A DNA stretch of 64,000 nucleotides from a virus (lineage: Duplodnaviria > Heunggongvirae > Uroviricota > Caudoviricetes), in the IMG/VR virus record IMGVR_UViG_3300017565_000001, positions 269,741-333,740 of that record. One strand, written 5' to 3'. The notes beneath the pieces were generated by a model. That model was not told the origin of the DNA. It saw nothing but the letters and a program-made list of their open reading frames with translations, and made no database searches. Position numbers and translations under genes: made by a program. Each line of letters begins with the position of its first letter. Positions within the stretch are counted from its first letter, which is position 1. Shown in pieces: positions 1 to 64,000 of the stretch.

Positions 1-612
1 GCTCTTGGACATCTTGCGGCCGTCAAGACCGGGCAGTACATCAGCAACAGTTGACACTTGTGCTTCGGGTAAATCAAAATGTTGGCCGTAAACATGGTTG
101 AAACGTTGAGCGATGTCTCGAGCCATCTGAATGTGTTGAATCTGATCGTAGCCGACTGGAACCGTATTTGCATTGAACAGTAGAATATCAGCCGCCATCA
201 ATACAGGGTAGGAATACAACCCCATACTGATACCATCGTCTACATCATGCTCCAACTTGTTGTTTTGGTCGACTGCGGCCTTATAAGCATGGGCGCGATT
301 CATCAGCCCCTTGGCAGTCACACAACTCAGAATCCAATTTAGTTCTTGGATTTCGGGAATGTCTGACTGTCGGTAAAGAGTCACATGATCGGGATCCAAT
401 CCAGCGGCGAGCCACGAAGACGCAATTTCAAGTCTTGACTGCGCCACCCTTGCCGGTTCGTCACATTTGATGAGAGCATGATAGTCAGCCAGAAAGAAGA
501 ACGATTGTGTATTGGGCTGTAGACTTGCCTGAATCGCGGGACGAATGGCACCAGCATAATTCCCCAGATGGGGAATTCCTGTTGTCGTGATACCAGTGAG
601 GATTCGTTTCAT
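1..612 (-). CDS. trpS: Tryptophanyl-tRNA synthetase (3' end runs off the window; absent from the ORF track)
   Basis: Manual translation from ATG at 612: [23 protein letters not shown]...FLADYHAL...[12 protein letters not shown]...[22 protein letters not shown]...[12 protein letters not shown]. Contains HIGH-like HLGN and KMSKS class I motifs plus TrpRS-type [16 protein letters not shown] upstream. Confidence 0.95.
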
Positions 613-683
613 TTTGACTCCATGAAGAAATGAGCCATTATAAGCTAATGGCTCATTTAACGCTATTGATTAGCGACAGGACC

Positions 684-1091
684 TCACTTGATCAGTTCAG
701 CCAGATCATCGAACAGATCCACGACTTCATGCAGGCCAGAAGAATGGCGTTCGTCGTAGGCGATCTTGTAGGCCTTTTCGGCCTTGGGACCGCTGACGTC
801 GTAGTCAGCGAACAGATCAGCCTTGAATTCATCGCTGAGGCGATTCATGTTGGTAACATGGGCCAGGGTGGCGGTGCGGTATGCAACGTCATCCACTTCA
901 GTTTCGACACTGTAGCCCTTGTTGCGCCATTCGGCCCGCAGGTCTTCGCTGGGATTCAGGAGACCGTTGACGATCACCTTGCCCTTGCTGTACACGAAAT
1001 ACTTGGTGAAGTCAGACTTGCGCGGACGAGTGCCATAATCGGTGTAGTAGGACAGTTCCTTCATTTTCATTTTCTCCGTTTCGTTTACCAT
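684..1091 (-). CDS. Hypothetical early protein
   Basis: ORF downstream of a sigma70-like promoter, with GGAG SD. Start is 1091, 1070 or 1064. Confidence 0.75.
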   Translation of the reverse strand: MVNETEKMKMKELSYYTDYGTRPRKSDFTKYFVYSKGKVIVNGLLNPSEDLRAEWRNKGYSVETEVDDVAYRTATLAHVTNMNRLSDEFKADLFADYDVSGPKAEKAYKIAYDERHSSGLHEVVDLFDDLAELIK

Positions 1092-1097
1092 GTTTGT

Positions 1098-1126
1098 ATT
1101 CTGATACCAAATGAATATGAAGTCAA
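1098..1126 (-). promoter_or_regulatory. sigma70-like early promoter
   Basis: TTGACT-N17-CAGAAT; CCAAATGAA motif in the spacer; AUGGUAAAC at predicted +1. Confidence 0.7.
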
Positions 1127-1136
1127 CACTCAAATG

Positions 1137-1167
1137 AAAAGAATGACGCCCTGGGCGTCATTCTTTT
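1137..1167. terminator. Intrinsic terminator (bidirectional-type hairpin)
   Basis: AAAAGAATGACGCC-ctg-GGCGTCATTCTTTT. Confidence 0.75.
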
Positions 1168-1270
1168 ACAACATGCTCTTGATGTGGGAGATCATTCCAA
1201 TGATCAGCAGAATGATCCCCACCGTACAGCCGCCAACCACCAGGATGGCGAACAGACAAGCGGGTGTCAT
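1166..1270 (-). CDS. 34-aa single-TM peptide
   Basis: MTPACLFAILVVGGCTVGIILLIIGMISHIKSML; ATGA overlap with the upstream gene stop. Confidence 0.5.
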   Translation of the reverse strand: MTPACLFAILVVGGCTVGIILLIIGMISHIKSML

Positions 1271-1521
1271 GCAGTTTCTGCGATGAGCCCCGAGGGAATG
1301 CCTTCCGTGCTGGGGCGAGCCAGCGACAGTTCCTTGCTGACGTCCTGGCTGATCTTCAGGTAGCGAGCGTGGTTGGCCGGTTCCATCATGAAATTCGCAA
1401 CGGTGACGGCCAGATCACGGTACGTGGCCGTTTCCGTCGCTCGACCCGTCGGATCGGACAACTTGATCAGGACGGCCAAGCGGACCTTGAGTTCGACTTC
1501 GGGATTGATTTGCAGGGTCAT
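1267..1521 (-). CDS. Hypothetical protein
   Basis: 84-aa ORF with AGGAG SD. Confidence 0.7.
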   Translation of the reverse strand: MTLQINPEVELKVRLAVLIKLSDPTGRATETATYRDLAVTVANFMMEPANHARYLKISQDVSKELSLARPSTEGIPSGLIAETA

Positions 1522-1599
1522 AATGATCTCCTAAGAGGTTGCGTGGGCGGGAATCTTACAATGCCACATTGTAGCATGAAAATTTCAAATGGTTATGAA

Positions 1600-1842
1600 T
1601 TATTTTGAACTGGCGCTATCGCGATGTCCCCACATAATATTCAGAGGGCCGATGATCAATTGCCAGGCCGAGCCATCCTTGGAGGAAATCACGCGACCCA
1701 GAGAAAACACGTGATAGTGGCGGTAATTGGATCCCTTGGGGCTTCTGTTTCTGGTGAACCAAATACGTTGGCGTCCAACCTTACTAGATGCCATCCGCAC
1801 CATACAGCCTCGTTGGATCAACCACCGTTCGATCTTATTCAT
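1600..1842 (-). CDS. Hypothetical protein
   Basis: ORF coupled to the upstream gene; likely start MNKIER. Confidence 0.55.
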   Translation of the reverse strand: MNKIERWLIQRGCMVRMASSKVGRQRIWFTRNRSPKGSNYRHYHVFSLGRVISSKDGSAWQLIIGPLNIMWGHRDSASSK

Positions 1843-2095
1843 CTGATAGTCCCAGAGCACGTTGTAGGAACTTCACATCCTCTGGACGACTGGCGACGCC
1901 CATACTGATCGACTTGTCGTAGGGGATGACTTTGCCATCCTCAATGTAAAAGAAGCCACCAGCAATCACGGTGCCATGATTGAAAAACTTCCCAATGTCG
2001 TCATGACCGACTGTTTCAGGAAAGCAAATGGCAACGTATTGGTCCACGTATTTGGTGGCCAGTTCACCGATCAGATATTTGCCCCTTTGATACAT
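1835..2095 (-). CDS. Hypothetical phage protein
   Basis: Likely start MYQRGKY with AGGAG SD; IAGGFFYI...SISMGVASRPED. Confidence 0.7.
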   Translation of the reverse strand: MYQRGKYLIGELATKYVDQYVAICFPETVGHDDIGKFFNHGTVIAGGFFYIEDGKVIPYDKSISMGVASRPEDVKFLQRALGLSDE

Positions 2096-2175
2096 GCTGA
2101 AATCTCCTATGAGATGCCAGAATAGCAAAATGGCAAGAGGAGTCAACCCCTTGCCATTCTATTAAGCTATGTTGC

Positions 2176-2568
2176 TTAGTGGCGAGTATTCAGCTTGCCA
2201 CGCGACATGTCGCTGTAGTAGTGGGTGGTCAGGTCAGCGGCCAGCGTGGGGCACAACAGATCACGCATGGGTTGGGCATTTACGGGAGTGTAGATGTCAC
2301 CACCGTCGGTGCGACCACCGATCTTTTCCGCGTACTTGTCCATGACCTTGGGCATCTGGCCCGTCAGGAACGTCTTGAAACGCAGCTTATGATTGCGACG
2401 ACCCCAGAAGTTGACCAACGTGCCGTTGATCTTGGCTACGCCCCAAACCTTGTCATTCTTGGCAGCACCACCATTCGCACCGCGCTCACCTTCGTTGTAA
2501 AAAGCGGCGAACTTGATCACTTCGATTTGTGCGTTGGACATTTGTGTTTGCTCCGTGTTGTTTACCAT
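2176..2568 (-). CDS. WGR-domain-like protein (paralog of 5096..5488)
   Basis: DKVWGVAKINGTLVNFWGRR pattern (W...WGR). Confidence 0.65.
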   Translation of the reverse strand: MVNNTEQTQMSNAQIEVIKFAAFYNEGERGANGGAAKNDKVWGVAKINGTLVNFWGRRNHKLRFKTFLTGQMPKVMDKYAEKIGGRTDGGDIYTPVNAQPMRDLLCPTLAADLTTHYYSDMSRGKLNTRH

Positions 2569-2575
2569 GTATCAA

Positions 2576-2604
2576 ATGATATACCTGGTTTCACATGGGG
2601 TCAA
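2576..2604 (-). promoter_or_regulatory. sigma70-like early promoter
   Basis: TTGACC-N17-TATCAT; three CCANRTGAA copies at 2590, 2607 and 2623. Confidence 0.8.
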
Positions 2605-2631
2605 CACCAAATGAAGAAATAATTCACCTGG

Positions 2632-2886
2632 TTACAATTCTATTTGGTTGTATTGCAAGTAGAACTGTAGAGCATCGGCTTCTCGGAAAAAACTGACAAT
2701 CATCATATTAAAGCCATAATGCAGAACTTGGCTGTACTCTGATATCTGTTGGGTGGTTTCCTTAAGGTCAGCCATCATTTTCCATGTTGGTATCGCCGAC
2801 GTATGACCAATCAATGTCACTATCAACTTATGTTCGAATTGACATAGGCTGTGTGGTACGCGCAGTGTATCAATGATGTATTTCAT
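2632..2886 (-). CDS. Small protein, FxxxxDAxxFxL family
   Basis: C-terminal SFFREADALQFYLQY. Confidence 0.7.
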   Translation of the reverse strand: MKYIIDTLRVPHSLCQFEHKLIVTLIGHTSAIPTWKMMADLKETTQQISEYSQVLHYGFNMMIVSFFREADALQFYLQYNQIEL

Positions 2887-2895
2887 GATTGATAG

Positions 2896-3150
2896 CTACC
2901 AGGTCAATGCGAACAGCATAGCATCTTGTTCGTTTTCAAAGAAGATGCGCCCCATTTCAGTAATGCGGTACCTGCCGACTGAATGAGCTTTCAACCACTT
3001 CTCAAACTTTTTGATTTGAGGAACAGTATCCTGAGATTCATCAATCGGTAGTCTACTCTGATGCGTCGGAATGAATCCCCAATTGCCACGTTGGGATATG
3101 GCTGCTCGAAAGTCGTAAAGACCACCAGTGATACTCGTGACTTCTACCAT
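2896..3150 (-). CDS. Small protein, FxxxxDAxxFxL family
   Basis: C-terminal IFFENEQDAMLFALTW; TAATG coupling to the upstream gene. Confidence 0.7.
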   Translation of the reverse strand: MVEVTSITGGLYDFRAAISQRGNWGFIPTHQSRLPIDESQDTVPQIKKFEKWLKAHSVGRYRITEMGRIFFENEQDAMLFALTW

Positions 3151-3404
3151 TACGAGTGCGCCAAAATAAATGCCACCCTGTGTTCTTCGGAGGTGAAGCC
3201 CAACACTATGCATTGGGGACTCCATTGCGATATGGCTCCGTTAGGGTCAATATCGCAAACTTTTTGTTGGGTTGCGCACATAAGGGTACCGTCCACCCTT
3301 AGATCCGTTATCGCAAATAAACAATGGTCGAATTGGACGAAATCCCAACCCACTTGCATAACATGTGAGTTGGGTTTCGAATGCAAGTATGTGATTTTGG
3401 CCAT
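3150..3404 (-). CDS. Small protein, FxxxxDAxxFxL family
   Basis: C-terminal LGFTSEEHRVAFILAHS. Confidence 0.65.
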   Translation of the reverse strand: MAKITYLHSKPNSHVMQVGWDFVQFDHCLFAITDLRVDGTLMCATQQKVCDIDPNGAISQWSPQCIVLGFTSEEHRVAFILAHS

Positions 3405-3411
3405 CGACAAT

Positions 3412-3699
3412 TCAGTCGTAGAACGGTTCCATGGGCTCGAGATCGCGTTCGAAGTCATACCAGGAATCCATCACCATGAGATCATACGCGAGTCGGGCGG
3501 CTTCCTGCTCCTGTTCGCGCTGGATAACGTTTTCACGATAATCCATAACTTGGGCCGACTCCAAGTCCAGGGGATTGTTTTGGGCTCGCCATTCAACCTC
3601 CTGGAGAACCTGCTCAAAAAGAACAGGATCGTTGGCCTCCAGCATGTCATCATTCGCCATGCGGTCCAATTCAATATCGGTCAGTTTGCGCAGATTCAT
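3412..3699 (-). CDS. Acidic hypothetical protein
   Basis: 95-aa ORF with AGGAG SD. Confidence 0.7.
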   Translation of the reverse strand: MNLRKLTDIELDRMANDDMLEANDPVLFEQVLQEVEWRAQNNPLDLESAQVMDYRENVIQREQEQEAARLAYDLMVMDSWYDFERDLEPMEPFYD

Positions 3700-3710
3700 G
3701 AACGTTCTCC

Positions 3711-4109
3711 TTACTTCTTGATGCGCAGCATCAAGTCATCTTCGCTCAGACGGTAAAAGCGGTTCGTGCCGGGGATTGCAGCGATGAACGGCGTCTTGCG
3801 GGCGCGGGAGTTGTAACCAGTAACCTTCAGCTTGATGCCGTTAATCGTGAATTCACGATCCAGGTCCAGGTCAGGATACAGGGGACGGTATGCCGCAAGC
3901 GTGTCCGCTTGCTTGTCAGCCTTAGCATCAGCGATAGTGCGGTCAGCGTTGGCGAAAAGGGACACTTTGAATTCACCCTGCGAACCATCCAGATGGAACT
4001 TGGCGTTGCCAGCTTGGATGGAAATACCATGTCGCTTGGCGACTTCTGCCAGTGCTGCATTTATTTCCGGACGCAGGGTTTGCAAAAGTTGCTTGGTGAT
4101 CGTGGACAT
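3711..4109 (-). CDS. Hypothetical early protein
   Basis: 132-aa ORF, AAGGA SD, directly behind the promoter at 4145-4173. Confidence 0.8.
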   Translation of the reverse strand: MSTITKQLLQTLRPEINAALAEVAKRHGISIQAGNAKFHLDGSQGEFKVSLFANADRTIADAKADKQADTLAAYRPLYPDLDLDREFTINGIKLKVTGYNSRARKTPFIAAIPGTNRFYRLSEDDLMLRIKK

Positions 4110-4144
4110 TTGTGCATTTCCTTGTGTTGTTTACCGTACATCAA

Positions 4145-4173
4145 ATGATACACCTGGTTTTCATACCAGTCAA
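4145..4173 (-). promoter_or_regulatory. sigma70-like early promoter
   Basis: TTGACT-N17-TATCAT; shares GAAA(A)CCAGGTxTATCATTTGAT with the promoter at 2576; CCAAGTGAA at 4176. Confidence 0.8.
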
Positions 4174-4239
4174 CGCCAAGTGAAGAAGAATTGTAACGAA
4201 GGTAATATGTGGGATACCATTCTGGGATCAACGCATCGT

Positions 4240-4494
4240 TCACACGTGGCTAAAAGCCAAATAGAACATCATAGCTTCGTCTGGATCTTCAAAAACGAAC
4301 ATGCTTGGAATCGTATAACTGCCAGCACCACTTGAACATTTTGCCGTCCAAGCCAACATCTCACTTAAATACACACCATACTCTTTGACGGAGTATTTGG
4401 CCGTGTCAAATACTACCACCACCTTGGCGTCAAATCCTAGGTGTTTGGAAAAATTCAAGGTGCTCAATTCACTAAGGACTTCATACTGGGGCAT
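4240..4494 (-). CDS. Small protein, FxxxxDAxxFxL family
   Basis: C-terminal FVFEDPDEAMMFYLAFS. Confidence 0.7.
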   Translation of the reverse strand: MPQYEVLSELSTLNFSKHLGFDAKVVVVFDTAKYSVKEYGVYLSEMLAWTAKCSSGAGSYTIPSMFVFEDPDEAMMFYLAFSHV

Positions 4495-4939
4495 TCAATT
4501 CCCTCCCTTCATAATGGTGTTCACGAATGGCTTGTACAGCATCCTCATACACGTCGTTGTTCGCTCGATCGTCATCAGTCAGGGAGGGAAGATTGCCGTA
4601 TTCGTCAAGTTCAACCAACTTCACATCACACACTATAAAGCCTTGTGATTTAAGATATTTGGCCCAATACCGCAACACCATAAGGGAGTCGTCACCGTTG
4701 GCAACTTGAAATCCACCAACTGATCCCGGCCAATAACTATCCTCGTGCCTGCCAAATAGGTTGTTGGCTTTCTTTATGGCGACGTCGTACTCGGCCTGAT
4801 TGGCAAAGAATGTCCCGAAGGTATCCAGATACCCTGCACAAGAAATGGTAGCCGCTTGCGGCTTCGTGTCGCCAGTGCCCATAAAGTACAGCTCAAAACG
4901 GCTGAAAATCATGTGGTAGGAATTGCGTATATTTGCCAT
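4481..4939 (-). CDS. Hypothetical protein
   Basis: ORF in the minus-strand gene array. Confidence 0.65.
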   Translation of the reverse strand: MANIRNSYHMIFSRFELYFMGTGDTKPQAATISCAGYLDTFGTFFANQAEYDVAIKKANNLFGRHEDSYWPGSVGGFQVANGDDSLMVLRYWAKYLKSQGFIVCDVKLVELDEYGNLPSLTDDDRANNDVYEDAVQAIREHHYEGRELNAPV

Positions 4940-4985
4940 ATCATTATGGTAGCATAAACATACCATCTCAAGTGTACTGGATGGT

Positions 4986-5019
4986 AAAAAGGGCTAGGGT
5001 TTATCTATTCCCTAGCCCT
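4986..5019 (-). terminator. Intrinsic terminator
   Basis: AGGGCTAGGG-loop-CCCTAGCCCT followed by a T run on the minus strand. Confidence 0.75.
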
Positions 5020-5095
5020 ACGGCGCAGTTATCTATTTGGTGGGGTAGCCTACGGCGGGTCTCTGAGACGCATCGTCGTTTCCTTGCGCTTTACC

Positions 5096-5488
5096 TTAAG
5101 CCGCCGTCTTGGCGGGCTTCTTGGTGCTGCGCGTGTTCAGCTTGCCCGTGCCCATGGCCTTGTAGTAGCCGGTCTTCACGATTTGCGGCAGGCCGGGAAC
5201 CAGTTCTTCCTGCTGAGCGGGCGTCAGTTCCACGTATTCGTAGTCCTTGCCGTCCTTGCCAGCGATCTTGGCTTCGAACTTGGCCAGAGCGGCATCCAGT
5301 TCAGCGCGACGTTCCGTCTTGTAGCGCAGGACACCACCGCGGCGTCCGTAGAACTTGACGACGTTGCCAGCGACCTTCGCCACGCCCCAGATGCTGTCCT
5401 TGCTGGGAGCGCCGCCGTTGGCACCGCGCACACCTTCAACCAGGGCGCGACCAACCTTCAGGATTTCGACGTTTTGAACTTGGGTCAT
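5096..5488 (-). CDS. WGR-domain-like protein with Lys/Ala tail (paralog of 2176..2568)
   Basis: DSIWGVAKVAGNVVKFYGRR; shares GANGGA and YYxxMxxGKLNTR with the paralog; strongly GC3-biased codons; AGGAG SD. Confidence 0.75.
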   Translation of the reverse strand: MTQVQNVEILKVGRALVEGVRGANGGAPSKDSIWGVAKVAGNVVKFYGRRGGVLRYKTERRAELDAALAKFEAKIAGKDGKDYEYVELTPAQQEELVPGLPQIVKTGYYKAMGTGKLNTRSTKKPAKTAA

Positions 5489-5570
5489 TTGTGTATCTCC
5501 TATTCAGTTGAAAGTGTGTGCTACTTGTTGCTCTGTAGACCGTTTCATCTTGCTGTCTACCATGTATCAC

Positions 5571-5599
5571 ATTCTGTATTCATTTGAAAGGTGAGTCAA
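5571..5599 (-). promoter_or_regulatory. sigma70-like early promoter
   Basis: TTGACT-N17-CAGAAT; AUGGUAGAC at predicted +1. Confidence 0.7.
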
Positions 5600-5653
5600 C
5601 ACTTTTTTCACCTAGTTTGAAAATTTTTGCAAATCAATTACATGGTTGTGGCG

Positions 5654-5908
5654 TTACAACGATAGTTTGCATATTAGTGAGTCAGCTTGATTCTTCACCA
5701 TGAAGATGCCCGTGTTGGGAATCTGTTTGAAAGATGCATCATTGGTGTTGAACCACGAAATGATATCGTTCACTAGAGTCTTGTCCGACTGATCAACGAG
5801 CATGACTGCTTCAGGCTCCCAACCACAGAGTCCAAGAACCTCCCCATGACGTATATTGCTGATCTGGCTCATGAAGTTCCTGTAGTCATACAGGTGGATG
5901 ACTCTCAT
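5654..5908 (-). CDS. Small protein, FxxxxDAxxFxL family (divergent)
   Basis: C-terminal FMVKNQADSLICKLSL. Confidence 0.65.
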   Translation of the reverse strand: MRVIHLYDYRNFMSQISNIRHGEVLGLCGWEPEAVMLVDQSDKTLVNDIISWFNTNDASFKQIPNTGIFMVKNQADSLICKLSL

Positions 5909-6240
5909 TTGTTATCCTTGGAATTATTACTCCAGGCCAGGATGAACATCATTGCGTCAGTCTCGTGTCTGAACGCCGCCCAGTACGGTGGGCGGATGAG
6001 CTTCCAATCACCTTTTTGAATGTGTTTCCTCAACCAGTCTGCTATCGGGTCAACAGCTTCAGGCGGGGCGTAAAAGGTATCAGGACCATTGGATGAATGG
6101 GCCCACCATGACGGGCGCGTCAGGAATGGAGTCAAACTCACTATTTCCCAATCCAATATACCCAAACGATTCCCGTCCAGTATTGTGTCATGGACTGCAT
6201 CAATATGAGTATGGAGTAGAAGAAAGTCGTCAAAGGTCAC
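5905..6240 (-). CDS. Small protein, FxxxxDAxxFxL family
   Basis: IADWLRKHIQKGDW...AAFRHETDAMMFILAWS. Confidence 0.7.
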   Translation of the reverse strand: MTFDDFLLLHTHIDAVHDTILDGNRLGILDWEIVSLTPFLTRPSWWAHSSNGPDTFYAPPEAVDPIADWLRKHIQKGDWKLIRPPYWAAFRHETDAMMFILAWSNNSKDNK

Positions 6241-6241
6241 A

Positions 6242-6541
6242 TCAGAGATTCCAAGCTAATTTGAACAGCATAGCATCATCTGGGTGCTCAAACAAGACTA
6301 GTTGGGCCGCTCGTCTAACTCGCACTGATCTTTTGGCGACACGACCTTTGGCCGTCTTAGTGAATTCCCTTATGGCTGCTGAAGCTATTCCTTCTGGGCG
6401 TTCGTGCAGACAAATGTGGGCCACGTAACAGACGGGGAAATTTGGGCGTCTTGATTTGATCAGGGCCGGATACATTCCAGTGAAAATACCCTCGGCGAGT
6501 ATTTCCGTACCACCCAACATTCTAGTACGGCTCATCCCCAC
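6242..6541 (-). CDS. Small protein, FxxxxDAxxFxL family
   Basis: C-terminal VLFEHPDDAMLFKLAWNL. Confidence 0.7.
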   Translation of the reverse strand: MGMSRTRMLGGTEILAEGIFTGMYPALIKSRRPNFPVCYVAHICLHERPEGIASAAIREFTKTAKGRVAKRSVRVRRAAQLVLFEHPDDAMLFKLAWNL

Positions 6542-6894
6542 ACCATCTTGAACATGACTGCTTCGTTCTCATCCTCCAGCACGACAACGAATGGTGCCAG
6601 AAGAAAATCCCATTTGTAGTTCAGGTGATCCTTGCACCAATCAGCTATCTTGTTGGTTGCGAATAGGTCCACATCGAGAAGGGCCATACTATCATACTTG
6701 GTTATCACTGGATACGTCAATACGGGATCAAGTGCGCTCACTCGCTGCATCAGTAGAGAACGATCGTATGACACGCCAGAAAGCCCAATACGAACACAAT
6801 TTTCCATAAGGGTTTCATTGACTGTTATTGGGTGTTTGTGGAAGGCTGAGAACATTTCTATCATATTTCTACCTGGAGTTGGGACCACTATCAA
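6532..6894 (-). CDS. Small protein, FxxxxDAxxFxL family
   Basis: IADWCKDHLNYKW...VVLEDENEAVMFKMVWG. Confidence 0.7.
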   Translation of the reverse strand: MIVVPTPGRNMIEMFSAFHKHPITVNETLMENCVRIGLSGVSYDRSLLMQRVSALDPVLTYPVITKYDSMALLDVDLFATNKIADWCKDHLNYKWDFLLAPFVVVLEDENEAVMFKMVWG

Positions 6895-6991
6895 GGGTAT
6901 AGTTGAGACTCTCCATGAATTCTTATCAAGTTTGCAGAAGTCTACCTGGAGTTTACGACATCCAGGTGTCCTTGGTAGCTTGGTGAGTGTC

Positions 6992-7285
6992 TTAGAAGAC
7001 CCTAATATGATCTCTATTGATGACTGGGATACTCGTGAAAGAATCCTTGATGATTGGCTTTACCACCCTGTTATCAACAACCACGTTTGGATACTTGAGC
7101 CTAATCCATACAAGCTCCACTTCTGATAACTGAATATCCACGGCCAGAGCATCAGACAGCTTATCCTCGCACATCACAAAGGAATTCCATTTAATACTTT
7201 CATTGAATCGCTCTTCACCCAAATCCCGATATAATTCGTTGAATTGAACTGGGTCATTGACACCACCAACCAGGTACATGATCAC
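6992..7285 (-). CDS. Small protein, divergent family member
   Basis: IQLSEVELVWIRLKYP, similar to the neighbouring gene. Confidence 0.65.
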   Translation of the reverse strand: MIMYLVGGVNDPVQFNELYRDLGEERFNESIKWNSFVMCEDKLSDALAVDIQLSEVELVWIRLKYPNVVVDNRVVKPIIKDSFTSIPVINRDHIRVF

Positions 7286-7521
7286 TTCAGATATCCAACT
7301 ATCAGGGGATACTGGATCTTCAGCAACAGTGCCTGCTCTTCACTCAGATCGATCTCCCACCCCTTCAACATATGTTGATGACCCTGGTTGTCGTAGAACA
7401 CCCGCAGGCCCACGCCGTAATCAGCCAATTCGTAGTGTTCCCGTAGATGGTTAGTCAAGTCGTCGATTTCCCTGTAGGTTTCCGACAACCTGTTTCCATG
7501 TTCAACAACCAGGTAGCCCAT
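7282..7521 (-). CDS. Small protein, divergent family member
   Basis: Likely start MGYLVV right after the ATPase stop; IDLSEEQALLLKIQYP. Confidence 0.65.
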   Translation of the reverse strand: MGYLVVEHGNRLSETYREIDDLTNHLREHYELADYGVGLRVFYDNQGHQHMLKGWEIDLSEEQALLLKIQYPLIVGYLK

Positions 7522-7522
7522 A

Positions 7523-8683
7523 TCAGAATGCGTTGAAATTAAACGCACGGCTAATGTGGCGAGTGAACTCAACCTGATAGCCCTCAGGATTCTTGTACGT
7601 GAAAGAGCCGGTCTTGGGATCCACACCAATCAGATGCTCTTGGGTGAAGACCACGTTGATACCGTCTTGATCTTGATCCCCATCATCGCTGTCATCCCAT
7701 TCGCTCGCCATGATATCAGTGGGAGTTTGGGCACTGGCGACATTTCTGCCCAGCTTCTGGGAAGTGCCACCCTGATTTGCGTCATAAACAACCAGATTGA
7801 TCTCAGGGCTGAGAACAGGAATACCCCACCAGATCTTATAGTTAATACGTTCGGTGGGAATCTGAGCACCATTCAGAGTCAACTTCAGGTTGAACTCAGT
7901 GTTGTGATCATTGGCCGGTTTCGCGTTCAACATCTCCAGAGCTTTCTGGGGAGTTTCCTTGTAGCGGTTCATTTCTTCGACCAGAGCTTTCAACATGTCA
8001 AAGTTGAAGTTATCGAAGGTCGAAGAAATCTTGGTGATCGTGCCAATATATTGTTTGTCGTCCAGTCGATCCTGGCAATATTCCACGATTGCGTCGTGTT
8101 CCATACCCTTGAAATCCAGAGCATAAAAGATTCGACCGGGACGATTGCGCATGTGAGCATCAACGCGATAAACCTGGTTGCAAGTCAGAATGAACAGTTT
8201 CTTGGTGGGGAAAACACCATCTAGGAGACTCAACAGACTTTCCTGTTGGTCGCTGCTGTAGATCTTCTCGAATTCGTCGAAAAGCACCACTGCTTCTTGT
8301 TCAACGCTTTGGATCAGCTTATTGAATTCTTCACCACACCAGGGAGCGTTGATAACAATGCAGGGCATACCAAGCTCATAGGCTCTCAGGGCCAGGGAAC
8401 GCGCCAACAGGGTCTTACCGCTACCCTTTTCACCAGTCAGCATCACGCCAGTACTGACAGAGCGTGACAGGAAGGTATTGAAGATGCGTTCGGACCTGGC
8501 AGTGGTGTTGCCGTACACCTTACCCAAGGGGTCAAAGTTGTCGATTTGTTCAAAGAACAAAACACCCGTAAAGGTGTTCTTTACGATCGTGTACACCCCG
8601 GCAGGCAGGCGATCCCTGACGTCCAGGTTTGCATCATTGGTGGGAGTGAATTTGTTGCCGTCGCAGATAAATTTGGTTGCCAT
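7523..8683 (-). CDS. AAA+ ATPase
   Basis: Walker A GEKGSGKT, Walker B VVLFDEFEK, sensor LTCN, Arg finger NRPGRI. Confidence 0.9.
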   Translation of the reverse strand: MATKFICDGNKFTPTNDANLDVRDRLPAGVYTIVKNTFTGVLFFEQIDNFDPLGKVYGNTTARSERIFNTFLSRSVSTGVMLTGEKGSGKTLLARSLALRAYELGMPCIVINAPWCGEEFNKLIQSVEQEAVVLFDEFEKIYSSDQQESLLSLLDGVFPTKKLFILTCNQVYRVDAHMRNRPGRIFYALDFKGMEHDAIVEYCQDRLDDKQYIGTITKISSTFDNFNFDMLKALVEEMNRYKETPQKALEMLNAKPANDHNTEFNLKLTLNGAQIPTERINYKIWWGIPVLSPEINLVVYDANQGGTSQKLGRNVASAQTPTDIMASEWDDSDDGDQDQDGINVVFTQEHLIGVDPKTGSFTYKNPEGYQVEFTRHISRAFNFNAF

Positions 8684-8724
8684 TTTGGTTTTGTTATTGT
8701 GACTAAATATTTGAAAAGGTTCTT

Positions 8725-9198
8725 ATGTTCTACACTCAAGTACTGAAATTTCCACGCTTGCCAGACCACCTGGTACAAAAGGCCCTAGACAGCATCCGGG
8801 ACTATGAAGTTCAGGATGAATTCGAGAAGACCGGAAACTACCGCTGGCATCTGCTTGATCCTCAGGTCCAGGAATGGCTCAACACCAATGTTCTGGAGGG
8901 TGCCTGGGGTATTCAAACAAACACTGATGACAAAGACCTTGATGTCCACGTCGATCGTTTTACTCCCACAAGGATCCTGTATACCCTGGATCCTGGTGGT
9001 CCCAATGTCACAACCACTTTCTATGAAAATGATCGAAAAACTGTCATTGAATCAATTGTCCTGCAACCACATACCTGGTACGCCCTAAAGACTGACATTT
9101 ACCACGCCGCCCATGGTATCGTACCAGGCCAAACCAGAATCGCCATCACTGTACGATTCTTTACCAATCACGAACCCAAGCCGCTCAAACCGCGTTGA
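8725..9198 (+). CDS. Putative 2OG-Fe(II) oxygenase / cupin-fold protein
   Basis: HxD (VHVD), distal H (IYHAA) and RIAITVRF strand; TAAATA at 8704. Confidence 0.5.
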   Translation: MFYTQVLKFPRLPDHLVQKALDSIRDYEVQDEFEKTGNYRWHLLDPQVQEWLNTNVLEGAWGIQTNTDDKDLDVHVDRFTPTRILYTLDPGGPNVTTTFYENDRKTVIESIVLQPHTWYALKTDIYHAAHGIVPGQTRIAITVRFFTNHEPKPLKPR

Positions 9199-10132
9199 TT
9201 CTGATCACTTCCCGGGGAGCATGAACAACACCCAGGCCTCGTCCCACACTTGCTTTTGCCAGTTCGGGATGTTTGTTCATCCAATCCTGAACGTACCACA
9301 GTTGTCCACAGCCACCACCGATGTCATCTTGTCCCGCGGGATCAAAACAACGAACGCTGAAGCCATGAGCCAGTAGACGGGCCATGAAACCTGTTGCCAG
9401 TTCACGCTGGCGTACATTTGCGGCAGCAACCGATTCATCGCGTTCACACACCACGCTCACGGTTGCTTCCCAGACCTTGGGATCAAAGCGGGCGGCGATT
9501 CGATCTGCGTCAGCCTGGCTAGTATTTGCTTCGTGAGCGCAGTAGTTGAAGAAGGGCTTCCGTCCCGTGGCAGCAAACCATGATTCACCAGCAGCCGCGA
9601 TCTCGTCCAGGTTCAACTTGGCTTTGAACGGAACCAGCTCATTCCTGGCTTCATCCGTACTTTCATGCACGCTGAATTGGAGCCCCACCATGGGTACTTC
9701 AGCACTCAGGGCATTCACACGCTCGTAATCAACCTTGGGAGCGCTGGTGCTGATCAACAGGGCAAAGCGGGGATATTTGGCATGTAGGATGCGAATCGCT
9801 TCGGACAATCCTTGAAAGTTCAGCAACGGTTCACCCATCGACATGAACATGATCTGACACTTCTGCACTTTCGTGACATCGATGTTTCGATCAGCGAACA
9901 GGTAATCCACTTGTGCGACGATTTCTTCAGCGGTAAGACTACGAACGAATGCATCACCAGCACCACAGAAACGGCAGCCGACTGGGCAACCACTTTGAGT
10001 ACTGCAACATATTACCGTTCGATCTTCGTATGTGGGATATTTGTAGAGCACGGCTTCAGCAACCGCATTATCGAAATCGAAAACGTATTTGCTGACGTTT
10101 TCGTCCGATGAATCTACTCGTTTGACTTGCAT
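9185..10132 (-). CDS. RlmN/Cfr-family radical SAM RNA methyltransferase
   Basis: ICCSTQSGCPVGCRFC (CxxxCxxC plus upstream Cys), FMSMGEPL, LQFSVH, DDIGGGCGQL (catalytic Cys). Lacks the RlmN N-terminal helical domain. Confidence 0.85.
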   Translation of the reverse strand: MQVKRVDSSDENVSKYVFDFDNAVAEAVLYKYPTYEDRTVICCSTQSGCPVGCRFCGAGDAFVRSLTAEEIVAQVDYLFADRNIDVTKVQKCQIMFMSMGEPLLNFQGLSEAIRILHAKYPRFALLISTSAPKVDYERVNALSAEVPMVGLQFSVHESTDEARNELVPFKAKLNLDEIAAAGESWFAATGRKPFFNYCAHEANTSQADADRIAARFDPKVWEATVSVVCERDESVAAANVRQRELATGFMARLLAHGFSVRCFDPAGQDDIGGGCGQLWYVQDWMNKHPELAKASVGRGLGVVHAPREVIRINAV

Positions 10133-10235
10133 GCCATTTCTCCGTGCTTTTGATGCACCCATGGTACAATGAAATGGCAAGCTGTAAAGAGGAAGGTGGT
10201 TGCAAAATCAAATTATTTCACAACACCACCCCATG

Positions 10236-11213
10236 TTAACCTTTTGCTACATTGGCAATGACGATACTTGTTCCAACGATCACCCACTTATCGCTTGAGT
10301 AAGCTATATCAGTGTAGGTATAAGTTTGCCCTGGAACTGCCACACTCTTCCAAGTGGTTATCGAATCCCTTGACACTACTGGAGTTTGTGAACCTTGAGC
10401 ACCCACAAACGAACCGTCTGCTGGATTGTATGCCAAACTAGCAATCAACCCTGTTACTGGGACGCTGGCCCATGTAGTCATATCAGTTGAATACCAGATT
10501 CTGTTATTGCTACCGATCACCCAATGAGTGGCGCTTCTGGCAGTACAATCGAATCTAGCACCAGACCCAGAGTCAAGGGTAGTTACTGCACTCCACGCCA
10601 AACCGTTATTGGTCGAAGTCATGTACCGTCCTGGGGCTTGGTCATTGGAACTTCCACCAACACATAGCCAATTTCCCGCACCATCAGTGATTAGATCCTT
10701 GGGTGTGAAGTTGAATATGGCACCAGTAACGTTTGACCATGGTCCTGCCATACCGTTTGACGACAATCGCAGGCCGTCGCTACATACTAGCCAAATTCTG
10801 TTCGTATTATTGGGATCAACACGGACTTCCCACACATATCCGTTCACCCCCGTTGATGTGGCATATGACGCCCATGATACACCATCAACTGACCTCAACA
10901 CGGCGGTGGGTCTATTGTAGGTGAATCCATAGAAAGCATCGTTGACCCAACGAATGAGGTTGGTACCAGTAGAAGTATTGGGGTCATTAATTGCTGACCA
11001 ATTGCTGGTATCATCAAAAGACCTTACGATCTGACCAGAAGAACCTTGACGCCCGGCAGCAATCCATGTTCCAGTGCCATTTGTGGCTATGGTATTGAAC
11101 GAAAATCCAGTCAAGACTGGTATATTGGCTGGTGGTACGGGATTCCAATTGGTTGGTCCATCTGAATCTCTTACACTTGTCGGCCAACTTGCTACGATTC
11201 CGGTTATCATCAA
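10236..11213 (-). CDS. Beta-propeller / BNR-repeat protein, probably virion-associated
   Basis: Repeated S-x-D/N-G-x-x-W motifs (RSVDGVSW, TSTNNGLAW, YSTDMTTW); TAAATA upstream at 11238-11243. Confidence 0.65.
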   Translation of the reverse strand: MMITGIVASWPTSVRDSDGPTNWNPVPPANIPVLTGFSFNTIATNGTGTWIAAGRQGSSGQIVRSFDDTSNWSAINDPNTSTGTNLIRWVNDAFYGFTYNRPTAVLRSVDGVSWASYATSTGVNGYVWEVRVDPNNTNRIWLVCSDGLRLSSNGMAGPWSNVTGAIFNFTPKDLITDGAGNWLCVGGSSNDQAPGRYMTSTNNGLAWSAVTTLDSGSGARFDCTARSATHWVIGSNNRIWYSTDMTTWASVPVTGLIASLAYNPADGSFVGAQGSQTPVVSRDSITTWKSVAVPGQTYTYTDIAYSSDKWVIVGTSIVIANVAKG

Positions 11214-11251
11214 ATTCTCTTCGTATGAGGTTTGTGATATTTACACGGCAG

Positions 11252-11279
11252 GAAGGGGAGTGATTAATCACTCCCCTTC
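11252..11279. terminator. 28-bp perfect palindrome downstream of the tRNA
   Basis: GAAGGGGAGTGATT/AATCACTCCCCTTC. Confidence 0.65.
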
Positions 11280-11283
11280 AATT

Positions 11284-11358
11284 TGGTGCTCCCAGTTGGA
11301 CTCGAACCAACACTCCCGGTCTTATGAGGACCACGCTTTGCCTTTAAGCTATAGGAGC
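11284..11358 (-). tRNA. tRNA with CAU anticodon (Ile2 or elongator Met)
   Basis: GCTCCTA acceptor stem pairs with TGGGAGC; anticodon arm GGTC-CTCATAA-GACC; T loop GTTCGAGTC; encoded ACCA 3' end. Confidence 0.92.
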
Positions 11359-11397
11359 AAAATGCTATTGTACAGCCAAATCACAAGGAATCAAAGC

Positions 11398-12222
11398 TTA
11401 GTCTTCATTTGCCTTGATCACGAAGCTTTCGATACCCAACAGATCCAGAGCGCTGACGGCCAGGTACTTGTGACGGCTCCAATACTTGTTGCGATCCTTG
11501 CATTCCCGATACCACTCATTGATCTTCACCATGTCCTCAGCCGTAGGAGTGTAGACGAAGCTCAAGAATTGTGAGTGAGACTCACTGATATTGTAGTACG
11601 GAATGCTCAAGATGCGATCTTCTGCACTCACGGGTTGATAGGACCGACGTTCAAGATCCTTAAAGACAACACGATTGTCTTTGCGCAGGACCTCCAGAAC
11701 CTTATTCAGGTCATAGTGGCCATTGTGCATGTTGCCATTCATGTAGGTATACAGGATCCCTTGTGGCAAAAAGTCACCGTTGAAGTTCAGCCAGCTGTGG
11801 TCGCGAGGATCAAACCGAACAAGAACAACATCCCTGGTGGATGCAACCTCCCAAGGGTCACATTTTTCATACTCTTGCAACAGGGGTTCGAATTCCCTGG
11901 AGCCGTAGAAGTGTTTGCCGATGATGTCCAACATGTTCTGATCACCCAAATACAAATATTCATTGGGGAACAAATTGGTGATGGACTTCAGCTTACCAGC
12001 TGCCATCTTTTCGGCATCAACCAACGAACAGAAACTGGCGTTTCCTTGATGCACTTCGCCCTTGTATCCACTGAACACCTTGGGCGGCTTCTTGCCTTCA
12101 ACCATTGCCGATGTGGCATTACGGTAGATGGCGACACCGTTACCGATATCCATGTATTCAAACGTCTGAGTGTGTTCCACCACAGCCTTGAACGTGCTGG
12201 ATTTGATTTCACGCATCGCCAT
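11398..12222 (-). CDS. Hypothetical protein
   Basis: 274-aa ORF with AGGAG SD. Confidence 0.8.
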   Translation of the reverse strand: MAMREIKSSTFKAVVEHTQTFEYMDIGNGVAIYRNATSAMVEGKKPPKVFSGYKGEVHQGNASFCSLVDAEKMAAGKLKSITNLFPNEYLYLGDQNMLDIIGKHFYGSREFEPLLQEYEKCDPWEVASTRDVVLVRFDPRDHSWLNFNGDFLPQGILYTYMNGNMHNGHYDLNKVLEVLRKDNRVVFKDLERRSYQPVSAEDRILSIPYYNISESHSQFLSFVYTPTAEDMVKINEWYRECKDRNKYWSRHKYLAVSALDLLGIESFVIKANED

Positions 12223-12265
12223 CTCCTGTTTTAAATGATAGGTGAATTATACATTCACCTGCCAA

Positions 12266-12937
12266 TTACCACAACAGGTTAAAGTTACCACCCATCACTT
12301 TGTCGCAAGCTGCACTCTTACCAGTCACGTGATCTTTTACCTGGTTGTCCTGGAAACGATACGTGCGAATTTTATCACCACGCATACCAGAACCAACTTG
12401 GCTCTTACGAGTGCTTGCTTGTTCGGCATTGTGTACAGCGGTTGAATGCCCATTGAGGCGTTCCAAGATCGTAGTCTTAGCCTCATTTAGGGAATTTTCA
12501 CGACTGCGACACTGCGCGGTGGCCACCACCCCTGTTGCGATGTGGGTGATTCGGCAAGAGTTTTGATGTTTGTTTCTGTGTTGACCGCCCGCACCGGTAC
12601 CAGAATACCATTCAATCTTGAACTCGCGTTCGTTGAACGTTATCTCTTTTACTTCCTGGGGGTCAATTACTGCGACCGTAACCGTCGATGTGTGAACTCG
12701 ACCCTTACGTTCAGTGGGAGGAACTCGTTGGATTCTGTGTCCGCCGGGTTCATTGTTGAGCGCTGATAGATCATCCCCTTCAACCTCGATGGCAACATCG
12801 GCGGTGTGGACGTCAATCAGGCGGTGCTTTCAGCCGTTCTTGGTGAAATGCTTCATGTAAGCGGCAGCCAGATCCTGTGCAAACAGTCGGCTATCTTCGC
12901 CACCCTCGGCGGCGCGGATTTCAAGTACTCGTTTCAT
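12266..12937 (-). CDS. prfA-like: RF1-like class I peptide chain release factor lacking domain 1, interrupted by an in-frame TGA at codon 36 (12830-12832)
   Basis: MKRVLEIRAAEGGEDSRLFAQDLAAAYMKHFTKNG*KHRL...EPGGHRIQRVPPTERKGRVHTSTVTVAV...SGTGAGGQHRNKHQNSCRITH...DKIRTYRFQDNQVKDH. PxT and GGQ motifs intact; single 224-codon frame; AGGAG SD. Confidence 0.9.
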
Positions 12938-12997
12938 CTCGATCTCCTATTTGTTAGATGAAAATGAAGTCTACTGGCTAAACCACCAGAGATCAAG

Positions 12998-13039
12998 TAT
13001 TTACATTAGACATTTCCTTACATGATTCATGAATAAATA
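12998..13039. promoter_or_regulatory. Divergent TAAATA late-type promoter elements
   Basis: TAAATA on minus at 12998-13003 (towards the release factor) and on plus at 13034-13039. The same hexamer precedes genes at 8704, 11238(-), 13222, 15262, 22382, 23739, 29799, 33432, 47666, 54336 and 61340/61344, resembling the T4 late TATAAATA. Confidence 0.65.
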
Positions 13040-13065
13040 TCTGGGTATCTTTCAAGGAGGGATAT

Positions 13066-13197
13066 ATGAAGATTAGAGGCTTGAAACCTTTTCGTGGTGC
13101 CGTACGTTTCTACAAATACGTTGGCGGTCCTGTAACTTGGGACAATTTGACTCAAAACTGGAACACCATCACGGTGAACTGGGAAAACTTGGCTTAA
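13066..13197 (+). CDS. 43-aa peptide with Trp heptad repeat (absent from the ORF track)
   Basis: MKIRGLKPFRGAVRFYKYVGGPVTWDNLTQNWNTITVNWENLA; strong AAGGAGG SD, TAAATA upstream, terminator downstream. Confidence 0.75.
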   Translation: MKIRGLKPFRGAVRFYKYVGGPVTWDNLTQNWNTITVNWENLA

Positions 13198-13209
13198 CTG
13201 AGTTTTGGT

Positions 13210-13243
13210 AAAGGGCGTCCATAAATACGTGGACGCCCTTTTT
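13210..13243 (+). terminator. Terminator hairpin with TAAATA in its loop
   Basis: AAAGGGCGTCCA-TAAATACG-TGGACGCCCTTT(TT). Confidence 0.75.
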
Positions 13244-13294
13244 CGTGGGTGGTCCCATGAGCAATTAGTTCATGGCTTGATGGATAGTGAAATC

Positions 13295-15214
13295 ATGAAA
13301 GAATTTCAAGTAAAGAATGGGATTATCTCCCTGGGACCAATTGTCCTTCCCGTAGTTCCCAGCTTGCCAGAACATGCGACATCAAAATCGTATGTAGATG
13401 CCAGAGCAGCGGTTCAATCGGTTGCTGGTAAAACTGGTGATGTGAACCTAGTCAACTCTGATGTTGGTTTGGGTAATGTGGAAAACAAGTCTTCAGCCAC
13501 AATTCGTGGTGAACTGACTCAAACCAACGTAACGAATGCATTGGGTTTCATACCGGTTCGTAAGACTGGTGATACTATGACCGGTGCGTTGACCCTAAGT
13601 GGAGCACCCACAGCGAATCTCCACGCGGCCTCCAAACTGTACGTTGATACCCAGATTGAAGACACGAGATTCAACCCAGCGGGTTCTGAAGGCCAAATCC
13701 TGTATCTGCAGGAAGATGGTTCCAATTTGTATGGGTACGAGGATAATGTGAAGTTTGGTGCCTTTGTTTCAGATGACACTGAACTCGCTGCCGCGCAACA
13801 AGCTTTTCAAGGACCGCAAGCAATTTATGACACTTGGAGTCGCATTTCTCACTCCAATTCGTTGACCGCTCAACCAGCTATTCCCTCTGAACTAACAGCT
13901 TGGGCATACGACTCAGGTACTGATGTTATTTCCTGTACTCTGAACACGTCTTCGATGGTTGGCTTTATCAGCCCATCACGTTATACCAAATACCAACACA
14001 CCGTTCAATTGTCCTCAACCGCTGGCGACGATGACATGATTGGTGTCGTTATTGCATTCGCAAAAGATAGTTTGGGTGTCGAACATACTCTGACTGCCAT
14101 TCGATCGGTTGGTGGTTATGGCACATCCGCCTATTGGTCAGTGTATTATGACTTCAGTCAATCCACTCAAGTCCTGATCACCAATAACAGTGTGACGGCC
14201 GGTGTTGGCTCTTTCACTGCATGGAACCAGATTGTGAATGGTACTACTGTTTCTGTTGAACGTGATAATGATCTCATTACGTGCCAGTGTTCACAATTTG
14301 ATACTTCGACTCTGGATCCTGCCACCACAATCACCATTGATCTCACGTCTGATCCATTACTGAATATCTTCCGTGGACCTAAGCCGTACGGGTACGTGGC
14401 CAAGTCACAATTGGGTGCTTCGTTCTCCGATATCACGTTCTCAGAACCAAATAACTTGGTTTTTGATGTTCGTGACGGTGCGGTTTACGAAGCTGATGAC
14501 CAGGGCAATTACACGGTTTCAACCACTCGTACTATTTTCAGTGAGTATGGTCCAAACAGAATTCTGTTTAATCCCTCAACCACAAAGATGTTCTACACTT
14601 TGTTGGATGGTGTTCAACTGCTGGCACAAAATTCAAGTGGGGGCGGAAGTGTTCCACTAGCTACTACAACCACACCTGGTGTTGTTCAAGTTGGTTCTGG
14701 TCTGAATATCAGTGGTGGCGTTCTGAGTACAGCAAACAACGGTACCATCACATCGGTAGCTAACGCTGCGGGTTCTGGTATGTTGCTTGTTCCAGCAACA
14801 GTGAATTCTGGCCCTGTCACGATCAAGAATATCGGTAACGGCGCCAGTTCTGGTTTGATGTTCGCCCAGACGGCAACCGATATTTCGATTGTACAAGATC
14901 ACCCGTCTGTCAACTTTTCAACAGCATTTGATCTTAACAGTGCGAATGTGAAAAATGCGTATTACCGTTATACGGGAGCAGGTGCGGTAAGTCTGACTGC
15001 ACCCACTGCCTCGTATTCCAATGGTTTGCGCAGTTATGAGTACCATTTCCGTCAAGCTGGTGATGGTCAGATCACATTTGTTCCAGCCGCCGGAGTGACT
15101 ATTAATGCTCCGTTTGGTGGAACTCTAGTGACTGCGGGCAAGGGTGCAAGCGTTACACTAAAGCTGGTGGGTCCAAATGAATATGATCTTATTGGTCAAG
15201 TAGTCCCAGCTTAA
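13295..15214 (+). CDS. Tail fibre / receptor-binding-like virion protein
   Basis: Fibre motifs HATSKSYVD, VQSVAGKTGDV, GLGNVEN, GDTMTGALTL, ATTTTPGVVQVGSGL; central lectin-like region (DDDMIGVV). Confidence 0.75.
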   Translation: MKEFQVKNGIISLGPIVLPVVPSLPEHATSKSYVDARAAVQSVAGKTGDVNLVNSDVGLGNVENKSSATIRGELTQTNVTNALGFIPVRKTGDTMTGALTLSGAPTANLHAASKLYVDTQIEDTRFNPAGSEGQILYLQEDGSNLYGYEDNVKFGAFVSDDTELAAAQQAFQGPQAIYDTWSRISHSNSLTAQPAIPSELTAWAYDSGTDVISCTLNTSSMVGFISPSRYTKYQHTVQLSSTAGDDDMIGVVIAFAKDSLGVEHTLTAIRSVGGYGTSAYWSVYYDFSQSTQVLITNNSVTAGVGSFTAWNQIVNGTTVSVERDNDLITCQCSQFDTSTLDPATTITIDLTSDPLLNIFRGPKPYGYVAKSQLGASFSDITFSEPNNLVFDVRDGAVYEADDQGNYTVSTTRTIFSEYGPNRILFNPSTTKMFYTLLDGVQLLAQNSSGGGSVPLATTTTPGVVQVGSGLNISGGVLSTANNGTITSVANAAGSGMLLVPATVNSGPVTIKNIGNGASSGLMFAQTATDISIVQDHPSVNFSTAFDLNSANVKNAYYRYTGAGAVSLTAPTASYSNGLRSYEYHFRQAGDGQITFVPAAGVTINAPFGGTLVTAGKGASVTLKLVGPNEYDLIGQVVPA

Positions 15215-15215
15215 C

Positions 15216-15244
15216 AAATGGGAGGGGTTAAACCCCTCCCATTT
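15216..15244 (+). terminator. Intrinsic terminator
   Basis: AAATGGGAGGGGT...ACCCCTCCCATTT. Confidence 0.7.
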
Positions 15245-15299
15245 CATTGGTTCGCCAGGTGTAAATATAGATGTTCTATTCGATCCATGAAGGTGACCA

Positions 15300-16403
15300 A
15301 TGCCACGCATTCTACTCAAACGTGTTGATATTCCCAACAAGGTTCTTACCTTGCAGGACCTTGCCATAGGTGAAATTGGCGTAAATACCGCAGACGGTAA
15401 ACTGTACATGAGACGCGGTAACGGCTCATCAACGGATTCGGTGTTTGAGATCGGTGATGTGGTCAGACAGTTGGGATATACTCCAGCCAACAAGGCGGGA
15501 GATACACTTACCGGTCAGTTGGTTCTGGCTCCTGGGACGGCGAACGCCTCTCCACTGAAGTTCCAACCAGGGGCAACAATCGTGGTTCCGCAAGCCCATA
15601 GCATGGAATGGGATGGCGCATATCTGTACATGACGAATAACGGCGGCCAACGGAAAACTGTTGCCTATCTGGATAGCAACATCACAGGTACCGCTGGTGG
15701 ATGGAACGCAACTAGAACCCTCGCATTTACGGGCGACGCTGTTGGTACCCTGAACGTAAATGGTTTGTCCAATGTTAGTTCACCACTTACCCTTGCAACT
15801 GTCAATGCGAGCCCTGGTGTATTTGGCGACGACAAGAACGTTCCAGTAGTCACGGTGAACAACAAGGGTTTGGTGACGAGTGTCACCACTATGCCCATTG
15901 CACTAACCACTTCCGATGTGCCTGAGGGTACAAATCTGTATTTTGTAAACTCCAGAGCCCGTGCTGCAATTAGTGTGGCGGGTGACCTTACCTATAATGT
16001 GGCAACTGGCGTTATCAGCTACACGACTCCCGCCCTGTCACCTGTTGGTGTGAGTGGTGATTACAATGATTTGACAAATAAGCCAGTTCTGTCACGCCTA
16101 ACGTCAGTATCTGGCGTCACGACTCGGGTATTGGATTCCTTTTCTGCAAACTCATATCGAGCAGCGAAATTTTATATCTCAGTAGCTGATACGTTTTCAA
16201 ATAAGTTTCACGTAGTTGAAATTATGGTCATGCACAACAATGACGAAACTTTCCACAACGAATACGGTGTTTTGTTGAGCGATGAAGAATTGGGGGCTTT
16301 TGATACCCAGTTGAATGGTGCCAATGTTGAACTGTTGTTCACGCCATCAACAAGCTCCAGTAAAGTAGTAACCGTCACCAAGATCCTTGTCCCACGTGGT
16401 TAA
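15300..16403 (+). CDS. Fibre-like virion structural protein
   Basis: GEIGVNTADGKLY, LGYTPANKAGDT, VTVNNKGLVT, TTSDVPEGTNLYF and SGDYNDLTNKP fibre motifs. Confidence 0.75.
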   Translation: MPRILLKRVDIPNKVLTLQDLAIGEIGVNTADGKLYMRRGNGSSTDSVFEIGDVVRQLGYTPANKAGDTLTGQLVLAPGTANASPLKFQPGATIVVPQAHSMEWDGAYLYMTNNGGQRKTVAYLDSNITGTAGGWNATRTLAFTGDAVGTLNVNGLSNVSSPLTLATVNASPGVFGDDKNVPVVTVNNKGLVTSVTTMPIALTTSDVPEGTNLYFVNSRARAAISVAGDLTYNVATGVISYTTPALSPVGVSGDYNDLTNKPVLSRLTSVSGVTTRVLDSFSANSYRAAKFYISVADTFSNKFHVVEIMVMHNNDETFHNEYGVLLSDEELGAFDTQLNGANVELLFTPSTSSSKVVTVTKILVPRG

Positions 16404-16405
16404 TC

Positions 16406-16822
16406 ATGTTCAAGAAATTACTTTCGATGTTTGATATGGCTAAGGTCATTCGTTACCTGATCGTAACCCTGCTCGTATTGGGCGGAGTATATTACCTGTA
16501 TTACAAGTTGGAACTCCAGGCAAAACAAATTGCCGTTCTTACTGAATATGTGGAAACGGTTAAAAAACAGAATGACCTCATTGTCGCCGCCAACCAGGCA
16601 ATCACTGCTGATATGAAAGTCATAAAAGAGGGAGTTGAAACATTCAACTCCAACATATCGTCCATAAAAGAAACGACTTCTCGCCTGTCCAAGCAACTGC
16701 AAGATCCCAATTTCCGCAAGATGCTTAAAGAGGAAATCTCCAAGGCGCAAACAGAATACAACCGCATGTTCAATGATTATCTGAAGAGCATAAATGATGA
16801 CACTAAAAAATTCAGTAAGTAA
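16406..16822 (+). CDS. Inner-membrane spanin (Rz-like)
   Basis: N-terminal TM (YLIVTLLVLGGVYYLYY) then a long coiled coil; overlaps a lipoprotein gene. Confidence 0.75.
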   Translation: MFKKLLSMFDMAKVIRYLIVTLLVLGGVYYLYYKLELQAKQIAVLTEYVETVKKQNDLIVAANQAITADMKVIKEGVETFNSNISSIKETTSRLSKQLQDPNFRKMLKEEISKAQTEYNRMFNDYLKSINDDTKKFSK

Positions 16823-17159
16823 ATTGGCTCTGGTGGGCATCTTGGCTCTGAGCGGGTGCGCCACAAAATCAGATGGTCCGCGTGAGATCACAATTCCACC
16901 CACGTATTCAGACAAGATTCCCATCCCCAAGGTTGAACCCACACAATTAGTTGATGTGAATTGGATGGTTATGAATAAAGACGAATTGGCCAAGTTCTTG
17001 GAAGCTAACAAGGGTAAGGATTTTGTGATATATGCTCTTGATGAAACCAATAACGCAAATTTGGTTGGCAACGTGCAGGAGCTCAATCGTTACATCAAGT
17101 CACAGCAAGAAGTAATCAACTATTTGATCAAGATCATTGACGCCAGAACGCAAAAATGA
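16794..17159 (+). CDS. Outer-membrane lipoprotein spanin (Rz1-like)
   Basis: Signal peptide with lipobox LALSG-C and a Pro-rich segment; overlaps the 3' end of the i-spanin. Confidence 0.75.
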   Translation: MMTLKNSVSKLALVGILALSGCATKSDGPREITIPPTYSDKIPIPKVEPTQLVDVNWMVMNKDELAKFLEANKGKDFVIYALDETNNANLVGNVQELNRYIKSQQEVINYLIKIIDARTQK

Positions 17160-17220
17160 GTTGATTAGATGAACCATATGATGCTACCATACGTGGCATC
17201 ATATTCATTTGGAAATCAAG

Positions 17221-18072
17221 ATGTCACATTACGAAACATTGGGTATTGGCAAAGACGCAAGCTTTGATGAAATCAAGCAAGCGTATCGAAAGCTGGCTCA
17301 AAAGTGGCATCCGGATCGCAACAAAGAAAAGGGCGCCGAGGACCAATTTAAAGCAGTCAACGCGGCCTACGATGTTCTTGGTGACCCGCAGAAACGTGTC
17401 GAATACGATCTGGGATTCAAGAAGGAATACGTCCGCAAACCATCTGGTGGGTTTGGTTCACATAGCCGTAAAGGTGATTTTGACGGTTTTGGTGGTTTTT
17501 CGAATCCGCAATATGACGATTGGGGTGATTCCAAACCGTACTCCCGGTGGGATTATGTCACCAATACTGACACCCATCAGAATATTCATGTACCGCTCGA
17601 CATCGTCGCTGCTGGTGGCAAATTGCCTGTTATCAAAGATGATGTGACCATTGAGGTAAATGTTCCGGCCGGTGTCAAGGACGGTACCATCATTCGAGTA
17701 GCGGGTTATGGCTCCAAGAAATACGCCAGTAAGCCTCCCGGCGACTTGCTGTTGACCGTTCATATCATCCCGCACCCCACACTGAAGGTCGAGGGTCTCG
17801 ACGTGATTCAACTAGTGAGTGTTGACGCTTTGGATCTAATTCTGGGGACTTCTGTCATTGCACAAACGGCCGATGGTACCAAATACGAAGTTCAAGTCAG
17901 GGCTGGAACGCAACACAACTCCAGGATTCGCATTTCTGGTAAGGGGCTCCCAACCATCAATAACGAAAAGCCAGCCGGCGATCATTTCCTGCAAATTCAA
18001 GCAGTCATTCCCACCAGTCTAAAACCTGAAGTGGTTACACTTCTCCAAGAGGCAAAAGGCTTGATTTCATAA
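17221..18072 (+). CDS. dnaJ: DnaJ/CbpA-type co-chaperone (no Zn finger)
   Basis: J domain with HPD (KWHPDRN), G/F-rich linker and C-terminal domain ([14 protein letters not shown]). Confidence 0.92.
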
Positions 18073-18117
18073 GCCACCTGTGCCATATTACGATATGGTG
18101 ATAACTGGGAGGTGCAA

Positions 18118-18489
18118 ATGAAAAAGGCTGTTCTTGCTTTTCTGGGCTTGATGCTCGCTGCATCAAGTGCTGCCTCCCAAGCGGTCCCCGCTACGCCGCA
18201 AGATCGGCAAACCTGTAAGGCGGCATACGATACGAGCCGCCTTTACGTAAACGATGCTGGTGCATTCATGTGGCGTGTGCATGCCAAAGGTCTAGTTGAC
18301 TATGATGCATACAACCGCTGGCAAAATGAACTGGTACTCTATACTCGTGCCTACATTTCCAAAATCCGCAATAAGTCCTACACGGGCGAAGGATGGGAGT
18401 GTCAGCGCATCACCGAACAAGTTCAAAACATCACGGACAACGTGTTGCTGCAATTCATGAGGAACAATGGACTTAATTTCGGAAACTGA
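18118..18489 (+). CDS. Secreted/periplasmic hypothetical protein
   Basis: Signal peptide MKKAVLAFLGLMLAASSAA; two Cys; GGAGG SD. Confidence 0.7.
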   Translation: MKKAVLAFLGLMLAASSAASQAVPATPQDRQTCKAAYDTSRLYVNDAGAFMWRVHAKGLVDYDAYNRWQNELVLYTRAYISKIRNKSYTGEGWECQRITEQVQNITDNVLLQFMRNNGLNFGN

Positions 18490-18958
18490 CCCCCGACTCA
18501 AATTGATGAGTGAAGACTATGACTTCCAGAGCACGACTCTGGAAGAACGGTCCTCGTTGGTCGAACAAATGTTTGATACCATGGTGACCAATCATGGTAT
18601 CGGTTTGGCGGCACCGCAAATTGGAATCAATAAGCGCGTGTTTGTTATGGAGGTGGAAGGCAGTCGCTTTCCTTGTTTCAACCCTCAGATCGTTGAAGTC
18701 CTGGAGGAGACTGAAAAGGCTCAAGAAGGATGTCTGAGTTTTCCTGGCTTGCGTATGCACGTGACGCGCCATTCGTGTATAATTGGCAAGTTCGCTGATG
18801 TTCACGGAAACGAAGTAACACGGCAATTCAAAGGATTGGCAGCAAGGTGCTTTCAGCACGAACTGGATCATCTCAATGGTGTGACGTTCGACAGTAAAGT
18901 CAGTAAGATGGCACTTGATCTTGCCAAGAAACGTAGGCCCAAACAAAGGAACAAATAA
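18467..18958 (+). CDS. def: Peptide deformylase
   Basis: GIGLAAPQIG, EGCLS and QHELDHL motifs. Confidence 0.96.
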   Translation: MDLISETDPRLKLMSEDYDFQSTTLEERSSLVEQMFDTMVTNHGIGLAAPQIGINKRVFVMEVEGSRFPCFNPQIVEVLEETEKAQEGCLSFPGLRMHVTRHSCIIGKFADVHGNEVTRQFKGLAARCFQHELDHLNGVTFDSKVSKMALDLAKKRRPKQRNK

Positions 18959-21280
18959 ATGAGTCGTCCCAATATCGATTATTCGGCAATCACCAACGTC
19001 CTCGGCGCAGCTCGCGACATCGCGGCTTCGTACTGTCACGAATACGTGACCATCGAGCACGTGACGAAGGCCATGATCGCCACCAAGGAAATCCAAGATA
19101 TCCTGCGGGCGATGAGCATCAACATCCAGTCGGTCGATGACAAACTGGACAATTTCTTCAACAGCTCGCTCTGCCCGGTCGCCCCTGGCATTGCGCCCCG
19201 CGAAACTACCGCGGTTGGTTCCCTGTTGCAAGGTACCGCTACTCGCGCGATCGCAACGGGCTCAAGCAAAATCGGTGTCGAATTGCTGCTGGTGGCAGTG
19301 ATGATGCAAGAAAACACCACGGCCTATGCGGCACTGACCCAAGCTGGTCTGACGCTGCTGGCGCTGAAGCAACATCTCAGCCACGGCGGTCTGTCGGCAT
19401 CCAGCGGGTCACCCGAGATGGTCGGTCCCGACGGTGAGCGCTCGCTGCGTGAGCCCACCAATCGTGAAGAAGCCGAAGCAATCCTGGCCAAGTTCACCGA
19501 AAACCTGAACAAGACCGCCGGTGAAGGCAAGATCGATCCCGTGATCGGCCGTGAAGAAGAAGTCGAAGCCATCGTGCTGGCAACTGCTCGCCGTTCCAAG
19601 AACAACGTGATCTTGACGGGTGAGCCCGGCGTCGGCAAGACCGCCATTGCTGAAGGCCTGGCAGTCAAGATCGTCAAGGGTGAAGTGCCCGAAATCCTGA
19701 AGAACGGCATCGTGTACAGCCTGGACATCGCAGCCCTGATGGCTGGCACCAAGTTCCGCGGTGAATTCGAAGAACGCATGAAAGCGGTGCTGAAGGCACT
19801 GACCTTCATCGAGTCGCCCATCCTGTTCATCGACGAAATCCACATGATCATGGGCGCCGGTTCCGGTTCCCAGGGCTCGATCGACATCGCCAACCTGCTC
19901 AAGCCGGCACTGGCGAAGGGCAAACTGCGCTGCATCGGTTCCACGACCAGCGAAGAATACCGCAAGCATTTCGAGAAGGATCGCGCACTGATCCGCCGTT
20001 TCCACAAGCTGGATGTTCTGGAACCCAGCATCGAAAATGCCAAGCTGATCATGCGCGGCCTGCGTACCTACTACGAAGAATTCCACGGCGTCACCTATAC
20101 GGATGAAGCGCTGGATCAAGCGGTGGAGTTGACTGCGCGTTACGTACAAAATCGCCAATTGCCCGACAAGGCCATCGACGTGATCGACGGTGCTGGTGCT
20201 CGCCAACGCATTCGCCCCGAAGAAGAAAAGCTGAAGGAAATCACTGGCGATCTGGTGCAATTCGAAGTCAGCAAGATTGCGAAGATCCCCGAACAAAGCG
20301 TCAAGACCGACGAGCGCACCAAACTCTTGAATCTGGATCGCACTCTGCGCCAGACGGTGTTTGGGCAGAACGGTGCAATCGAAACCCTGGTCGATGCTGT
20401 CATGATCGCCCGTGCGGGACTGCGCGACGACAACAAGCCCGCTGGTGCTTTCCTGTTCGTGGGTCCCACGGGTGTGGGCAAGACCGAAATGGTTAAAGCC
20501 CTGGCGACCAACCTGGGAGTTCCCATGATTCGCTTCGATATGAGCGAATACATGGAAAAGCATACGGTCAGCAAGTTGATCGGCAGCCCTCCGGGTTACG
20601 TGGGTCACGGTGACGGTGGCGCTGGTTCGGGTATGCTCACCAACGAAATCGAAAACAAGCCCCACAGCGTTCTGCTCCTGGACGAGTTTGAAAAGGCTCA
20701 CCCGGATATCCAGAACATTTTCCTGCAGGTCCTCGACGAAGGTCACCTCACGAACAGTAGCGGCAAAACCGTTCACTTCAAGAACGTGACGATCATCATG
20801 ACCAGCAATGCGGGTGCCGCACAAATGCAAAAGACGTCGGTGGGCTTCAGCACTGGTTCCACGAACACGGTGGAAGCTGGCATGGATGCGATCAACAAGA
20901 TCTTCCGTCCGGAATTCCGCAATCGTCTGGATGCTGTGGTGCGTTTCAATCCGCTGCAACCTGAAAACATGCTGTCGATCATCGACAAGATGTTGACCCC
21001 GCTGGAGACCAAGATTGCAGTCCGTGGTGCAAAGCTGGTTGTTCCCATGGACGTGCGTGATTGGATGGCCAAGAAGGGTTATGATCCCCTGATGGGCGCC
21101 CGTCCCGCTGCTCGTGTGGTGCATGAGAGCTTGAAGACCCCGCTGAGCCGCGCGATCATCTTTGAGCATGTGGGTGCTGGCACGACGATCACAGCTTCGA
21201 TTGTTGAAGACAAGGTGGTTCTGAACGTCACGCAAGCTGAAGTGGCAAAAGCGGCCCCCGCTGAATCCGCCGAAGCGTAA
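18959..21280 (+). CDS. clpA: ClpA-like ATP-dependent Clp protease ATPase subunit
   Basis: N-domain HEYVTIEH; two AAA modules (GEPGVGKT/FIDEIH and GPTGVGKT/LLDEFEKAH); no ClpB M-domain; VGF ClpP-docking loop. Confidence 0.93.
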   Translation: MSRPNIDYSAITNVLGAARDIAASYCHEYVTIEHVTKAMIATKEIQDILRAMSINIQSVDDKLDNFFNSSLCPVAPGIAPRETTAVGSLLQGTATRAIATGSSKIGVELLLVAVMMQENTTAYAALTQAGLTLLALKQHLSHGGLSASSGSPEMVGPDGERSLREPTNREEAEAILAKFTENLNKTAGEGKIDPVIGREEEVEAIVLATARRSKNNVILTGEPGVGKTAIAEGLAVKIVKGEVPEILKNGIVYSLDIAALMAGTKFRGEFEERMKAVLKALTFIESPILFIDEIHMIMGAGSGSQGSIDIANLLKPALAKGKLRCIGSTTSEEYRKHFEKDRALIRRFHKLDVLEPSIENAKLIMRGLRTYYEEFHGVTYTDEALDQAVELTARYVQNRQLPDKAIDVIDGAGARQRIRPEEEKLKEITGDLVQFEVSKIAKIPEQSVKTDERTKLLNLDRTLRQTVFGQNGAIETLVDAVMIARAGLRDDNKPAGAFLFVGPTGVGKTEMVKALATNLGVPMIRFDMSEYMEKHTVSKLIGSPPGYVGHGDGGAGSGMLTNEIENKPHSVLLLDEFEKAHPDIQNIFLQVLDEGHLTNSSGKTVHFKNVTIIMTSNAGAAQMQKTSVGFSTGSTNTVEAGMDAINKIFRPEFRNRLDAVVRFNPLQPENMLSIIDKMLTPLETKIAVRGAKLVVPMDVRDWMAKKGYDPLMGARPAARVVHESLKTPLSRAIIFEHVGAGTTITASIVEDKVVLNVTQAEVAKAAPAESAEA

Positions 21281-21288
21281 CAACTGAA

Positions 21289-21322
21289 GTGAGACTGGCG
21301 GCTTGCTTTCTGCCAGTCTCAC
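21289..21322 (+). terminator. Hairpin after clpA
   Basis: GTGAGACTGGCGG...CTGCCAGTCTCAC. Confidence 0.6.
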
Positions 21323-21357
21323 TGTATACTCAAAGCATAACGAGTAATTCCCCACAC

Positions 21358-22026
21358 ATGCTGCAAAATCTTCACCCAAAAGCAAAAACGCAAATATCGG
21401 ATCACCTATTTTGGGGTGAGTTCCCATTCAGACTGGTGTTTCAAGTCAACGCCAAGGGTAAACGAGAAAGCCGATTCAACAGATCTGGTCGGAGTGGTCG
21501 AGAAGGGAAACAAATTCGTTCCCATTTCGAATCCATCCTGGCCGGCGTTGACCATCGAGTGAATCGCCTGGGATTCTCAATCATCTACTATTTGAAAGAT
21601 GTAGCCACAGCGCAAGCTATGATTGATGCAAGACCAGAATTCTTGAATCTCTCGAGTGTGATTAGCCCAATGAACGATGCTCACATCGAATTCATGAAGG
21701 CCAATCCTGATCTAGTCACCCGTCCCGATCTGTATCATGGGACCTATCGCTTCTTCACTTACTTCACTGGTGACTACAATACCATGAAGACGCTAAGGAA
21801 GTGGTGTTGGGGTCACGCCGAAGAGCGTGGTTCCAAAGCTGTAAAATTCGTTCGTAAAAGCTCTGAACGAATCGACGCATACTTCATTGATGACGTCGAG
21901 CTCATGATTGCCAAATTGATGCATGGCGGCAACATGGGCAAAGTCAAACAAGTATATATCCTCAATAAAAATAAAAACAAAGCAGGCATATTCGATGAAC
22001 CCCACTCTCTTTCTGAAACTACTTGA
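21358..22026 (+). CDS. Hypothetical protein, possibly two tandem FxxxxDA-family domains
   Basis: HLFWGEFPFRL...IYYLKDVATAQAM and DLYHGTYRFF...AYFIDDVELMIAKLMHG. Confidence 0.65.
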   Translation: MLQNLHPKAKTQISDHLFWGEFPFRLVFQVNAKGKRESRFNRSGRSGREGKQIRSHFESILAGVDHRVNRLGFSIIYYLKDVATAQAMIDARPEFLNLSSVISPMNDAHIEFMKANPDLVTRPDLYHGTYRFFTYFTGDYNTMKTLRKWCWGHAEERGSKAVKFVRKSSERIDAYFIDDVELMIAKLMHGGNMGKVKQVYILNKNKNKAGIFDEPHSLSETT

Positions 22027-22354
22027 AAAGCAACTACTGAAAACTGGCACTGAACTCGGCGTAGAATATATCAAATACCAGGACGGCAAAAAGGTCGGAA
22101 CGGTGAAAGGTATGTATACGATCGAACGCTTTACCCCTCATCCGCTTGGCTATATGCCTATTGTTCATATCAAGAATGATCTAGAGCAAGCAGAAGTTGA
22201 CATCAAGAACATCAAGTTGATTGCAGGACTCAGCCCCAACAAGTATGCGGCAGAATATGGCATTCGGCCTGATGGTAAGGAAAGCGATGCTCCTAAGCGT
22301 CGTGGACGCAAGCCTAAGGATCGCAATCCCGAAAAGGTTTGGTCGTGTGACTGA
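21995..22354 (+). CDS. Hypothetical protein with AT-hook-like tail
   Basis: C-terminal PKRRGRKPK. Confidence 0.65.
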   Translation: MNPTLFLKLLEKQLLKTGTELGVEYIKYQDGKKVGTVKGMYTIERFTPHPLGYMPIVHIKNDLEQAEVDIKNIKLIAGLSPNKYAAEYGIRPDGKESDAPKRRGRKPKDRNPEKVWSCD

Positions 22355-22395
22355 TTGACATAAGCCCTCCTTCATTTGGTATAAATACCAGAAGA

Positions 22396-22602
22396 ATGGA
22401 GGGCTTTATCATGGCTCATATGCATGAACAGGTTGTTCTGGTTAAAATCACAACCTTGAAGAAGGGTAATCACGTTGAATGTGGTGACGCTGCGGATGTT
22501 ACTCCCGAAGTGCTCGCCAACATTGAAGCTCTGGTCGGCGAACTCTTGCAAGAACCAGGTCGTGTGATCGAAGTGTTCGTCGATGACGAACAAGTAAAGT
22601 AA
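22396..22602 (+). CDS. Small hypothetical late protein
   Basis: TATAAATA at 22380; GGAGG SD suggests a start at 22411. Confidence 0.65.
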   Translation: MEGFIMAHMHEQVVLVKITTLKKGNHVECGDAADVTPEVLANIEALVGELLQEPGRVIEVFVDDEQVK

Positions 22603-22629
22603 AGAATGGCGCCTCTAGGGCGCCATTTT

Positions 22630-23064
22630 TCATTTCACGTATTGCTTTATTTGCTCATTTATGTTTTTGAGCACTGGTAGAAAATCAAACTCTTTGTCGT
22701 ATTTGGTCACGTAGGACATATCAAGTGCCCTTCCCTGCAGGCTGTCTATAATCAGCCTTCCCACCCCTACATTTGCGTTGGGTATACTGCCCACAATGTC
22801 ATTGAATTGAGCGGTTGGTGCCTCAAATCCAACGTCTTCCCAAAACGCTTTGGATGATGCTTCGAGCGCAGGAGCAGTAGACAACCCATACCCGGCACAA
22901 TGGCGCATGATTGTTGACGCAAAAACGTTCAACTCGACGGGAATACCACACACCGCCACCACCTGATATGTGCGTTTCGCCGTAGTGATCTCACCATACA
23001 TTGGCATACCCAACTTGCTCAAGACCATCATTCGGTCCAGCTCGTCGCGTTCAGAGTTCTCCAT
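22630..23064 (-). CDS. Hypothetical protein
   Basis: Likely start MENSERDE overlapping the nucleotidyltransferase stop. Confidence 0.65.
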   Translation of the reverse strand: MENSERDELDRMMVLSKLGMPMYGEITTAKRTYQVVAVCGIPVELNVFASTIMRHCAGYGLSTAPALEASSKAFWEDVGFEAPTAQFNDIVGSIPNANVGVGRLIIDSLQGRALDMSYVTKYDKEFDFLPVLKNINEQIKQYVK

Positions 23065-23695
23065 ATAGCTCGTCGTATCCGCTGAGGTCAAGGTCGCCAG
23101 CTTTAAGCGTCTTGCGATCGCCAATAAGAACTTTTTCAAAGATTTCTTGGCTGGGCGTGTAGCCCATCGCCATGTATTTGCATGTTCGTACGTCGGAAGC
23201 ATTCCTTTCTCCTGCTGAATATTCTGGAGTAAACGCAAGTTTATTGTCATGATGATCTATCAGAGCTGACAGTGGGTAGCTGATCTTTTGATTTTTATAT
23301 GCGAATTGGCAAACAGTGAAATCAAAAGAACTCAAAAGAGATTCCACAGAATCATGCCATTCTTTGTCGATCAACTGAATGTACAAGCTCTCACCAGGAA
23401 GCTTCACCAATTGATTGTGTTTGGTGAGGGTGAACGATGCGCAATTGGGGTGGCGAGATACGTGAATGTTATTCGCCATCATGTATTCCACGGCACGAGT
23501 AAATTCAGATTTGTTCTTGAAGAACACGTCGTAATCTGACGTTCCCAAAGGTTCACTCACCAGGGCTTTTCTGACACTGCCACCGGCAATCATGATGTCC
23601 ATATTGGGAAACAACTGCTCTTCGATTACGATGAAACCCTTCACGATTTCTGAATGAAGTGGTGCTGGGACTGTTGTTAGATTTGTTTTGTCCAT
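23051..23695 (-). CDS. Nucleotidyltransferase (CCA-adding / poly(A) polymerase head-like)
   Basis: IAGGSVR, DYDVFF (DxD) and SFDFTVCQF motifs. Confidence 0.75.
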   Translation of the reverse strand: MDKTNLTTVPAPLHSEIVKGFIVIEEQLFPNMDIMIAGGSVRKALVSEPLGTSDYDVFFKNKSEFTRAVEYMMANNIHVSRHPNCASFTLTKHNQLVKLPGESLYIQLIDKEWHDSVESLLSSFDFTVCQFAYKNQKISYPLSALIDHHDNKLAFTPEYSAGERNASDVRTCKYMAMGYTPSQEIFEKVLIGDRKTLKAGDLDLSGYDELYGEL

Positions 23696-23770
23696 ACCAC
23701 CAATTCTTTGATAACCGGCCAATACTGTCAATATTTCATAAATATTCAAATACGGTATTGGGACGAAAGA

Positions 23771-24184
23771 ATGAGTAAATCAAGCATCCTCATGTTGCCA
23801 AGCACTCAAGGTTCATTCAATTTGACCGGTGAAAAAGTACGAGCTGACGGCTGGTATGGCTTCTCCGATGGGCTGCACACAGTAGCCATCTACTTGAACA
23901 ACTTTAGAGGCAGATTGGTATTTGAAGCAAGCATCGCAACAGATCCACAAGATGGGGACTGGTTCCCTATTGAAATGTCCGGTGCATCTTACCTGCAGTT
24001 TCCACGTGACGTCATGAATCCAACTGGTGATATTGGTGACACAGGAACTATTGGCATGAATATAACGGGTAGTTTCATATGGTTAAGGGCGAGAGTTGAC
24101 CGTTCTTACATCGTACCAGCACCAGTAGATGATATGGGTATCGCCGCGTATGGCTACGTGGACCGTATCCTGCTAAACAATTGA
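23771..24184 (+). CDS. Probable virion protein
   Basis: TAAATA at 23739; first gene of the structural operon; beta-rich. Confidence 0.65.
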   Translation: MSKSSILMLPSTQGSFNLTGEKVRADGWYGFSDGLHTVAIYLNNFRGRLVFEASIATDPQDGDWFPIEMSGASYLQFPRDVMNPTGDIGDTGTIGMNITGSFIWLRARVDRSYIVPAPVDDMGIAAYGYVDRILLNN

Positions 24185-24197
24185 CCGGAGAAGTCGA

Positions 24198-27100
24198 ATG
24201 CCAAAAGTAACTGATAGCAGAATCAAGCCAGGTGACGGCGAGATTGTGTTTCAAACCTCTAATACTGACAACACCGCCACCGCTACTGGCCTGGTGGGTG
24301 GTGATGATACGTCCGATGGTGGTTCATCCAACAATTCCCTTAAGATAAGCGGAAACAACTTGGGTGAAGGGTTTGGCATTTATGCCGGCACCAACGGTTC
24401 ATCCAAGATCGTCATTGACTACCGTTCGCTGGTAGCTGGTGAAGGTGTTGTCATGAGTGGTGATGCTCACACCATCACAATCTCGTCGCCTGCAAATAGT
24501 AGCCGTCCCAACCTGGATGATCTCCCCGGTTCGGTATCGGTTATTCAAGGTGGTACTGGTGTAACTACCATCCCCCTAAATGGAATCATGTTTGGTAACG
24601 GGACTGGTCCTGTCCAAACAATTGATTTGCCAACCACAGCCGATCGTTTGCTGTCATGGGATGGTTCTCGATATAAGTGGATTCCAACGCCAGAATCCGT
24701 TACCCCAACAACCACGAGTGTGGTATCAAGTGATCCTTTGATTACTTCGGTATTGAGCACTGACGGTTCGGGTAACCGTACGTACACGTTGGATTTCAAA
24801 GAAAATGAAGTAGCCATCAACAACTTGACTGGTACACTAGCTGTCACAAAGGGTGGTACTGGTAAGACGTCCTTCACCGCCAATGCTCTGGTCGTCGGTG
24901 ACGGAACTGCTGCTCTAAAGAATGCCCCTGTACCATCTGCCGCCGGTCAATATTTGAACTGGAACGGTACCGCTTATGCTTGGGGAACGGTTGGTACCGT
25001 AACAAGCGTGGGTATGACTGCTGGATCGTCGAAGGTCACAGTAACTGGCGGTCCCGTTACTGGGTCTGGTGCTTTCACAGTTGACGTTAACCCAGGTGCT
25101 ATTGCTCTTGGTGATTTGTCTGGTACTCTGGCTGTTGCCAAGGGTGGTACCGGCCTGACTGCTCTGGGTGCTGCTGGTACGTATCTGCGCGTCAACTCTG
25201 CTGGAACGGGATTTGAATTTGGTGCTGTTTCTGGTGGTAGTGGTGGTACGGTAACGAGCGTAGGTGTTACTGCTGGTTCCAACAAGGTTACCGTAACTGG
25301 TGGCCCTGTTACGACGTCTGGTAGCATCACCGTCGACGTAAATGAAGCCAACTTGAGCCTGACTAACATTCCTGGTAGCGTGTCAATTGCCAAGGGTGGT
25401 ACTGGATTGTCGGCTGTTGGTACTCCTTATCAAGTGCTGCGTACGAATGCAGGCGGAACAGGACTGGAATATTTCACCCTGTCTCTGGCCGACGTCCCAG
25501 GCTTGGCTGATGTCGCAACAAGCGGTGATTACAATGACTTGTCCAACAAGCCATTCCTTGCTCCTATCGCATCATCCGCGCAGTATTCTGATTTGATTGG
25601 TGCCCCCGCTCTTGCTCCTGTTGCAACTAGCGGTTCGTATAACGACTTGACTGACAAGCCAGTAACTGGCGGAACAGTAACAAGCGTTGAAGTTCTGGCT
25701 GGTTCCGGTAAGATTTCGGTCTTGGGCTCACCAATTACCTCGTCGGGTTCTATTACTATCGATGTGGCTGAAGGTGGTCTTAATCTGGCCAACATGGGTG
25801 GTATTCTGCCTGCAAGCAAGGGTGGTACTGGTCTGACTTCAACTGTTCAGAACGGTGTGTTGGTTGGTGGCGCTTCAAATACTGCGGCTTTCACGGCTGC
25901 TCCTACCGCGGCTGGTCAAGCACTCACATGGAATGGCACAGCATTTGCTTGGACAAACCCAGGCAATAGCTATGTTCTGCCTACTGCTTCAGCCTCGATC
26001 CTGGGTGGTGTGAAGGTTGGCGTCAACCTGTCCATCAATGGTGATGGTGAACTGAATGGTATCACGGACAACGCTGCTCTGACAAACGGTGCTGGTTATG
26101 CGGTTGCTGCTGATCTGGCGACTATTGCCACTACTGGCCAGTGGGTTGACATTGTGGGTCGTCCCTCGGTGTTCCAAGTGGCTCAAGGTGGTACGGGTAT
26201 TAGTTCGTACACTCCCAACAGTGTGATCTTCGCTGCTTCAGCAAACACACTAGGTCAGACTGCACCAACGGCTGCTGGTCAGGTTCTAAAGTTCAACGGT
26301 ACAACCTTTACATGGGCGACAGAAGCCGCTGCCTATGAGCTGCCTGATGCTTCTACTACTGAAAAGGGTGGTATCATTGTTGGTGGTGGTCTGGTCATCG
26401 AAGACGGCGTCCTGAGCGTCTCCGCTGAGGCCGGTTTGGGTACGGTAACGAGTGTTGGGCTGACTTCAAGCAACAATGCGATCACAGTATCGGGTTCGCC
26501 TGTTACTGGTGCTGGTGCCCTGACTGTCACATTTGTTCCAAGCAATGTTGATCTGGCTGATTTGACTGGTTCTTTGGCTGCTTCAAGCATCACTGGTCTG
26601 GCTCCGGTTGCCATCAGCGGTTCGTATGATGACTTGACTGATAAACCAGTCCTGTTCAGTGGTTCTTATGACGACCTGTCCGACAAGCCATCCTTGTTCG
26701 GCGGTTCGTATACTGACCTCACAAACGTTCCTGACTTTGCCCCTGTTGCAACTAGCGGTTCGTACAATGATCTAACCGATAAGCCAACTGGTCTGACGTA
26801 TTCGGATGCCGACGCCCGTGCAGCAATCAGCGCAACTGGTGACGTTGCTTATGATTCCACAACAGGTGTTATTAGCTATACGGCTCCCGTCCTGTCAGCT
26901 GTTGCCACTTCAGGTGACTATGCTGATTTGACGAACAAACCAACTTTGTTCAGTGGTTCGTATAACGATCTGACCAACAAACCCACGTTGTTCTCAGGCG
27001 ACTACAACGATCTTTCCAACAAGCCAGTTCTGTTCAGTGGTTTGTATGAAGACCTGGAAGGTGCCCCAACAATCCCAACACAGTACACCGATACGTTGGC

Positions 27101-27737
27101 CCGCGCCGCTATCAGTGCTGGTGGTGACTTGACGTATGATGCATCTACTGGCGTTATGAGCTACACTGCTCCAGCTGGTTCTGGTGAAGCTAATACGGCG
27201 TCAAACGTTGGTACTCAGGGTGCTGGTGTATTCAAGCAAAAGAGCGGTGTCGATCTGCAATTCCGCAAGATTGTAGCTGGTACAAACGTCACAGTTACTG
27301 AAGGCGTCGATGAAATCGTTATCAATGCATCAGGTGGTGGTGGCGAAACTCCTACTGGTGGTCTGCAAAGCTTCCAATTCCGCGTTAATTACGAGGAATT
27401 GAGTGGTGGTGACACCATCGAATCCGTGACAAACTTGCCATCGGGTTGGTCGGCTTCTATCGCTTCGAGCAAACAAGATATCACGATTACGCACACGGTT
27501 GGTAAGGTGGTGTTGTTCGCACAGGCTATGGCTTATGACGGTAATACTGGCTATGCTCCGATCATCCTGGGTGCTTTTACAACCGGTATGGTGAAAATTC
27601 CTGGTGTTGGTGGTAACACTTCCGCCACAGCCGTTCCATCCACGTCTCAGGTCACTTTGAAGCTGTCTGCTTCAAACATAAATCCTCTGCAGGACGGTGA
27701 TGGAAACACCCACGCCATCGTAACTCTGGTATTCTAA
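24198..27737 (+). CDS. Long repetitive fibre protein (1179 aa)
   Basis: Repeats GTVTSV, V.KGGTG, LP.AS...LGG and about 10 copies of SG.Y.DL.(N/D)KP; Gly/Thr/Ser-rich. Confidence 0.8.
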   Translation: MPKVTDSRIKPGDGEIVFQTSNTDNTATATGLVGGDDTSDGGSSNNSLKISGNNLGEGFGIYAGTNGSSKIVIDYRSLVAGEGVVMSGDAHTITISSPANSSRPNLDDLPGSVSVIQGGTGVTTIPLNGIMFGNGTGPVQTIDLPTTADRLLSWDGSRYKWIPTPESVTPTTTSVVSSDPLITSVLSTDGSGNRTYTLDFKENEVAINNLTGTLAVTKGGTGKTSFTANALVVGDGTAALKNAPVPSAAGQYLNWNGTAYAWGTVGTVTSVGMTAGSSKVTVTGGPVTGSGAFTVDVNPGAIALGDLSGTLAVAKGGTGLTALGAAGTYLRVNSAGTGFEFGAVSGGSGGTVTSVGVTAGSNKVTVTGGPVTTSGSITVDVNEANLSLTNIPGSVSIAKGGTGLSAVGTPYQVLRTNAGGTGLEYFTLSLADVPGLADVATSGDYNDLSNKPFLAPIASSAQYSDLIGAPALAPVATSGSYNDLTDKPVTGGTVTSVEVLAGSGKISVLGSPITSSGSITIDVAEGGLNLANMGGILPASKGGTGLTSTVQNGVLVGGASNTAAFTAAPTAAGQALTWNGTAFAWTNPGNSYVLPTASASILGGVKVGVNLSINGDGELNGITDNAALTNGAGYAVAADLATIATTGQWVDIVGRPSVFQVAQGGTGISSYTPNSVIFAASANTLGQTAPTAAGQVLKFNGTTFTWATEAAAYELPDASTTEKGGIIVGGGLVIEDGVLSVSAEAGLGTVTSVGLTSSNNAITVSGSPVTGAGALTVTFVPSNVDLADLTGSLAASSITGLAPVAISGSYDDLTDKPVLFSGSYDDLSDKPSLFGGSYTDLTNVPDFAPVATSGSYNDLTDKPTGLTYSDADARAAISATGDVAYDSTTGVISYTAPVLSAVATSGDYADLTNKPTLFSGSYNDLTNKPTLFSGDYNDLSNKPVLFSGLYEDLEGAPTIPTQYTDTLARAAISAGGDLTYDASTGVMSYTAPAGSGEANTASNVGTQGAGVFKQKSGVDLQFRKIVAGTNVTVTEGVDEIVINASGGGGETPTGGLQSFQFRVNYEELSGGDTIESVTNLPSGWSASIASSKQDITITHTVGKVVLFAQAMAYDGNTGYAPIILGAFTTGMVKIPGVGGNTSATAVPSTSQVTLKLSASNINPLQDGDGNTHAIVTLVF
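26610..27070 (+). repeat. Intragenic tandem peptide repeats (39-nt core unit, LFSGSYxDLxxKPx)
   Basis: Consecutive SGSYDDLTDKPVLF / SGSYDDLSDKPSLF / SGDYADLTNKPTLF / SGSYNDLTNKPTLF / SGDYNDLSNKPVLF with synonymous divergence. Confidence 0.85.
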
Positions 27738-27738
27738 A

Positions 27739-29733
27739 ATGAACTACACAACCTATCGTTCTATTAACCGCACTACGCCTCCCAAGAACTTGTCCTGCCG
27801 AATCACGGCAGTTCAAGAACTTGAGGCTTGGTACTATGACGATGGGTTGGGAGATCCCTGGTGGGAAATGGGAGCGTCAAAGAAATCGTATAAATTTCAA
27901 GTGACGCTTGCCATTAACCGCACCACCCACAGTTCACACTTGACTCGTAAGCCGTTTGAATACAACGGCTTGGATGTTAGTCAAGGGCTGTGGTTGGGTG
28001 GTCTTTCAACCGCGAAAACGTACAAGATCACTTCAGTCGTAAGCAAAACTGAAACTCAAGTGATTTGTATCATCGAAGACGAAGATCGTCATAACATTTT
28101 CTCAGCTTCTGGTGGTTCCGGTAACGGTACTCCTGGTTCTGAGGACGCTTTGATTTTTGAATTGGGTGATGACGGTTTGCCATCATTCGATCCCCTACCA
28201 ACCATCGCCGTATCAGTGGCCAGCTTGAAAGCTATGATGCAGATGGAAGCGCGTTTCCGTGTTTTCAATGAAAACATTCGTGTCAAATTCTTTCAGTTGA
28301 GTCATGGCTTTCAAGAAAGTGATATTTTGAAACTCAATCCAGATACAGGATTGTTTGAGAAAGCTTCTAGTAGTGACTTTTACACCGTAGGGACTGTGGT
28401 TGACATTGGGCCAGGCCCCAATTACTTCTATCTGACTCCTACTACGAAGTTTATTCAATACATTGAACCAGGGCTGCCTGGACGTGCTGGTGACTTTGTG
28501 TGGGTTGACGAGGAAACTGGTGAGATGACTAGCGTTCGTGGGGCAAACGTGTTCCCAACGTATATTCAGATGACAAACCCACAGCCATGCTTCGTGACTG
28601 GTTCGGTGACGAGTCCTACTATTTCCGTTAATTCTTCGGTTACCGTCAACAAGATTGCACTCACGTTCAACCAAGGACAAACTCTGCAAAACGTGGTTGA
28701 TGCGTTCAACCTGAAGACCCCAGAACACGGGGTCTTCGCCGAAATTGGTTCACCTCGGTTGTCGCTTACTGCACCCGTTAACGTAAACATTGATGCCACA
28801 AACATTGAAAAATACACGTTCAAGATTAACGGTGTGACCCATGAAGTTACTAAGCCTGGCATGTTGTTGGCTTCCAATCCAGCTCGCCTTGGTAACAAAG
28901 ACTTGATGAAGGTTATCAATGAACGCACCCCACAAACAGGTGTAGTAGCGAGCATTGTTGCTAACCGTCTAGTCCTGGAGACTCCAGGTGGCGAAGGGAT
29001 GACATTTGAAAACGTTATTCCCACCACAACCGTGCTCCTTGAGAAGACATTCCTGGATGCTACTGGATTCCAGGCAGTTAATGCTCCTCTTACAGCCAAT
29101 CGCCTGAAACTATCCAGACTTGATGGTGGTGAGATCACAATCACCCAACTTACTGGTAATTTCCTGGCTGACACTGGTGTCTATAGTGTCAACAATGGTA
29201 TGTTGCCGGTCGCTCTAGTTGTTGATAAGAGCATGGTCGCAAACCAAGGCTATAGCGTGCCGGATATGGAATCGCTCGCCATGCTGCAGAACGTCAAGAA
29301 CGGTGATCAAGCATTTGTTCAAGACTGGAACGGTGTTGGTGAGTGGGGTTTCTTTGTGAAGACTGACAATGAGTGGACGAAGGTAAGTGATTACGACAGC
29401 GCTAGAACTGATGCCAGCACTTATGTGGTAGACGTGTTCCCTGATAGTGATGCTTCGTTGACATTGGGTAGAATTTCACCCGGAAGCCGTATTGTTGACG
29501 TTACGATTGTGATCCACCAGGCATTTGACGGTGAATCGCCAGTCATCATGGTGAAGACCATTGGTGGTGAAGTTGTGATGTCAAATGATCTAGTTGATAT
29601 GTCGATGACTGGTGAATTTAAAACCAGCCCATCATACACATATCATGGATTAATGGAAGAAGAGTTGATCGTTGAATTTGACGGGGATAGTTCAACAACA
29701 GGATCGGCTACAGTAGTTGTTTCATACTTGTGA
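27739..29733 (+). CDS. Virion structural protein
   Basis: 664-aa ORF in the late operon; C-terminal domain resembles those of the next two genes. Confidence 0.7.
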   Translation: MNYTTYRSINRTTPPKNLSCRITAVQELEAWYYDDGLGDPWWEMGASKKSYKFQVTLAINRTTHSSHLTRKPFEYNGLDVSQGLWLGGLSTAKTYKITSVVSKTETQVICIIEDEDRHNIFSASGGSGNGTPGSEDALIFELGDDGLPSFDPLPTIAVSVASLKAMMQMEARFRVFNENIRVKFFQLSHGFQESDILKLNPDTGLFEKASSSDFYTVGTVVDIGPGPNYFYLTPTTKFIQYIEPGLPGRAGDFVWVDEETGEMTSVRGANVFPTYIQMTNPQPCFVTGSVTSPTISVNSSVTVNKIALTFNQGQTLQNVVDAFNLKTPEHGVFAEIGSPRLSLTAPVNVNIDATNIEKYTFKINGVTHEVTKPGMLLASNPARLGNKDLMKVINERTPQTGVVASIVANRLVLETPGGEGMTFENVIPTTTVLLEKTFLDATGFQAVNAPLTANRLKLSRLDGGEITITQLTGNFLADTGVYSVNNGMLPVALVVDKSMVANQGYSVPDMESLAMLQNVKNGDQAFVQDWNGVGEWGFFVKTDNEWTKVSDYDSARTDASTYVVDVFPDSDASLTLGRISPGSRIVDVTIVIHQAFDGESPVIMVKTIGGEVVMSNDLVDMSMTGEFKTSPSYTYHGLMEEELIVEFDGDSSTTGSATVVVSYL

Positions 29734-29750
29734 TGTAAAGTTGAAACCAC

Positions 29751-29785
29751 AAATAAGCGACGCATAAACGTGTCGCTTATTTTTT
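29751..29785 (+). terminator. Intrinsic terminator
   Basis: AAATAAGCGACGC...GTGTCGCTTATTTTTT. Confidence 0.7.
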
Positions 29786-29849
29786 CATAGAAAGCTCATA
29801 AATATTCGTATCTCAGAGATATGAGAATAACAATAGGGGAAAATCCACT

Positions 29850-31529
29850 ATGGCAATTATCAAGAATTTTGGCCTGTCCGGTATCGGTTCAGACGTTCAG
29901 CTAGGTAAGGCTGGGCTGCGTCTGAAGGCCTCCGCGGGAACTCTGTCCCTCCGCAACGCAGCCGACACCGCCAATGCTGGATTGACGGTCGGTTCGCTGC
30001 AAACAGGTGACTTTACTGTCAGTACAGGTGCTACCGTCAATATGGGCGGTAACGTTTTGACTAACATCGGTGATGCTGTTGGCAACACTGATGCTGTCAA
30101 TTATCAACAGATGGCCGCCGCCATCGCCGATGCTGTTGGCGATCTGGACGTAACGGCTCTTCAGACTGAAGTTGATGCTATTGAAACTTCAGTTGGTTTG
30201 AACGCCAATGGTACTCTGGTAGCGTTTGCTGCTGGTGGCTATGCCGAAGGTAAGACTTCCTTCAAGGCTGCTGTAGAAGCTATTGACGCTGCCCTGAAGC
30301 TGGAAGAAACTGCTCGTGCTGATGCTGACGCCCTGTTGCTGCCTCTGGCTGGCGGCACGATGTCAGGTGCCATCGCAATGGGCGGCCAGAAGATCACTGG
30401 CTTGGGTGCTCCATCTGCTAACACTGACGCAGCAACCAAGGCTTATGTTGACTCGGCTATTGCTGGTTTCAGCTGGAAGTTGCCAGTTGACGCCATTGTT
30501 GCTGATCACACAACTGACGCTGAAACTTACGTCACCGGTCAACGTATTGTTGACACCACAGCTGATTCGATCTTCACAGTTCTGACCGATGGTGAAGTTG
30601 GTACACCTGCTACGTTTGATGCTGGTGTTGCTCTTGTACAAGGCGACGCGTTCTTCAACAAAGCCAACAATAACGGTTATGTTTTCAACGGTACCGATAC
30701 AGTTCAATTCACTGGTGGTTCTGCCGTTACTGCTGGTATTGGTCTGACTCTGAACGGTAACCAGCTTGATGTAAACATGGGCGCTGGCGTTACTGTTCTG
30801 CCAGCAGGTGAAGTTGGTCTGGACATTCGTCCTAACAGTGGTTTGTGGTTGACTGAAGATGGTACCACTGCTTCAACCGGTACTGATGCACAACTGGCAA
30901 TCCGCCTGGATGGTTCCACGTTGGTTATGGGCGCAACCGGCCTGAAGTTGGCTGATGCTCTGAACACCAATATTGCCAGTGCTGTTACTGGTCTGGCTTC
31001 CGTCGGTCTGAACACAGACGGTACATTGGTTCCATTCGATGGTACGAACTTCCTTGATGCAGCAACCACGGTTGCTGGTGGTTTGGTCGAAGTTGACACA
31101 GCTTTGGGTCAACTGGGTACGGTCGTTGACACCAAGGTTGACGGTGACTATGTTGATAACGCTATTGCTGCCGCAATCACAGCTGACCTCAACAAAACCA
31201 ACACCTATTCAGTTAGCTTCACTGGTGCATCTGGTTTGGGTCTACCAGCTGGCGCGAATGCAATCAAGGGTCTGATGATTGCTGTGATGGTTACCATCAC
31301 CACACCAAGCACTATGGATTCGGCTTTGACTATCGGAAGCGAATCAACTCCTGACGCCCTGATCACTGTTGATGATGTTGATACTTCAGTAGCTGGTACA
31401 TATTTGGTTCACCCCAATGTGTTGCTGGATCTGACCAACGGCGATATCCTTATTGACTCTGGTGCTGGTAGTACGTTTGCCGGCCGCGTAACGATTCAAT
31501 ACGCTCCTAGCGTCAGCGACCCAGTTTAA
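29850..31529 (+). CDS. Fibre-like virion protein (paralog of 31578..33362)
   Basis: N-terminal IKNFGLSGIGSDVQLGKAG, DAATKAYVD motifs, coiled-coil segments; TAAATA at 29799. Confidence 0.75.
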   Translation: MAIIKNFGLSGIGSDVQLGKAGLRLKASAGTLSLRNAADTANAGLTVGSLQTGDFTVSTGATVNMGGNVLTNIGDAVGNTDAVNYQQMAAAIADAVGDLDVTALQTEVDAIETSVGLNANGTLVAFAAGGYAEGKTSFKAAVEAIDAALKLEETARADADALLLPLAGGTMSGAIAMGGQKITGLGAPSANTDAATKAYVDSAIAGFSWKLPVDAIVADHTTDAETYVTGQRIVDTTADSIFTVLTDGEVGTPATFDAGVALVQGDAFFNKANNNGYVFNGTDTVQFTGGSAVTAGIGLTLNGNQLDVNMGAGVTVLPAGEVGLDIRPNSGLWLTEDGTTASTGTDAQLAIRLDGSTLVMGATGLKLADALNTNIASAVTGLASVGLNTDGTLVPFDGTNFLDAATTVAGGLVEVDTALGQLGTVVDTKVDGDYVDNAIAAAITADLNKTNTYSVSFTGASGLGLPAGANAIKGLMIAVMVTITTPSTMDSALTIGSESTPDALITVDDVDTSVAGTYLVHPNVLLDLTNGDILIDSGAGSTFAGRVTIQYAPSVSDPV

Positions 31530-31577
31530 GTATTAACTCCCCACGAATGATTTCGTGGGGATTTCACGGAGAAGAAT

Positions 31578-33362
31578 ATGGCAGAAATTCGTAATTTCAG
31601 TTTGGTTGGTGTTGCCCCCAGCCTACAATTTGGTAAAGGCGGTGTACGTCTGGTCCAAGGCGAAGGTACCATGGCCCTTATGGATGCCGCCGGTACCGAC
31701 TTTGCTTCACTGCAAATTGGTGATGCACTGGGTGCCAACTATGCAGTGCCACGCTCGTATGTTGATCAGACGATTCTTAATCAACAGATTAAGAAATCAG
31801 TCGATGTTGCCACAACGGCAAACATTGACTTGGCAGCTGGCCCACAATCAATTGACGGTGTATCAGTAACTGTCGGCCAACGTGTTTTGGTTAAAAACCA
31901 AACAGTAGCCAGCGAAAACGGCATTTATGTTGTTGGTGAAGGAACATGGACTCGTGCTACTGACGCGAACTCCGACTTCACACTCGCTACCGGCGCCCTG
32001 ATGCTGGTTGTTGGTGGCACCGTAAACGGTATGACACTGTGGGCTCTGAACACAGCCAATCCTATCGTTGTTGGTACAACTGATCTGGCTTTCACCCAGG
32101 TTGGTGGTAGTTCAGGTGGTGGTGAAGTTATCACTGCTGGTAATGGTTTGCAGAAGGTTGAGTCTGAACTGTCCGTTAAACTTGACGGCGCAACTTTGGC
32201 CGTTGGTGTTGACGGTCTGAAGGTTGCTGATGATATCATTGCTGATATCACTACAGCACAGAGTGACATTTCCGCAGCACAGGGTGATATTTCCACTCTG
32301 CAGACTGACCTGGGTTCTTTGACTACCCGCGTCACGACTGCTGAAGGTGAAATTGATGATTTGCAAACGGCTGTCGCCGCCCTTGACAGCACACAAATCG
32401 CATCAGCTGACGGTTTCACTAAGGTTGATACAGATGCGGTTGCCGGTCAAGTAACTGTTGATGTTTCTACTGGCACAGCCGCTTCGCGCATTGCCACATT
32501 TAAGTCTGGGGCAGGTGCCACGACTGGCGTTATTTTTGATAACGTCGTTGAAGCCGACACGATCGTGTTCCAGGCTGATGGTACTGGTGATGACGTAAGC
32601 ATTCACATCGCCCCTAAGGGTGCTGGTGAAGTCGTTATTGGTGAATCAGGCGTTCCTGGTGTAGTACAAGCCGATGATGGCCAATCCCTGACTCTGGCTG
32701 GTGGTGACAATGCTGCTGGTTCTGGTGGTGACTTGATCCTGCGTGCAGGTTCCGGTTCAACAACAGATGGCGCAGTTATCATCGCCTCACCAAGCGAAGT
32801 TCCGGTTGCTCGTTTTACTGGCGCTACTGACTCGACCGCCGCTCTGGATGTTGTTGCTGGTACGACCGATGTCACCGTTTCTGCAGCTGGTGACGAAGCT
32901 AATATCGACTTGATCCTGGCTGGTAAGGGAACTGGTACGGTTGCTTTGAACTTCAGCAAGCTGACACAAGTTGCTGATCCAACAACCGCACAAGACGCTG
33001 CCACCAAGAACTACGTTGACAACGCAGTCAGCACTGGTGCTTCCAAAGTTGGTTCGATTCAAACCCGCACTGTTACTCTGGCGCAAGCCACTGCTAACGT
33101 GGCCGGTGTTGTTAAGGGTCGCGTTCGTCGTGTAATGATCAATGTGACAACTGCCTACTCGGCCGGCGCCACATTCACGATCGGTACAAGCACAACGGCT
33201 GATCAGGTTGTGGCCGCTGTTGATTTTGACGAATCAGCTATCGGCACATACGAAATCACCACCAATGTTGATTATGCTGTTGATACACAATTGGTAGTGA
33301 CTGTGAACGGTACGCCATCTGTTGGTGCTGCCACAATCGTTATCGAGTACGTTCAGGCCTAA
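31578..33362 (+). CDS. Fibre-like virion protein
   Basis: N-terminal IRNFSLVGVAPSLQFGKGG; ATTANI...IDGV...RVLVKNQT...ENGIY...WTRATDA fibre domain; heptad coiled coil; DAATKNYVD. Confidence 0.8.
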   Translation: MAEIRNFSLVGVAPSLQFGKGGVRLVQGEGTMALMDAAGTDFASLQIGDALGANYAVPRSYVDQTILNQQIKKSVDVATTANIDLAAGPQSIDGVSVTVGQRVLVKNQTVASENGIYVVGEGTWTRATDANSDFTLATGALMLVVGGTVNGMTLWALNTANPIVVGTTDLAFTQVGGSSGGGEVITAGNGLQKVESELSVKLDGATLAVGVDGLKVADDIIADITTAQSDISAAQGDISTLQTDLGSLTTRVTTAEGEIDDLQTAVAALDSTQIASADGFTKVDTDAVAGQVTVDVSTGTAASRIATFKSGAGATTGVIFDNVVEADTIVFQADGTGDDVSIHIAPKGAGEVVIGESGVPGVVQADDGQSLTLAGGDNAAGSGGDLILRAGSGSTTDGAVIIASPSEVPVARFTGATDSTAALDVVAGTTDVTVSAAGDEANIDLILAGKGTGTVALNFSKLTQVADPTTAQDAATKNYVDNAVSTGASKVGSIQTRTVTLAQATANVAGVVKGRVRRVMINVTTAYSAGATFTIGTSTTADQVVAAVDFDESAIGTYEITTNVDYAVDTQLVVTVNGTPSVGAATIVIEYVQA

Positions 33363-33374
33363 TAGCTTGATCTG

Positions 33375-33404
33375 ATGAAGCCGGGGAAAACTCCCCGGCT
33401 TCAT
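33375..33404 (+). terminator. Intrinsic terminator
   Basis: ATGAAGCCGGGGA-aaac-TCCCCGGCTTCAT. Confidence 0.7.
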
Positions 33405-33446
33405 GCCATGCATGGTTCATCTACCATTCTATAAATACATAATCAA

Positions 33447-33830
33447 ATGAGGTCATTTAAAATGGCACGAGAACGTTCTGAAACCTGGTATACTAAATCA
33501 TGGCGGCCCTTTGCCGCCTACGTGTACCTATTCATCTGCCTGAATGACTTCGTAGGTATGCCAATATATTACGAATATTCTAAGCGAATCCAAGAAACCC
33601 AATACGTGGAAATGGCTTTGAAATTCCCAGAAGGAGTTTCACAGATCGAGGCTTTGAAAGCCCTACAGCGAAGCCAGAGCTGGGAGCCGTTGACGCTTCA
33701 GGCTACTGGATTGTTTCACATTGCCTTTGGTGCAATTCTGGGTGTTTCTGCTTGGACTCGTGCCCGTGATAAATGGGATGATAGACCTGATGGTCGTGGA
33801 CGCACCGATCGAGACGAGAATCAACAATGA
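33447..33830 (+). CDS. Putative holin-like membrane protein
   Basis: WRP motif followed by a TM (FAAYVYLFICL), second TM (GLFHIAFGAILGVSAW) and a charged C-terminus; TATAAATA at 33430. Confidence 0.6.
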   Translation: MRSFKMARERSETWYTKSWRPFAAYVYLFICLNDFVGMPIYYEYSKRIQETQYVEMALKFPEGVSQIEALKALQRSQSWEPLTLQATGLFHIAFGAILGVSAWTRARDKWDDRPDGRGRTDRDENQQ

Positions 33831-34465
33831 GAAAACAAGCCAATATTCCAATTTACGTGAAGTTGACTAGCCAAGAACATCTTGGTATCAAGGCAGCTAG
33901 AGAATGGTATCGTTTAATTCTGAAGGTTCTTCCATCCGGTTTGCCATCATATATCTCTTCAATGGATTCGCAAGGAAATATTGAAGAAACTCGCTTAGTT
34001 CGCCGTAATATTGATGACGGCACTGAACTGATTGTTCCGTTGAACCGAGATCTCGTTCCCACCGAATTGAAGGCATTGGCCGATGCTTGGCGGGAAATTT
34101 CCCCACCCGGTCAATACTCGATCTCCACAAATCCCACCCAGGATCAAAAGCTGAACCAAGCTGTGACTGGTCTCAAGATTGAACAAGACGAGTATCAGAG
34201 TCTATGCCTACAGATGGCTAAAGTTCAACATGAAGGTTGGATGCGTGATAAAGCCAAACAAGGTTGGCGCTACGGGCCAGTCCTGAGCATCAGCGAAAAA
34301 ACCCACCCCATGATGCGTCCCTGGGATGACCTCCCAGCTCAATACAAGGACGTTGACACTAACAATCCAGAAAACTTCCTGAATTTCCTGAACAACCAAG
34401 GATACGCGGTTGTTCGCCAGGAAGAACTTGGTGCCTTGTTGAAAGTTCTGCGCAATATCAAATAA
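33827..34465 (+). CDS. RyR-domain protein
   Basis: AKVQHEGWMRDKAKQGWRYGP...KTHPMMRPWDDLP matches the RyR repeat pattern. Confidence 0.8.
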   Translation: MRKQANIPIYVKLTSQEHLGIKAAREWYRLILKVLPSGLPSYISSMDSQGNIEETRLVRRNIDDGTELIVPLNRDLVPTELKALADAWREISPPGQYSISTNPTQDQKLNQAVTGLKIEQDEYQSLCLQMAKVQHEGWMRDKAKQGWRYGPVLSISEKTHPMMRPWDDLPAQYKDVDTNNPENFLNFLNNQGYAVVRQEELGALLKVLRNIK

Positions 34466-34471
34466 AGGTGC

Positions 34472-34500
34472 TTGACTCCAAGTGAAACCATGTTTATCAT
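34472..34500 (+). promoter_or_regulatory. sigma70-like early promoter
   Basis: TTGACT-N17-TATCAT(TTGAT); CCAAGTGAA in the spacer. Confidence 0.8.
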
Positions 34501-34530
34501 TTGATATACAGAAGATCACAAGGAGCCAAT

Positions 34531-34716
34531 ATGAATGTCCGTGAACTCAAAGATTTACTGGACCAATTTCCTGATGACATGCCTCTTGAGATCGAAGATC
34601 AGCAAACGTCCAAGCAATTCGAACTGATCGAAGTTGATCAAGGCATGCATCGTGATCCATACGATCAGGACTGGGATCATTCGGTGGTGAAGATCACCAT
34701 AAAGACCAAAGACTAA
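34531..34716 (+). CDS. Small hypothetical phage protein
   Basis: MNVRELKDLLDQFPDDM; AAGGAG SD. Confidence 0.75.
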   Translation: MNVRELKDLLDQFPDDMPLEIEDQQTSKQFELIEVDQGMHRDPYDQDWDHSVVKITIKTKD

Positions 34717-34730
34717 ATGACAGCAACTCA

Positions 34731-34760
34731 AAACCTGGTGAAAATATTTTCACCAGGTTT
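34731..34760. repeat. 30-bp perfect palindrome (terminator or operator)
   Basis: AAACCTGGTGAAAAT/ATTTTCACCAGGTTT. Confidence 0.7.
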
Positions 34761-34771
34761 TCATCCATGTG

Positions 34772-34800
34772 TTGACCTCGTAGCCAAATGAACTTATTAT
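34772..34800 (+). promoter_or_regulatory. sigma70-like early promoter
   Basis: TTGACC-N17-TATTAT; CCAAATGAA in the spacer; AUGGUAAAC at +1. Confidence 0.8.
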
Positions 34801-34806
34801 ACGAAC

Positions 34807-35265
34807 ATGGTAAACGCAACGGAGAAAACGCAAATGTCCAACAACGATAAAGCTGTTCGTGAAGTCAACGCTCATATTGCTCGCGAACTCAATGCTTTGA
34901 TGGGCTATTATCTGGAAAACGGCGTAGAGGGTCTCGAACAAGCCATGCGTGAAATGGCTATCCATGAAATGAACAAGCGCCGCGAACGCATTGCTCGCAA
35001 CAACGCAAAACTCGCCGCTCTGATGAGCCAAGTGACCGATCGCCAAGCCAACTCCATCTACAAAAACGAGGCCAATGGTTACAAGTTCAACCAGGTCATT
35101 TTCAGCAAGCGCAATCCCCGTGGCAATGTAGCAGTCATGCTCGTCAAGGAACAGGTTTACAACGAGATGACCGGTCGTATGGGCAAGAAAACCATGGTCG
35201 TTTACAGTGACGGTCACGTTGACTCCACTTTCGACAAGTCTATCCAAATCAGCAAAGACCTGTAA
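34807..35265 (+). CDS. Hypothetical early protein
   Basis: ORF with SD-led start at 34834 or leaderless start at 34807. Confidence 0.8.
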   Translation: MVNATEKTQMSNNDKAVREVNAHIARELNALMGYYLENGVEGLEQAMREMAIHEMNKRRERIARNNAKLAALMSQVTDRQANSIYKNEANGYKFNQVIFSKRNPRGNVAVMLVKEQVYNEMTGRMGKKTMVVYSDGHVDSTFDKSIQISKDL

Positions 35266-35274
35266 GGAGGCCAG

Positions 35275-35442
35275 ATGTCAGTACGCAAGCAGAAAGAAAA
35301 GCTTAACAAGATTGACCGCAACCTGGAGATGTTGGATGAGGCTCGTAAATCCCTGCCAGTGGGTGCCCCTCTGGGCGAAGTTATTCGCCACTATCGTGAA
35401 CAGCGGATTGCCGCCGCCAACAAGATTGGACGCAAGAAGTAA
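35275..35442 (+). CDS. 55-aa basic protein (absent from the ORF track)
   Basis: MSVRKQKEKLNKIDRNLEML...KIGRKK; TAAGGAGG SD. Confidence 0.75.
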   Translation: MSVRKQKEKLNKIDRNLEMLDEARKSLPVGAPLGEVIRHYREQRIAAANKIGRKK

Positions 35443-35516
35443 CTGCTGTCCGTAATTGACTGGCAGCTCATTTGAGTGTAGATTGATGCGTCTTAATAAC
35501 AATGGGAGATGCATTA

Positions 35517-36890
35517 ATGTCCACAGTCGACATCATCCGTGCCCTTGCGGCTACTAATAGCCGTACGGACAAGGAACAAATTCTCCTTGACGCTTGGATG
35601 AATGGTGAGCGGGATCTGTTCAAAGGTGGCCAGCTCGCCTACGACATCCTGATGCCCTTCAACGTCAAGAAAGTCGCCGAGATCGAATCCGAAGACGGCG
35701 ACTTGTTCGAACCCACATTCACGTTCCAGAATTTTCTGGATCTCGCCAACAAACTTCACACTCGTCAAATCACAGGCAATGCTGCTCGCGATGCCATCCA
35801 TGCGGCGGCCGGCTCATGTGATGCGGTTGTCTGGAATGAATTCTACCGCCGCGTCCTGCTCAAGGATCTCCGCGCTGGTGTGACCGATACCACATTCAAC
35901 AAAGTTCTTGGCAAGCTTGCCAAGAGCGACAGTACGGCCAATGACTATCTGGTTCCCGTGTTCAGCTGTCAGCTGGCCAAGGACGGAGCTGACGAAGCCA
36001 ACGCCAAGAAGGTTGCTGGCGTCAAGATGCTTGACATCAAGCTGGACGGTGTGCGGCTGCTGACCTTCGTGGACAAGGAAGCGCGGACGGTCACGCAATA
36101 CACTCGCAACGGTAAGGTGAACGACAACTTCACCCACATCCGTGGCATTTTTGAAGCCATCATGGACGAACTTCCGTGCAGCATGGTCTTCGACGGTGAA
36201 ATCACTGGCAAGAACTTCCAGGAGCTTATGACCCAAGTCAACCGTTCCGAAAAGGTCGCCACTGAAGACACCAAGCTGGCTCTGTTCGACATGCTGCCCG
36301 TGGCTGACTTCAAAGCCGGCAGGTGCAAGATGCCCCAGAAGGATCGCCACACCGCAATGGTGGGGTTCTTCAACTCGTCGCAAGCAATCATGGGTACTCT
36401 GCAATACGGCAAAGCCGTGTATGTGGTACCCAAGCTGACGGTTGATCTGCGCACTCCTGAGGGCCAGAAAGCATTCAAGGAATTCAACCGGGAGGCAGTT
36501 GAAGCCGGCTATGAAGGCATCATGGTCAAGGACCCCGAGGCCCCATACGAAACCAAGCGCACGTTTGCCTGGTTGAAGATCAAGCCCTTCATTGAAATCA
36601 GCCTGAAGATCGTGGGCTGGGAAGAAGGAACGGGTAAGAACGTTGGTAAGCTGGGTGCGTGGATCATGGAAGGTACGGACGACGACAAGTTCATCCGTAC
36701 CAACTGCGGTGGTGGCTTCTCGGACAAGGAGCGTGAAGAGTTCTGGCGCGACCGTGAAAAGTACATGGGTTTCATCGGTGAAGTACGCTGCGACGTGCTG
36801 ACGCTTGAGCGCAACAGCACGGACGTATGGTCTGCTCGTTTTCCGCGTTGGAAGGGCTTTCGTGGGACTGAGCCGGGTGAAAAGCTGTAA
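35517..36890 (+). CDS. lig: ATP-dependent DNA ligase
   Basis: KLDGVR (motif I), FDGEI, LFDML, EGIMVK, WLKIK, RFPRW; promoter TTGACT-N17-TAGATT at 35456. Confidence 0.95.
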   Translation: MSTVDIIRALAATNSRTDKEQILLDAWMNGERDLFKGGQLAYDILMPFNVKKVAEIESEDGDLFEPTFTFQNFLDLANKLHTRQITGNAARDAIHAAAGSCDAVVWNEFYRRVLLKDLRAGVTDTTFNKVLGKLAKSDSTANDYLVPVFSCQLAKDGADEANAKKVAGVKMLDIKLDGVRLLTFVDKEARTVTQYTRNGKVNDNFTHIRGIFEAIMDELPCSMVFDGEITGKNFQELMTQVNRSEKVATEDTKLALFDMLPVADFKAGRCKMPQKDRHTAMVGFFNSSQAIMGTLQYGKAVYVVPKLTVDLRTPEGQKAFKEFNREAVEAGYEGIMVKDPEAPYETKRTFAWLKIKPFIEISLKIVGWEEGTGKNVGKLGAWIMEGTDDDKFIRTNCGGGFSDKEREEFWRDREKYMGFIGEVRCDVLTLERNSTDVWSARFPRWKGFRGTEPGEKL

Positions 36891-36942
36891 AGTCTGATCC
36901 CTTGATGATGGGCCCATATGGGCCCATCATCGCGATATAAGG

Positions 36943-37317
36943 ATGCCACATCATATGTTAACGCTCGTTCCGCCAGGCCACGCCCCAAGAGTACCAAACG
37001 ATTGGGTATGCTTTGAATTTCTATTCATTGAAGCATTCTTTTCGAGTTCAAATGATCGGTGCGGGCATGGGCGCGGTCCGGTTTTCGATGAAATTGTCCA
37101 AATACTAAGTGATCATAGTTCTGAAGGCTACTACAAAGTATATCAACGTGACACTGAAGTGAGTATTGAACATCTCGGACAAATCCACAAGTCATTTACT
37201 ATGATGCCGCTTTGGTATATACAAGTCATGGTCTCACCAGAAATGATGATGATTATAAAAATGCTGTCGACGCACGCCGACAAACTAAAGAGCACAGAGT
37301 TCAAATGGGAAGATTAA
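36943..37317 (+). CDS. Hypothetical protein
   Basis: 124-aa ORF. Confidence 0.55.
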   Translation: MPHHMLTLVPPGHAPRVPNDWVCFEFLFIEAFFSSSNDRCGHGRGPVFDEIVQILSDHSSEGYYKVYQRDTEVSIEHLGQIHKSFTMMPLWYIQVMVSPEMMMIIKMLSTHADKLKSTEFKWED

Positions 37318-37805
37318 TTACACTTCAGATGGCAAAAGAAGGATTGGGATCGGGATGGTATTCAGAAGGATCCAACAACCTAGTCCTGCCATGTCCTGAA
37401 TATCAACATGCTGTTCATATTGCTAAGGATGCCCTTGATGGGCATCGCATAGCCATCCGCAAATGGATTGAACGGAACACTGATGAAACAGTGATACTGA
37501 CTTATCTGGATCTTCGTTACTACTACAACTGGGGCCGTCGATACAGTGATCACGGTTACCAAGTCAGTCATGGATACCATCAATTTTACTTTGAAGAGTC
37601 CACAACCGCGCTTGCTTTTGGCCTCGCATTCACTGATGTCATAACGCACGAGCCCATGCTGTATTCGGAAAACAATGTTCCCCACAGAGAAACCAGATAT
37701 CTGTTGGATGATGGTTCTATCGAAACTCGGGAAGAAACCGAAAACGTATCCGTCGCACACGAACAAGAACGCAAGAGCCGCCTTTACAACCATCGCGGAT
37801 ATTAA
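37305..37805 (+). CDS. Protein with FxxxxxAxxFxL family motif
   Basis: IRKWIERNT...FYFEESTTALAFGLAF. Confidence 0.65.
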   Translation: MGRLITLQMAKEGLGSGWYSEGSNNLVLPCPEYQHAVHIAKDALDGHRIAIRKWIERNTDETVILTYLDLRYYYNWGRRYSDHGYQVSHGYHQFYFEESTTALAFGLAFTDVITHEPMLYSENNVPHRETRYLLDDGSIETREETENVSVAHEQERKSRLYNHRGY

Positions 37806-37961
37806 GTACCAGCTAAATACCAACTCACGGAGAGGGTGATCCTCTCCGTCGCCATTTTTGCACTTTGTCACCACCATGTTTATTATGTGATTCTGCTGAT
37901 TAACAGCCACATAACAAACGCGACATTGCTCGCTTCAAATAGGCCTAAGATAAGGCATCAA

Positions 37962-38984
37962 ATGACGGGAAGAATTGGTTTTTGCTGTAGTTGGGTGAGC
38001 TCAACCCAAGATGAGAATGAAGAGCTGCTGATGAATCAACGCACCACGACTATTACGTCGTTGAGTAAGTTGGGTACTATCAAAGCAACTGACAAGCTTC
38101 TGAAGCTAGTCAGAAACAACATGGATACGTTGGAACGCGCGGTTGAATGGGTGGGTAACCTCCCAGAAGGTCAGCGTATGTTTCGTATCGGTTCCGAAAT
38201 CCTACCAGCATATACACATGAAGTAGCAGAAGCCATATATCTGGAACCTGTTATGCGTGATGCTATGGAGACAGGTTTTGCTAAGATCGGACAAGTCGCC
38301 AGAGAATACGATGTTCGTCTATCCTTCCACCCAGGACAATACTGCCTATTGAATACCCTGAACCCTGTCGCAAAGATTCGCGCCATCAAAGAATTCGAAT
38401 ATCACGTCGACATGATGCGCATGATGGGCTACACAGGTGGATGGCATCCACATGGTGCCGCAATTAATATCCACGTTGGAAGTAGGGCTGGCGGTGTTGA
38501 TGGCTTCATCGAAGGTTTGAAAGAACTCTCGACTGAAGGTCAAAACCTGATCACTGTTGAGAATGACGAATATTCGTTTGGTCTTGATAGCATGGAGCCC
38601 ATTGCTGAACATTGCCCAATCGTTCTGGATATTCATCATGAATGGGTTTTCAGTGGTGGTGAATACATTCAACCTGATGATCCCAGGATCCAATATGTGA
38701 AGGATTCGTGGAGGGGAGTTAGGCCCTTGGGTCATTACAGCCTTAGCCGCGAGACCGTCCTCAGGGGCGCACCAACAGACGTTCAACCCGACTTTGATGC
38801 CTTGAGACTAAAGGGATTCAGCCTGCGCGATCTACGGGCCCATTCCGAAATGTGTTGGAACACTGCTTGTAATGACTGGGCAATTTCTCATCTGGATTGG
38901 ATGGACATTGAGGTTGAAGCCAAACAAAAGAACCTGGCTAGTGAACAACTTTATCAACAATGGCAAGCAAGCAAGAAAAACTGA
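37962..38984 (+). CDS. uvsE: UV damage endonuclease (UvsE/UVDE)
   Basis: RIGFCC, MFRIGSE, RLSFHPGQY, INIHVG, ITVENDE, VLDIHH, RAHS, IEVEAKQK. Confidence 0.92.
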   Translation: MTGRIGFCCSWVSSTQDENEELLMNQRTTTITSLSKLGTIKATDKLLKLVRNNMDTLERAVEWVGNLPEGQRMFRIGSEILPAYTHEVAEAIYLEPVMRDAMETGFAKIGQVAREYDVRLSFHPGQYCLLNTLNPVAKIRAIKEFEYHVDMMRMMGYTGGWHPHGAAINIHVGSRAGGVDGFIEGLKELSTEGQNLITVENDEYSFGLDSMEPIAEHCPIVLDIHHEWVFSGGEYIQPDDPRIQYVKDSWRGVRPLGHYSLSRETVLRGAPTDVQPDFDALRLKGFSLRDLRAHSEMCWNTACNDWAISHLDWMDIEVEAKQKNLASEQLYQQWQASKKN

Positions 38985-39051
38985 TTTCTATTTTGACGCA
39001 GTAAACCACAAAACATACCATATACTCACTAACTTGGAGAAGAGACAGAAA

Positions 39052-39309
39052 ATGTCCGACAACAACACCATCAATCTCGACAAAGACAAACTCAAGGAAA
39101 CCATCGAAAAGGGCCTGCGTCTGCAACAAGAAATCGCCGATCTGCGCGAAGACTTGAAGGCAATGGTTACCGAAGCCGCTCAACTGGTCAATGTCAAGCC
39201 CGCTATCCTGAACAAGGCCATCCGTGTCGCGTTCAAGAGCTCGCTGAGCAAGCAACGCGAAGATATCGAAACTCTGGAAGAAATTCTGGAAGCTGCTGGT
39301 CGCGGTTAA
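39052..39309 (+). CDS. Small coiled-coil DNA-binding protein (T4 DsbA / GapR-like)
   Basis: LKETIEKGLRLQQEIADLREDLKAM...VKPAILNKAIR pattern. Confidence 0.55.
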   Translation: MSDNNTINLDKDKLKETIEKGLRLQQEIADLREDLKAMVTEAAQLVNVKPAILNKAIRVAFKSSLSKQREDIETLEEILEAAGRG

Positions 39310-39358
39310 TTCTTTGGGGAGGGTTCTCCTCCCCAACAGCTAAATCAATAATAAGAAA

Positions 39359-39664
39359 ATGCTGACATTCAAAAGGCCTGCCATCTTTAATGGCATCTTG
39401 GATAACTGGAAACATGATTACAAACATAACCCAGCTATCTTTTGGCTTGAACTAATTGGTACCCTGGGATGTGTTGTGGCCGCAGGCTCGCTTGCTCTAC
39501 TTGCACCCCACCCCAATTTGATTCTGACATATTGCGCGTACCTTGTTGGTAGCACATCATTGTCAATCAGTAGCTACATGCGAAACAACGGTTTCTGGTT
39601 GCTATTGAATATGTTCTTTGCCATTGTCGATATTATCGGCTTGACAAAGACACTAATGGCTTAA
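39359..39664 (+). CDS. Small multi-pass membrane protein
   Basis: Three hydrophobic segments. Confidence 0.65.
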   Translation: MLTFKRPAIFNGILDNWKHDYKHNPAIFWLELIGTLGCVVAAGSLALLAPHPNLILTYCAYLVGSTSLSISSYMRNNGFWLLLNMFFAIVDIIGLTKTLMA

Positions 39665-39721
39665 TTAAGAGCCATACTCGGAAAGGTCTGCCGGCCAGAA
39701 ACGGCATTCGGAGGAAGTAAC

Positions 39722-42538
39722 ATGTACGTGGACGCAATCCATTCGCGTGATTCCGACGAGATTCATATTGTTGAACGTAATAAAAATGGCGAGCGAGTAT
39801 ACAAAACTTTGCCCGCCAATTACGTTTTCTACTATCCTGATTCTCGCGGGAAATACAAGAGTATCTTTGGTGATGCTCTATCAAAATATTCAACTGTAAA
39901 CGGTAAAGCTTTCAATCGAGAAAAGATGCTCGTGGGAAGCAAAAAGAAACTGTTTGAAAGTGATATCAATCCAGTGTTCAGGTGTTTGGAAGAAAACTAC
40001 CTGCACGCTGACACCCCAGTTTTGAACCTGGGTTTCTTCGATATTGAGGTCGCATTTGACCTTAAACGTGGCTTTGCCCCAACTGAAGATCCATTCAACC
40101 AGGTTACGGCTATCTCAGTCCATATCAGCAATTTGAACAAGCTAGTGACGTTGGTATTACCACCGCCCACTATGTCACTTGATGAAGCTGAACGAATCGC
40201 CAACAAGTTTCAGGACACTATCGTGTTTGATGACGAAGCTGATATGCTTCGTGCATTCCTGGATTTGATTGACGACGTGGATGTTCTGAGTGGTTGGAAC
40301 TCAACGGGCTTCGATATTCCCTATATGGTGAATCGTATTATCCGTGTGTTGGGTAAGGACGAAGCACGACGTTTCTGCTTGTGGGGCCAAATGCCCAAGA
40401 AGCGGGAATACATTAAGTTCAAGAAAAAGAACTTCACTTATGATCTGGTTGGTCGTGTTCACCTGGATTATTTGGAACTGTATCAAAAGCACAACCCGCA
40501 ACAGCTTCACAGCTATCGACTGGACTTTGTGGGTGAAATCGAAGTTGGCGAAAACAAGACACCGTATGAAGGTACGCTGGATGATTTGTACAAGAAGGAC
40601 TTTGAAAAGTTCATCGAATACAACCGTCAAGATACCATGCTGCTGGTGAAGATCGACGCGAAGAAACGCTTCATCGAACTTGCTAACCAGATTGCGCACA
40701 CCAACACGGTGCTTCTTAAGACCACCATGGGATCGGTTGCACTTATTGAGCAAGCTATCACGAATGAAGCACATGAGCGTGGCATGATCATTCCTGACCG
40801 CAAGCCACGTCCCGGTACATATGGTTCAGATGACGATGAAGAAGCATTCGACGATGATGACGATGATGATGACTCTCCTAAGGGTAAGTTGACTGCTGTC
40901 GGCGCATACGTGGCTGATCCTAAGACTGGCATTCAGGATGAGATTGGTTGCTGCGACATTAACTCCCTGTACCCGTCCACTCTTCGCGCCCTCAATATGA
41001 GCCCCGAAACGTTGGTTGGGCATATTCGCCCCATTGCAACGGATGCTATGTTGGATAATCGCTTGCGATCAATGGCCAGCAATCTGATCTGGGAAGGTGT
41101 GTTCTGTACTCTGGAGTTTGACAGCATCAGAGACCGTACTATGGACGCCATCGAGATCGACTTTGAAGATGGTACCAGCACTAAGATGCGGGCTGAAGAA
41201 CTGAACAACTACATCTTCCACGAAGGTCGTCCTCTGTCGATCAGTGCAAACGGTACTTTGTTCCGTACTGATATCGAGGGTGTGATTCCTGGTCTTCTGG
41301 CAAAGTGGTATAGCCAACGAAAGACTATGCAGAAAAAGGAGAAGGAATTCTCCAAGTTGCTCAAGGAAGAGAAGGCTAAAGATAACCCAGATGCTGCACT
41401 GATTGCTGAATATTCATATCAGGAAACTTTCTGGAATCAACGTCAACAAGCTCGTAAGATTTTGTTGAACTCGCTATACGGCGCTTTGTTGAACGAAAGC
41501 ATGAAGTTTTATGACAAGCGTATTGGTCAATCGGTTACTTTGACCGGTCGTTCAATTGCTCGTCACATGAATAGCAAGATCAACGAGATTATCACCGGCG
41601 CTTATGATTATAAGGGTGACGCGATTATCTATGCTGATACTGACTCGTCATATTTCAGCGCAAAGGCAGTTTGGCAGAATCGTCCAGAATACAAGGACTT
41701 TGAATTCACTCGTGACAATATTATCGCTCTTTACGATGGTATTGGTGACGAAGTGAACGAAAGTTTCCCTGAATTCATGCATCGTTCATTCAACACTGGT
41801 CTGGAACGCGGGGCCATTATTGCTGCTGGTCGTGAACTGGTTGCTAGTAAGGGTCTGTTCATTAAGAAAAAGAAGTACGCGGTACTCATGTACGACAAGG
41901 AAGGTTTCCGGTACGATACTGACGGTAAGCCTGGCAAGTTGAAGGTCATGGGCCTGGACCTGAAGCGCAGCGATACGCCTCAATTCATGCAAGACTTCCT
42001 GGAAGAAGTCCTGATGTCAACGCTGACTGGCAAGACTCAGGATGACATCTTTGAACGTATTCGTGGATTCCGTCGTGATTTCCGTGAACGTCCAGGTTGG
42101 GAAAAGGGTACTCCCAAGAAAGTAAACGGCTTGACCGATTACATGGACAGGGAAAACGCTGCTGGTAGTTTGGGTAAGAACATTTTCACCAGCGCAAACG
42201 TGGGAACGAAGAGCAAGGTGAATATGCCAGGTCACGTTCGTGCTGCTATGAACTGGATGAAGCTGCGTAAGATGCATGGCGACAATTTCAGTATGAGCAT
42301 TACTGACGGTCAAAAGGTTATCGTATGCAAGCTGAAGCCTAATCCAATGAAGATGGATTCGGTTGCTTATCCGATCGACGAACCACACTTGCCGCAATGG
42401 TTCAAAGAATTGCCGTTTGATCATTCGTTGATGGAAGAAACGATTATCGACTTCAAACTGTCCAACCTGTTGGGCGTTCTGAAGTGGGATTTGAGCAAAA
42501 CCAACGACGACATCGAAAACGAACTGTTTAGCTGGTAA
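39722..42538 (+). CDS. Family B DNA polymerase (T4 gp43-like)
   Basis: Exonuclease FFDIEV, GWNSTGFDIPY, YNRQD; polymerase DINSLYPS, KILLNSLYG, YADTDS, KKKYA. Confidence 0.97.
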   Translation: MYVDAIHSRDSDEIHIVERNKNGERVYKTLPANYVFYYPDSRGKYKSIFGDALSKYSTVNGKAFNREKMLVGSKKKLFESDINPVFRCLEENYLHADTPVLNLGFFDIEVAFDLKRGFAPTEDPFNQVTAISVHISNLNKLVTLVLPPPTMSLDEAERIANKFQDTIVFDDEADMLRAFLDLIDDVDVLSGWNSTGFDIPYMVNRIIRVLGKDEARRFCLWGQMPKKREYIKFKKKNFTYDLVGRVHLDYLELYQKHNPQQLHSYRLDFVGEIEVGENKTPYEGTLDDLYKKDFEKFIEYNRQDTMLLVKIDAKKRFIELANQIAHTNTVLLKTTMGSVALIEQAITNEAHERGMIIPDRKPRPGTYGSDDDEEAFDDDDDDDDSPKGKLTAVGAYVADPKTGIQDEIGCCDINSLYPSTLRALNMSPETLVGHIRPIATDAMLDNRLRSMASNLIWEGVFCTLEFDSIRDRTMDAIEIDFEDGTSTKMRAEELNNYIFHEGRPLSISANGTLFRTDIEGVIPGLLAKWYSQRKTMQKKEKEFSKLLKEEKAKDNPDAALIAEYSYQETFWNQRQQARKILLNSLYGALLNESMKFYDKRIGQSVTLTGRSIARHMNSKINEIITGAYDYKGDAIIYADTDSSYFSAKAVWQNRPEYKDFEFTRDNIIALYDGIGDEVNESFPEFMHRSFNTGLERGAIIAAGRELVASKGLFIKKKKYAVLMYDKEGFRYDTDGKPGKLKVMGLDLKRSDTPQFMQDFLEEVLMSTLTGKTQDDIFERIRGFRRDFRERPGWEKGTPKKVNGLTDYMDRENAAGSLGKNIFTSANVGTKSKVNMPGHVRAAMNWMKLRKMHGDNFSMSITDGQKVIVCKLKPNPMKMDSVAYPIDEPHLPQWFKELPFDHSLMEETIIDFKLSNLLGVLKWDLSKTNDDIENELFSW

Positions 42539-42642
42539 TTTGAAGGTGGTGCGGAAAATAATTTGCGCACCACCTTTTACTCACATACAATAGAATCAAT
42601 AAACAAAAGCCCACTGGGCACATAACAACAAGAAGAGAAAAT

Positions 42643-43380
42643 ATGCGCGAAATTCTAACCGACGTCGTTAAGAAGATTGGTGGTCTGGGCTTTGTGGATA
42701 CCGTGAAGGTTACCGGTACCGCCGACGAAACTAAGATCGAAGCCATCGACAATGACAAGACCGTCATTATCAAGGCTAAGTTGAATGCCCCTCAAGCCGA
42801 CCTTATTGGTGACTTTGGTATCAGCTCCCTGCCCCTGCTGAGCGGCCTGCTGAACTTCACCAGCTACAAGACTGATGACGCCACGTTCAACGTGAAGCGT
42901 CGTGACATGAACGGTAAAACTGTTCCTGAAGAATTCGAATTCCGTGATGCCGCTGGCCTGGGTTCCAACTTCCGTCTGATGAGCGCCAACCTGGTGTCAG
43001 AACAACCCATCGTTGCTGACATCAAGTGGGACGTTTCGTTTGTTCCCACCAAGAGCAAGATCCAGGAATTCTCCTCGCTGGCCGGTCTGTACAGCCAGTT
43101 CGACCAGTTCTTCTCTGTTAAGACCAAGGACGGCAACCTGGTTGTCGCTATTGGTGAAGAAGCTGCTGCTACTCACCGTGCTTCCATGGTTTTGGTTGAG
43201 GGCGTGGCCGGTGAATTGAAGGGCGAACTGCTGTGGCCCATCTCGCAATTCCTGAGCATTGTGAAGCTGGCTGATGGTAACGACTACACGGTCGGTATCA
43301 CCAGCAAAGGCGCTCTGCAAGTCGAAGTCACGACTGAGCACGCCAATTACAAATTCATTATGCCTGCACGTCGTCGTTAA
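42643..43380 (+). CDS. Sliding clamp (gp45/PCNA-like)
   Basis: 245 aa directly after the polymerase; two-domain alpha/beta pattern; ends YKFIMPARRR. Confidence 0.65.
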   Translation: MREILTDVVKKIGGLGFVDTVKVTGTADETKIEAIDNDKTVIIKAKLNAPQADLIGDFGISSLPLLSGLLNFTSYKTDDATFNVKRRDMNGKTVPEEFEFRDAAGLGSNFRLMSANLVSEQPIVADIKWDVSFVPTKSKIQEFSSLAGLYSQFDQFFSVKTKDGNLVVAIGEEAAATHRASMVLVEGVAGELKGELLWPISQFLSIVKLADGNDYTVGITSKGALQVEVTTEHANYKFIMPARRR

Positions 43381-43438
43381 TCTTTGATTGACTGACTGGA
43401 TGGCTCCCTAGTGGAGCCATCATTCATAGGAAATTCAT

Positions 43439-43768
43439 ATGCACGATTTCAATGAATTGTTCAAAGAACAATTGGCAAACGAATTACCGTACACAAAAGG
43501 TATGGTCAATTCAACCCTGCACTTGATGGCACATACCATGACGCCCAGGGAAATCATGGCCAAGAGCAAAGAGCTTAAGGCCAAAATTGGCAAGAAGCGA
43601 GTCATGTATTACCTGGTTGGTCGCAACGCTGATAGTTCACCTAAGACCGCACGGATTCTGAAAGTATGGGAAGATGACTTTGAGCAGTTGCAAAAAGAAC
43701 TGGCAGAGTATAACTTTGTAGGCTACGAGGGCAAGTTGCCAAAGTTCGCACACAAAGACTTGAAATGA
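43439..43768 (+). CDS. Hypothetical protein
   Basis: 109-aa ORF with AGGA SD. Confidence 0.65.
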   Translation: MHDFNELFKEQLANELPYTKGMVNSTLHLMAHTMTPREIMAKSKELKAKIGKKRVMYYLVGRNADSSPKTARILKVWEDDFEQLQKELAEYNFVGYEGKLPKFAHKDLK

Positions 43769-44067
43769 ATCTTATCACCATCCAGGGTATTGGTACCATT
43801 CGAATGGTATCAATGAAAACGCTCAGAGAAGCAAAGCCATTGCACGAAACTGACCGCTATCAGTATGTGATGACAAAGCGGCGTTTGCGGCCGTCATTTG
43901 AATACGGTGTGCCGATCAAAAACTTTCATGATCTTGATCGGTTGAAACATATCGGTGGGCGGCATGTCACGCTTCAAGCGCAAAACGCAGAGAATCAAGG
44001 AACCTATGTCTTTGTGCTGTTCGAGGACCCAGAGACTGCTCTAGCATTTCAATTGGCAATCGGATGA
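43765..44067 (+). CDS. Small protein, FxxxxxAxxFxL family
   Basis: C-terminal VLFEDPETALAFQLAIG. Confidence 0.7.
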   Translation: MNLITIQGIGTIRMVSMKTLREAKPLHETDRYQYVMTKRRLRPSFEYGVPIKNFHDLDRLKHIGGRHVTLQAQNAENQGTYVFVLFEDPETALAFQLAIG

Positions 44068-44384
44068 AGTACGACTCCTGCGTATACCTGGATGGTGTTG
44101 GTACCATTTTGACTCCGTTGTTCCCCAGATGGGGCGTCAATGCTGAGTGGTGTAAGAGTGCCGGTATTCAATATGTCGCTACTCACTTGTTCTCAGTATA
44201 TGATGAACTGGCAAAATACAAAGTTTTCACCTTGTCCAAATATGTACCAAACAAATATACTGAACAAGCTATCTGTCAAGTTTATATGACAGATTTCAGC
44301 CACGATAGCGCGTGGCTGCTGGGCTTTGAGACCGACGAAGAATCAATTATTTTCCACCTAACAAAAAATGAATTTTCTAGTTGA
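44064..44384 (+). CDS. Small protein, FxxxxxAxxFxL family
   Basis: C-terminal LGFETDEESIIFHLT; shares GxGTI N-terminus with its neighbour. Confidence 0.7.
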   Translation: MKYDSCVYLDGVGTILTPLFPRWGVNAEWCKSAGIQYVATHLFSVYDELAKYKVFTLSKYVPNKYTEQAICQVYMTDFSHDSAWLLGFETDEESIIFHLTKNEFSS

Positions 44385-44934
44385 CCCCACGGTAGTAACC
44401 AAATTTGATCGAACGGATGAAGAGCTGGAACTCTATTGGCTTTTCTGTCAAGTAGTGGCTGGTAAGACAGCCAGGGTTCAAGCCAAAGCACTCGCTGCCT
44501 TCTTTGCCCTAGAAAGCACTGGAGGCCCCTTTGACCGCATCCGCGCAATGATTCAGAGTGGAACACTCACCGACAACCTCAAGACGGCCAGGCTTGGCCA
44601 ATACAAGCGGTTGACAGAAGGATTCACTCAGAGTGTTGCCTTGAACTTGCGTACGGCGACCGTAGATGATCTGAAAGCGATCAAGGGCGTGGGCGATAAA
44701 ACCGCTCGATACTTCATCCTGCATACTAGGCCAGATCAACAATTGGCTGTATTGGATCGCCACGTGCTTCGCTATCTGGGGACCTTGGGCTATACCGTTC
44801 CTGAGGGTTCTGCCAATCCCAAACAATATTTGGTTCTTGAACAAGTCTTCCTGGAAGAAGCCAAGAAAGCAAACATGACCCCAGCTGACTTTGACCTGAT
44901 GTTGTGGAACAAATTCAGTAAGGTCACCAAATGA
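44368..44934 (+). CDS. HhH DNA glycosylase/lyase, Ogg2-like
   Basis: HhH LKAIKGVGDKTARYF with catalytic Lys; AVLDRHVLR with catalytic Asp; FDLMLW C-terminus. Confidence 0.75.
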   Translation: MNFLVDPTVVTKFDRTDEELELYWLFCQVVAGKTARVQAKALAAFFALESTGGPFDRIRAMIQSGTLTDNLKTARLGQYKRLTEGFTQSVALNLRTATVDDLKAIKGVGDKTARYFILHTRPDQQLAVLDRHVLRYLGTLGYTVPEGSANPKQYLVLEQVFLEEAKKANMTPADFDLMLWNKFSKVTK

Positions 44935-44979
44935 TTCTACCCTATACTCAATCACGAGTGTAGTTAGTAAGGCGCCATA

Positions 44980-45399
44980 ATGCATTACAACATGTCAAAA
45001 GCTGGTCGATTCACAATATCGATCAACAGCGTATTCGCCAGACTGCATCATACCGAAGACATCGATGAGTTGATTGATTATGGCGTGTGTTCGGTCGGTT
45101 CATTGAATTGGCTACCTGATCCAACTGGACAACCGCATACGGTTGATGTAGTAATTGACGACGACGAAGACGGGTTGATTGGTGATTATTTGGCATTGAT
45201 AGTTCAAGATCAATCCTCTCTTGAAGTAATGGTTTACATGACTGATAGTGATGATGAAGTCAAGGCCAATTATCGGTTGGAATCCCCGTTAATCACTAAG
45301 TTGACTACTTCTCCCAGAACCAGGTTTACTGAGGAATACGAGAAGGATTGTCGGTTCACTCTGACTCTTAACTATTCGTTCGCTAAAAAGACGAATTGA
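44980..45399 (+). CDS. Hypothetical protein
   Basis: 139-aa acidic ORF. Confidence 0.6.
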   Translation: MHYNMSKAGRFTISINSVFARLHHTEDIDELIDYGVCSVGSLNWLPDPTGQPHTVDVVIDDDEDGLIGDYLALIVQDQSSLEVMVYMTDSDDEVKANYRLESPLITKLTTSPRTRFTEEYEKDCRFTLTLNYSFAKKTN

Positions 45400-45466
45400 T
45401 ATTGCCAAGTATACCAAACAGCCGTATAATGTGGCATTGACAAACTCCAATAACAAGAAGAATAAT

Positions 45467-45862
45467 ATGGAAAAACGCTCCAAGATTTTTGTCACCTTCC
45501 AACGTGAAGGCATTCACAAGTATCCAGCAGCACTGACCGACCCCAATTTGGCTACTGGTGGTCCTGATGACGTGAGTTTCCTGGGTTATCCACATCGCCA
45601 CATGTTTCATTTCCGGGTCACCATTGACGTATTCCATGATGACCGTGATATTGAATTCATTCAGTTCAAGCGTTGGCTGGAAGGCTTGTATGGTTCGAAC
45701 ACTCTGGCTCTGGATTATCGTAGCTGCGAGATGATCGCTGACGATTTGAATGCACAAATCGTGGCCAAGTATCCAGGTCGTAACACCATCATCGAAGTTG
45801 CCGAAGACGGTGAGAACGGCGCAATCGTTGAGTTTTTCAACGTCACCGCGTCGCATGACTGA
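45467..45862 (+). CDS. QueD-like (6-pyruvoyl-tetrahydropterin synthase, T-fold) protein
   Basis: EGIH...HRHMFHF Zn-binding His, SCEMIA, EVAEDGENGA; promoter TTGCCA-N17-TATAAT upstream. Confidence 0.7.
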   Translation: MEKRSKIFVTFQREGIHKYPAALTDPNLATGGPDDVSFLGYPHRHMFHFRVTIDVFHDDRDIEFIQFKRWLEGLYGSNTLALDYRSCEMIADDLNAQIVAKYPGRNTIIEVAEDGENGAIVEFFNVTASHD

Positions 45863-46103
45863 ATGGTTTAAGCGCCTGTTTGATGCTCGACGGCTGCGCG
45901 AAATTGAAATGAACGCAGCCATAATTCTCATGATCGAAACGGTCATGAAGAATACTCGTCATCGCCATAATGATATCGATATCTCAGAAATCGTTGCCTT
46001 AAACGAACGCATGATTGCATTGCGATTTAGGAATATTGACTTGACGGAACGATTGAGTCTTAGGGCACAATCCGTTTTGGTCCAGAAGAAATTAGAAAAA
46101 TGA
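45855..46103 (+). CDS. Hypothetical protein
   Basis: Translationally coupled on both sides. Confidence 0.55.
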   Translation: MTEWFKRLFDARRLREIEMNAAIILMIETVMKNTRHRHNDIDISEIVALNERMIALRFRNIDLTERLSLRAQSVLVQKKLEK

Positions 46104-46522
46104 CAATCAAAACAGTAACGGTTGATCTGGAAACAGATATTGTCTCGGATCCAGAGTTTGTTGCATTGATGGCTGATGACATCTTTTGTGCTGAACTATG
46201 GACTGCGTTTGCTAATCAGGATTGGCAAAAGGTTAGATTCCCTGGCTTTACTGATGCTGAAGTAATCGCATACCGACTGGCCAATGAATCAAAATCTGAT
46301 TGGTATAACTGGGATGTTTGGGGAGCTTCATTTCGTGGTATGGGTGGCGTTATTGCGGGCATTCGCAATGACTGTCATAATATGAATGAAGATTATATTA
46401 ATTGGTATTGTTCCAATCATTCGATTGATGCCAATTATGGTGATATTTCGGAGCGAGTGCTAACCAATCTAGCCAGACTTGGTTGGGAACCGTACTACCC
46501 AGAAACACAGGAAAAGAAATGA
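46100..46522 (+). CDS. Hypothetical protein
   Basis: WGASFRGMGGVIAGIR...DYINWYCS; coupled to the glycosyltransferase. Confidence 0.7.
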   Translation: MTIKTVTVDLETDIVSDPEFVALMADDIFCAELWTAFANQDWQKVRFPGFTDAEVIAYRLANESKSDWYNWDVWGASFRGMGGVIAGIRNDCHNMNEDYINWYCSNHSIDANYGDISERVLTNLARLGWEPYYPETQEKK

Positions 46523-47619
46523 AGAATACAATTTTTATCGTGGACCTTGAAAGTGTCCCGACTCGTTATACTTGCCAATGGCAGGAAGGCCTCCCAGCGG
46601 CACTAGGAAAATACATTGCTGACAACGGTCTCAATTACGACGTCATCAATATCTCGGGCGAAGAAACGGAACAAATCACCACACCTGGTGCCTTTCTGAA
46701 CTTTGCTGGTACAAATGCCTATAAGGCCCAACAAGCAATCGCCATCAGCCAAATGGTTGCTGATGGCCGTGTGCGGGATGGTGATCGTTTTCTGTTCACC
46801 GATGCATGGAATCCAGTCATCATTCAAGTCAAGTACATGATGGAGCTCCTGGGTATTAATGCCAAGCTGCATGGTATCTGGCATGCTGGTTCGTATGATC
46901 CTCAGGATTTCTTGGGGCGTTTGGTCAAGGACAAGCGTTGGAGCTTGAACACCGAACGAGCAATTTTCCATGCACTTGACAAGAACATTTTCGCAACTGA
47001 ATTTCACAAGAAGTTGTTTGTGAATAATGTTCTGTTGTCAACTGAACTGTATGGTGGTGATATCGATGCTGATATTGAATCCAAGATCTATATTTCCGGT
47101 CAACCACACGAAAGTATGGTTGAAGAACTGTCCAAGTTCAGGGGTCGCAAAAAGCGCGATCTGATCCTGTTTCCACACCGCATCGCTCCAGAGAAGCAAC
47201 CAGAAATATTCAAGGATTTGCAAGCCAGTTTGCCTGAATATCAATTCATCATGTGTCAGGAACAGCAACTGACTAAAGATCAGTATCACGAAATGATGGC
47301 TGAGGCCAAAATCGTGTTCAGCGCCAACTTACAAGAAACCCTTGGCATCTCTGCAATGGAAGCCTTTGTGGTTGACACCATCGCGCTTGTTCCTGATCGG
47401 CTTTCGTACGTGGAAATGTATGATGAAACATTTAAGTATGCGTCTGAATGGACGATTGACTGGGATGCATACGTCAAGCACAAGAATCAATTGATTCAAT
47501 CAATCAAAGAGCTGATGAATTTCTTTGATGCCTATCATGTTGACATTGAAACTCAACGTGAACGCCTGCTTGCCGATTACATGAATGCTGATGCCATGTA
47601 TCGAGAATTGACTCAATAA
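46519..47619 (+). CDS. GT-B fold glycosyltransferase (GT4-like)
   Basis: LFPHRIAPEKQP, ANLQETLGISAMEA (ExxGxxxxEA), WHAGSYD. Confidence 0.8.
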   Translation: MKNTIFIVDLESVPTRYTCQWQEGLPAALGKYIADNGLNYDVINISGEETEQITTPGAFLNFAGTNAYKAQQAIAISQMVADGRVRDGDRFLFTDAWNPVIIQVKYMMELLGINAKLHGIWHAGSYDPQDFLGRLVKDKRWSLNTERAIFHALDKNIFATEFHKKLFVNNVLLSTELYGGDIDADIESKIYISGQPHESMVEELSKFRGRKKRDLILFPHRIAPEKQPEIFKDLQASLPEYQFIMCQEQQLTKDQYHEMMAEAKIVFSANLQETLGISAMEAFVVDTIALVPDRLSYVEMYDETFKYASEWTIDWDAYVKHKNQLIQSIKELMNFFDAYHVDIETQRERLLADYMNADAMYRELTQ

Positions 47620-47671
47620 CTGGCAAAAAGAATATTGATAGCTGGTAACTTGCCAGCTAGAATGCTAAATA

Positions 47672-47749
47672 CATGAGGAAGCACTGCCTTCCCATGTCTC
47701 TAGCAAGAGGTTAGAGATAATAACAACAAAGCAATAAGAGGTTGCTCAT
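47672..47749 (+). promoter_or_regulatory. Structured folE leader with three hairpins
   Basis: CATG-A-GGAAG/CTTCC-CATG; TCTCTAGC-AAGAG-GTTAGAGA; AGCAAT-AAGAG-GTTGCT containing the SD. Confidence 0.6.
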
Positions 47750-48433
47750 ATGTCTTTCAATAAAAACAAGGCCGATCCTATTCTGGGTAAGGCTGTTCAT
47801 GAACATCTGGTTTCGCTTGGTCTGGAAACTCCCACCACTGATAAGCTCACGGCTGTCACTGCGAAACAAAAGATTGCCAAAATCGAAAAGCACTTCAAAG
47901 AAATTTTGACCACTCTGGGTCTTGATCTGACTGATGACAGTTTGATCGAAACGCCGACTCGCGTGGCAAAAATGTACGTGAACGAGATCTTCTGGGGTCT
48001 GGATTACGAAGCGTTCCCCAAGTGTACCGCTGTCGAAAACAAGATGCAATACGACGAAATGGTCGTTGAGCGTGACGTTTCTGTTCAATCCAACTGCGAA
48101 CATCACCTGGTGGTGATCGACGGTCTGGCAACTGTGGCATATCTGCCCGGCAAGAAGGTTCTGGGTCTGTCCAAGATCAACCGCGTTGTTGAATACTTTG
48201 CCAAGCGTCCCCAGATTCAAGAGCGTCTGACCAGCCAGATCGCCGCTGCTCTGCAATTCATTCTGGAAACTGAAGATGTTGCCGTTGTGATCAATGCCTC
48301 CCACTACTGCGTGAAGTCGCGCGGTGTTGAAGACACTGGTTCCAGCACCATCACCAGCCACCTGGGTGGTAAGTTCCGCACTGACCCCATGGTCCGTAGC
48401 GAATTCCTGGCGATCGCAAACCATGGTAAGTAA
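47750..48433 (+). CDS. folE: GTP cyclohydrolase I
   Basis: [42 protein letters not shown]. Confidence 0.97.
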
Positions 48434-48887
48434 GCGCTTCGTCACCTATGACGATGTGAATACGATGCTGGCCAAAATGTTTCGCGACATGGCCATCGCA
48501 GGTTACAAGCCCGACCTGGTGGTCGGGTTGGTACGTGGTGGTATGGTTCCCGCTATTCACGTCAGTCATTACTTTGATGTTCCCATGATGGCGTTCAAAT
48601 ATAGCCTTCGCGATCATCCAGGCAAGGATGCAGTCGGTAAGTTGACTTCAGAATTGTGGATGGGCCGTAATGTGCTGATCGTTGACGACATCTGTGACGA
48701 AGGCCACACACTGCACGACATCTACACTGAGATCAACATGTTTGATCCCTTGGTGGCAGCATCATGCGTTAAGACGGCTGTTCTCCAACATAATCTGGGT
48801 TCTGGATTATTCACCCCAGATTTCTGTGGCGAAGAGATCAACAAGGTTGAAAAACCCGAGTGGATCGTCTATCCCTGGGAATACTGA
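48423..48887 (+). CDS. Type I phosphoribosyltransferase (purine PRT-like)
   Basis: [14 protein letters not shown] loop [21 protein letters not shown]. Confidence 0.9.
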
Positions 48888-48893
48888 TCGGGA

Positions 48894-49100
48894 ATGGGGA
48901 AGATCATAAGTCTCCCCACTAAGAAGCATCAGTGGGAAATCAAATTCAAGACGCCAGTTAGACATAAGACTGCTGGCATCCTACCGTTCAAATTGATGCT
49001 GGGCCCCCAGGTCAGTAAAGCCTGGGTGGAAGCCCGAACACTCCAACAAGCACGACACATCGTCAGTCAACACATTCCAGTCAGTGAGTGGGTTGACTGA
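48894..49100 (+). CDS. Small hypothetical protein
   Basis: 68-aa ORF inside the operon. Confidence 0.55.
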   Translation: MGKIISLPTKKHQWEIKFKTPVRHKTAGILPFKLMLGPQVSKAWVEARTLQQARHIVSQHIPVSEWVD

Positions 49101-49160
49101 CGTTTTCTATTTGCGGCATAGTGACAAAGCGTGTCATAATGCCAATCTACTGGAAATATC

Positions 49161-50198
49161 ATGACGACACCAATTCGAGAAAAGCAATACCAATATTCAG
49201 AAATCTTCGGTGACACCTTCCAAGGCGAAGGTCGATACACGGGAGTCCCAACCGTTTGGGTGAGGTTTTGGGGCTGCAACTTCGATTGTAATGGCTTCGG
49301 TCAGGTTGATCCCACCGACCCCAGCACTTATGATCTCAGCTACCAGACTGTTGACATCAGCAACATCAAGCGCATGGAAGACCTGCCTGTTTTCAATACC
49401 GGCTGTGACAGTTCGTATTCATGGGCAAAGAAGTTTGCGCATTTGGCCCACAAAGACACCGTGAGCGAAATGTGCAATAAGCTGGAAGCGTTCATGAAGA
49501 GTGAACATAACCCAGAAGGCAAGTTTTTGCATCCTAAGAGCGGCCAATGGACTCACTTGGCGTTCACAGGCGGTGAACCCATGATGAACCAAAATGCCAT
49601 CGTGGATATCATGCTGGAATTTGCTCGCAGGGGCAACGTGCCCAAATACGTGACTGTTGAAACGAACGGTACACAAAAAGCTCGTGCGAAGTTCGCAGAA
49701 TACCTGGAAGGTATGCCACGTGATGACGACGATCAAGTCGTCCTGTATGACGAATCTTTTGACTACACGAAGTCTTTCTACATGACTGGTCAACGCATCA
49801 TGCGTGGCGAGCAGATGGTTGGGCTCGAAGCCGAACTGGAAGCTCTAAGTGGTATTGAGTGGTTCTGGTCTGTGAGCCCCAAACTGTACTTGAGTGGTGA
49901 ACAAAAGGCCGATGCTTTGCAGCCTGATGTCGTGGCCCATTACGCTCGTTTGAGCAATGTGGGTCAACTCAAATACGTCTGTGATGGCTCAGATCGTGCA
50001 TGGCAGGAAGTAGAAGAATTCACGGCTGCATTCCGTGCCGCAGGGGTTAACTGGCCCGTCTGGATCATGCCAGTGGGAGCCACGGTCGAGGGACAGAACA
50101 AAGTTCAGGCTAAGGTGGCTGAAGAAGCGGTGCGTCGTGGTTATAACGTCGCCGCCCGTGTTCACTGCTTCGTGTTCGCAAACGTTATCGGAAAATAA
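49161..50198 (+). CDS. queE: 7-carboxy-7-deazaguanine synthase (radical SAM)
   Basis: SEIFGDTFQGEGRYTGVPTVWVRFWGCN, CDS, FTGGEP, VETNGT, SVSPK, C-terminal RVH. Confidence 0.9.
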   Translation: MTTPIREKQYQYSEIFGDTFQGEGRYTGVPTVWVRFWGCNFDCNGFGQVDPTDPSTYDLSYQTVDISNIKRMEDLPVFNTGCDSSYSWAKKFAHLAHKDTVSEMCNKLEAFMKSEHNPEGKFLHPKSGQWTHLAFTGGEPMMNQNAIVDIMLEFARRGNVPKYVTVETNGTQKARAKFAEYLEGMPRDDDDQVVLYDESFDYTKSFYMTGQRIMRGEQMVGLEAELEALSGIEWFWSVSPKLYLSGEQKADALQPDVVAHYARLSNVGQLKYVCDGSDRAWQEVEEFTAAFRAAGVNWPVWIMPVGATVEGQNKVQAKVAEEAVRRGYNVAARVHCFVFANVIGK

Positions 50199-50500
50199 TG
50201 GCGCTGATCCAGCTCCCTATTGAAATGTGTAGATCTTCCTTAGAGCGAGTTTCTAAGGAAGATCGAACCATCAGAACTGTTCGACGATTGTCCAAGCAAA
50301 TGAAAAGTTGGCTGAAGAATCGTGACATCGAATACTCGTTTGAACATGTAGTAGAACGCTATAAGATTTCAGATGGCACGCCGAGGGAGTTCATGGGTCA
50401 GATCTATTATTTCGGCCAGAAGTGGCATTTTGAAGAACGCTGCGAACTCACTATTCCAAATGAAGACGCGGCGCTCCAGTTCAGATTGACATGGCTATGA
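50198..50500 (+). CDS. Small protein, FxxxxDAxxFxL family
   Basis: MKSWLKNR...LTIPNEDAALQFRLTWL. Confidence 0.7.
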   Translation: MALIQLPIEMCRSSLERVSKEDRTIRTVRRLSKQMKSWLKNRDIEYSFEHVVERYKISDGTPREFMGQIYYFGQKWHFEERCELTIPNEDAALQFRLTWL

Positions 50501-50790
50501 CTAAAGAACTTTCCGTCGAAGTCCCCACAAAATGGTGGAAACTTATATCAACCAATAACGGCTTTGGTATGGCTTTCACTGGGTTGGAACAAGACATTCG
50601 AACTGACTTGGATGACTTTGACTACCGGGAAGTTCCACCCATGATCATCAGGGAATCACCAGACTCCCTCAAACATGGTATAGTCAACAAGGGGTATCTG
50701 ATTTTCAACACCCCAGAAGAAGCTGTTCGTTTCATCCTCATATGGGGCGATGCTATAGCTAATGACTGGTACACGTGGCAGAGAAAATGA
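50491..50790 (+). CDS. Small protein, FxxxxEAxxFxL family
   Basis: LIFNTPEEAVRFILIWG. Confidence 0.7.
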   Translation: MAMTKELSVEVPTKWWKLISTNNGFGMAFTGLEQDIRTDLDDFDYREVPPMIIRESPDSLKHGIVNKGYLIFNTPEEAVRFILIWGDAIANDWYTWQRK

Positions 50791-51116
50791 CTGACGAATA
50801 CAAGGTATTTGAAATTGTTTACGAACACGAGTTTATCACCTATGAGGAAATTCGTAATGAGAATCTGGGGTACAAGGTCGTTGACAATTCACATCCCTGG
50901 TTGGTGTCAGGATTCCATCATGGTGGCCTAACTGATGATGGTCGAGTCATATTGCGCATCAAGTATCAATTAGATGTCGACGTTTACAATCTATTCTTCC
51001 AGAATGAAATCATGTGCATGGTAATGCGCACCAATAAATTACCATGTGATGAGCTGATAATGGTGTTCGAAACGCCAGAACAAGCTGTTTTAGCTACACT
51101 GCTATGTGACAAGTAA
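50787..51116 (+). CDS. Small protein, FxxxxQAxxxxL family
   Basis: MVFETPEQAVLATLLC. Confidence 0.65.
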   Translation: MTDEYKVFEIVYEHEFITYEEIRNENLGYKVVDNSHPWLVSGFHHGGLTDDGRVILRIKYQLDVDVYNLFFQNEIMCMVMRTNKLPCDELIMVFETPEQAVLATLLCDK

Positions 51117-51169
51117 TTTGTACCAGGTATTGGCGCCAAGTATAATGGTTGTCAACAGGAATAATAACA

Positions 51170-51781
51170 ATGAAACTACCATTTGGATGGCTGCCCGGCC
51201 ATTGGGGTCTTAAAGGCACCACTCGGGCAATTGCAAAAGCTGAATACGAGTTGACAGGCTACGACTTGGATGCTGAGCTCGTTAAGATCAAGTATCAGGA
51301 TGAGCCCAACAAATTGGGTAGCGAACTTGATCGAGTCATGTTGAAGCATGGCAAAATCACACAACGTGAATTCGATACTGCGCAAGCACACCGTGAATAC
51401 ACGGGGACAAAGCTTGACGCAGTATTGCTTGAAATTGCATACGATTATGGCGAGTTGACTGACAACGAGTTCAACAAGAAGTTGGCCACACTTAAGGGTG
51501 AGCCGTATATCGCAGTGATTGACAGCGACTATGATCCTGAACTGGTTCTGGATGGCTTTCACTTTGAATTTGACTGGAATGAAAAGTGGATTGAAACCCT
51601 GATTGCACACGGTTACGCGGGCGCAAGCGAGGACTTGGTCGTTCAAGCCTGGTTTGAAGACGTGTGTCGTGGTGTTGTAAGCGACAGCTTCAATCAGAAC
51701 ACGGTTCCATTTAATAGCCAGGGCCCCCAGCGCCCCACCAATCGCATTCCAAGGGAAGGCGGCAAGGCTGATTATACCTAA
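51170..51781 (+). CDS. Hypothetical phage protein
   Basis: ATLKGEPYI...FEFDWN...VQAWFEDVCR; own sigma70-like promoter. Confidence 0.75.
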   Translation: MKLPFGWLPGHWGLKGTTRAIAKAEYELTGYDLDAELVKIKYQDEPNKLGSELDRVMLKHGKITQREFDTAQAHREYTGTKLDAVLLEIAYDYGELTDNEFNKKLATLKGEPYIAVIDSDYDPELVLDGFHFEFDWNEKWIETLIAHGYAGASEDLVVQAWFEDVCRGVVSDSFNQNTVPFNSQGPQRPTNRIPREGGKADYT

Positions 51782-51798
51782 AAGAACTGGAGAAATTC

Positions 51799-52812
51799 TT
51801 GTCAAAATATATTGTGGTTGACGCAGCCAACCTTTTCTTCCGCTGCATTCATGGCGCTCAAGGTGACGCTTATTCAAAGGCTGGTTTAGCCCTTCACATC
51901 ATTCTGCGCTCAATCAAGAAGCTGTGGCGTGAACAGAAGGCAGATCATATCGTATTCGCTCTTGAATCAAAGAGCTGGCGCTACGAAATCTTCCCCAAGT
52001 ACAAGGCTCACCGTAAGGTTGCTGCACAATTGAAATCGGTTAGGGAGCAAGAAGATGATATGGTTTATAGGGAAACGCTTGACGAGTTCAACAATTTCCT
52101 GAAGACAAAAACCAATACCACCGTTCTTCAGTGTGACCGAGCCGAGGGTGATGACTTCATTGCCCGCTGGACGCAAGTTCACCCAGACGATGAACACATT
52201 ATTGTGAGTAGTGACACTGACTTCATCCAACTATTGGCTGATAACGTTAGCATTTACGACGGCGTGAAGGACATCATGATCAAGCCCGACGGCGTGTTCA
52301 ATGCTGACGGTGCTCCCCTGAAGTTCACAGTAAAAAGCGACGGCAAGCTGAAGATTGGCGAAGAAGTTGACATGGTTAATGGTGACTTTGAAGTCGAACC
52401 CGAATGGTGGCGCCGTGCGCTGTTCATGAAGTGTATGCGTGGTGATTCCGGTGATGGCATTTTCAGTGCATATCCCAAAGTTCGCGAGACCAAGCTGAAG
52501 GCTGCGTGGGAAGATCGAATCGAACGTGGCTACAACTGGAACAACCTGATGCTTCAGACGTGGGATGATGCCGGTCAGGAAGCCAAAGTTCAAGACCGTT
52601 ATGAGTTCAACCGTGAATTGATTGACTTGACTCGCCAACCCCAGGACGTCAAGGATATCATGGATCAAGCCATTGTTGAAGCGGTGTCTCAACCCAGTAA
52701 AACAGGTGTTGGTATTCACTTTCTGCGGTTCTGTGAAAAGAACGGTTTGGTGAACGTCAGCAAAGAAGCCAAAGACCATACGGGCTACTTGAACGCCCCA
52801 TATGCAAAGTGA
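51799..52812 (+). CDS. rnh: RNase H / 5'-3' flap exonuclease (T4 rnh-like)
   Basis: VDAANLFFR, WRYEIFPKYKAHR, EGDDFI, SSDTDFIQL, GDSGDGI. Confidence 0.9.
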   Translation: MSKYIVVDAANLFFRCIHGAQGDAYSKAGLALHIILRSIKKLWREQKADHIVFALESKSWRYEIFPKYKAHRKVAAQLKSVREQEDDMVYRETLDEFNNFLKTKTNTTVLQCDRAEGDDFIARWTQVHPDDEHIIVSSDTDFIQLLADNVSIYDGVKDIMIKPDGVFNADGAPLKFTVKSDGKLKIGEEVDMVNGDFEVEPEWWRRALFMKCMRGDSGDGIFSAYPKVRETKLKAAWEDRIERGYNWNNLMLQTWDDAGQEAKVQDRYEFNRELIDLTRQPQDVKDIMDQAIVEAVSQPSKTGVGIHFLRFCEKNGLVNVSKEAKDHTGYLNAPYAK

Positions 52813-52869
52813 AAATATTGATATGATGTGATAGCCATTGCATCATATCAGTCAACACATAAGATAATC

Positions 52870-53418
52870 ATGCCGATTGAAAACGAACGGAAATATGTCC
52901 TAAGGGACGAAGATTCATCTGGATTTAAGGCTAAACTGGTAACTATGCCAGGTGCAACGTCCTTGGATCTGAAACAAGGTTACCTGGACAAAGCCAATCG
53001 AATCCGGTCAATCCGTCGACTGGACGGGACGGTCCAATACTTGTTCACCTACAAGACAAAAGTGAACGGCAACCAGATTGAAATTGAAAACGAAATCTCG
53101 GAACGTGACTTCAACAGTCTGTGGACTCTCGTAGGTAATGTCATTACCAAAACTCGGATTGTTGTCCCATTTGGGGATTACAAATGGGAAGTAGACTTCC
53201 TGCATAGCTACAAGAAGAAAACGCTGGGTGAGTGCTATCTGGTTATGGCAGAAGTTGAGTTGCCAGAAGATCAGGAGCTCCCCAATCAAGTGCCCGACTT
53301 CATATCCGAAAACCTGGTTTATCTGGTTCCCCGGGATGATCGCCGCTTTATTAATCGTAATCTATCTAGGGTTGGTACCGTCAAGCAGATGGTCCAAGAA
53401 TTGAAAAATGTCCAATAA
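52870..53418 (+). CDS. CYTH-domain triphosphatase
   Basis: ENERKY (ExExK), QGYL, RIR, EIENEI, KTR, WEVDF, AEVEL. Confidence 0.85.
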   Translation: MPIENERKYVLRDEDSSGFKAKLVTMPGATSLDLKQGYLDKANRIRSIRRLDGTVQYLFTYKTKVNGNQIEIENEISERDFNSLWTLVGNVITKTRIVVPFGDYKWEVDFLHSYKKKTLGECYLVMAEVELPEDQELPNQVPDFISENLVYLVPRDDRRFINRNLSRVGTVKQMVQELKNVQ

Positions 53419-53884
53419 CGTAAATCTACACAAAGTCACAGCCAACTGCTGGATTGCCAACACAAATGGCAGCCCCATTGCATTGATTCATCGGGGCGAT
53501 GATCACTATCTGTACATGACTCCGGATGGTTCCCAGAAGTTCAAAAACATGGCTGACATCAAGACCTATCTGGGTGGTACTGTCAAGGAACAGATTACCG
53601 AAGCCAAGTCAGGACTTGACAGCGAGGCAATGGAAGATATTGATGGCTTCCCGGTCAAGCACGCAAACATCTCGGTAGAAACTGGTGGTGAACGCCCCGT
53701 TTACGTGCGCGGTAAGAAGATTCAACACGTGGCTGGATACTGGTGCATCAAGTTCAGCAAGAGCTGGGTGCCAAGCTTCTGCCCACTGCTCAATACGGTC
53801 GAAAAGTATCAGAGCGCCGGTCCTTTCAAGACTCGGCTGGAAATGATGAACAACCTTTCTGAACTCAACAGGGCCGCTAAATAA
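53408..53884 (+). CDS. Hypothetical phage protein
   Basis: AGYWCIKF...FCP...GPFKT; coupled to CYTH. Confidence 0.75.
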   Translation: MSNNVNLHKVTANCWIANTNGSPIALIHRGDDHYLYMTPDGSQKFKNMADIKTYLGGTVKEQITEAKSGLDSEAMEDIDGFPVKHANISVETGGERPVYVRGKKIQHVAGYWCIKFSKSWVPSFCPLLNTVEKYQSAGPFKTRLEMMNNLSELNRAAK

Positions 53885-53904
53885 TTGCCCTGAAGGAGAG
53901 AAAT

Positions 53905-54168
53905 ATGAAGATTGAAGTATATTCCAAGACCGTTTGTCCGTTCTGCACCCAAGCCAAAGCTTGGTTGAAGAATAACGGATTTGAGTACCAGGAAGTAAAC
54001 CTGGACAACGACGAAGAGCGTATGGCCTTTTACGAACGAGTCGGGAACGGCGTTCGTACTGTTCCACAAATCTATGTTGATGGTACTCGCCTGGGTGGCT
54101 TTCAGGACCTTATCAAGAGTGACTTGATCGAACGCCGTAACGCCAGTTCGTTCGACGAGGATTTCTGA
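53905..54168 (+). CDS. grx: Glutaredoxin
   Basis: CPFC, TVPQI, GGF. Confidence 0.95.
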   Translation: MKIEVYSKTVCPFCTQAKAWLKNNGFEYQEVNLDNDEERMAFYERVGNGVRTVPQIYVDGTRLGGFQDLIKSDLIERRNASSFDEDF

Positions 54169-54373
54169 GCGCCCGTTACAGTATAGTTCTTGCTAACCTT
54201 TGCGAGTTTCTATATTGTATACAAATGGCGTAGGTAGCCAGACAGCGACAAACTCAATAATAAGGCCCCAGACAATGATCTGGGGCCATTCATTTGGTGA
54301 ATTAAAGTGAGGGTTCACTTGGTAGGGGTATGGCATAAATATGTGGTAAGTTCATTAGTGAGGTAATGATAAA

Positions 54374-54697
54374 ATGAGCCGCCCGAAGCCGTCTGTTCTG
54401 CTGAATCACACTGACAGCAGAACTTATAAAAGCGAGCAGATCCTCGCTGCTGACGCCATTTATGCCGTGTTTTATGAAGGTAAACCCATCAACTTGCGCT
54501 CACTAAATAGTTTGGTGAACTATCCAGGGCCCAAGTACAAGAAGGTCTCGTTCAGTAATCCTGGACATGCATTCAATCTAGCCGAAAAGCTGAATGCTCT
54601 GTTCAAGACTGACAAGTTCGAGGTCTTCAAGCTAACCCAAGGCGAGAAGGTCAAAGAATTCCAGGAATCCGATGACAATCCACCAGAAGATAGCTGA
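54374..54697 (+). CDS. Hypothetical late protein
   Basis: TAAATA at 54336; GAGG SD; YPGPKYKKVSFSNPGHAFNLA. Confidence 0.8.
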   Translation: MSRPKPSVLLNHTDSRTYKSEQILAADAIYAVFYEGKPINLRSLNSLVNYPGPKYKKVSFSNPGHAFNLAEKLNALFKTDKFEVFKLTQGEKVKEFQESDDNPPEDS

Positions 54698-55103
54698 AGC
54701 ACTGATAATACAAGCTGAAGCAAAAAGCAGTCCCCTGAAGAACTTGCTGGATGGTAAAACTGTCCAGCAAGTTTGCCATTTGATTTTCATGAATTATCGT
54801 GAGGGTAACGGTCGAACCGTCAAAGGTCTTCGTTTAAGCGATACTGGCCTACAACTCATGAAAGCTTTCTTCCAATGCCATGATGTGACTCTGACACCAG
54901 GGTATCGCATCACTGCCCCACATCTCATCTATATGGATCGCGTCAATCGCATGCCATATTGGTTCAACAATTCCTATTGCGCAATGTTCGACACCGAGCT
55001 CGCCATGATGCTCAAACTGGCAGATGGCAAGATCCAAGGATTGATCGATATGCGTTTTAGGCTCGTCTCTTCTGACTCTACGCTGAATCCAGACCAAGAC
55101 TAG
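54672..55103 (+). CDS. Hypothetical protein
   Basis: GLRLSDTG motif; overlaps the upstream gene. Confidence 0.7.
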   Translation: MTIHQKIAEALIIQAEAKSSPLKNLLDGKTVQQVCHLIFMNYREGNGRTVKGLRLSDTGLQLMKAFFQCHDVTLTPGYRITAPHLIYMDRVNRMPYWFNNSYCAMFDTELAMMLKLADGKIQGLIDMRFRLVSSDSTLNPDQD

Positions 55104-55339
55104 GTCTGACTTCCGCAACATCCCACACCACTGTTACAATTTAGTGAATGGCGCAAACCTAGAATCCAAGCGGTTTGCCAGTCCACCAACTTTTTATTTG
55201 ATGAAAAATCAATAAATTCGCTTGACTGGCATTTCATTGTTCTTTAATCTTGCTTTTGTGCTGAAACACAAAGCGCAAGCGCAACAAGCGCAGCAAGTAT
55301 TAAGTAACCCGCCCGCATAAAGCCAAGGAGCTAAATTCG

Positions 55340-56470
55340 ATGAGCAAGAACAAGCAAGAAGCCAACCTGATCAAGCTGAAGCCCAGCGAAACCACGCAAG
55401 CCCTGCGTCACATGGTCAACAAGAAGACCGCCGTGTTCCTGTGGGGTCCCCCGGGCATCGGCAAGTCCAGCCTGATCAAGGCGCTGGCTGCTGAACTCGG
55501 CTACGACTTCATCGACATTCGACTGTCCCAGATGGATCCCACCGACCTGCGCGGTATCCCGTATCCCACCGAAGAACTCGACGCCGACGGCAAGCCGCAG
55601 AAGGGCATGAAGTGGTCGCCCCCGCTGGTGCTGCCCCGTGACCCGAACGCCAAGGCCCTGATCCTGCTGGATGAATTCAACTCGGCCGCTCCGACCGTGC
55701 AAGCCGCGTCGTATCAGCTGGTGCTGGACCGCGCACTGGGCGAGTACGTGCTGCCCGAGAACTGCGTGATCATCGCTGCAGGCAACCGCGAAACGGACAA
55801 GGGCATCACGTTCCGTATGCCGACCCCGATCGCGAACCGTTTCGTTCACATCGAAATGGAAGCCAACTTCGATGACTGGCTGCAAGTCGCGCTGAACGCG
55901 AACTACGACAAGGACGTCGTCGGCTACCTGACCGCATTCAAGCACGAACTGTTCAGCTTCGACGCTGGCAGCGCAAGCCGCGGCTTCCAGACGCCTCGTT
56001 CGTGGGAATTCGTGTCCCGCATCATGGACGGCGCCAACGCCCTGCCCGGCCAGGTCCTGACGGGTCTGATCACGGGTGCGATCGGCGACGGTCAAGCGAT
56101 GAAGTTCCTGGAGCACCGCAAGAACGCGGAACACATGCCCAACCCGTCCGACGTGCTGGCCGGCACCGTGAAGCAGCTGAAGCGCAACGACGTTTCGCTC
56201 TGCTACGCGCTGACGACCGCGCTCTGCTACGAGCTGCGCGACCGCTGGACCGAAGCGACCCGTGAAGGCAAGCCGAAGGACGAAGTGCGTACGGCATGGC
56301 TGAAGCAAGCCAACAACTTCATCGACTTCATGATGAAGAACTTCGGTCCCGAAGTGACGGTGATGGGCGCCAAGACCGCGCTGAGCGTCTTCAAGCTGCC
56401 CTTCGATCCCAAGAAGATGCCGGCCTTCGAAGAGTTCACCAAGAAGTTCAAGGACATGATTATGTCTTAA
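55340..56470 (+). CDS. MoxR-like AAA+ ATPase
   Basis: WGPPGIGKS, DIRLSQMDPTDLRGIP, LLDEFN, AAGNR, NRF, TPRSW; promoter TTGACT-N17-TAATCT at 55222. Confidence 0.9.
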   Translation: MSKNKQEANLIKLKPSETTQALRHMVNKKTAVFLWGPPGIGKSSLIKALAAELGYDFIDIRLSQMDPTDLRGIPYPTEELDADGKPQKGMKWSPPLVLPRDPNAKALILLDEFNSAAPTVQAASYQLVLDRALGEYVLPENCVIIAAGNRETDKGITFRMPTPIANRFVHIEMEANFDDWLQVALNANYDKDVVGYLTAFKHELFSFDAGSASRGFQTPRSWEFVSRIMDGANALPGQVLTGLITGAIGDGQAMKFLEHRKNAEHMPNPSDVLAGTVKQLKRNDVSLCYALTTALCYELRDRWTEATREGKPKDEVRTAWLKQANNFIDFMMKNFGPEVTVMGAKTALSVFKLPFDPKKMPAFEEFTKKFKDMIMS

Positions 56471-56491
56471 GGCGCGGGCGGAAACGTGCCG

Positions 56492-56519
56492 GGGCGAGGC
56501 TTTCGGGCCTCGCCCTTTT
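56492..56519 (+). terminator. Intrinsic terminator
   Basis: GGGCGAGGC-tttcgg-GCCTCGCCC-TTTT. Confidence 0.8.
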
Positions 56520-56708
56520 CATTAGCAATAACCCCGTACCTGGTTGCGTATCACAATCATGTTATCCTGGTAGCCAGGAATCCGCCGATAACGGGGCAAT
56601 AACCAGCCATGACAGATGTAACTTTCACTTGCCAGTCATGAAATCACTTGACTGTTATGGCAACAAAGTCTAGAATCAGTTACCTTAAAAAAGTGAGGAC
56701 CGCCCCGC

Positions 56709-57935
56709 ATGTCACAAGATTACAATAGCGACCCCATCGTCAAAGCGATTGTCGCCGCCCGCATCAAGCTCCTTCTGGAGAAGCCCTTCTTCGGCAACCT
56801 GGCGACGCGTCTGATTCTGATGGACGCCTCGGACTGGTGCAAGACTGCCGCAACCGACGGACGCCATCTCTTCTACAACCGTGAATTCATCAAGGGCCTG
56901 TCCCAAGCTGAACTTCTGTTCCTGCTGGGCCACGAAGTGCTTCACTGCGTTTACGATCACTTGGGTCGTCGTGGTGGTCGTGATCCCAAGGTGTGGAACA
57001 TGGCCAACGACTACATCGTCAACTATACGCTGACGAAAGAAGGTTGCGGCCGTATGCCCCAAGGCGGCCTGTACGAAGACAAGTACAACGACACCATGTC
57101 GTCGGAAGAGGTCTACAACATCCTGATGAAGAACAGCACGACCATCAAGATGACGCTGGACGAGCACATCGACCCGACCACTGGCCAGCCGGAAGACGGT
57201 GAAGGTGGCGAAGGCGGCAAGGAAGTCGAAGTCCGCGTGATGGGCAAAAACGGCCCGCCCAAGCTGACCGAAGAAGAAATGCAGGAAATCCGCAACGAAA
57301 TTCGTTCGGCTACCATGCAAGCTGCGCAGGCTGTGGGTGCGGACAAGACCCCCGGTGGCGTGAAGCGCCTGATCGATGCGTTCACCAAGCCCAAGATGGA
57401 CTGGCGTGCCCTGCTGGAAACGCACCTGAAGTCCAGCATCCGCAACGACTACACCTTCCAGCGCGTAAACCGTCGCTCGTGGTCGGTCGGGGCAATTCTG
57501 CCTGGCATGGACTACATGGACACGGTCGAGCTGGCCATCGCGATCGATACCTCGGGTTCGATGACCGATGAAATGCTGCGCGACTTCCTGGGTGAAGTGA
57601 AGGGCATCATGGATACGTTCCAGGATTTCAAGCTGACGCTCTGGACGTTCGATACCCAGGTCTGGAACCCGCAACAGTTCTCCATGGAGAACGCGGAAGA
57701 AATCCTGTCCTACGACCCCAAGGGCGGTGGTGGTACCCTGTTCGAAGTGAACTGGGACTACATGAAGGAAGAAGGCTTGCAGCCGCAGCGCTTCGTGATG
57801 TTCACCGACGGCTACCCGGGTCACACCTGGGGTGACGAGAACTACGTGGACACGCTGTTCGTGATTCACGGCGGGTTCACGGGTGAAGCTCCGTTCGGTA
57901 TCACGGCGTACTACGACGGCCCGAAGGAAAAGTAA
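56709..57935 (+). CDS. Metallopeptidase-like + vWA domain protein (DUF2201 type), MoxR partner
   Basis: TAATDG, HEVLH (HExxH), MIDAS DTSGS, GGGT, FTDG; promoter TTGACT-N17-TAGAAT at 56648. Confidence 0.9.
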   Translation: MSQDYNSDPIVKAIVAARIKLLLEKPFFGNLATRLILMDASDWCKTAATDGRHLFYNREFIKGLSQAELLFLLGHEVLHCVYDHLGRRGGRDPKVWNMANDYIVNYTLTKEGCGRMPQGGLYEDKYNDTMSSEEVYNILMKNSTTIKMTLDEHIDPTTGQPEDGEGGEGGKEVEVRVMGKNGPPKLTEEEMQEIRNEIRSATMQAAQAVGADKTPGGVKRLIDAFTKPKMDWRALLETHLKSSIRNDYTFQRVNRRSWSVGAILPGMDYMDTVELAIAIDTSGSMTDEMLRDFLGEVKGIMDTFQDFKLTLWTFDTQVWNPQQFSMENAEEILSYDPKGGGGTLFEVNWDYMKEEGLQPQRFVMFTDGYPGHTWGDENYVDTLFVIHGGFTGEAPFGITAYYDGPKEK

Positions 57936-58078
57936 GCCGGCCAGCAGTACAAGGATGGGACCCCAAATGGGGTCCCATTTCATTCTGTACTTGATTATTG
58001 TTCATCTACGACGTTAGAATGAAATTCGCAGCGTTACATCTTATGAGGAAATAACCCCAACTATAAGGAACCTTTGCC

Positions 58079-58684
58079 ATGACGATCGAACGTATTACCA
58101 AGAATTTGGTTGAAAGCGGTCTGCCCAAAGAGCTTGCGGAACTATTCGCAAGCGGTGACATTGAAGCGGCGTTGTGGCAATGGGAAAACGGTTCCAAGTA
58201 CGAAACGCACGGGGAATATTCCAACCTCAGAATGATGCTGTATCGGGCACGAACCAAGATGACGAACGAGGTTCTCGCACGTTCGAACAGTATGCCCATT
58301 TATGGGACTGATCTGGTCATACCATGGGGCTTGGCGATCAAGCATCAAGCTCGCATCAAACAGAACACCAAGCAAACCCTGGAAACCATGCGGGATAGTG
58401 GCGGTTTGACGCCGTGCGAAATGCTTGCCGCTCTGGAAGAGCGGGATGTGACAAGCATACCCGAAAAAGACGCCATCGCTCGAATCCAGGAAATTGTGTC
58501 CGAGTTCCAGGCTGAAGAACGTAGCCTGGCTCTGAAACCGCTCACTGATGAAATCGATAGTGTTGCGATGACCTATGACATTATCGCAGCTCAGGGCAAC
58601 GGCATCGTGGGCGCTCGCCAAGTGGCAGCCGACATTCGAATGAACATCATTCCCGCTATCAAGCGATTCTTTTCGAGAACTTGA
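58079..58684 (+). CDS. Hypothetical protein
   Basis: 201-aa ORF with AAGGA SD. Confidence 0.7.
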   Translation: MTIERITKNLVESGLPKELAELFASGDIEAALWQWENGSKYETHGEYSNLRMMLYRARTKMTNEVLARSNSMPIYGTDLVIPWGLAIKHQARIKQNTKQTLETMRDSGGLTPCEMLAALEERDVTSIPEKDAIARIQEIVSEFQAEERSLALKPLTDEIDSVAMTYDIIAAQGNGIVGARQVAADIRMNIIPAIKRFFSRT

Positions 58685-58863
58685 TGTCCACCAAGTTTAA
58701 AGCATGCCATACTAGTGTTCCAAAAGGAAAGCGTGTTCGAGTTGTGTTGCGAAATGGTGATTCGTTCATTGACAAGTTCGTCGAGAAGAAATCGGGTCGC
58801 ATCATCTTTGAAACTCGAACCATCAACACGAGAGAAATGGCGTCAATGACGATTGTTAGATGA
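58684..58863 (+). CDS. Small basic hypothetical protein
   Basis: HTSVPKGKRVRVVLRNG; coupled to neighbours. Confidence 0.6.
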   Translation: MSTKFKACHTSVPKGKRVRVVLRNGDSFIDKFVEKKSGRIIFETRTINTREMASMTIVR

Positions 58864-59096
58864 AATTCTGTGTGATTTGTAGTGAGTCCAAAGCCATCCA
58901 CCAGGTCGAAACCCGGGTGATGACGAATGGCTCAAAGAAAACCACATATCTTTCCAGGTGGTGGCATTGTCGGTCGTGTGGTTGTGATCTAACCACAGCG
59001 GATGATATGAAGTTCAATGCCATTGCTGTGCGAAAAGCCAAAAGGCGTCTAGGCCTTGACATAAAGCCTTTGAATGGCAAGAAATCTCGTATATAA
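58860..59096 (+). CDS. Zn-ribbon protein
   Basis: CVIC...CRSC. Confidence 0.6.
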   Translation: MKFCVICSESKAIHQVETRVMTNGSKKTTYLSRWWHCRSCGCDLTTADDMKFNAIAVRKAKRRLGLDIKPLNGKKSRI

Positions 59097-59124
59097 TGGC
59101 TACTAGACGTTTTAGCTGAGCCTC

Positions 59125-59466
59125 ATGATACCCGATAAAGTTACATTCACCGGTTTGACCGTACCCAGCAACATCATGTATGGTGCTAGTCGCGGCCGCA
59201 AACAATTCTCGCCCTGGCCTGCATCGTGGACTCGATTGGTCGAAAAGGATCCGCAGAATTCGCGGGGATTGTCAGCCAAAGAGATCACACAAGCAATCGA
59301 CGTATGGCTTGAAAAGAACATTCAAGGAGCATGGGGCTGTTATAGCAACATGCGGAATGCCACTACTGTTTTCTTCTTCCAAGAAGAAAGCGACGCAATT
59401 TTATTCAAATTGATGGGTGGATTGGCCACCTGTTTTGAAAAAACCCCCGAAGGAGAAGTTAAATGA
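59125..59466 (+). CDS. Small protein, FxxxxDAxxFxL family
   Basis: IDVWLEKNIQGAW...FFFQEESDAILFKLMGG; ATGA-coupled to clpP. Confidence 0.75.
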   Translation: MIPDKVTFTGLTVPSNIMYGASRGRKQFSPWPASWTRLVEKDPQNSRGLSAKEITQAIDVWLEKNIQGAWGCYSNMRNATTVFFFQEESDAILFKLMGGLATCFEKTPEGEVK

Positions 59467-60059
59467 GTCTGGTCCCCATGGTCATCTCGCGCGAAGGTAA
59501 CAACGAACGCGCAATGGACATCTACAGCAAAATGCTGGATGAACGCATCATCTTCGTGACAGGGCCCGTCACTCAGGCGATGGCAGACAGCGTCTGCGCC
59601 CAATTGCTTTTCCTGGAAAGCACCGGCCCCAAGCGTGACATTACCATGTATGTCAATTCGCCGGGCGGCAGCGTTTACGCTGGTCTCGCCATCCGTGACA
59701 CCATGAACTACGTGAAGTGTGACATCACCACCGTGTGCATGGGCATGGCTGCGAGCATGGGTTCGGTTCTGCTGGCTAGTGGCACCAAGGGCAAGCGTTT
59801 GATTCTGCCGGATGCCACTGTCATGATTCACCAAGTGTCGAGTGGCACTCAGGGCACGGTCATGGATCAAGAGCGCGGACTGTACGAAGCCGTACGCCTG
59901 AACGATCGCTTGCATCACATCTTGGCCGAAGCGACGGATGGCAAGGTCAACTATGAGCGCATGAAAGAACTGTGCTCGCGTGATCACTACATGAGCGCCC
60001 AAGCCACTCTGGAACTGGGCCTGGTCGACAAGATCATCGACCGCAACCCGAACGAATAA
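59463..60059 (+). CDS. clpP: ATP-dependent Clp protease proteolytic subunit
   Basis: MDIYSKMLDERII, YVNSPGG, GMAASMGS (Ser), MIHQ (His), RDHYM (Asp). Confidence 0.96.
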   Translation: MSLVPMVISREGNNERAMDIYSKMLDERIIFVTGPVTQAMADSVCAQLLFLESTGPKRDITMYVNSPGGSVYAGLAIRDTMNYVKCDITTVCMGMAASMGSVLLASGTKGKRLILPDATVMIHQVSSGTQGTVMDQERGLYEAVRLNDRLHHILAEATDGKVNYERMKELCSRDHYMSAQATLELGLVDKIIDRNPNE

Positions 60060-60172
60060 CTGGCAATTCACCAGTAATTGAAGGGCGGGGAAATTCCCCG
60101 CCCTTCATACCATGCTAAATCAAAGGTGGCACAAAGTTTTGACGCCAGTTCAACTGTAAAGTATTATTTGGT

Positions 60173-61342
60173 ATGAAAAAGATTCCCCTAAACAGTCTGG
60201 TTTTTCTCATTGATGTTTCGCCTCAAGAGGCTGAAGCAAGGTTTCCTGCCAATGAGATCATGAGTTCTGATGCTTTCACCACAGAGCTTCTGGGCCCTAT
60301 GGTGAGGCCAGACTTGCGTGGAGTCGTTCAGGCTGAACTAGAACGCACGGTGTTCCTGAAGTTGTCTCTGGGGCAGCGTGTGGTGGTAAGTATGCCAGAT
60401 CTACGTAGAGATGCAAGGATCAATATGGCACGTGAAGCGCAGAATCGTGGTTTCACAGTCATTTACCTGGTCGATGATCTTAACATCAGACGAGATATGG
60501 CACGTGGTGATCGAGTGGCTGACGTGGTTGACACCAATTCATCTTTTGAAGTCGTGATGCCTCTCCCTGATGAAAATTTCTTTGCTGAGCTTAAGAAACG
60601 TGGTTTTAAGGGTGTGACTGTTGTTCCAGACATACACGGAACGATGAATCCCCTAAGAGATGCAATTTCTTGGGCAAGAAGCAGAAATAACTTTCTGCTT
60701 TTTCTGGGTGATCTCATAGACTATGGGATTGATACGCTGGAAGTCGTAGATGAAGTGTATCAACTCGTGGTCCGTGGTGAAGCTGAAGCCCTTGAAGGTA
60801 ATCATGAAAAGAAGATCTTCAAGCATTTGGCACAAGTTGAACGAACGGGTGTTTCACATGTTCGTTTGAGCGAAGGCAACAAGGTCACGGTTTCCCGAAT
60901 GCAAGCATTGGGGAAGTTCGACCATGATCGTTGGGTCACGAGATTCAAGGCGTTGGTCCACATGATGCGCAATCACCGAGTGAGCGATGGCTTCATTTTT
61001 GCTCACGGGGCGGTTAAGCCAGAAATGTGGACAATCACCGACAACAGGCTACCAACCTCTCTGGAGGAGGTCAGTCTGTATGGTGAGGTTGATACTTCCG
61101 TTAATCGGTCTGACGGATATCCCAACCGTGTTTACAATTGGGTAGACGAGCTTACGCCAAACCAGATCGCTGTTGTGGGTCACGACATCAGAAGTGATTT
61201 CGAGCCCCTAAAACATCAAGGCGCCAAAGGCGGCACTGCCATATTCATGGATACTGGATGTGGCAAGGGTGGCCATTTGAGTACGCTTGACATTCGCTTT
61301 GATGGTGACGTCGTTAAGGTTGAGAATTTCAACTTGCATTAA
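60173..61342 (+). CDS. Pnkp-like protein: degenerate kinase domain + metallophosphoesterase
   Basis: DIHG, GDLID, GNHE, AHG, VGH, DTGC phosphatase motifs; N-terminus resembles Pnkp kinase (SLVFLI...EIMSSD) without a P-loop. Confidence 0.8.
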   Translation: MKKIPLNSLVFLIDVSPQEAEARFPANEIMSSDAFTTELLGPMVRPDLRGVVQAELERTVFLKLSLGQRVVVSMPDLRRDARINMAREAQNRGFTVIYLVDDLNIRRDMARGDRVADVVDTNSSFEVVMPLPDENFFAELKKRGFKGVTVVPDIHGTMNPLRDAISWARSRNNFLLFLGDLIDYGIDTLEVVDEVYQLVVRGEAEALEGNHEKKIFKHLAQVERTGVSHVRLSEGNKVTVSRMQALGKFDHDRWVTRFKALVHMMRNHRVSDGFIFAHGAVKPEMWTITDNRLPTSLEEVSLYGEVDTSVNRSDGYPNRVYNWVDELTPNQIAVVGHDIRSDFEPLKHQGAKGGTAIFMDTGCGKGGHLSTLDIRFDGDVVKVENFNLH

Positions 61343-61370
61343 ATAAATATCTGCACATATAAAGGGGCCT

Positions 61371-61946
61371 ATGATGGTCGAACAAATGAATTTCAACGCA
61401 GGCGGGGACGTGCTGGTACTGAACAGCGACGGCCTGCCTTTGAGTATGTTGCCAATCAGCACTGTGAACTGGAAAGAAGCCATCAAGGCTTACTGGCTGG
61501 ATCAAGTGGACGTATTGGAATCGTACGAAGATTGGGTCATCCGCAGCCCAAGCGTGGAAATGTTCGTGCCGGCCGTCATTATGACTCGTCAGTGGGTTCG
61601 TATGGGCCGCTCGGTCAAGTTCTCGCGCTCGAATGTGTACATGCGGGACCGCCATAAGTGCCAATACTGTGGCGAAATTTTCCGTCATGATCAGCTGACA
61701 CTGGATCACGTCGTTCCTCGTTTCGAGGGTGGTAAGACTACCTGGGATAACGTCGTTGCTGCTTGCTCGCCTTGCAATCACAAGAAGAGCCACTTCAATG
61801 AAATGAAGCCCATGAACGCTCCACGTCGCCCATCGTACGGTGAAATGCTGACCATCGTCCGTGAACGTCCAGTTGTTGTTCGTCATGCCAGCTGGAATAC
61901 CTACCTGCAATGGCCTGACGACATGGTAAAGGTGGCAGGCAAATGA
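61371..61946 (+). CDS. HNH endonuclease (McrA-like)
   Basis: VLVLN, RDRHKCQYCG, TLDHVVP, WDNVVAACSPCNHKK. Confidence 0.92.
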   Translation: MMVEQMNFNAGGDVLVLNSDGLPLSMLPISTVNWKEAIKAYWLDQVDVLESYEDWVIRSPSVEMFVPAVIMTRQWVRMGRSVKFSRSNVYMRDRHKCQYCGEIFRHDQLTLDHVVPRFEGGKTTWDNVVAACSPCNHKKSHFNEMKPMNAPRRPSYGEMLTIVRERPVVVRHASWNTYLQWPDDMVKVAGK

Positions 61947-62116
61947 ACCGAACGTTTATGAGCTTGTACCGAGATGAAATCGTCAATTCAGAAATGGTTG
62001 ACGATTTTATCGAGGAATGGCATTCAGCAAACTCCCAGGAATCTCTAGCAGATTATCTGGGTATGACTACTAGCGAATACGAATTCTTTGCCATAACTGG
62101 TGAACTACCAGAATAA
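61943..62116 (+). CDS. 57-aa hypothetical protein (absent from the ORF track)
   Basis: MNRTF...VDDFIEEWH...LADYLGMTTSEY; ATGA overlap. Confidence 0.65.
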   Translation: MNRTFMSLYRDEIVNSEMVDDFIEEWHSANSQESLADYLGMTTSEYEFFAITGELPE

Positions 62117-62207
62117 TAAAGCTGATTGATTTATTTTGACGGGGGCCAATGGCCCCCTTATAATCATGTTTACGCCGTTATAGAACAATAACAAACAGGA
62201 GTAAACA

Positions 62208-62480
62208 ATGGCTGATACACAAGACCAAGCGGGTGAAGTTCAAGGCCCCGTTATCAATATCACCGATCTGGAAAACGTGGTTAAGATCATCGACCACGCC
62301 GCCGATCAAGGCGCCTTCAAGGGTTGGGTCGTTGTCGAGCAGGTTCTAGCCGTTCGCAACAAGATTCAAGCATTCGTGGCCGCAGCTCAACCACAAGATC
62401 AAGAAGCACCCGCTGAAGCACCCGCCAAGCCTGCTCGCAAGACCGCAAAGGCCACCAAGGCCAGCAAGACTGCCAAGTAA
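62208..62480 (+). CDS. Hypothetical protein with Ala/Lys/Pro tail
   Basis: Promoter TTGACG-N17-TATAAT at 62136; AGGAG SD. Confidence 0.8.
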   Translation: MADTQDQAGEVQGPVINITDLENVVKIIDHAADQGAFKGWVVVEQVLAVRNKIQAFVAAAQPQDQEAPAEAPAKPARKTAKATKASKTAK

Positions 62481-62521
62481 ATCACAGGGTGGTTCGCCAC
62501 CCGTCCCTATAGAGAGAATCT

Positions 62522-63127
62522 ATGTCAATCAAGAAACATATTGGTAAGGTCGTTTCTACCGACCAACGTTGTGTCGTTGTTTTCATGCGTCTCCCCGATG
62601 CCGAAGACAAGGCCCTCATCATCAATACCGAATCCCTGCAACCATACTATGAGCAAATCCTCATGGAAGTGGTCAATTCCCCGGAAGGTCAACAAGCTGG
62701 TAATCTGGCTGATGTGCTGTCGCGTCGTATGGTTCAACAGACAGGCCGCACCATTCTGGAAGAGTTCCACAATCGTGGTCTGATGCGTGCTGAACTGGTT
62801 TCTAACATCGTCATGCTGCCACGCCCCAACATGCCCATGCCACTGGCTGACATTCTGGCTGCAATGGATCCAGAAAGCGCTGAGACTGCGCCAACTCAGA
62901 ACTATAACAAGTTCAACCCCATCGCCAACAACATTTCGGCCGCATCCTCGGAAGAACGCCTGCAAATGGCACACAATCTGATCGTTGAAGCAGAAATGCT
63001 GGAAGCCGAAGCTGCCAAGAAGCGTGAAATCGCATATGCCGCCGTTCCGACCCTCCGACCTGTTGCTGATACGCCAATCGTCCCTGTGGCGGATGACGCT
63101 CCCGCTCAGGCCACTGGTAATGAGTGA
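62522..63127 (+). CDS. Hypothetical phage protein
   Basis: 201-aa ORF; KHIGK...VVVFM. Confidence 0.8.
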   Translation: MSIKKHIGKVVSTDQRCVVVFMRLPDAEDKALIINTESLQPYYEQILMEVVNSPEGQQAGNLADVLSRRMVQQTGRTILEEFHNRGLMRAELVSNIVMLPRPNMPMPLADILAAMDPESAETAPTQNYNKFNPIANNISAASSEERLQMAHNLIVEAEMLEAEAAKKREIAYAAVPTLRPVADTPIVPVADDAPAQATGNE

Positions 63128-63407
63128 ACGTTCCGCAAAGCTCCTTGAGCGAATCGTATCCGAACGTGATCGTCAAAAGACCCTACCAGGTTCTGAATAT
63201 GACGCTAAAAATTCGGTTAATGATTGGATTGCAATTGCTGGGCATTATCTGAATGAACCAGCAAAGCGCAAAAGTTCTGCTTCTTATAACCGAGGATCTA
63301 TCCCCACTCAGGAAGATTTCGAGGCAAGTTTGATCAAAGCCGCAGCGGTTATTTTGGCTGCTTTGGAACAAGCAGAAACGCTAAAGAAGAACGGCGACTT
63401 GCAATAA
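63120..63407 (+). CDS. Possible MazG-like all-alpha NTP pyrophosphohydrolase-fold protein
   Basis: ERDRQ...NDW...LIKAAAVILAALE pattern; acidic metal ligands look incomplete. Confidence 0.4.
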   Translation: MSERSAKLLERIVSERDRQKTLPGSEYDAKNSVNDWIAIAGHYLNEPAKRKSSASYNRGSIPTQEDFEASLIKAAAVILAALEQAETLKKNGDLQ

Positions 63408-63451
63408 CCAGGAAGCCCTAGACCCCTAGGGCTTTTTCTTGACTTTAAAAA

Positions 63452-63784
63452 ATGAAACCTAACATAACAGTGGAAACCACTCCGGTGACCATGACCACCC
63501 CAAAACCCAACGACCTCCAGAATATCGTATGGGGATCCACGACACAAATTTCTTCTACCATGAATATCGGCATAGAAGATCTCATGGCTGAATCGATGGT
63601 AGCCGAGATTACAAAAGAAATCGACCGAGAAATTTTCCGTGAACTGGTTACCGTCGAGGAAAAGGAACGGTATTATCGGGAACGTGATGCCAAACAACGG
63701 GCTGAAAATCCTGCTCTACAGGAAGCTTGGGACAATTATCAAGTCCTACTCAGGCTCACCAATGAAAAAGGCGTAAATACATGA
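63452..63784 (+). CDS. Hypothetical protein with a gp23-like helix
   Basis: MAESMVAEITKEIDREIFREL. Confidence 0.65.
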   Translation: MKPNITVETTPVTMTTPKPNDLQNIVWGSTTQISSTMNIGIEDLMAESMVAEITKEIDREIFRELVTVEEKERYYRERDAKQRAENPALQEAWDNYQVLLRLTNEKGVNT

Positions 63785-64000
63785 GTGAAATTAACGCCTT
63801 GGAGGCCGATATGAACTTCAGTGAACTTATCAATCAAACGATAAACGAAGTGGACATCATGGACTTGTCAAGAGACTACGTGATTCTAGCCAATGTTGTA
63901 TTTGAAGACGGCGATGAACAGGTAGTCATGGTTGATCAGTTGAATGAAGTTCTGATGGAATACAAGGACGATATCGTTTCCGTCGGTTTGGTCGTAGATG
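63781..64000 (+). CDS. Partial acidic hypothetical protein (runs off the window)
   Basis: MSEINALEADMNFSELINQ... open to the window end; ATGA overlap. Confidence 0.6.
   Translation, partial: MSEINALEADMNFSELINQTINEVDIMDLSRDYVILANVVFEDGDEQVVMVDQLNEVLMEYKDDIVSVGLVVD

Follow-up and report, generated by a model that had tools for sequence, protein, structure and literature searches.

A release factor gene interrupted by a single in-frame TGA, at the very codon where RF1 has Trp, raises the question whether the stop is a defect or a device governing synthesis of the factor. The window, that is, the whole stretch of 64,000 nucleotides analyzed, lies in a virus record of 424,529 bp that carries direct terminal repeats. 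The genome of this source phage is referred to as G000, and four related complete genomes, G002, G003, G004, and G005, were compared with it. The features of the gene, together with a TrpRS gene considered below, are as follows (window positions).

12266..12937, minus strand: whole gene of the predicted short RF1-type release factor (short RF), 223 residues upon decoding of codon 36; final stop TAA at 12266-12268
12944..12948, minus strand: Shine-Dalgarno sequence AGGAG, 6 nt before the ATG (12937-12935)
12833..12937, minus strand: codons 1-35, encoding the fragment that termination at the gate would release; strand (residues 2-9) and helix (14-33) with a GG-E-D tip
12830..12832, minus strand: gate codon TGA, codon 36, at the Trp column of RF1; next base A (12829)
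12269..12829, minus strand: codons 37-223, rest of domain 2/4, domain 3, and C-terminal part
12713-12721, minus strand: PPT motif, residues 73-75, in domain 2/4
12581-12589, minus strand: GGQ motif, residues 117-119, in domain 3
1-612, minus strand: TrpRS, 333 aa when complete, continuing beyond the window start; TIGR00233, 294 bits; 11.7 kb from the release factor gene

A preliminary description of the locus had reported a 224-codon frame with a good Shine-Dalgarno sequence, PPT and GGQ motifs, and TGA at codon 36 as the only break, and this was borne out in every checkable detail. The single internal stop lies in the context AAC GGC TGA AAG. Among the relatives described below, AAGGAG was the most frequent hexamer upstream of the release factor gene (49 of 94). 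Past the gate TGA, the first in-frame ATG, GTG, or TTG is the GTG at 12529, beyond the GGQ motif; since no such codon lies between TGA and GGQ, an ORF finder gives just an 87-residue ORF from this GTG.

With codon 36 decoded, the product matched the Pfam families PCRF (PF03462, 1e-24) and RF-1 (PF00472, 2e-18). The match to the NCBIfam prfA model covered only positions 107-332 of 347, and domain 1 (~105 N-terminal residues) was therefore judged to be absent. The model scores were 198.6 bits for prfA, 119 for prfB, and 45.6 for prfH, all under the respective cut-offs; the prfA equivalog cut-off is 400 bits, and by this measure the protein is not a full-length RF1. Comparison with PDB chains by HMMER gave 143 bits for RF1 vs 82 bits for RF2. 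The protein contains PxT (as PPT) and not SPF, as well as GGQ and both the PCRF and RF-1 domains, which places it among class-I factors of the RF1 type; the RF1-like identity proposed earlier is thus supported by PPT and by profile scores far higher for RF1 than for RF2. The encoded factor is predicted to be an RF1-type class-I release factor without domain 1 and, judging by motifs and profile scores, should not read UGA, its own gate codon.

In the HMMER alignment, the Trp of RF1 from Thermotoga maritima (..KGW..) and Streptococcus mutans (..QGW..) falls exactly on codon 36, in agreement with the ungapped alignment given in the preliminary description. The AF2 model of the short RF had a pLDDT of 92.4, and its top Foldseek matches were ribosome-bound RF1 (TM 0.94, rmsd 1.5 Å). 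Residues 1-35 of the model form a strand and a long helix with a GG-E-D tip inside domain 2/4; termination-complex structures indicate that the equivalent helix of RF1 helps codon recognition. PxT and the Gln preceding it are invariant in the short RF family, whose PPT and GG-E-D are family-specific, in contrast to the usual PAT/PVT and GG-E/D-E.

A search of IMG/VR yielded 253 relatives. The best 80 of these 253 (61-74% identity), which were taken first, all carried TGA at the gate column (80/80). A second scan brought the set to 98 distinct coding sequences of close relatives; TGA was found in 98/98 and TGG in none. Each relative has exactly one internal stop in the release factor frame, and the terminal stop of the gene is TAA in 95 of the 98. 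Across the relatives pS was about 0.74 (saturated), with pN of 0.20 for codons 2-35 and 0.24 for codons 37 to the end. Recurrence of TGA in divergent homologues and selection on both sides of the stop had been proposed as checks in the preliminary description, and both came out in favor of a functional gene, the downstream part not evolving neutrally. Since an A-to-G change alone would give a Trp codon, yet is absent in 98 sequences, the stop itself is under selection. The alternative considered at the outset, a nonsense mutation or sequencing error, and likewise a pseudogene, is ruled out by the presence of TGA in 98/98 assemblies at saturated pS and low pN on both sides.

At +4, directly after the gate TGA, 73% of the relatives have A, 23% have G, and 3% have C, while U occurs in 0/98; these are related sequences and not independent samples. 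At the genuine TGA terminators of five genomes of the phage group, U is the most frequent +4 base (33%). According to one study, +4U lowers readthrough (PMC5289835). The window gene has A at this position, the UGA-A context pointed out earlier as leaky. Three features expected of programmed readthrough were found at this locus: a stop kept in diverged homologues, purifying selection on the in-frame part that follows it, and a weak termination context. The comparison of these sequences indicates that the gate stop is almost certainly real and programmed.

The peculiarity is confined to this gene. Under translation table 11, long ORFs span 81.5% of G000, and 212 of 473 (~45%) end in TGA; in the four related complete genomes, TGA accounts for 36-53% of stops. 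Being a frequent terminator in G000, TGA has its meaning of the standard code. Genome-wide use of code 4 (TGA = Trp) was rejected because TGA ends 212/473 long ORFs, a UCA tRNA is missing, and the release factor gene is the only one with a conserved in-frame stop. Two genome-wide screens were performed, for in-frame stops conserved relative to G004 and G005 and for long start-less frames preceded by a mini-ORF. No other conserved in-frame stops were found in G000, and the release factor gene alone survived both screens. Many further matches of the G004/G005 screen were shadows of long ORFs in other frames, and a TAG candidate of the mini-ORF screen (G000 423869-424348) was discarded since its translation is not protein-like. 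In-frame TAA/TAG backup stops follow TGA terminators in 31.7% of cases vs 20-25% in other frames, a difference confounded by gene overlaps.

A conserved in-frame restart after the gate was not found among 97 relatives: the first in-frame start varies from codon 40 to codon 184 and in 53/97 lies past PPT. A working factor therefore needs in-frame decoding of UGA. Conserved RNA structure 3' of the gate was also missing (RNAalifold, 0 pairs over 27 relatives; single-sequence z-score -0.81). A selenoprotein was rejected, since a SECIS-like hairpin is absent 3' of the UGA and the column is Trp in RF1. In-frame readthrough to the full-length RF1-type factor is very probably the only reading that fits these constraints, and we infer that Trp would be inserted at the gate.

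Synthesis of the short RF would then be controlled at codon 36, where the UGA would undergo programmed readthrough in frame. Host RF2 would terminate at this codon and release a 35-residue fragment, and a ribosome accepting an aminoacyl-tRNA at the UGA would continue in the same frame and produce the 223-residue factor. The decoder would most likely be near-cognate Trp-tRNA(CCA), while a phage UCA suppressor could serve in at least one relative. The output would depend on the competition between termination and decoding, so that efficient UGA termination would give little factor and weak termination more. Since the predicted RF1-type factor should not read UGA, direct negative feedback as in prfB would not be expected.

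No conserved promoter was found upstream of the release factor gene, the TAAATAC of many relatives falling inside the upstream coding sequence, and a sigma-70 scan ahead of the gene revealed nothing. Conserved operon partners were missing as well: RlmN-like and AAA genes lie elsewhere in G004, and the other neighbors are unmatched. The gene at window positions 9185-10180 (minus strand), co-directional with and downstream of the release factor gene, encodes an RlmN/Cfr-like radical-SAM RNA methyltransferase (TIGR00048, 110 bits, below the cut-off), with a 59% identical counterpart at another location in G004. A lone tRNA-Met(CAU) at 11284-11358 (minus strand) is placed within the same gene string, 60 kb from the main tRNA cluster (G000 169-226 kb).

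The bacterial relatives bear on the purpose of the gate. A scan of bacterial genome records revealed short RF genes with the signature HRxQR[VI]PPTE in Thiobacillus, Achromobacter, Novimethylophilus, and Variovorax, in numerous Myxococcota, on a plasmid of Cupriavidus, and elsewhere. The Trp column holds an in-frame TGA in seven of them, and in several the TGA comes 11-14 codons later. At 46 further bacterial loci, the frame of the N-terminal part differs from that of the rest, and the two meet at a prfB-type +1 cassette: CTT precedes the stop in 46/46, C follows it in 40/46, and a GGAGG- or GGGGG-like element is present within 15 nt upstream in 40/46, mostly 3-4 nt before CTT. The cassette stop is TGA at 32 loci, TAG at 14, and TAA at none. 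The shift sites are located at the two positions used by the in-frame gates, either the Trp-column codon itself or one some 10 codons further on. Near-identical bacterial genes differ only in TGA vs TAG at the shift site, and in L323, whose product shares 57% identity with the window protein, TGG is retained and CTT-TAG-C follows after six codons. A shared neighbor of the bacterial genes was not found, the equal-length upstream ORFs of L350 and L362 being unrelated.

Such a cassette makes the expression of prfB dependent on the activity of release factor at its stop. Mainly because a prfB-type cassette occupies the same structural position in the relatives, the window UGA is read as a gate responding to termination efficiency rather than as a mere brake. 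By analogy with this cassette, we infer that the gate is, with reasonable though limited confidence, a sensor of UGA termination efficiency operating by the mechanism given above. The readthrough switch suggested in the preliminary description is thus sustained in that the TGA is conserved and selected, in-frame decoding is needed, and the cassette-bearing relatives make sensing plausible; its proposed connection with TrpRS is not.

The best-surviving alternative is a fixed attenuator, in which the UGA merely cuts the yield of a factor harmful in excess, with a roughly constant readthrough of a few per cent and no sensing. As there is no conserved RNA structure after the TGA, readthrough may indeed amount to only a few per cent, which would suit a plain attenuator too, and a conserved phage decoder is likewise missing. 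Unregulated over-expression of RF2 is toxic in Bacillus subtilis, and that of RF1 causes a milder defect (PMC12421855). However, a weak Shine-Dalgarno sequence or promoter would suffice for such a purpose, yet the stop has been kept through saturating divergence and is never replaced by TGG, and the relatives use at the same place the prfB cassette, a known sensor. We therefore regard a fixed attenuator as unlikely, while still giving it some weight.

Another possibility is that the gate opens when a UGA-reading phage tRNA is expressed, which would time the synthesis of the factor. The G000 genome contains 55 tRNA genes and tmRNA, including an amber suppressor tRNA(CUA) and two tRNA-Trp(CCA). 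One of the latter (210778-210854) carries U11:A24, as in the Hirsh UGA suppressor; the change G24A in tRNA-Trp promotes UGA reading, but A24 is common among natural tRNA-Trp (PMC13092985). Position 24 of tRNA-Trp is A in G000 and apparently A in G003, while G002 and G004 have G24, and G005 lacks tRNA-Trp. A tRNA with the UCA anticodon was not found in G000, G002, G004, and G005 (ARAGORN, default), and relaxed settings applied to G000 gave noise only. On the other side, G003 carries two tRNA(UCA) genes of ordinary size beside its tmRNA, even though it uses TGA more than any other stop (53%); hence, the decoder may differ between phages. The TrpRS noted earlier in the same region does lie in the window (1-612), but its supposed link to the gate fails, since 11.7 kb separate the two genes and none of the genomes G002-G005 encodes a TrpRS. 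The candidate phage helpers (TrpRS, tRNA-Trp, A24) are not conserved in the gene content of the five genomes. Host near-cognate Trp-tRNA would therefore be the most likely general decoder of the gate UGA, with phage tRNAs as optional boosters, and a switch operated by a phage suppressor tRNA is improbable.

The tRNA complement of these phages has other unusual properties. G000 208896-208972 is an aberrant tRNA-Trp(CCA) (37 bits), in which the D stem contains mismatches and is preceded by an additional base. G000 215231-215318 is an odd 88-nt tRNA, to which ARAGORN assigned a four-base anticodon CACA and Infernal the anticodon AAU with a 23-nt D-loop insert; since neither anticodon is UCA, it was rejected as an opal suppressor. 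Suppressor tRNAs are present in all five genomes, within ~1.5 kb of the tmRNA gene in three of five, at the following sites:

G000 53129-53203: tRNA(CUA)
G002 258611-258769: tRNA(CUA)
G004 363408-363482: tRNA(CUA)
G005 124199-126759: tRNA(CUA)
G003 199793-200005: two tRNA(UCA) instead of tRNA(CUA)

In this phage group, the suppressor tRNAs have apparently changed between amber and opal anticodons. Client genes with in-frame TAG for tRNA(CUA) were not found. The tmRNA was marked as permuted (two-piece) by ARAGORN in all five genomes (G000 41648-42040); ANDNVYAAAA is an example of the encoded tags. A permuted tmRNA is characteristic of Alphaproteobacteria, cyanobacteria, and part of the Betaproteobacteria, and this property may be a hint to the phage host.

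Direct autoregulation would require that the short factor itself, having an altered or omnipotent specificity, reads UGA and represses its own production like RF2. The occurrence of TGA or TAG in the cassettes of near-identical bacterial relatives, as if one factor sensed both, could be explained in this way, and PPT and GG-E-D depart from the usual PAT/PVT and GG-E/D-E. On the contrary, the profiles are those of the RF1 type (prfA 198 vs prfB 119 bits; 143 vs 82 bits against PDB chains), and PxT with its preceding Gln is invariant, which makes such feedback highly improbable. Almost no credence is given to a 35-residue peptide followed by a re-initiated C-terminal protein, to a pseudogene or sequencing error, or to selenocysteine insertion: gene callers do split the gene and L218 has an ATG right after the TGA, but a conserved restart is missing, the stop is identical in 98 independent assemblies, the N-terminal 35 residues are modeled as a strand and the codon-recognition helix within domain 2/4, and the column is Trp in RF1 with no SECIS-like structure nearby.

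The phage gate can be placed in a wider family. An exhaustive protein search returned many fragments of 145-190 residues beginning just past the gate, the signature of split gene calls. Outside the close clade, TGA at the Trp column was found at 12 loci (L215, L218, L220, L315, L221-L223, L226-L228, L230, and L231), several from separate 50%-identity clusters. Three of these 12 end in TGA, so that the preference for terminal TAA is weaker than in the main clade. The L216 and L086 lineages keep TGG and have TGA four codons later, and L085, L316, L317, and L318 have no gate. IMG/VR scans with the P0006 and L215 proteins as queries gave no useful relatives, and megablast of the region against GenBank phages gave no match.

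In a quick tree, the short phage and bacterial RFs were separated from four bacterial RF1 sequences with an SH-aLRT of 99. Lineages at the base have no gate, and the derived group of 51 rows comprises 46 gated ones and two with a shifted gate. A single origin of the gate followed by few losses is possible on this topology, the inner supports of which are modest. The PPTE variant of PxT is common to short phage RFs and the seemingly full-length RF1 of CPR bacteria, Saccharibacteria among them (L340, L354-L357, L360, L366, L371, L373, L375, and L377); this shared motif may bear on the origin of the short RF family. A further set of IMG/VR loci (L233-L275) encodes small ArfB-type-like proteins consisting of the GGQ domain only and starting with MK[IV]TEDQFR[FY]EWFSGTGKGGQ; they are frequent in viral contigs, often directly 3' of a tRNA-like sequence.

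Tentatively, the short domain-1-less RF1-type factors of phages and bacteria could be one family habitually recoded just after helix alpha5, by UGA readthrough or by a CUU-UGA-C/CUU-UAG-C +1 shift. Its members might be back-up terminators made only when normal termination fails, either through cross-regulation with RF2 as the sensor and the RF1-type factor as the output or through broadened stop-codon specificity. The latter option is suggested by the interchangeability of UGA and UAG at the gate.

Recoding control of a release factor is textbook knowledge for RF2. Like prfB, the window gene encodes a class-I release factor and is interrupted early by an in-frame UGA, and its expression would hinge on stop recognition. 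It differs from prfB in having no frameshift, no CUU or Shine-Dalgarno-like element, and no C after the stop, the frame remaining unchanged; moreover, the gate site follows helix alpha5 of domain 2, while the prfB site is in domain 1. In 2025, a survey of 12,753 genomes reported that TAG does not occur in the prfB cassette and that there was no evidence for prfA being recoded in a programmed way (PMC12421855). Bacterial RF1 (prfA) shares with the short RF the PCRF and RF-1 domains, PxT, GGQ, and the fold (TM 0.94), but the short RF is without ~105 N-terminal residues. PrfH (RF-H, RtcB-linked) is also a class-I release factor homologue without domain 1. This identity was rejected because the short RF scored 45.6 bits with TIGR03072, under the cut-off of 166.65, and its fold matched PrfH (9mor) less well than RF1 (TM 0.67 vs 0.94).

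Among phages, the TGA-recoded Jade phages possess a module of suppressor tRNA, TrpRS, and RF1, itself written in the standard code (Borges et al., 10.1101/2021.08.26.457843). They resemble the source phage in the presence of phage RF1 and TrpRS and in UGA decoding, which is proposed for the source phage. However, they read TGA as Trp in many late genes, whereas in the source phage TGA is a normal terminator found in frame only in the release factor gene. Al-Shayeb et al. listed RF1 and RF2 among huge-phage genes with no word on gene structure. A published account of a gate in an RF1-type gene of a phage or bacterium was not found in open-access papers and bioRxiv.

The closest published analogue of the phage gate is the eRF1-type gene of Mimivirus. 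The release factor genes R726 of Mimivirus and mg280 of Megavirus have a conserved UGA that is read through, followed by a shift at CUU-UAG-C or CUU-UAA-C; insertion of Trp was proposed, and the D arm of the viral tRNA-Trp contains an A similar to that of the Hirsh suppressor (Jeudy et al. 2012, PMC3521657). As in the phage gene, the factor is virus-encoded, the early UGA to be read through is conserved, and the genuine stop is UAA; the CUU-UAG-C shift site also occurs in some bacterial relatives of the short RF. The Mimivirus factor is of the eukaryotic/archaeal eRF1 type, belongs to an amoeba virus, and depends on readthrough plus frameshifting, while the phage factor is of the RF1 type, has no domain 1, and would need one readthrough. 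In addition, the phage gate codon is one that its encoded factor should not read, unlike in the Mimivirus gene.

If this interpretation is true, huge phages and bacteria would share a large family of RF1-type factors invisible to gene callers, and the short RF genes that are now split or called as fragments would need to be annotated accordingly. The gate would be a natural case of readthrough with minimal context and the bacterial-world counterpart of the Mimivirus release factor gene. It would also bear on how huge phages handle translation termination beside their own suppressor tRNAs and tmRNAs.
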